This document shows, in pieces, positions 1 through 64,000 of a stretch of DNA of 64,000 bases. The notes beneath the pieces are model-generated. The model was not told the DNA's origin. It saw nothing but the letters and a program-made list of their open reading frames with translations, and did not search any database. The position numbers and the translations under genes are program-made. The stretch comes from Saccostrea cucullata (Eukaryota), in the NCBI RefSeq assembly GCF_032062105.1, contig NW_026921687.1, forward strand, positions 1 through 64,000, written 5' to 3'. The number at the start of each line of letters is the position of its first letter. Position 1 is the first letter of the stretch.

Positions 1-15
1 CCTTTAATTTAAGAA

Positions 16-51
16 TTCTATCAAATCAAAGTACTGAGGGATCATATGAGA
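16..51. repeat. DIRS internal complementary region (or right ITR), complementary to the left terminus at 11126-11162
   Basis: ttctatcaaatcaaagtactgagggatcatat (16-47) is the reverse complement of atatgatccctcagtactttgatttgatagaa (11131-11162). Confidence 0.85.
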
Positions 52-147
52 TTTCAGAGCTGATGTATTTGTCTATGCATAAATAATTAAAGTAAGAGTA
101 GAACTAAAGAACATTCCATTTATTTACATTCTTCATATCGAATTTAA

Positions 148-233
148 TCAAGTAACACTTTTTAAAATACTTTTATTAAACTGTGCAGATGTCTGTATCG
201 GTTTGTTATAAAACCTTTGAAAAGTACTAGCGT
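148..233 (-). pseudogene. Displaced C-terminal piece of the DIRS tyrosine recombinase (NASTFQRFYNKP...SVT*), including the putative catalytic Tyr
   Basis: After removing the LINE and one TSD copy, ...EKAGWS continues in frame as NASTFQRFYNKPIQTSAQFNKSILKSVT*. Tyr codon at 208-210, TGA at 148-150. Confidence 0.9.
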
Positions 234-530
234 TCGACCAGCCAGCTTTTTTTTTTTTTTTTTTTTTATTGCCCCATCACATGTCCAAGTATATAATAGT
301 GCCAGGGTTGGGGCCCTGGGTTCACTAAGTAACATACATAATACACATATATATTACACAATCATAATGTGACAGGACATTTTTTTCACATATCATTCAC
401 ACACCTTTCGCTACATAACATGCATATGATTATATTTATAATAATATTTAACAACTAAAATCTTAATATAATCAGTAAAAAGTTGATGTACATCTGTAAC
501 TGCATTGTTTTTTCAAATATATTAATCATA

Positions 531-3500
531 TTAAAACATTATCAAATTCCATCGTTTTTTAAAACTGTCCATTTCCCCATTTTTCTTATAGATATATTTT
601 TCACAATTAAAATAATACATAACCTCTTGTTTGACCCTCTCAAAAGATGGTACACATTTTTTGCATCTATTTCTATAAATATGTTTTTTTATTATACATA
701 CTACTAAATTAAATATATTGTTATATTTATAATGTTTTCCCAACAAAACATCAACTTTGTTTAGAGATATATCAACTCCAAACTGTTCTTTCATCCAATC
801 CAGTACATTTTCCCAAATTTCTGCAACACACTCGCATTCCCAAAAAAGATGACAAAGTGTCTCTGGGTGTTTCTTACAAAAACTACATAAATCTGAGTCA
901 GTAACACCAATTTTGTGTAAATATGTATTTGTAGTAAAATTCTATGTACAATTCTATAGTGGAACCATCTTAACTGTATATCATTTGTTATGTTAAAAAA
1001 CAGAATGTTTTGTTTTTTCCACCAAAATTCATCAACATTAAGTTCTAAAATGTTTTCCCATTTCATTTCACTTTTTGGTTTTTTGTATTTCTGACTAATA
1101 AAAACATCATAGATATCTCTTGCACCTTGTTTGCTTTTTGTTATTGTTTGTAAGAATTTTGGGAAGAAAGGTTGATTTCTTTGAATTATATTATGATCAT
1201 AATTCAACTGTAATTTTCTAATACAATTTGTTATGCCTAAAAACATTGTAAAAGGTGTTTTTAAATCATATTGTTTACAAAAGTCTTGGTATCCTAACAA
1301 AGTCCCATTTGTATCATAAAAATCAAAAACAAATTGTATACCTTATCTCAGCCATGACTTATAACAAACACTTCTGTTGTTTATACATATTGATGGATTA
1401 TACCATATGGGACTTAAAATAGATGTTTGATCATCAATACATAATCTCAAATCCAACAATGCTGAAAAAACATCATTCCAGAAAACATTTTCCGTATCTT
1501 TCTTAAGTTTTTTTGAAAAATCCCTACCAAAGATAACTAAATATTTAATGTCAGGAATTAAATCTTTTAGCAATTCTTTCCAGGCTGATTTACATGAACT
1601 ATCAAACAATCTGCGAATCCATGTAATTTTTAAACTTTTACAAAATGAATCAAGACATGTCATTCTCATACCACCGTTTTCATAACTTTGGCATATAATA
1701 TTTTTAGCCACCCTAGCCGTTTTGGTATTCCAGATATAATGAAAAAATATAGCTTCAATTTCTTTGAGTTTTTCTTTAGAAGGGCTCGGTAAACTAATTA
1801 ATAAGTGACTAAATTTAGGCAAAAGCAAGGTTTTTACTACTGTTATACGACCTGCCGTTGATAAATGTCTTCTAGACCATGATGATATAAGCTTTTTGAC
1901 AGAATCAATCTTTGGCAAAAAATTCAAATCAAACATAGTGTTTGTGTCTAGATCTACACAGTATGCTATACCTAACACTGTAAATGGTTCCTGTGACCAC
2001 ATCAAGTTTTGATATTTATCACACAAGTTATCATCAGTATGAACAGTAGATCCAATCCTAATACATTGAGTTTTATCATAATTTGGCTTCAGTCCAGAGA
2101 ATTTGGAATACTGATTGACTAAAGACAAAGCTGATCTAATTGAGTCTTCTGAACCATCCATTAATAAAACTGTATCATCAGCATATTGTAGTAGTTTATA
2201 TTCTTTATCTTCAATAACAATGCCCTTTATTAATTTATTATTTCTAATCATAATTCCCATTATTTCTGCACATAGTAGGAACAAGTAAGGTGAAATTGGG
2301 TCACCTTGCCTACAACCTCGTCCCATTTGGAAAAATTCAGAAAAAATACCATTTTGAATAACACATAACTTAGGTTCTCTAAACAAAATCTTTATCCATT
2401 TTAAAAAATTCTCACCAAAATTAAAAAATCTGAGTACTTTAAAAATAAATCTCCAAGAAATAGAGTCAAATGCTTTCTCAAAGTCAATCAATAAAACAAG
2501 ACCTGAATGATCATTCTCTTTACAATAATGTATGATGTCATATAATAACCTTGAGTTTTCACCAATATATCTACCAGCAAGAAACCCTTTTTGATTTTCA
2601 TGTATTACTTTTGACAGAATTGGTTTCATTCGATTTGCTAAGACACTAGATAAGAGTTTATATGTAATGTTCAATAATGTAATTGGTCGCCAATTTTTTA
2701 ATTGTTCCCTTGGCTTATTGCCTTTTGGTAGAATAGAAATAATTCCAAGCATCTGAGTATAAGATAATTGACCTACTTCATAGCTGTAATTAAAGGATTT
2801 GAGAATATATGAATTAATATCTGTCCAAAAAAACTTGAAAAATTCTGCTGTAAAACCGTCAGTTCCAGGTGTTTTGTCGTTCTTAAAATTTTTAAGAGCT
2901 TGAAGTATTTCTTGTTTTGTAATTTCAGCATTTAAAATGTTTTTCATATCATTATTTATTTTAGGAACCTCAAAGTTTTGGAATAAGTCTTCAAGATTTA
3001 CATCATCAAGCTCCTGATCTTTGTTTTCATATAATTTTTTGTAAAAGTTCCTTACTTCTTCTAAGATATCTGCTTGCTTATTTACATATTTACCATCATT
3101 ATTGATTAAATTGCTAATATTTTTATTGACATAATTTCTTTTTTCTAAGGCAAAAAAATATTTTGTAGGTTTCTCCCCATCTTCTATCCATTTACAATGA
3201 CTTCTTAACAATAGCCCCTTCAATTCATATTTTCTAATTTCCTCTAATTCTGTCTCAAGGTCACTTATCATATCTAGATAAATTGACAAAGGGTAATTAT
3301 TATACATATCATGTAAAATTCTAAGTTGATTTCCAATCTTTGCTTTGTGATCCCTCCTTTCTCGGGTCAAATTTGCAGATAATTGTATTGCCATATCCCT
3401 TATTTTCATTAATAGAACATCAAGAAAAAGATTATCTGGTATTCCTAACATTGATTCATCAATACGATATTCATTATCCGTTTCCCTTATAATTTTTTTA

Positions 3501-4297
3501 ACATTTGTCACAAATTCTTTGTTTCTCAATAAGGAATTGTTAAAACGCCAGAATCCCTTTCCACGTTTAAATTCATTAATAGTAATATCTAATTCTATGA
3601 TAGAGTGATCAGTCCTATAGCCCGGCATCATGTGAACATCATTTATAATTGATAAGAGTTCCTCTGATACTAAAAAAAAGTCAAGTCTAGCCTGTTTTAC
3701 TGGGTTCTTCCTACTCCATGTATATTTTTTAGCATCTGGGTTTTTGATTCTCCAAGGATCTACTAAATTGAATTTTGATTTTAATTTTTCAATTTCAAGT
3801 TTATTTTTGGGATTGTTTTCTCTAACATAATTGTAACAGTCTAACTGGTAATCTTGTACTACATTCCAGTCTCCACACATAATTATAAAGTCAGTATCAA
3901 AAAAATCATCCATTTTATCACTTATTTCTGCATAAAATTTAGGATTATCTTTATTGTGACCATATAAATTAACCAAAGTGATTGAGTACTTGTTATCCAC
4001 CATTATATTTGATATAATGAAATTCCCCTCATTATCACTATAAACTTTAGAAATTTTTATTTCATTTGTGTTATTAAAAAGGGTTAAAGTCCCTCTTGCA
4101 TCTGATTTTCCTGAGCTGATGAGTATGTCATTACCCCATTGGGCATAAACTGAATTTTTCTCTAATTCTGTACAGTGGGTGTCTTGTAAACAATAAATAG
4201 ATGATTTAAAATTTCTTAAATAGTTTAGGACATCCTTTCTTTTCATAGAATCATGTAAACCTCTGCAGTTTACAGAAGTAATTTTTAACTTAGTCAT
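531..4297 (-). pseudogene. LINE ORF2 (APE endonuclease, RT, C-terminal Cys/His zinc knuckle) with one nonsense codon and one frameshift
   Basis: NCRGL, LQDTH, GDWN, RLDFFL, TDH (EN); GCRQGDPISP, QYADD (RT). In-frame TAA at 1343-1345 reads on into ORF 791-1300; a frameshift near 935 restores CSFC..ETLCHLFWEC and leads into ORF 531-794. Confidence 0.93.
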
Positions 4298-5024
4298 AGA
4301 TTACACTACACAGTTGAATAAAGGCAAAAAAATATGCATGTTGCATACTCTCCATTCTTTCACACATATATCAAAAATGAAAAATACTTCCTGTATGGTA
4401 ACAAAACAAATCAAGAAAATTCACGTATTACATCGCATTGGGTCTTTTTAATTTAACTTAGCCACCTAAATAAGATAGTGAACCGTAGTTCTCTCATAGA
4501 AAAAATAATAATATATACAAGCTCCTCTAAGAACTTCTACCAGTAATCTTTGTAATCTTTGTTGAAATTTAGTTATTTATTACATTAAAAAGAAAAAACC
4601 AATATGTCCCCATGTAATTTATACAGCAAACCATAAGCTGCCAAACAAATATATATCCTGAGACATACTACATGTAGATATGTTACAAGTTATCAACTAT
4701 GACATAACACAGTAGTTCACAGATAACGATACCAAAAATTCTCAATATTTTACAAGTTATTAACAACTAAGGCATAACTCTGAATTTTACAGATATCATC
4801 CAAAGCTCAAAACACTGGTATTTTACTTTTAAACATCTGCAGCATACCTTAGTATATCTTTCTAATAGCATCTAAAACATACATGTACTTATTATTTGAC
4901 AAATAAACAACACGATACCAACTGTAGCATAACTCAGCACTTTACAGATATACAAAACCTTCACCATATCATACTCCTACAACCTGTCATCTCCTGCAAA
5001 TAATCTTGTTCTTATCTAGATCAA

Positions 5025-5804
5025 TTAGAAGGAATCACTAAAAGCGAGCCATTCTTTTTCTCCTTTTTGTCGATACTCCAGAATCACATCGTCTTTCGTT
5101 TCACGGATTCGCGTCTTCATTCCTGATTTCCTGAGTTCATATGCCTTTTGAGCCAGCTCTGCCCTCTTTCTCTTCAAATGCACGGGTAGATCTGTTCGTA
5201 TTGCATAGCCTTTCGGTAGGGTAGTGTTTCTGGCATGATTTAGTATCATATTACGGTCCTCCATAAGAACGAATTTAACAATGACTGCTTCTGGTGCTTC
5301 AGGTTTGTAACTGCTGTTGGGGTTTTTTGGAACCCTATGAGAGTTTTTAATCATTATAGACTCTGCTGTTGACATGCCCAATTTTTCACTCAAAAATTTC
5401 ACAATAACCTCGTTTGAAACTTCATTCTCTGCTTTAGGAATGCCATAAAATAAGAGGTTGTATTTCCGAGATCTTAACTCTTGGTATGTAATATGATCTT
5501 GCAGTTCTTTTAAAGAAGCCTCAAGAAGGCTTACCTTTTTACTTTGGGGTTGTATAACCTCTGTGTTTAGCTTTTCTAAATCAGTTAATCGGTCATCTTG
5601 GTTTTGAAGCGCTGTTTTCATATCAGTTATCTCCTCCTTAATAACGATCAGCGTTTCCTCTACTTTTTTGTCAAGCGCAGTAAGCCTCTCGTTCATTGAA
5701 CTCTCCAACTTCTGTATTAGATTAGAGAAAAGTTCCTTTAACTCTTTATTTGACACCTCATCATTTTGCGCACTCTCCTTCTCCGTATCTTTTCTCTTCG
5801 GCAT
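5025..5804 (-). CDS. LINE ORF1 (coiled coil plus L1-type RRM/CTD)
   Basis: Likely start MPKRK at 5804 (upstream in-frame ATG at 5861); coiled coil, ELRSRKYNLLFYGIP, HRV...VIVKF, IRTDLP motifs. Confidence 0.88.
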   Translation of the reverse strand: MPKRKDTEKESAQNDEVSNKELKELFSNLIQKLESSMNERLTALDKKVEETLIVIKEEITDMKTALQNQDDRLTDLEKLNTEVIQPQSKKVSLLEASLKELQDHITYQELRSRKYNLLFYGIPKAENEVSNEVIVKFLSEKLGMSTAESIMIKNSHRVPKNPNSSYKPEAPEAVIVKFVLMEDRNMILNHARNTTLPKGYAIRTDLPVHLKRKRAELAQKAYELRKSGMKTRIRETKDDVILEYRQKGEKEWLAFSDSF

Positions 5805-6036
5805 CTTGCACGAGCTTCCCGAATATCCTTGTGCAAAGTAGTGACTTACAGTCTGTTGCATTTAACAAAGAGGAAAATACCTGAAATTCACCTAAAACAC
5901 GAATGTCTTCACGTAATTAAGAAAACTATCTGCAATGCCTCGTATCAAATATTAATGTTCACTTAGGAAAACAGAAAAAACGACCCTCTGCTCCTTCTCA
6001 CTTCACGCCATTTGCGCAGCCACACCGGAAGTCCCC

Positions 6037-7060
6037 TCGACCAGCCAGCTTTCTCCATGATAATGTCTATTGGTACTCCTGCTTTATGAGCGGCACTAGT
6101 AGCAGCTGCCCGTGTTGAATGTGGGCAAAACTTAGATATGTCTATCCCCGACATTTCCATTGTATCACGTATCCATCTACTTATGGTATCTCTGCTAACA
6201 CCCTTATGAGGTTTCATAGTACTGACAAACAATTTCTTATCTTGTCTTATAAATTTTGTTCTTTCTAAATAGTCACATAGTGTCCTCACAATACACAGTT
6301 CCTTTTCTACATACATTAGAAACTTAACATTATTTACATGCTTTCCTGGTTTGGAAGTTTTTAACAAAGAACTATATCTAATTTCTACATGATCATTTCC
6401 TACAACTACATCATCAACAGTTAACAAATGTAATGTTTGCCCTCTTTGACCAGTCAATAAAGCTAATAACATAAGAGTTTTACATGACAGAAGTTTCAAA
6501 GACAATTCTGAAAGTGGAAATAATGTTTTCAAATAATTTATAACTATTGACACATCCCATGTGCAGCTATACTTTGGTAATGTTGGTCGTTTGACAAAAA
6601 CACCTTTTAAATATCTTTTAATTAGAGTATGAGATCCAAAGTTTTCTTTACCACACAGTGAAAGTAATGATGATACAGCAGATCTTGCTGTATTGATTGC
6701 ACTATATGACAATTTTTGGTCAAACAAAGTTTGTAAAAAACAAAGAAAATTATTTACAGTTGGATTAAATGAATCAATTTTCCCTGAATCACAAAATTGC
6801 AACCATCGTTTGATATAACTCCAGTATTGTCTTTGAGAAGATTTCCTCCAGGAGTTGAAAATGACCACGGCAAGGTCTTCCGATATTCCTCTGTCCTGAA
6901 GAAGTTTCCGGACAACGGAAAACATCCCATCTTCAGCTTTGGAATCCTGTGTTGTCTGTTCGGATCTGTTGGCAATGTAAGGATGTTTTTGTTGTTCAGA
7001 AGGTAAGGTTGCAGATAAATCATTTTCAGAAGTGCTGGAAACCACGCTTGTGTGGGCCAC
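6037..7060 (-). pseudogene. DIRS tyrosine recombinase (main part), interrupted by the LINE
   Basis: SWRKSS..QY, INTARSA, LTGQRGQ (catalytic R), HSTRAAATS (HxxR), AGWS. Residues after WS in the computed ORF derive from the LINE 5' UTR. Confidence 0.92.
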
Positions 7061-9410
7061 AGTGGTGCTATCACTACTGCATTTGTTTTGTCCTGCTGAA
7101 TTTTCTGCAATACTTTCCCCAGCATACTGAAAGGAGGAAAAATATAAAATTTGTCATTTTTCCAAGGAAAAGAAAATGCATCAACACCAATAGCTTCGGG
7201 TCCGGGAGAAAGGACACATATCTATCAAGTTGATGATTTAATCTGGATGCAAACAAGTCAATTCCATTTTTTAAGTTAAATATTTGACATATACTGTCAA
7301 AAACAGTCTCGTTCAGTTTCCACTCTAAATCATCATTAATAGTGCGTGACAGTCTATCTGCTTCTACATTGTCAACACCAGGAATATGAGAGGCGCTTAT
7401 CCAAATGTTTCTTGCTATACACCAAAACCAGATATCCCTAGCTAACAAATTGAGTTCAGGAATTCTGCCCCCCATGTTGTTTATATAATGCATAGCCACC
7501 ATGTTGTCCAATCTAACTTGTATATGTGTGTTTTCTGATGTGCTACAAAATGTCTTAATGCTCAGAAACACAGCTTTAAGTTCTAGATAGTTAATGTGAT
7601 AAAGCTTTTCTTCATATGACCAATTTCCACCAGTCTTCTTGCCAGACTTGATTTCACAACCTCCCCATCCTTTTTGAGAACTATCTGTTTCTAAAATAAT
7701 GTCTACATTAGGAATTAGGATGGCCTTTGAACTTGTGCAAATATTATCACTAGTGCTGTGCGATATTACCGGTTAACCGGTGTATCCCGATTTCGTTCTT
7801 CACAATACGTATCGCGGTATTTTTTTGTAAATACCGGTTCGGGTTCGATATGCTATTAATTGTTACAAAAAGAGTTATTTGCCCTTTCCAAGGTAAAATA
7901 TGGCGGCAAGGAACGTGACGTTTGATCGGAAACCAGAGACATGTCTGTCAGAGATGAAAAGACAACAACTGTTACATGAAAGCCCTTCATGTTAAAGCAG
8001 AATCTGAATATTACAACTTGATTCTTAAAGTTTTGCCACAAAAAAACTTAGCTTGCCACTTGCGTACACAAAACGCGATCAGGCAGTTGCAATGTCAACT
8101 CGAGAATACATGTAATTTCAGTTTGTGTTTTCATTTAACATTGATGAAAATCAAAATTTATTTAAAAATTTATATTGTGATATACTGCAATACAAAATAT
8201 AATATTGCAATATATCGCGATACGATTTTTCAGCCGCGATACCCAGCTCTAATTATCACACCACCATGAAATGTCCTTAATAGATTCAACGGTCAAAAGA
8301 ATCTTTTTGTCAAAATCTCCTCTATTTTGTCGTAACATATTATCTTTGAAAATTTCAAGATTTCTGTATCGTAGAGGTGCATGTTGGACAGCTGGTGAAG
8401 CCGCAACCATTTTTCCAATAAGCTGCGCCAACTCTCTTATCACGATTTCATGTTTGATAATAAATTTAGACCCTAGATCCTTTATATCTTTTGCTTTGTC
8501 TTGCAATAAAGAAACGATCATTTTCTTAGAATTTATGAGAAATCCTAAAAATGCTATTTCTTGCACAGGCTCAACAACAGATTTGGTAGGATGAATAGTA
8601 AATCCTAAATTGTCAAGTAATGTTGATGTACTTCCTATATTTTGAGCACAATGTTCAAAACTATCACCTAACAATAAAATGTCATCTATATATGGTACAC
8701 TTTCAAATCCTTGTTTTCTCAATGTACTAAAAACTGGTTTTAAAAGTTTTGTAAACACACGTGGGGCAGAAGATAATCCATTAGGTAAAGAAGTGTATTG
8801 AAAACACTGATTTCTCCATATGAATTTTAAGAATTTTCTGTCTGCGGAATATATTGGTACAGAATAGTAGGCATCTTTTAAGTCTACCGAGGCCAACCAA
8901 CAATCTTGCTTTACTAAACACAAAGCACTTTTTATTGTTTCCATTTTGAAGTGGTGATATTCTACATCCTTGTTCAAATCTTGTAAATTTAGAATTAATC
9001 TAAAAGTTCCATCATGTTTTTTCCTAGTAAAAATGTTTGAAATGAAGTCATTTTCCATTCTTTCTGTCTTTTCAATCACTTTTTTGTCAAGGAGTTTTTG
9101 AATTTCTGTATCAATGACAATCATTTCTTCTGGAGAGAACCTTATTTGATGAGGAACCCTATCTTGCAAAGGAGACTGTATTAAGTCAAGTTGATATCCT
9201 AGTACAGTTTTAAGAATTTTCCTATCTGATGTTAATTCCTTCCATTTGTCAATATAAGAACAAATTTTTCCACCATAGAAATTTTCAGGTGTGTTATGAA
9301 ATTTTTCAAGAATGTTGCATTTTTCCTCACTATTAACTGTACTTACAGAATGGTCAAGATGAGCTATGTCTGTGATTGTTGGTTGAGTAGAATTGTCTAC
9401 TTCTTCTGTT
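6754..9410 (-). pseudogene. DIRS pol: RT, RNase H and DNA N6-adenine-methyltransferase-like domain; split by a hAT MITE and by a frameshift at ~7197
   Basis: RT: DLKDAY, LPNGLSSAPRVFTK, YIDDI. Excising 7751-8259 joins WWCDN to ICTSS...ETDSSQKGWG...HINYLELKAV (RNase H). MT: DLFASRLN, then after the shift VDAF...YIFPPF...APLWPTQAWFP. The frame overlaps the gag end with no ATG near its start. Confidence 0.9.
7751..8251. mobile_element. Non-autonomous hAT-type MITE (501 bp), 8-bp TSD ATTATCAC
   Basis: attatcac at 7743-7750 and 8252-8259; imperfect TIRs TAGTGCTGTG / TAGAGCTGGG; removal restores the pol frame. Confidence 0.9.
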
Positions 9411-10866
9411 GGGTTTGAGGTGGTCTCCTGCCCCTGCCTTTCCCTAAAAAAGACCCATTGTTGTTTTGGTCATATTTGTAGGAATGGGAGTAGGTGCCAT
9501 GTGTCTGGGGTTTTCCACTAAATCTGTAGCCAGATCCATAAGATTTCTGATGGCTTCCCTGATTTTTTCCTGCAGATGACCCTTGAAAACTGTATCCTTG
9601 GAGTTTTTTGCTCACTTTCTTCGAGGTATCAATTTTCTTGATTTTTTCATCTACGTTGTCCCCGAAGAGGAATTCTGTGACCTTGTTCGAATCATTGCAC
9701 AGAGGTTTATAACTCTGTTTCAATTCTGGCCGGATTAAATATCTCCGTTTGTGAGATAAATCTGTAAAAGCTAATTGCAACAATTTTACTGTGTCTTGTG
9801 CTAGTTCAAGGCATTCCTTCATATCTGTGGCTTCAGATGTTTTTGATTTTCTTGCCGAAATCAATTTATCTAACAGTCTGCAAGCAGGGCTCAAAGCTTT
9901 TAACACAATTGTTTGGGATTTTTAAATTTTAAAATCTATTGACTGAGCCTTTTTCTTTAAGGATGGCCATATTTCTTCATTGATACGGGGCACCGTCATG
10001 TTAGAGCAGTTTTTGGGTCTGTTGTGTTTTTCACACAAATTTTTTTTTTTTGCCTTGTCTTCAGATGGTCTTACTTGGAAATTTGTGTTGATAACTTTTG
10101 CTAACTCAGCACTTAGAGCTGGTCCTGTTTTGTCATCTTTTACCATAAACTCTTCTAATGATTCCAAGAAATCCTCTTCATCCTTGTCCTCGTCTTTGTC
10201 CTTTTGCACTTTGGATATCAGGTCATCAAGAGTTTCTTCGTCATCATTGTCCGATGTAAGTTCATCAGGCTCATTTGCGACCTGAAAACACAATTATCCA
10301 TGTAAACTACATCATATTATCTTTCAGTGTTAGATCTCTCAATAACAGAGTTTTTAATCTGATTTTATTTATAATATTGTTTTGAATATTGCCTTTCTAT
10401 TTTAATTGTGAAATTTTTTGGCTGCACAACTACTGCTGAAAATATTGTTTTATGCCAGAATGGTAATACGTGCCTTGCGTTTCTTAGAAACAGGCTGTTC
10501 AGTGGTATTAACCAATGGTCTTTGTCGCATGAGATGATTAAGTATACTTTGGTTTTGAAAAAACAGTTTTTTCCATTGCACATGATCATCATCATCGTCT
10601 TCGTCCATGGGCGCAGCCATATTTGTTTGGCGCAGGGCATTCTGGGTCTTCTGGGCGTCCATCAACATCGATGGCGGGAAAGCAGGCGGAGCTCCGCCCA
10701 CTACACAATCACTCTGAACAGTTTGAACTGTTTCTTCTCTTGCAGCTTCAGGCACAACAATGGACAAGAATTGATTTCTGTCATTATGGGATTGAACTCC
10801 CGCAACCAAACTGTCGAAGACAGCATCGCTATTCAAACGATTAGGTTCATTGGCCAAGTTCGCCAT
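9397..10866 (-). pseudogene. DIRS gag-like ORF1 with an in-frame stop at 9922-9924 and an AT-rich interruption at 10282-10473
   Basis: ATG at 10866; RPKNCSNMTVPRINEEIW, RRYLIRPEL..Y..LC, FLFGD motifs; the three computed ORFs are in the same frame. Confidence 0.8.
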
Positions 10867-12684
10867 TGTTAGTAAACAATGCACTCGTTAAGGGTCAAAG
10901 ATTTTGACCCAAAACACAAGCAAACGAAGGTGAAATGACACGAAGTGTCAAAATAAACAAAAACTTCGTATTGCTATAGCTGAAAATACAGCATTATCAG
11001 TTCGATAAACACTATAAATAATCCAAAATTGACTGAAAATCCTTGTCGAAAAAATAACGTGTCTTGTTTGGAATCGCGTTACACTAAGCACTGATTGGTT
11101 GAATGGAATCACGTGACCTAAGTCATCTCAATATGATCCCTCAGTACTTTGATTTGATAGAAGAAAGTTTTAAGTCCCTGTGCGTTTCTGCGGAGCTAAC
11201 AATTTAAATAAAAATATTCAACATCATATCGCCGGCGTTTTAATATCAAACAAAGATTTCTCAATGTTGAGGAAAAAGCACAATAATCGTAAAATTCAAT
11301 TTTATAAATAATGGGGTAAATATTTCATCCAATCCTGATTGACAAACTCTGATGTAACTGAAGTGCGGAGAAAATTAGTAGGAGTGTAAGGCATAGTCTA
11401 AATAAAAACAAAGACCACGTTGTAAATAAACAATTTTACTTTCTCTTTTTAAAACAGGATCTGCTGTATTAATTTGAAATGAAATGTATATCTAAACACT
11501 TCCTATGGATATTTTTCAAAAATCTGATGAAATATTGATTTCTTAAAAGCAAAGAAAATTAAGACATGTTGGTCTAGGAAACTAGGATAGAGCGCGTTTT
11601 ACAATGTGCCAAACATTTTCCCGCCACATCTCAACACCAAAACAGAAGAAGTGTAGCGGTGGATCTTGAAGGAGTTGGGGGAGGGGGGGTTAACCTCCTA
11701 TAAGAGAGAGCGAGGAGCCCCACATGTTAAATATTTGTTGCGTTTTTATTAATCAAACTATAGCTTAGTTTAAACTTTAGTTTTGTACTTTTAATGTAAA
11801 AACTACTTAAACAGCAAGTTGTACCAAACTGAGTGCAGAGACTCAGAGGACTATTGCATAGTTTATATTGCCTATACATATAAAACTGTACATGCATTAT
11901 GCAATCGGCATTGTCGCATGCATTTTTTTTCATGTCATGAGGATATTTTAACAGATAAATATAAAAAAAAATTTAAACAGCAAATTTCAGTTTCTGAAGT
12001 GTTATATAAATGTATTTTGTGTATTATGTGTTTTTTCTAGGCGTGTCTAAATACCTTCATTAAAATAAGTGTAAAAATTTGCTGAAATTAGCACGTTTTA
12101 AAAATGCAAATATTTGCGTTATATAGGCAATGGAAATTGGGATTTTTCCCCCCTCTTCCCCCGCCCTTTCGATTTGCTTCTGACGCCCATGATTTCAAAA
12201 TTTTGCGTTGCGGACAAACAGAGAGATAGACAGACACGACAAAAACTATATAATCCCCAAAACTTCATTTACGGGGGAATAAAAACGGGAAATGAATAAA
12301 TATATGATCGGAAAATCGGACGAATGAATAAAATTCGAATATTATAAGAACAAGCTATCAATTTCTTTCAATTCCATTGCTTATCCAATCAAATTACCTG
12401 AGATATTATCTGCGGAAGTGAAATTCCGCTCCCTTGCTTTGAGTTGCCAAAGACGCTTTCAGCTTCAAGAGTTATCTGCAAGATTAATATTTGGGGGAAT
12501 GAAGAGAAGATATTTGAAGTAGACTTTTGTGAATCTTAATCAGATGTTTGTTACCATGAAAGTTATACATATTTACCGTGATAGAGAAACGAAAGAAATT
12601 CTGATCATTATATGATGACATGTAAATATTTTTTTTGTGTTTACAACTTACACATGATAGTTGAGGTTTGGTAAAAAATTAAAG

Positions 12685-27717: not shown

Positions 27718-27803
27718 AACGGCCTCAGGCAGACATGCAGTTTGGTTCGAGGGTCGACAAATCGCATTTTACCCGAGAACACAATCAATGAATGTTCTGT
27801 TAT
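27718..27803. mobile_element. Fragment of the palindromic MITE family seen at 60838-60998
   Basis: aacggcctcaggcagaca...gtttggttc...caaa shared with the other copy. Confidence 0.65.
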
Positions 27804-28228
27804 ACCTTTTCTTTTAATATTTTTTTGACACATATGCATCTTGTACTGTCTTCTGTGATGTAAAACCTCAGATCCATCACTGTTAAATTAACATCAAAGA
27901 ATGCAAAAGAGATTAAGTTCTGCCCTTTGTGTGACGTTAGCGGTCCAGCATCTCACTCAGCGGTCAAACATCGATTTTTGTAAGCCAGCTCAAAAAAAAG
28001 AAATGTTAGACTTTTTTCGTATATGTTTGCATAGAAACAAATTTCTAAAGGTATAACAAAGTCAGGTAATATGCATTGTTCATTTCTACTCACAAATTAA
28101 ATCAGAAGTTTAATATTTATCTGTTTTTAGGTACATCATGGTTGTGGTTTAGAAGTTATGACCCTTGTAACATTTTCAGTCAAATGTTTGAAAGAAAATC
28201 GTAATTTAGAGAGACTTACTACAAGTAA

Positions 28229-31200
28229 ATGAGCACCGACTTCTGTACCATACCATCAATTGTACAGAGCGCCAGGGATGGCGACATTGAACAGGTGTAT
28301 GAACTGTTACAGAACGGAGCAGACGTGAATTCCGTCAATTATCTGGGGCAGACGGCCTTACATATGGCGGCAACGGGTATGATTTGATGTGGACGATTGA
28401 TTAATTAAAGAAAAGTGAAGATTACTTATAATCATTGTATTGTTTAAAATATATACGAAATAAATATTGTTAGACAATTCTTTTTAAATTTGCATAAAAT
28501 TAAGGTTTGAAATAAAGATAATTTAACAACTGAAAATAAAATGAAATCGGAAGGATCATTGATACTTGTCCGATTTTACAATGATCACCACAATTTGTTT
28601 TGAAGCTGGAAATGAAAATCTTGCTGGGGTTCTAATAGAATCGGGCGCAGAGTTAGAGGTCACGGACAGGAAAGGTCAAACTGCACTGCACAAAGCTGTC
28701 TTCAATCTCCACATCGGCACAGCGAGTCTCCTGCTAAAGAAAGGCGCGGATCCAGAAGGGAGTCCAAAAAATCTCCACACCCCTCTCCACATTGCAGTCA
28801 TGCATAAGAATGTGGACCTTTTACAGGTATTGTGTGGACATCTTAGCTAAACAAACGTCATCTGAAACGTCACGTTTAAACTCACCAAGATTTTTTTGTG
28901 AAACACTATATACTAAGTACTTGTACAATAAATTTTCATGAAAAGAAAATTAAGGAGAGAGAGAGGGATGGGTGGATGTTTTCTTTTTCAAGCTTATTGA
29001 GGGGGAAAAGAGGAATCCTGTTAGCTAAAAAATTCATGTCACATTAATAAATTGTTTACGTTGACAGCTTTTACTGGAATACAATGCGAACACCACCGTG
29101 TACTTCAGCAAGGACCGACCCTGCGCAGTGGACTTCCTGCTTTCTACTTCCATAGACAATCGTGTGTGTTTTGACATGATAAAATCTCTGTTACAACATG
29201 GCTGCGACATTGACTATAACCATGTGACATGTCAGACAATGACGATGTCGCCTCTTTTTGCTTGTATCTTCTATCTGAAGTCGGCGGCCATATTGGTTAT
29301 GCTGTACGAGTTTGGCTGTGGGAGGTGGAAGTTTAACTGGAGAGATGACCGCCTGTACGACAGGAGGGAGGACAAGGAGTTCCTGAAGGAATTTGTTCAA
29401 CAGAAAGCTGGTATGTGAAGGACTTTGTCCGAGAGAAAGCTGGTATGTGAAGGACTTTGTTCGAGAGGAAAGCTGGTATGTGAAGGACTTTGTCTGAGAG
29501 AAAAAGCTGGTATATGAAGGACTTTGTTCAAGAAAAAGCTGGTATGTGAATGAATTTGTCTGGGAAAAAGCTGGTATGTGAATGACTTTTGTACAAGAGA
29601 AAGATGGTATGTGAATGACTTTTGTACAAGAAAAAGCTGGTATGTGAAGAACTTTGTCCAAGAGAAAGCTGGTATGTGAAGGACATTACAAGAGAAAGCT
29701 GGTATGTGAAGGAAGTCCAAGAGAAAGCTGGTTTTTCGAAGGACTTTGTCCAAGAAAAAGCTGGCATGTGGAGGAATTTGTCCAAGAGAAAGCTGTTAAA
29801 TGAAGGACATTGTCTGAAAGAAATCTTGTATGTGAAGGACTTTGAGGGTAATCTGGTATGCGAAGATATTTGTCCAAGAGAAAGCTGGTATGTTAGAACT
29901 CTGTCCAAGAAAAAGCTGGTATGTGAAGGAATTTGTCCAAGATAAAGCTGGTATGTGAAAAACTTTGTGGAAGAGAAAGCTGTTATATGAATGATTTGTC
30001 TGAAAGAAATCTGGTATGTGAAGGACTTTGTCTGAGAAAAAGCTGGTATGTGAATGACTTGTCTGAGAGAAAGCTGTAATATGAAGGACATTTTCTAATA
30101 GAAAGCTGGTATATGAAGGACTTTGTATGAGAGAAAGCTCTAAGAGTAAGCTGGTATGGGAAGAACTCTAAGAGTAAGCTGGTATGTGAAGGACTCAAAG
30201 AATAAGCTGGTATGTGAAGGACTCTTAGATTAGGATGGTATGTGAAAGACTCTAAGAGTAAACTGGTATGTGAAGACTCTAAGAGTAAGCTGGTATGTGA
30301 AGACTCTAAGAGTAAGCTGGTATGTGAAGACTCTAAGAGTAAGCTGGTATGTGAAGGACTCTTAGAGTAGGATGGTATGTGAAGGACTCTAAGAGTAAGC
30401 TGGTATGTGAAGACTCTAAGAGTATGTGGTATGTAAAGACTCTAAGAGTAAGCTAGTATGTGAAGACTCTAAGAAAAAGCTGGTATGTGAAGACACTAAG
30501 AGTAAGCTGGTATGTGAAGACTGTAAGAGTAAGCTGGTATGTAAAGACTCTAAGAGTAAGCTGGTATGTGAAGACTCTAAGAGTAAGCTGGTATGTTAAG
30601 ACTCTAAGAGTAAGCTGGTATGTAAAGACTCTAAGAGTAAGCTGGTATGTGAAGACTCTAAGAGTAAGCTGGTATGTGAAGGAATCAAAGAGTAAGCTGG
30701 TATGTGAAGACTCTAAGAGTATGTGGTATGTAAAGACTCTAAGAGTAAGCTGGTATGTGAAGACTCTAAGAGTAAGCTGGTATGTGAAGAACTCTAAGAG
30801 TAAGCTGGTATGTGAAGGAATCAAAGAGTAAGCTTGTATGTGAAGACTCTATGAGTAAGCTGGTATGAACAGCAGCAGAATGAAGGAGTAATGAAAGGAG
30901 GAATGGCGAGTGTGGCTTGAAAACCTTGGTAGAAATTTGGGAACGAGTAGTCAAATTAGACATTATAATGCTTAAAAACCAATTGAAATGTTTCCTTAAG
31001 GTAACAAATATATCGGTGGCAGATAATTACCCAAGAAGTTAATTTTAATCCTTTCAGTTAAATTTTGGATTTTCAGTCATTGGGGATGATGATCCAGTAA
31101 TGATAATGGATGCTTAAACAATAATAGAGTATAAGATGTTCTTTAAGCAAGACGACTTGTAGCGTATGACCAGAGACATACCTATGATAGACCTCTAATA

Positions 31201-31409
31201 CATGTCTCTGGTATGACAACATTATTAGTTTTGTATCCATTTGTGAATAAAATCTTTTATTTTCAGCCTCCCCTCGCTCTTTGATGTCTGCTTGCCGAGT
31301 GTTCGTGTACCAACGTCTCCAAAAGAAACCCCTCCTTTATGTAAATCGTCTTCCTCTGCCACAAACAATGAAAAACTATCTAGCATTCAATGACGTGGTT
31401 TATTTTTGA
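28229..31409 (+). CDS. Ankyrin repeat and SOCS box protein (ASB-like), 284 aa; exons 28229-28376, 28606-28826, 29068-29410, 31267-31409
   Basis: GQTALHMAA, GQTALHKAV, TPLHIAV ankyrin repeats; C-terminal PRSLMSACRVFV...LPLPQTMKNYL SOCS box; junctions in phase. Confidence 0.88.
29385..30868 (+). repeat. Minisatellite derived from the ASB exon3/intron3 junction; ~32-bp units change to 27-bp units near 30140; roughly 50 units
   Basis: GAAGGACTTTGTCCAAGAGAAAGCTGGTATGT, then GAAGACTCTAAGAGTAAGCTGGTATGT. Confidence 0.93.
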
Positions 31410-31704
31410 GGAAATGTATTGCAAAAGCATCTGTGATTCAGAATCCACTGCTAATAGCCATAGTTATAGTTATGGGAGATGTCTTTGGGCTTCCATTATG
31501 CAGGAATGTTTTTTGTTTTAGGTGTGATCGTTTTATATTGATTTCGTGTCAGTATGCTGTCTGAAATGTATACTTATATTTATAGATGCATTTAGGCAAT
31601 AAATATTTCTGCCCAGTTTAATTTTTTTTAGCTCACCTTCACGAGGCCTGAGAGGGATTTTGTAAATTCCCGTTGTTGGCTTCCTCGTGTACTTAACCCT
31701 CTAA

Positions 31705-32111
31705 TTGTATTGATTGATTGTATGTTATTTAACGTCTTCTCGAGTCGATGGAAAGCAGCAAAATTTGTCCTGAACTCGGCATTTAGGGCCATTGAGCAAG
31801 AAGGGATCTTTTTCGTGTCTGCACCTACTGCGACACGGGACCTCGTTTTATACAGTCTCATCCGAAGGACTGGCCTTGGGGCCATAAAAGTTCTAAAGAC
31901 GAGCTCACTTTTGATCTCAGTCTCACTTTTTCACTATATATTCCTTAGAGAAAAAGTGAGATGGAAATCAAAAGTGAGCTCATTTAAGTTTTATGTATCC
32001 CAGGCCTGGTCTCCACGTGCCACAGAGGGATTCGAACCCGCTCCCGAGTGATCAACTCCTTACTTAGCGATCCTAGAGCAGACGCTCTAAACATTGAGCA
32101 ACGCGGGCCCC
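31705..32111 (-). mobile_element. tRNA-derived SINE with Deu/Nin-like central domain, interrupted by a palindromic MITE
   Basis: A-box-like TTGCTCAATGTTTAGAGC, B box GGTTCGAATCC, GTCCTTCGGATGAGAC..AAAACGAGGTCCCG core, (CAAT)n tail. Confidence 0.7.
31872..32006. mobile_element. Palindromic MITE
   Basis: GGCC...ATAAAA..GAGCTCACTTTTGAT ... ATCAAAAGTGAGCTC..TTTTAT...GGCC. Confidence 0.8.
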
Positions 32112-32563
32112 AAAAAACGAGTTATTTTTTTCTCTTCATACAGTTGTTACATATATATGTACCGCAAGCTTTGTGTTTCTTTGTTTTATATTGAAATATT
32201 ACGTAAAAGTACACGTGGAAGACACGGGAGTGTGTGCTTTGACGCCTGACTTTACGTTCGATAATCTTGTTATTTTCCTATAATATTGTCCACTTCAATG
32301 TCAGAGGCAACAAAACAATACAAGGTTGTCAATGCCAAGTCAGTGCAGTGTGGGTACTATACTTTTAATCCTTAAAATCCCTCTTCAAAACATCATATGT
32401 GGGTTTAGCTTTAATCTGATGATTAAAAGGAAAAGGAATTAAAAATACTTCGATCAGAATTTAGAACGTATATTTTAACTGTGAAGCGATATTCTACATA
32501 GAGGTTGTCGTGTCAGTGAGACAGTGAAAATAAAGTGACGATTGGAATATTTTTTTCATAAAG

Positions 32564-34292
32564 ATGGCCACAAGTCGCCTCGCTCGGAATGTGACTGAGG
32601 ACTATTTGACCTGTACGATTTGTCTACAGCGCTTCCGAGATCCCAGGACTCTGCCGTGCGAGCACACTTTCTGCCTGGCCTGTCTGGCTAACCACATCGG
32701 CGCCTCAGTAGATGACGGAGTATTCGTCTGCCCGGTGGACAAAACAGAAGTCCAGGCCAGCAAAGCAGACGACCCATGGGAGAGCGCGCGAGCTTTCCCG
32801 ACAGACAGTTTGGCGGAGGCGCTGATCAAAGTGGTGGAGGAGGACACGAGGCGAGTGAACGTAAGCGAGGACGGACAGGATCTGAATTTCTTCTGCTTTG
32901 GATGCCAGGTAATGACGAGTGCTGAAAACGCTGTGGAAAATCATCGTCATCCAAATTGTCACTGTGTTAATCTTCAGAAAGCTTATCAACGAGTGATGCC
33001 GGTGTTAATCAATTACAATCGAGAACTGGAAAAGGTTTATCTCAAATCCGAGAAAATCAAACGAGTTGTTACGAATGGAAACGGGATTTCTGAAGCGAAA
33101 CAAGAAGTGTTGGGTGAAATCGGCGAATTCGAAACAAAATTAGACGATTTTTATGCTGGATGCAAAGCAACTCTTGGTGCAATGAAAACAAAGGTAGCAG
33201 AACACGAAGTGAAAAGTGACATGTCGATCAATCACGCAGTTCATGATGAAATAGCTAAGAGATACTCCTCTTTCAATCAAAACTTTGACGACGAAAATGT
33301 TCCAGAGCTCTTGTCTGTGTACCTTTCAGTCAATAAAAAGCTAAAGGAACTTGAAAAGTTTGAAGATTCTCTGCAAATTAAATCACAGAAGTTTCCATTA
33401 CATTTTCTTCCAAATAAACAGTTGTTGAACATGTTGAGAAGCAAACAGCAATGTGGAAAGTTGCAAGTTTCCTCGAGTTCACATTTTAGAGGTCAGCAGT
33501 CGGCAGACGTTGAAGAGTGCAATTATTATGACGTAGCAGCGACGGACAAGTATATCGTGACGTGTGACGGAGAGACGGGACTCGTTCAGCGCTTCCTGCA
33601 CGACGGTTCTTATGTCGATTCCATGCGAGTCGACAATATTTGTCGGATGACTGTAGTTACAGACGATGAAATTGCAGCAACCCGTTTATTCAAACGTAAA
33701 ATTGCCTACATCTCTCTTGGAAAGAAAATGCACATTCGAGATCAAATCAGAACGAAGAAGTCGTACATTGGAATATGTTTGTTGTCAACTGGGGATTTCT
33801 GTGTGTCTTTTTATGATGGTGAAGAGCCACCAGGAATAGAAATTATTTCAGACGAGGGGAAGGTCCTCAAAACACTTCTTGGACACAGGAATCCCGCGGG
33901 GTCCGTCCCTCTCTTTCTCGTACCGATGTTTCTAACATCGACAGTCAGCGATAACATTGTCGTATGCGACTTCACGGACACTAATCACGTGATCTGCTTC
34001 AACGATAATCTGGAACTTCTGTGGTACCAAGGTTTTCCCAGCATGCCCTGTTGCGTGACGTCAGATGATGACGGCATGCTTTACGTGTCTTTTCCCGATT
34101 TGAATGAGGTATTGGTTGTGCACGAGGATGATGGGAAAAAGGTTAAGGACTGTGGTGAAGAAAAGTGATGGCGTCCATAGACCGTTTGCTATTACGATCA
34201 ACGACAGCACACTGGTAATTATCACAGGTGTGAAGACTTATCACTGCACAGCGCACCGGTGGTCTAAGAAGAATTCAAGATCTGTCATATAG
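32564..34292 (+). CDS. Intronless TRIM-like protein (RING, degenerate B-box, coiled coil, NHL-like beta-propeller) with an apparent frameshift at ~34136-34140
   Basis: CTIC...PCEHTFCLAC...CPVD RING; propeller-like repeats; removing one A joins DDG to KRLRTVVKKSDGVHRPFAI...* (34292). Confidence 0.82.
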
Positions 34293-35653
34293 GCCTGCCC
34301 TTTGTAGAGAGGTTGTGATTGTAAAACTTTATAAAACAACAATGTACAATATTTTAGCCAAATAGCACAATCATGATGAACTTGAAGATTCGCTATCTCA
34401 ACAATAAACATCCGGGATATATCTCGGTTTATTATACTTGTTTTTTTTTATTTTTTACATTGAGTAGCACAACAATTATACTGTGTATGGGGGCAAAATT
34501 TAAATTTTATCACATGATAATTCCAATCTTCATTTTATGTATTGATTTCCTGTGTTTTGATTGGACGAGAACACGATTAAGAAGAAATTTACACATCGAT
34601 AAAATTTTTCAATCAGAACTACTTTCTTGATAAAGCTTCTAGGTTATCGTATAATCAATGATTGAATGAAAGCAGTTATTTCTGGTCTGTTTTGGCTAAA
34701 TTATGAATACAAAAAACTTCAAATTTAATTAATTAAAACAAAACTGGCGACAAACTGGATTGCCCAGCTGACGGACGCCATGAAAATGTTTATGTCACTG
34801 TCCGATCACCATGCAGTGTGAATTTTAAAAAAAACGCTGTCTCGACGTTCATAATACGAAGAAAATTAGCTCAGTTTGTATCGTTTTGACGGGGAAACGA
34901 AACGTACGTACCTCAAACTCTTGCCATATTAGCATCAAATTCATATTTACTTTCTATATTGTTCCGCAATCGTTTAACAAACAAGTGCAAATCGAAGGCG
35001 TCGTCGGTCTGCAACTTTCGCTATGAGAGTTGTCGTTCATGTCAACATGGCCATGCATGGTCAAGGACGAACTATTCTGAAGTAAACTCGTAATTACGAT
35101 ATTTGTTGACTTAAGCAATATTCGATGAGTCTGTATAAGTTTCTTTATCGATTGTTTTGACAACTTAAAGATGAACTCTATCGAAATTCTTCTCGATTAC
35201 GTTCCTTGCGATAAAATGTACGCTGCAGAAATAACAGATTGTATGGAGGCCTCAAAGAGAAATAACTAAATATTTTTTTAAAACTGTGTTTGGATGTGCA
35301 AAATTTAAATTTTATCACAGGTTGTTTTATTATACACTGTATAACATTGCATAAAGCCATTGTGCACCTCGTAGTTTATGTTTTGATCTTACACTTTGAG
35401 TATCCCAGAGAAGGACGTGCATGGACTTTGCCATTATAATCATATGGGAGGGGAGGGGTATCATTTAGCGAGCTCACTTTTCACTGTGTTCATAGTACTA
35501 GTAACTCTAGTTGCACACTGAACTGCTTACGGATTACTCCGATCATTACCAAGGTATAGGGTTCACAGCGGATGTGATGAGTCAAAGGGGAAGTGTTTAC
35601 TCCTTAATTGGCACCTAATCCCATTTTCTAAAACTATAGTTCTGAGAATTTTT

Positions 35654-35684
<31 letters not shown>

Positions 35685-36239
35685 GGACGATTAAAACTTC
35701 AGACTCCTGTGGTTCTGAGAACTGGTCTGGCACTGTTTGAGCACTAGCTCCCCGACAGGTAGTTTTTACTATGATGTTTCAGCCACTCGTTAATATAATT
35801 CACTTCACCATTTTATCTGTAAGAATTTATGCAACTCAAGTAGGCCGTCTGCAGTGACGAGATCATATTTTATCAAATATTGCAAAAAATATCCGTGCTT
35901 CATCAACTTGTTTCTCAATGGCTTGCCTTTTTATAGAAATTGTTCGATCGTATGTAGAGCATGGACTTGCAAACATATCAATTAAATCAGCTGGGAGATA
36001 TAAACCCTATGTGCAAGTGTTAGTCTTAAGATATTGCTATAAATTTATAGGAACTTCATCAGGTTTTCCATAATTGTGGAATTTTTTGCCGGATTACCAA
36101 TAACGTCTTTTTCTAGTAAAGTATCCAAACATGAAACGGATGTGTCAAACGCTGTGGTACTTTTAATTTCGAGTTCACTGGGATATATCAAGACGAAATA
36201 TAAATAGAATTAAGTTATTATTGTTTGATATACACGTAT

Positions 36240-36830
36240 CTGAATGAAGGCCACGCCATGTAACACACACGTGAAATATGAAAGCCTTGGCAATAAAAAT
36301 TATGACCCAAGGTTAAATTTATTTGAATAGTAGGTAAACTCAACTGTCAAGGTTAAAGGGTCAAAATCGTTCACAACCAAGGTAAGGTCTTGTCACAAGA
36401 ATATATCTGCAATATAAAAGACTATCCAATCAAAAGGTTAAATTAGGACCAAACTTATTTTTAAAAAATACTTGTAGCTCAAACTTGTTGGTACCCAACA
36501 TAAGGTCTTTTGTCACAAGCATGCTGAATATGAAAGCTCATTAGCTCCAACCATTCTAACCTTACATGTATATGCCAAAGGTTTTTTTTTCAAGTGGATC
36601 AAACCTCAAGGTCAAGTGGTTACATAAGGTTTTTACTCAAGGAAACTAGAATACACAAGTTAAGATTGAATGAAAGCCTTATCATCAACGGTTCATTTTG
36701 CCAATGTTTTAGGTTTGGTGAAATTTTGCACAACTTCTTCAAACTTGAAGGTAAAAAATGTTGGTCTTTAAAGAAATGGTCTTGTCACAAGAAATACATA
36801 TGTGATATATGAAGCCATAGCAGCTTCAAT
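36240..36830. repeat. Degenerate satellite-like units, probably an old HINE
   Basis: Recurrent ggtcttgtcacaag...atatgaaagc and caaggtcaa motifs. Confidence 0.55.
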
Positions 36831-38830
36831 CAATTAAAAAATTTTATACACATTGAAGGTATTTTTTCTTCAGATTGAAATCTGTTCCTATATAATGATA
36901 TCAGACACTTGCTCTTGGTTGGCAATGTCTAAAGAAGATGTACATGTAGTAATGTTTATCAAATGAACACAAAACAAAAACACCTTTATATTTTACTCAT
37001 CATTTTAATTATAAACTATGTTATTTAAACACTTAATATGGAAAACATTAAAATATCACAGATAAGACAACATTAAATAAAAAAGCTGAAAATATTCATT
37101 CAAAATAGTATATGTATAATTGAAATGCCTGCAACTATAAATTCAAAAAAAAAACAAAAAAACAAAAATTCAGCATGGCAGTTAAAATGAATTTTCCCTA
37201 AAAAAAAACCCGTCCCACTTGTACATTATTGACTATGTATTTCTGATATATTTCAGCATTTTACATTCCCTAATATTAACATACCAACAGTCTTGCAAAG
37301 GACTTGCAAAACCATACTATATTTCTCTATCCATGGATATATCTTACTTAAGTTTCTTTTTAAAAACCGAAGAGTTCCACAAGAAAGGGGTAGTAATTGT
37401 ATTCTTATATGGAATGTAGTTTTATCTTTATTACTCTATAAGGTCAACCCTACATCCTATCTATTACTTACAAGCAATAAATATGTCTATGAATTCCAAT
37501 AAAACTTAAATACAAATAATAATGTATATTTCAGATCCTTCCAAATCAATTCTCATTAAACATTTAAAAAATTCTTTTTTGGTGAAGCAAGTTTCATAAT
37601 CAGCAAGTAAAAATAATATCATTCACAGCCTTATATGTATATACCACCTAAAGTTAAGCTTAACTTTACAACAGTTAAATTCTTCATAATTGTAAAAATA
37701 TTATCTAGAACTAAATGCTCCCCTTGATTATTATGAACCTATATAGAGATAACAACACTGAAAGCCCTAAGATCTGTCTGTCTGTGGAATTCTCTGTTGT
37801 TTGTTCTCAGGATCAAGGCCTGCATGTGTTACCTAGGAATGGATGGATGAGGTAGGGCAGTAGCTATGAGAACCAACCTTAAAAAAATCACAAAATTAAT
37901 TCATGAGTTGAATTGAACAACAAAATATCTTGTTGGTATATGTAATCAACTGTACACAAAGTTTCTTCAATATAAATGAATTCAAAGTGGAAACCTCATT
38001 TTGTACATGTTTTAAGTAACTATAAATAAAATTGCTAAATATTTTTAACAGAGATCCATTTGAAATTTAACTTTGGTTTGTATTTGAATTAAGAGATATG
38101 TTACTAACAAATTCAGAAGCATCAGCTAGATTAAAACCAAACAGCTTTTCTGCTTGATATAAATTACAGGATTTGGAAATCTTGACTTAAGGTCAAGATC
38201 TAGTAAATAACTTGAGACTAATTTTTTGGTGCTAGATCCATTATGACGTCATAATCAATTTCAACTTTCTTTTTCCCGTACTTTACGTCTTTAGCAGAAT
38301 TATGTAGAAAATAGGGTATTTTCATGTCATTCAATTTGAAATCATGAAAAGTAAACCGGATACCTATATTAAATTTGATATTGATTTAAAGAAGAGGCCA
38401 TGAACATACTAATTACCGTTTTCTGAGAGACTGTTGGCAATCTGGATACATTTCCTTTGCCGAATAAGAAAAAAACTCCCATATTCATGACTGGTTTTCT
38501 TAATTTTTCATTGAAAATGACAGTTTAAGATACAGTTTTGCATCTTGTTTACCTACAAATTATGCCCCGAAACATCTTATGTGACCAAGCTAAAGTTGTA
38601 AAGCATCAATGAACCAATTTATTTCTCAGATTTGATAAATCTGTAGGCACCTTTCATTTACTAGATCTTGACCTTAATGTTCTAATTAATTTGTGATGAT
38701 AATGAGAACAAGATATCAGTACATGTACTGCAGTGTCTTGTTCTGGGAGGATATGATTAGTTTCATTACAAATATAAATTGTTAGCTTCATTATGAATGT
38801 ATACAGATACAGTGCTCCCTCTGTTTTTAC

Positions 38831-41800
38831 CTTTCTTTTCCTTCTTTGCTGGTTTTGGCACCGATTCACCAATCAGAGCAAAGCATAAGTTCTTATAATC
38901 TCCTGAAATGTCATCCTGAAAAAATCCAAGGAATGAAATTTCCACACATTTCCAATTTAAAAAAAAAACACAACAATCCAACAAACAGTACACCAAGGGT
39001 GTACTTCTCCAAGTGTATCTCATGGAGAAGGGCTTTAAAGTCAGCCAGAGTGAATGTCTATCTATATTTTACCGAGGGCTGCAATGAAACAATTGATGGT
39101 AAGAGAATGGATGTGATTGGCCAGAATGAATGAAGGCCCAGAAACTTTGTATAATGTTTATGAAATACAGCTGCTGAACTGTTGCATTATGGTTTTATAT
39201 AACAGTTTTTAGCCATCCAACAAAAAATCAAAACAAGCAAGTTTGTTAATATAAAGTGAAGTATAAAGGGTTGGGAAGTGGACAACATATACAAAGTAAA
39301 TGGTTGAAAAATGTGTCTTGAATTAGGGAGAAAATGGAAATTGATCAATATTGGAAAGTGGAGAAATTCACTCCAACCGTGCACAGAAAATCTTGCGCCG
39401 TAAATTGCACCACATTTGCATTGCGGGATCTGTACGGTTATGGTCAAAGACTAATATATAAAACCATAACGCTACAGTTCTGCAGCTATATGAAATACTG
39501 CACTTGAATAAAAAGCTTGAGACTAATATATAAAACCAAAACGCTACAGTTCTGCAGCTATATGAAATACTGCACTTGAATTAAAAGCTTGAGACTAATA
39601 TACACTACTTACAGCTAGGAACATGGCCAGGGTTTGTTTGTACTGCTTCTGGAATTCCTCCTTGATCTGCACCATGTCTACTTCACAGCGGGATACAATG
39701 ACTCGACACAGACGATCGTCATCCGTCCCGAGACCCTTCATTGATTTATACAACTCTGTGGCAAAGTGTGAAGCCTTACCTCGAATACACCGCACTGTGA
39801 AGAAAAAGAGCAATTAGCTTTTATAATACTCACATTTATATTTATCAAACAGAATGATTTAGATTTTAAAAAATAAACTTTAATTGAAATCTAATCCTCT
39901 TAAAAAAGGGAAGAGACATATTTGCAAGAATAGATTACTAATGTTCTTATGTTCTTTTGAACACAGTTTTTTGCTTCAAATATTTCAAAGAGACAAATAT
40001 GAATTATCCTTATTTCAATGCTCCAAGTACCAAAATCTGGTGTGGAAGCCAAAATTATAATTTATAAACGTTTATGGATTAGACTAAGTCATCATTTACA
40101 AAGAATCTCTATTTGCATTACCAGTGTATGTCCCACATACCTACAGCTAGCATGCCCTTCAGTAAATCCCCTGACATTTCACTCTTTAACGTGTCTTCAA
40201 TATCTTTGTTGGCCAGTTTAGCGTACTCCTGGAATGTCGCACGCAGCTGAGCATAGCTCCTGGAGACCAGAATGACGTTAAAGCGTGACTCGTCAGTCCC
40301 CCATTTCTTCTCTCCGGCCTCGTAGATGGCCTGAGCGTCCTGTTTAGCTTTGTTTCTGTCAAACTCTTTGCTTTCGTCCCTGTTGGCCTGGAGTAATCCT
40401 ATCAGTAGCCGTTTGAAGTGACCCGAGGTATCCCCAGAAACGTGCTCCTCCAAGTTCTTACCATACACTGAAATAGGGTCAAAGTCATATAATAAGTTAT
40501 ACTGAATGTAGGTCAAGACTATAATGTTAAAAAAATGCATATAACTGACTTAACACAATGTAATTACAAAGTTTACAAAAAATATAAGTTTAAATTCCAT
40601 TAATATTGTTATTTTAAAAAAAACAAAACAAGAGGCCCATGGACCACATTGCTCACCTGAGCACTGTGGCTAGGAAAAAGTAGAAATTGGTTTATTATTG
40701 AATAGTTTAAATCCAAAAGTAGTCCCATGACCAATCATGGCTTTGCTATTCTTGATAAGATGGTTTTTAAAGAATTTTCCTATATACAGCTTACTCCACT
40801 TATATTGAACTCGCTTATTTTGAAATTCCGCTTATATTGAATTAAAAATAAATCCCCAGTCTTTGACTCTTATATTCTTTGCATTGAAATAACGGTTATA
40901 TTGAAATCGGCTATATTGAAATTTGGCTTATATTGAAGCCACTAATCGGTCCCCACAGGTGATAATGAGTTGTTTTCATAACGGTTATAATGAAGTACTC
41001 CCTGGCGGCTGTCATTACGGTTGTTGACAGAAACTATGCCTGATTGACCAGTTGATATAAATAAGTTTTCACCTTATGTGTTTTTATACTGCATGCTCTT
41101 ACGAAATAAAATTGCTCACTGCTAAATTCTTTGTTTCCATGTATATAATACGGAAGTATTTAAGGCAACATAGTAACTAACCCCCAAAGATCTAAAAAAA
41201 AAAAAAAAACTGAAAAATTAAATACGAACTGTTAATGGTTAATGATAAACCTTAATTCGGAATAGCTAAGAGATCAACCCGAGTACACTTACGATGACAT
41301 ACATGCAGCGTTCAGCAGTACTCAACAGTTTGACATCGTGATTTTTCTCCAAAATGTAAATCAATGCGATCGAGGAATAATAATGAAGTTGAAGATTGTC
41401 TTGTCTTATCGATAAAAAAGAAAGAAACAATTTTATTTAAACTTTCAAGGACTAATATTCCATGTAATCTGTACACTATTATAGGTAAACGATGAGACAA
41501 AATTAATTTGTTCGGGTTTGTTCTTTATTTTAATATCGGGATTGAACTTTTAATAAAAAAAATGGCCGCTTCACGATTTCGCTTATATTGAATTACGGAT
41601 ATATTGAAATAATTTGCATGGTCCCCTGAATTTCAATATATCCGGAGGAGGCTGTATGTCTAAATAAAACTTTGATTGGCAATTGTGGCCCCACCCTACC
41701 ACTGGGGATCATGATTTGAACAAACTTGAATCTGCTCAACCTGAGGATGCTTCCATATAAATATGATCAATTATGGCTTTGCTATTCTTGAGAAGAAGAT

Positions 41801-42027
41801 TTTTAAAGAATTTTCTTATATATTTCTATGTAAAACTTTGGTCAGCCATTGTGGCCCCGCCCTATCCCCAGGGGTCATGATTTGAACAAACTTGAATCTA
41901 CACTAACTGAGGATATTTACCCTTAAGTTTTATCTTTCCTGGCACAGTGGTTCTTGAGAAGAAGATTTTTAAAACATTCCACCAAAGTTTCATTAATTCC
42001 CAATTATCTCCCCTTGAATGAGGGCGT

Positions 42028-42078
<51 letters not shown>

Positions 42079-42079
42079 A

Positions 42080-42110
<31 letters not shown>

Positions 42111-42161
42111 TGAGAAGAAGTCGAAGAAAATGTGAAAAGTTTACAACAACAACGACGACAA

Positions 42162-42202
<41 letters not shown>

Positions 42203-45200
42203 TGGCTCAGGTGAGCTAAAAAAGCAGCTCTAATTAAAATCTAATGTTTAAAACTAAACAATGAGTTGTACACCTCAAATTTAAATTTTGAATGGACTAC
42301 AGTAATGACATGACAATCAATTGGCCATTACCTATCTGGACAGCTTTAACCACTGTAAATCAGGTTTCTCATATCTGGAGAAAGCTGCTGTATAACTTAA
42401 AAGATACATGCATTTTACGTGTTATTAAAGTCTGTCAATAGATATATAACATACAAGTTTTGTAGGCTTCCTTGAATTTCCTGATCTGTTCGTTTGACCG
42501 AGTACAGATGACCTCGACAAGCACCTGCTCATCTGTTCCCAGGCCCTGCAATAAAGGATACTCATTAGAATGCAAAACTTCAGCATTCAGAGTATAAATA
42601 TTTATATTTCAACAACAGGCCCAAAGGCTAAATGATGGAATGGTAAATTAAAAATTATCTTTTTATTCAATCTGTATGATCAGAATGTGGGTGGTACTTG
42701 TAACATCGTCATTTTGACCTTCATTTTGACTTTTTACCTTGATGGCTTTGTTGAGACACATGGCATCAAAGTTCTCCGGACTCATACACAGACCCCGACA
42801 GAGGACCTTCAGACCCCCACTCAACTCCCCTTCCAAGTCCTTGATTAGGTCCTAAAATAAAATCAATCAAGTCACAACCCTTCTAGATCCTACAGCATTA
42901 AAAATCACTTTAATTCTAGATTTTGTAAGAAGATGGCATTTGGAGGAGACAAAATATTAATTATTTTATGATGTACATGAATATCATCACTACAATTATA
43001 CCTTTCCAAACATTGTTTTGTAAGTTTGAACAATTTCTAGTCTCTGTGCGTTTGATCTGTAGCCCAGTATGTCTATTATGGCCTGTTCATCAGTTCCTGT
43101 TTAATAATGAGGAAATCCATATAAATCTATTCACAGCATGATTTAAGCAAGAACAGTACCATAATCTTAACTAAATAATGAAGTAGGTAATTTGAAAAGG
43201 AAATGCTGAAGCTGATTACACTATATGGTTTTCAATGTGAAATTTGAATTACCAGAAAAATCTATTTATAGATAAATACATACAGAATCATAGATAACAT
43301 ACCGAAGCCTTTCATGGCCTTCCTGAGAGCCTCTGCGTCACTCTCAGCGTTGAAATTCTCCGCCGGTTTTACTGTAGGATCCTCCTGTAAATTACAGAAC
43401 ATGTCTAATGATATTTACACAAATCTTATAATGATCTCATATTGTACAGGCTTTTTTGAAAATTTCAAGGATTTAAAATTTGACTTTTTTCTTTTTTAAG
43501 TTCTACCACTATGTGAATGTTACCTGTGTTGGCCTTGAGAATGACCATTTATTAAAAAAGTGTCCAGTTTAAAAGAAGTTCACACAAAAAGCATATTTAT
43601 ACTGTCACTTTTTTTATATTTGACTTTGCTGATTTAATTCAATGGTAACCTGTTTGTTTTATTTTACTTTACCTGGACTTCTTCAGATTCCATTCTGACC
43701 TCTTCATCCAATTCTTCCTCAGTTTTGTTTTTGACGGCCTCCACAAAACCCTTACCAGCTAAAAATAGAAAACCGAGAAAATAACATCACAAGTACAGAA
43801 CCTTTACAAGCTAAACATAGGATGATTTAATCATATAAAAGAAATAGAGAAGTTTGTTTTTATTTGTTGTTTACTGTCCCTCTCCAGAATTTTTCACTCA
43901 TATGGAGACCCTAACACTTGCCGATGGAGAGCTGCATATTTATATTATGGATATTCCACTCTCAGTGCCATTGAACAGTGAGGGAACGTTTTTGTGCCAA
44001 CACCTCCTCAGTATATATGAGTTAGACTTACATTTGGAGGCTGTGTTTGACTTATACGAGTTAGACTTTTTTAGTGCCAGCACCTCCTCAGTATATATGA
44101 GTTAGACTTTTTTTGTGCCAGCACCTCCTCAGTATATATGAGTTAGACTTTTTTTGTGCCAGCACCTCCTCAGTATATATATGAGTTAGACTTACATTTG
44201 GAGGCAGTGTTTGGGGGAGGTCCTCCCACCACGAGGGCCAGAATAATGTTCCTATAATCCCCAGAGATGTCATCCTGTCAAATAAAACAGACACTTATCA
44301 TCATCTTATAAACAATTCAAGTAGGGGGATTTAAAATACATCTATATACAGACTCATCTTACGGTGTAATCTCCAATTAGACAAGTTAATAAAATATTAA
44401 AGATTTTTAAATCACCAGGAGAGGAGTGTGTATACTTACAGCTATGTACTGCTCCAATGTTTGTCCTGTCATTTTTTGGAATTCCTCCTTGATCTGGACC
44501 ATGTCGATTTCACATCGCGACACGACGACTCGGACGAGAGTGTCGTCGTCCGTCCCGAGACCCTTCATCGTCTTCTGGAGTTGGTACGCGAAATGAGCAG
44601 CCTTATTCCTCACACATCGCACTGAAAAATATATATACAGGAATTAAACATATCGCAAGAAATTTTCAATCTTTGATTTTGTTTTCCTGTTACTTTTCAC
44701 TTTTTATCTTGTTACTTAATTTAGCTAATGAATGCATGTTTTAAATAACAAATGCTGTTTTTATTCACATAAATCCTAGAAGGAAAATTTCTGTTATATT
44801 ATTCAAATATTAAAAAAAAGGGAATTTTTTTTCATTTATTTATAACATGTTACACTATTTATAGGTGACATAATATGACACTGTATATTTTACCAATAGT
44901 CAACATTCCCCTCAGTAGGTCTCCTGACATTTCACTCTTCAGCGCCTCTACCATGTTCTTCTTGGAGATTTTCTCATATTCGTCAAACGTGGCCCTGAGC
45001 TGGGGATAGCTGCGGGAGGCCAGAATGACGTTAAATCGGGACTCGTCCGTGCCCCATTTCCCCTCGCCGGCGTCCAGTAGTGCTTTAGCATCTTGTTTGG
45101 CTTTGTTACGGTCCACTTCCTTACTGTCGCTCCTATTGGCCTGAACCAGCGACACTAGTAATCGCTTCAGATGTCCCGACGTGTCGCCTATAATGTCTTT

Positions 45201-48200
45201 CTCCAGGTCCTTATTGAATACTGTAATTAACGAGCAATTAGAAACTTATCAACTATGATTTCTTATGAAACTGTATTTGCAAAACTCTTGCATCCTTATA
45301 AAAATCATCTAACAGATTCAAATTTACACCGATAGAGAAAAAGATATTTATATTGGAAATATTTACGTGTTTTATAAGTTTTGATGATTTCCTTGATCTG
45401 GGCGTTAGATCTGGTACACAAAATCTCTATCAACACGTCTTCATCTGTCCCTAGGCCCTGTAAAACAAAACAAAAAGTGCTTAATGTTTACTGCTTATTG
45501 TTTCCATGTATTTTACAGAATCTGAAGTATTATTTCTTACTTATAGAGGGAGCTAGAAATATCATATTGTCTAAATTGAATTTTAGAGTTTGTTTTCAAC
45601 TCATCTTTAAAAAATTGTGATCTAGAGCTAGTATTCCAAATATTCACATTTTACCTGAACAACACATACACTCAGACTTTGCAGTAATCAATCACCCTAT
45701 TCTTTGTAAAACACTATCGCATATTCATTCCCCGCTGTTTTTTTTTTTTTTTTATATTTTACCTTGATGGCTTTACGGAGCTGATTTATATTTTTACCTT
45801 TTTTGGAATGCAGAGTTGTTTTATATATTACCTTGATGGCTTTTCGGAGCTGATACGCGTCAAATTCAGCCGGGCCCATCATCAGACCCTTACAGGCGTC
45901 CAGGTAATGTCCACTCAGTTCACTCTTCAACTCCTCTAAAAGGTCCTGTGTCAGAAGGTCAAAGGTTAAATAAATATAGACAAGGTAAAAGTTGTCACTT
46001 GATAAAATAAAATAAATATGCTTAAAACTAACTCTACATAGGTTATGTATTCCTACCTTTCCGTACATGGTTTTGAATGCTACCCTGACTTCCTGTCTCT
46101 GAGGATTAGATCGATAAGCCAGGATATTTGTTATAGCGTCTTCATCAGTCCCTGTGTAAGATATTAAACAAATTACTGTCACATACTAGTATAACTTCAG
46201 TCATAATAGAACACAGCAAAAACATAGCACTTCATGACACACTTAATTGATATCACTAAACTCAACAAAATGGAGTCTTTTTGTTATTTCAACCTTTAAT
46301 GAAGTTTAAACAGTTAGTTTGCGACCATTAAATGAATATTAACAGGTTCAAATAACAAATTAAGAGACAGTTATTCCTTAATTTATGAGCACGGAAAAAA
46401 ATATTTTTCTCTCCAGCAATTAAAAATCTCCCAGGATGGTAAACAAATATTATAGTTCATGCAGCAACTTCCTTTTATCATGTAAATATCAAATGACATC
46501 GACATAATTAAGTTGTTTTTCGTACCTAGCCCCTTCATGGCACCCCTCAGTACCTCTTTATAAGTGAGCAAAATTTTCGAATTTGTTCAGCATTAAATTT
46601 GTATTATACGCGAGAATTTAATTTTCGCAAGCACATTGTCCCCTCCACCTAAAGGGAGACAACTCTGTTAAAACTCATCTCAATACATTGCTACATTGTT
46701 TGTAGAGGAATATATACTTTTCAATTATTTCCCAATGCATATGTGGATGGTTAGAACTTTCCAAAACACAGGCACAAAATGGACATGCTTATTTTAAATG
46801 TGATTAATAAAATATTATACCGGAAGATCCTCTGTTTCCATTGCAAAGTAGGGGTCAGATTTGGGGGGTGTTTCCTTCTTTTTCTTTCCGTTTGAGGGAG
46901 GGGGAGTGGGGGGTTTCTTCGGTTTGGTCTCCACTTTCGGAGGTTTGCGTAGCGATCCTCCTAAATAAACAAAATATAGCAACTCTGTAACGGGTTCACG
47001 ATATATCAAATCAAAATGTAAAGTTAACTTTTAATTTAATGAAATAAAGCAACTCTGTGATGAGTTCATAATTTATTTATTAAGTCAAAATATAAGTTCA
47101 TAGTTTATAAATCAAAATATCAAGTGAACTTTTAATAATACATCTAAAATCCCACCTTATAAAATGCTGTTTATAAAATTAAATAAAAAATTTTAAAAAT
47201 GCGTTTTGTTAATCTGATTTTAAAAACATCTAAAAATTTCACCAGGAAATGTTTAAAATAATATATTATAAATATCAAAAAGTTTTTCTACAAAACATAA
47301 ATAAGGATAAGTTATTACATGCACAGAAATGACAACTGACAGAATATATATATTTACTATCTTGATTACATCACTAAAAATTTTGTCTTCTTGTTTAAAG
47401 CTTAAGACAAAGTATGGCACAGTTGGACATTATGCAGTGTCTGTTTATGAAATGTTTGATATTTTTGTCTGTCTTCACTCACTTGGCACGCCCGGTTTTC
47501 CCATCACTAGAGTAATTCTATATGCATCTCCCTCATCTTCAAACTTGGCTTCATGCATCTGGAAAAGAAAAAATAATAAAGTTTAAGAATTTATTTCTTA
47601 TCTTATAAAACAGTGTCTTCTTATATTTCTGCTAAATTGTTTGTGAAATTTTGCTAATATTTTAATCCTGAAAAAATAAATGGAAGAATCTGTAATCATT
47701 CTGTAAAATAATAATACTTTGATCCATTTTAAGGGGAAAAAAATTTAAAAACCCTTTGAATAACTTATATAATCTATATATATATGTAAATTAATGATAT
47801 ACAAGTTTTTATAAATTTAAGTCTTCTATGGTCGTTGATTTTAAACAAGAAAAAATAACAATAAAAAAAACCCTCTACTAATAAACATTAAATACATACT
47901 CTTCCAATTTTGGGTTCAGCCACTCTTAGTCGAAAGTCCTTGTTATTTTTCGCGAATTCCAGCATATGAGCGTAGATGTGTTGTATATTTCCTTTGAAGT
48001 CCCCTGTTTTTAAAAAAAATTAACATAAGATTATTAATTTTCTTTATGCATTGAAAAGTAATCTTAATTGAAAAATTTAACAACAAATTATAACATGTTT
48101 AAAAAAAAAATATGAATAAGATAGCTAAATTTTGAGAAATCTAATGAATCACTTTAGTCTTTATATCTATAAACAGATGAATCTCTTTTATTTTTTTCCA

Positions 48201-51118
48201 ATATGACATGACTGTTAGAAAATATTCCCTACAATCATGTATCTACTTGTTTACCATTTCCGGGACTGACGGCAGATAATTCCGGATCTTTAGGGGGAGG
48301 GGGAAGCTCGATGGCCTTCGGTGGCTCCTTTGGTGGTTCCTCGATAGTTTTAGGTCGCTTGTTCATCATCTGACGTAAGTCTCCTACCGTCACGTGACGA
48401 TTTTCAGGGTTACAGTTCTACAATGATGTTATATTTTGTATAATTATGTTGATTAGATGGGATAGTCTTCATTAATTACCGAGGTATCTATGTCAGATTA
48501 TTAGAACCTTGTTTAAACAAAAATTAAACTGTTTATCACAATGCCACCAGTATTAACATAACCTTAACCTAACTGACAAGAAATCATGACTTTGACTAAA
48601 ATCGGCTTTCTACTTCTAATAGGTTAATGTCAAAGTAATTGACAAACACAGAGAAAGAATCAGAAAGCAAAATCTCTATAAAATCTGAAGTATTATTCTT
48701 GTCCCAAAGAATACCATTGACAGAATAAACTTTGATATCTGTATTCACAGAGTAAATGTTTGGAATATTTTCTATAAATGTAAGATCATAATTATAAAAG
48801 CTTAGATCTATCCAATAGTTACATTTTTCGTTGCTTACACTGATCATATTTTCTGTGAGGAAGCCCGTCTGTGTGGGGTAGGGGTTGCTAGGCACCGGGA
48901 CGCCAAATGTGACCGCCCCGTTACTGGCATTCATCCCGGGCCAGGATCCAGGGGGAGCGCCCCACACGTTTATCTGGGTACCAGAGTAGTTGGTAGGGTT
49001 AAACGGGCCCTCGGGAACAGGGGGCTGTGGGGGACCTATAAAAAAATCAGATCATGTCACGACAATCAGAAAACATTGCATTAAAAATGACAAATTATAT
49101 GAATATTATTTCAATTTATTGTGAAAAAGGCATTTAATTATCATATTCAGATATATGCGAGAGTAGGTATAGAATTTTTAGAAGATTTTTATTTAATTTT
49201 CAAGAAATTCCAAAAAAAAATTATTCTTTAGCATATTCATATTGAATGTCGTTGCATGTTCTGTCTATTCACATGCATCAGAACTAAAACATGTACCTTT
49301 TCTTCTCAGTCAATTAAAATACTGGCTCAAAATAAAATTAATGGCTAATTAAGACTTACTGTGACGTCCATCCTCGGCTCCAAAGTTATCAAAGGTCTGG
49401 CTGCTGGCCCATGCCTCCTTAGGGGACCGCCTTAGAGAGGATCGCAGAGGGGACTTAGATCTCACTGGAGATTTACTCTAATAAAACAAAAATAAAATCA
49501 TCAAAACACAGAATATATAAAACAACAGGGACAAATGACAATTATACAAAAATCATATTGCAATTCTTTTGCAAACCCTGGTACATTAGTTAAATTTAAA
49601 AACCTTTACAGGTTAAATATTTTTCCCTCTGTAGTCAGTTGGAAGGAAGTCTGACAATTTGTTTAACAAGTTTTTGAAAATGAGTTAATTAAGGTATGTA
49701 TAATCGTAGTTTTACTTTTTAAGTTTCCTCCTATTTTTGAGTGTGTGTGTGTGTGTGTGAGGGAGTGTGAGTGTGTGTGTGTTACCTTTTTGGGTTTCCT
49801 CCTGTTTTTGACAGTGGAAGCGCTAGTCCAGGTTTTCTGTGTGGTGTCAGTGTCGAGGTCTGAGGTGTCAAAGAAGCTTGTGTAATCGTCGGTGGAGTAG
49901 CAGTCCGTGGTGGTCTCGGCGTGGCTGAGCTGTCCAGTCTCCTCCACCATAAACTGCTTTGTCATCACGTCACTCTCCCGGATTCCATCTCTGGAAATCA
50001 ATAATTTATTACATCAGTTTATCTTATCTTACTGTATGTCTGATACAATGTAAACCAACTTTTATTCGAATATCCAAGAGTTTTATGTCCTATAATTCAG
50101 AAAAATTATCGTCACAAACCATTTAATATTTGGCTTTGTATTTGTAGGGAATGTTTTCTCAGTGACAAAAATTAATTGTTTGATTTCAAACTGACAAATC
50201 AGGAATAAGAGATGAAGCGAATAATAGTTGCTTTGCAGTATCTTATTCAGAAAGTGAATAGCTTATACTTGTACAAGACTACCTATATATGTATTTGTTA
50301 TCTGTGAATTTGATTCCAATTAATATATAAACATGCAGTAAACATTGTTACAAACACAATACATTTGTGCCAAAGTGTAAATGGCACATACATTAAACAG
50401 TTAAAAGTGTTGATTTTCTTCATCCCGTAATAATTCTGAGAGTACAATCACTTGTTATGTACGTGATTTGTTTTCCATTGCTTGTTTTATTGTACCTTGT
50501 AACAGCTACTGCCTTCAATGTACGTTTTCCAGCTTTAAGTGTGAAAGGAGCCTTGTATTTGAATGTGATCTCGCGTCCTCCAATTTTACGTTGAAATGGA
50601 GACGGCTTTGTTCCATCAGAAGTGAAATATATTTTACAATCAGGAGTTTCTAAAAAAAAAATTATTAATTAATTTTAGATTCAACAAGAAGTCTACTTAG
50701 TATAATTAATGACAAATATAATGGTGCATACTTTGTTACTCTAATCTTTGCAAAAATAAAATGTTAAAAAATCATCTTTTTGGTAGAAAATGTTTTCGAT
50801 ACTATTGCTAATTCAAACTTTTATTACGATTTAAATTAGAAATTTTCTTATGATTTAAATAAGACCATGTCTAGAGTTAAGTTTTTATAACAAGACATGG
50901 ACCCACCAAATTATCTCCACATGGAACAAACTTGTAATTTTTTTGATATCCACAAAATTAATTGTCCACTTCATATGAAAATGATTCCATAGTATGCATT
51001 ATTTACCTGTGGTGATCTCTATGAGTGTGGTGGTGTCTATTTTATTTGTGGCGAGGCCCGGAATATGCCGCCTGACAGGCGTAATCAAGGGGGGACAAAC
51101 TGCCCCAGCACTGGGCAT
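38831..51118 (-). CDS. DZANK1-like N-terminal region fused to eight annexin repeats (~1100 aa). Coding exons: 51118-51007, 50649-50496, 49990-49786, 49477-49360, 49035-48839, 48417-48255, 48003-47900, 47558-47483, 46960-46821, 46648-46526 (disrupted), 46151-46057, 45945-45832, 45457-45367, 45220-44894, 44621-44440, 44274-44196, 43758-43673, 43384-43303, 43096-43002, 42851-42738, 42545-42455, 40467-40141, 39794-39613, 38915-38831. It ends either by read-through to the stop at 38766 or via a small exon at 37832-37813
   Basis: ccaccATG at 51118; GT-AG junctions in phase throughout except the disrupted exon; eight GxGTD repeats; N-terminus [10 protein letters not shown]...[20 protein letters not shown] and [18 protein letters not shown]...[11 protein letters not shown]. 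Confidence 0.85.
40628..42223 (-). mobile_element. HINE element in an annexin intron
   Basis: 5' TTTTTAGCTCACCTGAGCCAAAGGCTCAAGTGAGC, GTC/GTT microsatellite, ~165-bp units, 3' CAGGTGAGCAATGTGGTCCATGGGCCTCTTGTT. Confidence 0.87.
40787..41654. mobile_element. Tc1/mariner-like MITE nested in the HINE
   Basis: TA flanks; imperfect TIRs CAGCTTACTCCACTTATATTGAA / CAGCCTCCTCCGGATATATTGAA; subterminal TTATATTGAA repeats. Confidence 0.75.
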
Positions 51119-51555
51119 GGTGGTAGAAAAGTCCTATGCTGAAAAGGAAACAAAAATGATTAAATTGTGTCAGAAGTTCTAGTAGGAATGAAGTTACTAA
51201 GTATATATGTATAGGTCATAGGTTCTAATGTTATTGATCCAAAGAATGTGATAAACTTATATACAAAATTCAAAACACAATCTCTTAATATTCTTATCCA
51301 TCTGCTAAAACTACCTATACTGATATTCTACAACAGTTATTTCTTATGCGGGACTCAATTTTCAATTTCATAGTACCCAGCTAAACTCAATAATTAACAC
51401 TGAAAACAAACCTTAATCAGTAATATTAACAAGGATTTGAAGTAAGCCCTTTATTTCTCAGAACTTCAATGACCACATCTAGATCAGTGCATGCTGATTT
51501 AGATTAAAAAAACATAGATTCTATATTTCACTAAATATCTGTATTCCTGTATCTC

Positions 51556-52266
51556 TTTTTTTTATAGCGAGCGCAGCGAGCGTCGCGAAGCGACGCTCGC
51601 GAAGCGAGCTCAATAGACTAACGTGAATGAACAGAGGAAATTCGGATTGAAATCTGTACATACGTCAGCCAAATTTCTCTGTGCAACCTTAAAAATCCTG
51701 CACTACCCAATGTCCTTTGCGCGAATAAATCAAAAATAGTAAAAAAATTAACGGAACATTGTTTCTTACCGAAATCTTAACGAAATGATTTGCCTTACAT
51801 TATTCAAAAAAATACCCCCATGCCACAACACCGGCCTTCACCTTGCCCTTCGGAAATGATACAAATGACGTCATGGAAACTTACGAATTTTGACGAAGTT
51901 ACATCGGTTGCTTTGAAATTCGGAAAACATGTTGCGGTGCATAGCAACATAGTGGCTAAAACATAGCAACAACTTACTCGAAAAGAACGATTTAATGCAA
52001 TCTCTTTTCCATAAAACTAGCTTTTGTGTTCTAAGTCAACAGAACTTTTTATCTGACGTCATACTTTCGTCACTTCAACGGTTCGGGTATTTCCGATTTT
52101 GTCGGAAACTTCCGAGAAGTTTGGAATTTCGATCCCGATGCTTGGGAAATGATTTCTATTTATTGTTTTGTTTTATTCTTTTTGCTTTTTTTTCTTGAAT
52201 GATAGACAGTACATGTGTAGGTTTATGATAGTAAATAAACTGCGCTCGCCCCAACGGTCACACCGT
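51556..52266 (+). mobile_element. Non-autonomous Helentron-like element without satellite array
   Basis: T-run, then GCGAGCGCAG plus hairpin GCGAGCGTCGC-GAA-GCGACGCTCGC; 3' inverted CTGCGCTCGC (52240-52249) followed by a short CGGT..ACCG hairpin. Confidence 0.7.
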
Positions 52267-52487
52267 AAAACATATTATAGGAACATCTGTTTAAAGTATT
52301 CCACGCGTGTATTGTTTAACGATTTTCACAGATTACTGTAAATTTTGCATGTCCAAACTCATATTTTAACATAGCCAATGAAAATAAATGCGGTGAAAAT
52401 AAATGCAAAGGAGCTTTATCCGTAACGAAATAAAAGTCTCAATGTCCTAGTGAAATATGTAAGAAAGAAACCAAATTTTGTCTATAC

Positions 52488-52650
52488 CTGAATAAAATCT
52501 TTTTGCCACAAAAACCTCTGTTTTGTGATGTTTTCAGTGTTGTCAAGCCGCCAAATATACCTCCACAAGCAGAAGAGTTCCTCTCACCTGCCGGAAGTTC
52601 GCACATTGAACTTCCTTTTCGAGCCATCGACAGCAGAACAAACACAGCAT
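52488..52650. promoter_or_regulatory. Probable bidirectional promoter: NACA TCT/5'TOP start and non-coding exon 1 (~52611-52650, +); first non-coding exon of the annexin gene (-, donor after 52488)
   Basis: CTTCCTTTTC at 52611-52620, CAT|GTGAGT donor at 52651, ETS/GABP motif CCGGAAGT at 52591-52598; - strand CAG|GTATAG donor. Confidence 0.68.
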
Positions 52651-52987
52651 GTGAGTAGCGACGCCAATCCTTGCGAATCATCACAGTATTTCAGCGTATT
52701 CAAGGAAAAGACACATAGACAATTAATAGTAGATCATCGATTTTCATTTTATTGATATCCGTTTTCTTGAGCCCGTTCGTTTTTTGCGTATTTTTGGCTA
52801 TGATTGTTAGAATAAAATATTCAACTTGTAACCTGAGCTGATATTTGTAGGGATTGTTGCTCTCAAGTCTGATTTACAAGAACGTTGTATAAAGCTTCGT
52901 TTAATAATCCTAGATCTTGTATTGGACTGTTACAAAACGGACTAATTTTATTTCCACCCATTGTAATGTGCATATAATAATTTTAGA

Positions 52988-57121
<4,134 letters not shown>

Positions 57122-57480
57122 TGAATTATCTCCCCCTGTTTTCTCTATTGTGATATGTATGTATGTTTACTCTCCAAAAATAAAAAAAAAAAATCCTCCA
57201 TTTTGTTTTTACTATTTATCTCTGTTGATTGAGCGAGCTCTCTATCTGGCCTTGTTCTTCTGTACTGGTGATGAAGACACCATCTTTAAAGGAATACCTT
57301 GTAAGAACTAGATGGCATAAAAATCATTTTGGGACAAACAATGTGTATAAGTTTGCAGTGGACAGCAGCTAGGAATATGGACATAATTGGAAACCCACAG
57401 TCCTTCTGTCTTGTCTTAGGCAAGACCAACCATGTGTCTCTGGATTGAGTTTGACAGTCACCTGTCTGTTCTACAAAGTA

Positions 57481-57636
57481 CAGTGGACCCTCATTTATCC
57501 GGACACTTTGGTTCCCAGTCAATTGGTCTGGATATGTGAAGCATACGGATATCTGAATCACTAGTTAAACAAGTCAAACTAATATTTAAAAATTTCGTTC
57601 CAATGAAAAACCGTCCGGATATCTGAAGGTCCACTG
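57481..57636. mobile_element. Tc1/mariner-like MITE
   Basis: TA-CAGTGGACCCTCATTTATCCGGAC ... GTCCGGATATCTGAAGGTCCACTG-TA. Confidence 0.85.
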
Positions 57637-58016
57637 TAAATGATTCCAGGTAATTTTCCTGTTAGTTTTGAGGTGAGCTTGAAGGTGTTGGCAACTGTAA
57701 AATGCAAGGCTTCAATCAATTTCTAAGGTCTTTGCGATCATGGGGCATTTTGCTTATCCCCCCACAAACATTTGAGAAGGAAAAGCCATGGCTTGACAAT
57801 AATCTACTCAATATGATGCTTGATTCCAAAAAGGTGGAGACCAGCTATAATGGAGGTATTTTAAAATAGTAAATTATAGTTAACTGTGTACTTAATAATG
57901 ACAAGTTAGATGTGATTTCCAACTTCATGCAGATTGGTGGATTATGCCCAAATATCCAGATATAATCCAAATGGTACTATTCTCAGTCAATCTTGGACTT
58001 TCAGTTTGGTGTGGTA

Positions 58017-58224
58017 CTGTGAATCAATTTTTATACGCGAGAACTTTATTTTCGCATAATTATAAGAGACAGCGTGCTCGTGAAAATTTAATTCTCGCAT
58101 ATAATAGTATTCTTTACGATTATATAGAACAATAACCACAATTCGCAAAAATTTTGTCTCGCTAATCAAGAGTCAATTACTATCTCGCGAAAATAAGGTG
58201 TCGCTAAAGTTTAGTGATGTACAG
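58017..58224. mobile_element. MITE with TA TSD
   Basis: TA-CTGT...TTATTTTCGC ... GCGAAAATAA...ACAG-TA. Confidence 0.75.
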
Positions 58225-58904
58225 TATTCTGGACCTTGCCAAACTGGAGTCGGGAATTTACAGTCTTTCATTCATTGAAATATACATTGCGACGAATGTC
58301 AACGACTGTAGAAGTGATCCAATGATAGCTACGACAAAAATTTGGGGCTTTGGGCTTTTCTTCGTTGCCAACATCAATTTAAAGTTGTTGATTTTATTAA
58401 TTTCTTATTCAAAGACAATCAATTCGCCATTTGAGAGACCTAGTGACAGAAAGTCACACCCTAATGAAAGTCCAAGGTTAAACTGAGATTCGTACTAAGA
58501 GAGTTATTAACCTTTTCATAAATAAGAATATCCCTTATATTATTATTAGAATTATTAGAGTATATGGGATATTTCTTTTTTTTTTTTTATAACAACGAAC
58601 GATTTAAAACGTCAAGCGCATTTGATGTTAAATGGAAAAAATCCCGTGTCGAAACGTATCAATTTTTTTATGATTACAATAAAATTTGATTCAGAAGTAT
58701 TAAATGTTATTCAAAGAATCTTGTATCTTAAAAAGTCTTGGAGTCTATGTAAAATAATCACGAGAAATATTTAGGGCATTTTTAAGACAATATGTCAGTG
58801 GAAAAAACAAGAATATTGATCATGGGAATAATGGAGGGTGAACCAAACGGTTTTATGGGAAGGGTAACCCTAGACTAGACTTCTGTTGGTTTAACTTCCG
58901 GGAT

Positions 58905-59140
58905 GGAGTAACTGACTCAGTAGTCGTAGTTGTTACATGTAGGCCAGTATGTAACTATCTAAAAGGTTGCTGGTTCGAGCCCCGCTGTGATGGTCAATGA
59001 TATATTGTGTCCTGGGACAAGGCACTTTATATGCATTACAGTCCAACCAGCGGCAATGGGTGCCAAGCACGTGGTATCATTTTTGAAAGGGGGCCAAAGT
59101 CTTATCCGGGGACCAACTGGCTTTCCAAAAAAAAAAAAAA
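58905..59140 (+). mobile_element. Degenerate tRNA-derived CORE-type SINE
   Basis: B box GGTTCGAGCCC; CORE-like TGTGTCCTGGGACAAGGCACTTTA; A-rich end. Confidence 0.6.
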
Positions 59141-60315
59141 AACAGTAATTATTTATAGTAAAGTGTAATATTTGGGAGCAATCTCCCATGCATAATTGCT
59201 GTTTGTTTCTCTCTCAGACTTGAATATATGAGCCGATGGTACAGAATGTTTTGGAAAATGCATCATAATCAAGGGGAATCAATGACTGTCCTCTGTTTTT
59301 CACTATACATATACACCCGACATATAAGCACCAGCCTTAAGGTTCATAAACCCTCTGCTCAGTGCTCACTCCTAAAATATCGTTTACGAGTTTCCAAAGG
59401 AAATGAATATGGCAAGTAAAAAATACATGACTTGCGGGGCAGAATTGTAAAAAAAAAAAAAAAAAAAAGAAATTCAACTTGAAAGATTTATAAAGGAATA
59501 ATAGACACATATCCTTAAGAGTTATCTCTCTTATCAGAGTATCGATGAACCTTAATGAGCCTCGTGGCTCGGGGCATCGTCGCAAATCACGGCCAAAATG
59601 TACGATACTCTCCCATTCTGGTAGAAGAGAGCTATATGTGGACCTCCAAATTAAACTTGGTGTGAGACATTGGGCTCTGGAAACTTTTTAAACATAGTAT
59701 ATCGAAGGGGGTTGGGTAATTTTTTTTTTCTTGCTTGTCAAATTTTCCAGGTATGTTATCCGTGCCCACCTAGCTTCCCTCCTGTTTTGAAATAAAACTA
59801 TGCTACTTGTCCTTCTGTTACAAAAAGTATTATTTATTTTCTACATATCTAATTAATTATGCAGAATTCTTGATCTAATTAGCAAGACAAGTTTTCTTCA
59901 AACTATTCACCGACAAACGTCGGCGATGTGTAAATTCGTCCGACCGTACATTTTTGTTGGTACACAGATAAACACGTTAAGTACATTGCTCACCTATAAT
60001 ATACTCTATATAAAATAGGACTACTTCCATTTCTTTGATAACAATGTAGGTAAAAACAATACCGTGTAAACACACATTTGATTGATGGTAAGGGACTCTG
60101 TATTAAAAATACAGGTATAGAAATTTGCATTCCGCGCCGTAAACTAGCATTCAGGGAAAAAAATGGTTTTACTCTCTCTAGGAATGTAAAGAAATCACAG
60201 TGCACATAACAAGGACTAGGATGCTCTCACACAAAGTCGTTTTATAAAAGGGGACAAAAGTCACAAAAGTAAACACACCCGCGGATATCAGTATTATGTA
60301 TGGAGCGCTGCTGAT

Positions 60316-60505
60316 ATGGGGTGCAGGACAGTTATATTGACTCTATGTTCTTGTCTTTTTTGTGTTTTTGTGAATGGAATCTCGGGGTTTACCCTCTATA
60401 GATCTTGTGTGGACGTACAGAGGGGCTCTAACCCTCCCGTCAATCAGGATGGGGAATACCCGATCCTCATCAAAAATAAACTGATTACACCTATCTACTG
60501 TCACG
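60316..60505 (+). CDS. First coding exon of a secreted protein (signal peptide plus start of a GON- or fibrinogen-related domain); no further exons found in the window
   Basis: Hydrophobic N-terminus; RSCVDVQ...DGEYPI...IYCH; donor G|GTAAGT at 60506; TATAAAAG at 60243; (CT)n follows in the intron. Confidence 0.7.
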
Positions 60506-60510
60506 GTAAG

Positions 60511-60560
<50 letters not shown>

Positions 60561-60837
60561 GTTTTAATATTAAAGTTATGCCATATACATATTTGTTATA
60601 TATATATACGAAAAAAAGTCTAACATTTTTAATGTTTTTTTGAGCGGGCATAAAAAAATCGATGTTGGACCGGTGAGTAAGATGTTGGACCGCTCGGAGA
60701 GATGTTGGACCTCTTACGTCACAGAATGGGCGGAGCTTATTCTCATTTTCATTCCTTGGTGTAAAACAGTGACAGACCTGATAGGAAATACAGTACAAAA
60801 GACATGTATGTCAAAAAAAAATAAAATTAGATGAAAG

Positions 60838-60998
60838 GTATAACAAAACATTTATTGACAGAGTTCTCGGGCAAAATGAGTTTTGTCGGACCCTCGAACA
60901 AAACTGTCTGCCTTCGGCCTAACGGCCTCAGGCAGACAGTTTGGTTCTTGGGTCCGACAAAACGCATGTTGCCCTCGAACTCAGTCAATAAATGTATA
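60838..60998. mobile_element. Palindromic MITE
   Basis: ACATTTATTGAC...TTTTGTCGGACCC...CTGTCTGCCT / AGGCAGACAG...GGGTCCGACAAAA...GTCAATAAATGT. Confidence 0.8.
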
Positions 60999-63900
60999 TT
61001 GCTGTTTATAACATCGCATGTTTCATCTATTCTTAAAGCGTTTTAATTTTCTGATATTATATATTTTTGTGTGCATTGCATAAAATGGCTTCTTTGCCTT
61101 GATTTTTGAGTACGGGATAAGAAACTTATTTCTTTATCAAGACAACAAAAAGTGGGAACATTAGCCTCCGAAATTTAATTATAACTAAATGTTATGGGTT
61201 TATTCTTCATCAGTTTTCTATCTTACGTGTAACATGGATCTTTACATGTAATTCTAAATTAAAGAAAGCGTTAATCTCAACTTAATTGTAATTTTAAGTG
61301 AACTGTATTTAGGTATGGCTATATTTTGTAGCTAGTTCTTTCTTTCCATGGCCAGCCACATCATCCCGTGCACCTAAAATACACACCCAATTTTTTTTAT
61401 GAAAAATCATTTTTTGGCTAAAACTTTTTCATCAATATTTTTACACTGAAACCCCTTTGCAATGAAACACAAATGTAATTATTAATAGTGTAAATATATT
61501 TAAAATTGCTTCTTTATAATAAAATATAAATTTTTTTTTCATCAAGTGAATTATTTCTCTCCAAAAAGATATATTGTTTTTGGGCAGTAAATTAGTGTAC
61601 AAGTGTGTGTGTGTGTGACATTAATGTGTAAATCGTATAATTTAAAGATTTAATTTTTATTTAATATGACACTTATGCCCATCACTGATAATAATATATA
61701 TATAACCGTGTACTTAATATTAACTTGTACTCACATAGATGGACAGGTATGGATAACATTTTGTTACTATGTATAGACAATTGTTAACGGGTATGTATAG
61801 CATATATATTAGAAATTTAGAACGATTTAATACAGACTCAAACACAGTTTTAAGCCATTATAACTATAGAAACGTGGACTATTGAAGTTCAAAATCGGAA
61901 ACGTCATATACTAGTATAGTTTTAAACTTGTTTTTCCCCACATTGTAAATTAACGTATAATTTCAGCTTTGTGGAAACAGTTATCATTAAGTGCTGCTTA
62001 AAAAATCGTGCATAGTGGTATTTGTATACTTACAGATTGTTTTAAAGGATATGAGAAGCCATCCAGCTTTGTTCACTAAATACGTTTATAATTGGTTAAA
62101 TCATCAGTACATACGGGAATTTTCATTTCTATTCACCAATTAAATGTATTTCCTAAACACATATTTACTGAATCTGAATGGTTTAGGAAAGACATGAAAT
62201 TCCTGATTTAACTTATTTACTGTAAAATATAAATACAAATTTTATGGCATAACAATCAGTATGAAGAACGGCAGTCAGCATTTGACTTAATGATGAATTG
62301 TTCATGACAAGGTCCTTGTTTCTACCAATTTCAAGACGCAAAGCGTAAGAAAATGACGCTTTTAATATTCGATTTTATGGTTAAACTTAAAGCTAAAATT
62401 GAGCTCAAATCTGATTTATTAATTACATGGTATTTGTATGGTGTGTCTTTCAAGGAAATTAAAGAAGCACACTGATCAGAATTCTGTAAATTTACACTTT
62501 TATGTAAAATGTAACATTGATTAATTGGAAAAAGTCATAGATAAAACATTATGTAGCTTTCAATTACGACGTCATCATGTGGAATCTATAAATAGAAAAC
62601 GATGAAAAAGTGATAAATTCAATATTATTCAGGGGATCATAATTTTATATTAAAAAAAAAATTAGTTATGTAAAATCTTCTATGGGCAATGAGAAGTGCT
62701 GCAGCTAGAGTCCTATATTTTTATCACATAAATAATTATTATTCCACACTTTGGGATAAACCTTTTTAAATCCTTAACATTTTTTTTTATATAAAACCTA
62801 ACTTCCGTTAAGCAAATGATTCTAGCAGCACTTTCAAAGAACTTTAGAATAAGATTTTTCGATAGAAACAAAAGGTATGTTACAGTGTATACGATGTAGT
62901 GTTGAACTTTTGCATCTTTGTTATAACGAACGACAGAGGAAACACTGATCGTGATGTATATATTGTAAACAGTTGAAATGAATGCACCTTAAGCTTATGC
63001 ATGAGTTTGAATTCCGCATAAGATATGATATTAATGTTAAATATCTTAATCTCCGAGTTCCTATGTTTGTTTACATGAATTATCGTAACGTTTCATTTTT
63101 CACTCCTTTAATATTTATCAACAATTATAATTTCATTGAGTTGGTATTTAAGGAATACTAAGAAGCAGATGGGGGGGGGGAAATTGAAAGCCTTATTATA
63201 TTGAACACTGACCCCCTTCCAATTTTGATTTCTGAATCCTGGATTCATCACCGCTGACACTGGAGTAGACGTATTAAACTATATACACACCTACACAATT
63301 AACTTTTTTTAAAATATGTCTGTCTACCTGCATTTTGTTATTTGTCGAATCAAAAACACAAGGTTGTGGTTGACCGCGCCGAAACAACAAGGATTAATGG
63401 TTGCATAATTTGATCCAAAACATGAAAATATGCACATAGTCTTTAAGTATATGACCGATACATCACAAGCGTATACGTGTTGTAAATGGCAAATGCATCC
63501 ATAATCAGTTAAATTTTAACATTAAAATTTTAACCCATCTCTTAACTACATGCATGCAGGTGCATGGAGTTATTAGGGAGTGGGACAGCCTCTCCCCTTT
63601 TCCCAAAATTATACTTAGTATAACCTTTTACTGTTGAAAATGTTCACTGCAGACGTTGTCCTCCTATAGCTGTTGTTACAATTTAATGAAATCGGTCAAT
63701 GGGAATGTATTAATTAATTTATTTGTGAGAATAGTTGGACCCCCCTTCACCCACGCATACAACGAAATAGAATTTTCGATTTTGGACACCCCCCCCCCCT
63801 TGTCAAAGATATTTCAGGTTTGTACAACATAACTTTCTGACTGTACCTTTAACCCCCCCCCCCCCCCCCCCTGTCAAAACTGATACTACATATACGTGCC

Positions 63901-64000
63901 TAACGTACATTGTATATCTGAACCAGACAGGACATTTTGCATGCATGGACCTCTTTTTAACGTTGAAAAACACACACACACAAGACTGCTACTTTTGTTT

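What the first reader, a model, noticed from the sequence alone, without database searches (positions are those of the whole stretch)
38831..51118. Chimeric gene: DZANK1-like domains fused to an eight-repeat annexin
Seen: nine in-phase exons (423 codons) lead into the annexin core with no intervening stop or terminal exon. They encode [53 protein letters not shown]...[37 protein letters not shown] and [51 protein letters not shown]. From memory these match two conserved blocks of DZANK1 (the N-terminal Fn3-associated-like domain and the SPG.G..R..DHI.AHL...AEPRMG block). The zinc ribbons are replaced by Ser/Pro-rich linkers and the ankyrin repeats by annexin repeats. Known: vertebrate DZANK1 works with NINL and dynein in ciliary/photoreceptor vesicle transport; annexins bind membranes in a Ca2+-dependent way. 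Inference: a Ca2+-regulated membrane adaptor for ciliary or dynein transport. I know of no description of this architecture.
Basis: partly seen in the sequence, partly recalled or inferred. Interest (0 to 1): 0.85.

Follow-up and report, generated by a model that had tools for sequence, protein, structure and literature searches.

The report
Ancient DZANK1-annexin fusion gene in oyster
This oyster gene joins the front half of a cilium-base protein (DZANK1) to a calcium-dependent membrane-binding protein (annexin); the fusion is real and shared by molluscs, several worm phyla and probably sea stars, and it may act as a calcium-controlled tether between ciliary microtubules and membrane, but this role is untested.

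Summary
The fusion is real and old. The window holds a 25-coding-exon gene (51118-37864, minus strand), publicly labelled 'annexin A6-like'. Its first 423 codons carry two DZANK1-derived folded blocks with DZANK1's intron positions; the oyster's true DZANK1 lies elsewhere. Intronless contigs from Magallana/Crassostrea sequencing runs carry the whole reading frame. Relatives with 4, 8 or 11-12 annexin repeats form one clade across molluscs, annelids, brachiopods, nemerteans, flatworms and Priapulus. A sea-star protein that keeps DZANK1's ankyrins plus four annexin repeats looks like the intermediate.

A missed bridging exon (46648-46526) is needed, and in this assembly it is corrupted by two repeat-like patches with a stop (assembly error more likely than null allele). 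The NINL-adaptor idea is weakened, because NINL binds the zinc ribbons that the fusion lacks. Best guess: a Ca2+-switched tether between ciliary-base microtubules and membrane (about 45%, inferred only). I found no paper describing the DZANK1 link, but one key annexin-architecture paper was unreadable.

The parts
52511..52566 (-). part of a 5' non-coding exon (exact ends not fixed)
   Evidence: 5' ends of four Magallana-type mRNA contigs align here at 82-84%
51007..51118 (-). coding exon 1 (start codon at 51118), start of the DZANK1-type Ig-like (Fn3_assoc) domain
50496..50649 (-). exon 2, core of the Fn3_assoc domain; 154 nt, as in the oyster's DZANK1
49786..49990 (-). exon 3, last strand of the Ig-like domain, then Ser/Thr/acidic linker
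49360..49477 (-). exon 4, Ser/basic disordered linker
48839..49035 (-). exon 5, family-specific near-invariant motif (N-Y-S-G-T-Q-I-N) and the Q-x-G-F-L-T block
48255..48417 (-). exon 6, short helix, Pro-rich linker, start of the DZANK1 middle block
47900..48003 (-). exon 7, helices of the DZANK1 middle block; 104 nt, as in the oyster's DZANK1
47483..47558 (-). exon 8, beta-hairpin ending the middle block
46821..46960 (-). exon 9, Lys/Pro-rich linker, ends in phase 0
46526..46648 (-). exon 10, bridging exon with the first annexin helix; corrupted in this assembly (123 nt instead of 82, in-frame stop)
46557..46637 (.). two patches (46637-46601 and 46582-46557) resembling a high-copy ~200-bp dispersed repeat, with 18 nt of normal exon between them
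44196..46151 (-). exons 11-16, rest of annexin tetrad 1 (95, 114, 91, 327, 182, 79 nt)
43673..43758 (-). exon 17, acidic linker between the two tetrads
38831..43384 (-). exons 18-24, annexin tetrad 2 (82, 95, 114, 91, 327, 182, 85 nt); same exon pattern as tetrad 1
37864..37877 (-). exon 25, last codons and stop; ends a short Lys-rich, aromatic tail

Best explanation
Identity (about 97% sure): one gene that arose when a duplicate of DZANK1 was joined to an annexin gene, no later than the protostome ancestor. In molluscs the annexin part was then doubled to eight repeats. The protein has an N-terminal Ig-like domain, disordered linkers with one family-specific motif, the DZANK1 middle block, and two annexin tetrads with all eight calcium-site motifs intact. 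Mechanism (inferred, about 45%): the DZANK1-derived blocks dimerise and dock at the ciliary base or transition-zone microtubules, as DZANK1 does. The annexin cores on flexible linkers bind acidic membrane when Ca2+ rises. The protein would thus be a Ca2+-switched microtubule-to-membrane (or vesicle) tether in ciliated cells, working without NINL. The broken exon 10 is a local defect of this sequence: assembly or polishing error about 65%, recent null or rescued allele about 35%.
For: Single mRNA: intronless 4.1-4.3 kb contigs with the full 1110-codon frame, indexed in 38 blocks of the collection, map collinearly on the window's exons. RNA reads or contigs of a near relative join exons 1-2, 4-5, 5-6 and 7-8. 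Purifying selection: 252 synonymous against 29 non-synonymous codon differences to S. echinata. DZANK1 descent: sequence; shared introns after aa 37 (phase 1), 88 (2), 316 (1), 351 (0), with equal 154- and 104-nt exons; both blocks fold with pLDDT mostly above 90; nearest Atlas structures are DZANK1. One clade, support 100/99; head-to-head NACA kept in oyster, Lingula and Owenia. Calcium motifs in all repeats. For the mechanism: a DZANK1 dimer with LC8 is assigned to the outer A-tubule of the bovine transition zone (bioRxiv 10.64898/2026.06.11.731632), and DZANK1 localises to the basal body and microtubules (PMC4617706). All named carriers except Priapulus are spiralians or an echinoderm, groups that from my own knowledge rely on motile cilia.
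Against: No localisation, interaction or tissue data for any member. The preprint's text does not say which DZANK1 residues touch tubulin; that the retained middle block is the dimer is my inference. The TQT motif and following helix, probably the LC8-bound part, have diverged in protostome members. No strict RFX X-box upstream in the oyster gene or four orthologs, but none in oyster DZANK1 either, so this test is uninformative. An S. echinata isoform lacks the first 230 residues. The exon 9-10 and 10-11 joints were not listed in reads laid on this window.
Confidence: 0.45

Rival explanations
1. Non-ciliary annexin: the protein does ordinary annexin work (Ca2+-triggered membrane repair, vesicle aggregation, cortex linkage), and the DZANK1 blocks serve only as a dimerising or scaffold head.
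For: All calcium motifs intact; eight-repeat design parallels vertebrate ANXA6; zinc ribbons, TQT motif and ankyrins lost; isoform without the Ig-like domain; no X-box.
Against: Both DZANK1 blocks and a new near-invariant motif have been kept across six phyla, which suggests specific partners. No member was seen in arthropods or nematodes, within the limits.
Confidence: 0.35
2. One reading: a Ca2+-regulated cargo adaptor that couples membranes to dynein through NINL and/or LC8.
For: DZANK1 binds NINL and DYNLL1/2 (PMC4617706). The family-specific motif has a T-Q-I core resembling the LC8 anchor, in a disordered region. The sea-star protein keeps the full TQT motif.
Against: NINL binding maps to the zinc ribbons; the fusions have no CxxC pair. 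By the published LC8 rules, Tyr at -4 and Ser at -3 in the family motif are unfavourable, and the oyster's only TQT is preceded by prolines and is not conserved (PMC6607443).
Confidence: 0.15
3. Two neighbouring genes (a truncated DZANK1 copy and an annexin) wrongly joined, or a dead pseudogene.
For: Direct exon 9 to 46151 splicing is out of frame, and exon 10 has a stop in this assembly.
Against: Full-length intronless contigs in many runs; the same architecture in over 40 proteins; 24 of 25 exons intact under strong selection; an RNA contig of a near relative shows normal annexin codons where patch 2 sits (loose end at 46556).
Confidence: 0.03

Closest known systems
[quoted passage not shown]
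   Same: N-terminal Fn3_assoc Ig-like domain, middle helix-helix-hairpin block, four intron positions and phases.
   Different: No zinc ribbons (the NINL-binding part), no conserved TQT motif, no ankyrins; has annexin repeats and its own invariant motif. A paralog: the oyster's DZANK1 is at G000:C21329:373035-364265.
Vertebrate annexin A6 (the label given to this gene in public annotation, XP_062599097.1)
   Same: Eight annexin repeats in two tetrads joined by a linker; type II calcium motifs.
   Different: 420-residue DZANK1-derived head. Each core scores higher against Hydra annexin XII, A7 and A4 than against either half of A6. Four-repeat orthologs sit at the same syntenic position, and the two tetrads share one exon pattern, so the octad looks convergent.
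Annexins A7 and A11 (long N-terminal tails)
   Same: Annexin core with a long, partly Pro-rich N-terminal extension that could bind partners (from my own knowledge).
   Different: Their tails are low-complexity without folded domains; here the extension holds two folded DZANK1 domains.
Patiria miniata 918-aa 'DZANK1-like' protein (P0258)
   Same: Fn3_assoc domain, no zinc ribbons, middle block, annexin core whose best oyster match is this gene.
   Different: Keeps the TQT motif and the ankyrin repeats, has four annexin repeats, lacks the protostome motif; seen in one species only.

Membership tests
Annexin superfamily | Annexin repeats (PF00191) in tetrads | tested here: met
   Window exons hit PF00191 above cut-off; eight stretches in the S. 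echinata ortholog.
Annexin superfamily | Type II calcium site (G-x-G-T loop plus acidic cap residue) | tested here: met
   Present in all eight repeats of the S. echinata ortholog, which differs little from the window.
Annexin superfamily | Ca2+-dependent phospholipid binding | not testable with these tools
   Needs a liposome assay.
ANXA6 orthologs | Eight repeats | tested here: met
ANXA6 orthologs | Descent from the vertebrate A6 duplication | tested here: inconclusive
   No A6 sequence was in my tree. Indirect evidence is against: about 288 bits per A6 half versus 364 for Hydra annexin XII and 345 for A7; four-repeat syntenic orthologs; mollusc tetrads form their own clades.
DZANK1 | N-terminal Fn3_assoc / CHB_HEX_C_1 domain | tested here: met
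DZANK1 | Conserved middle block (S-P-G...H..H...F...EP..G) | tested here: met
DZANK1 | Double zinc ribbons | tested here: not met
   No CxxC pair in any fusion protein. Mollusc and hemichordate DZANK1-type proteins also have 0-2 pairs.
DZANK1 | C-terminal ankyrin repeats | tested here: not met
   No ankyrin hit in oyster or other protostome members; present in the sea-star relative.
DZANK1 | TQT motif 40-50 residues before the middle block | tested here: not met
   Diverged to Q-x-G-aromatic in protostome members; kept in the sea star.
DZANK1 | Orthology | tested here: not met
   A separate DZANK1 gene exists in the genome; the fusions form their own clade.
DZANK1 | Ciliary-base localisation; binding to LC8 and NINL | not testable with these tools
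   Needs experiments.

The most novel reading that the evidence does not exclude
The fusion arose once, before protostomes and deuterostomes split: a zinc-ribbon-less DZANK1 duplicate captured an annexin, protostomes then lost the ankyrins, and chordates, arthropods and nematodes lost the gene. It forms a Ca2+-switchable link between transition-zone doublets and the ciliary membrane in motile-ciliated invertebrates, a type of linker not described so far.
Probability: 0.25. Interest if true: 0.8.

Novelty: new variant of a known kind. Interest (0 to 1): 0.55.

Why it matters
An annexin fused to parts of a transition-zone microtubule protein, kept across at least six animal phyla, predicts a functional tie between annexins and the ciliary base. 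From my own knowledge, ciliary arrest, reversal and shedding in mollusc gills, larvae and flatworms are Ca2+-controlled, so a Ca2+-dependent doublet-to-membrane tether would be a concrete candidate, testable by planarian RNAi or in sea-star and annelid larvae. The fusion also singles out which DZANK1 parts work as a portable module, which helps interpret the vertebrate protein. It shows that the public label 'annexin A6-like' is misleading for these genes, which include schistosome and tapeworm proteins. If the function proves to be ordinary annexin work, it remains a tidy case of ancient domain shuffling with a surviving intermediate.

Tried and rejected
As the operators asked, the spliced model of the window was never searched as a joined sequence: searches were exon by exon, and stored full-length relatives (P0012, P0175, P0209) stood in for it. 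For the same reason the other oyster annexins were compared exon by exon and were not put in a tree. Rejected: direct splice 46821 to 46151 (out of frame); two-gene reading; decayed pseudogene; A6 orthology as a label. No result: a single-sequence fold of the middle block was unusable (pLDDT 43), so that block was never fold-searched alone; Foldseek on PDB gave nothing at E<=0.001; the X-box scan was uninformative; the taxa of several unnamed sequences (P0032, P0200, P0201, and the outgroup DZANK1s P0077, P0081, P0111, P0122) could not be determined; no annexin exon was found in the hemichordate locus, which included about 10 kb downstream; annexin-core introns did not separate single from double origin. 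Paper searches for annexin with DZANK1, Fn3_assoc or 'double zinc ribbon' found no description; the 'Fn3' hit in PMC10696758 was irrelevant. Fernandez et al. 2017 (doi 10.1515/hsz-2016-0273, on atypical annexin architectures) is not held and may list this architecture.
Full report
OBSERVATION. All have GT donors, exons 2-9 have AG acceptors, and together they give 423 codons without a stop. It is 82 nt in Saccostrea echinata, Lingula, Owenia and the sea star, and its counterpart in the second tetrad of this gene is also 82 nt. In the window it is 123 nt with a stop at 46606-46604. The gene continues to a last coding exon at 37877-37864 and has a non-coding first exon near 52566-52511.

SOURCE. 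The public protein XP_062599097.1, 'annexin A6-like' of Saccostrea cucullata, matches the window exon for exon, including the odd residues in exon 10. The window therefore most likely comes from that assembly. That model steps over the stop with a 56-nt intron (46609-46554), which replaces about 14 conserved residues. I take this to be a predictor's workaround, though it was not tested.

THE BROKEN EXON. Against S. echinata, the exon's two ends and an 18-nt middle piece are near-identical, while two short stretches are replaced by 37 and 26 nt. These patches align in order with a dispersed repeat of about 200-215 bp that has 288 candidate sites in the genome and a full copy at window 58014-58228. 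DNA depth over this bin is about 25,000 against about 130 nearby. An RNA contig of a near relative shows the normal annexin codons where patch 2 sits (loose end at 46556). The other 24 exons have the same lengths as in S. echinata, with 252 synonymous and 29 non-synonymous codon differences, so the gene has not decayed. The contig also has several exact local duplications of exon ends. A mosaic of repeat and exon is what a consensus or polishing error would give; I put this at 65%, against 35% for a recent real lesion. The assembly's own reads appear not to be among the runs found (best share of words 0.21), so this stays open.

ONE TRANSCRIPT. An identical 1110-residue protein of the Magallana/Crassostrea cluster is indexed in 38 blocks of the collection, on intronless contigs of 2-5 kb. 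One 4.3-kb contig aligns collinearly with window exons 1-9 and 11-24, and crosses exon 10 in frame. Reads or contigs laid on the window join exons 1-2, 4-5, 5-6 and 7-8; raw-read depth was low, and the 9-10 and 10-11 joints were not among those listed. The two-gene reading is refuted for the family.

DZANK1 ORIGIN. Exon 2 hits Fn3_assoc. In the genome, the only other matches to it are the oyster's DZANK1 at C21329 and a second copy of its 5' part on C20068. Exons 1, 2, 3, 6 and 7 match that gene in order. Four introns are shared in position and phase, and exons 2 and 7 have identical lengths in both genes. A model of the S. echinata head shows an Ig-like beta-sandwich (about residues 5-108) and a helix-helix-hairpin block (311-370), both mostly above pLDDT 90, joined by low-confidence linkers. 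The sandwich matches bacterial glycosidase accessory domains at Z 10.3 and 8.5, and the nearest Atlas models are DZANK1. There are no zinc ribbons or ankyrins. The oyster's DZANK1 and other mollusc DZANK1 proteins have themselves lost most zinc ribbons. A motif in exon 5 is nearly invariant across the fusions and absent from DZANK1.

DISTRIBUTION AND HISTORY. The architecture occurs with eight repeats in bivalves, gastropods, a chiton, cephalopods and the annelid Owenia; with four in Lingula, two nemerteans and flatworms including Schistosoma and tapeworms; and with 11-12 in a Priapulus model. On the two DZANK1 blocks these form one group, support 100/99. NACA lies head to head with the gene in oyster, Lingula and Owenia. 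Mollusc tetrads 1 and 2 each form a clade, so the doubling predates the mollusc radiation; whether annelids share it is unresolved. No member appeared from arthropods, nematodes, chordates or cnidarians, but these searches were limited by rank, length and shared words.

A CANDIDATE INTERMEDIATE. A Patiria miniata protein has the Ig-like domain, no zinc ribbons, the TQT motif, the middle block, ankyrins and four annexin repeats. It is encoded by a compact 21-exon model with a 292-nt intron before the annexin part. In the tree it attaches next to the fusion group (88/73, not strong), and with a hemichordate zinc-ribbon-less protein it is split from the other DZANK1 proteins at 100/97. Forcing it into a deuterostome DZANK1 group or a bilaterian DZANK1 group is rejected (p 0.008 and 0.033), but pairing it with vertebrates alone is not (p 0.14). 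Of 11 annexin tetrads compared from the oyster genome, its core is closest to this gene's two, at 61-62% against 57% or less. A single origin before the protostome-deuterostome split is therefore favoured, about 60%. It rests on one species, a gene model without transcript evidence here, and an unrooted tree.

MECHANISM. Shown: architecture, intact calcium motifs in all eight repeats, long disordered linkers. From papers: NINL binds DZANK1's zinc ribbons (PMC4617706); DZANK1 binds DYNLL1/2 and sits at the basal body and along microtubules; a DZANK1 dimer with an LC8 dimer is assigned to the outer A-tubule of the bovine transition zone, by model fitting at about 5 A (bioRxiv 10.64898/2026.06.11.731632). 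Inferred: the retained middle block is the dimerising, doublet-docking part, and the annexin cores bind membrane when Ca2+ rises. This gives a Ca2+-switched microtubule-to-membrane tether at the ciliary base (45%). A non-ciliary annexin with a scaffold head is the main rival (35%). No expression or localisation data were available, and the promoter scan was uninformative.

KNOWN OR NEW. It is an annexin by every sequence test. It is not DZANK1, only a paralog-derived partial. The A6 label reflects repeat number: per core it scores higher against Hydra annexin XII and A7. The Pfam pairing is visible in public records and forms an ESM Atlas cluster of 158 members. My searches found no paper describing the DZANK1 link, and two annexin surveys of parasites do not mention it. 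The 2017 survey of atypical annexin architectures could not be read. Verdict: a real, ancient and apparently undescribed fusion of two known families; function unproven; interest 0.55.

Noticed in passing
window 52988 onward, + strand: NACA gene head to head with the fusion gene, an arrangement kept in S. echinata, Lingula and Owenia. Its first coding exon end is tandemly duplicated (94-nt period, 53042-53265) here but not in S. echinata.
   Followed up: partly
window 45751-45854, 43989-44200, 39448-39602, 54381-54532: Further local tandem duplications, some at exon 3' ends; the one after exon 12 is absent in S. echinata. They suggest assembly noise or a duplication-prone haplotype.
   Followed up: partly
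window 58014-58228: Full copy of the ~200-215-bp high-copy repeat, with internal inverted arms in other copies, whose pieces appear in exon 10; abundant in poly(A) RNA reads on both strands.
   Followed up: partly
G000:C21329:373035-364265: The oyster's own DZANK1 seems to keep only one zinc-ribbon exon, and an intron holds about ten tandem copies of a coding-exon end. Gastropod and hemichordate DZANK1-type proteins have no CxxC pair, although the zinc ribbons are the NINL-binding part in vertebrates.
   Followed up: partly
G000:C19775:700219-727987: Three annexin tetrads in tandem with an exon pattern close to this gene's; they are the next closest annexins in the genome. One gene or three was not checked.
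   Followed up: partly
S. echinata ortholog, P0208 and P0211: An annotated isoform starts at residue 231 and lacks the Ig-like domain and the exon-5 motif; C. angulata has an alternative last exon.
   Followed up: no
window 38831-38860 and 37864-37877: Short C-terminal tail rich in Lys and ending in aromatic residues in oysters, mussel and scallop; a possible Ca2+-independent membrane anchor.
   Followed up: no
L035: A nearly intron-free compact eukaryote contig from a metagenome carries a member of the fusion family; organism not identified.
   Followed up: partly
window 40627-42362: The 2-kb intron after exon 21 holds a 166-bp-period repeat element shared with S. echinata.
   Followed up: no
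window 32534-34165 (+) and about 28572-31534: Downstream neighbours, also present in S. echinata: a single-exon RING-finger (TRIM-like) gene and an ankyrin/SOCS-box gene.
   Followed up: no
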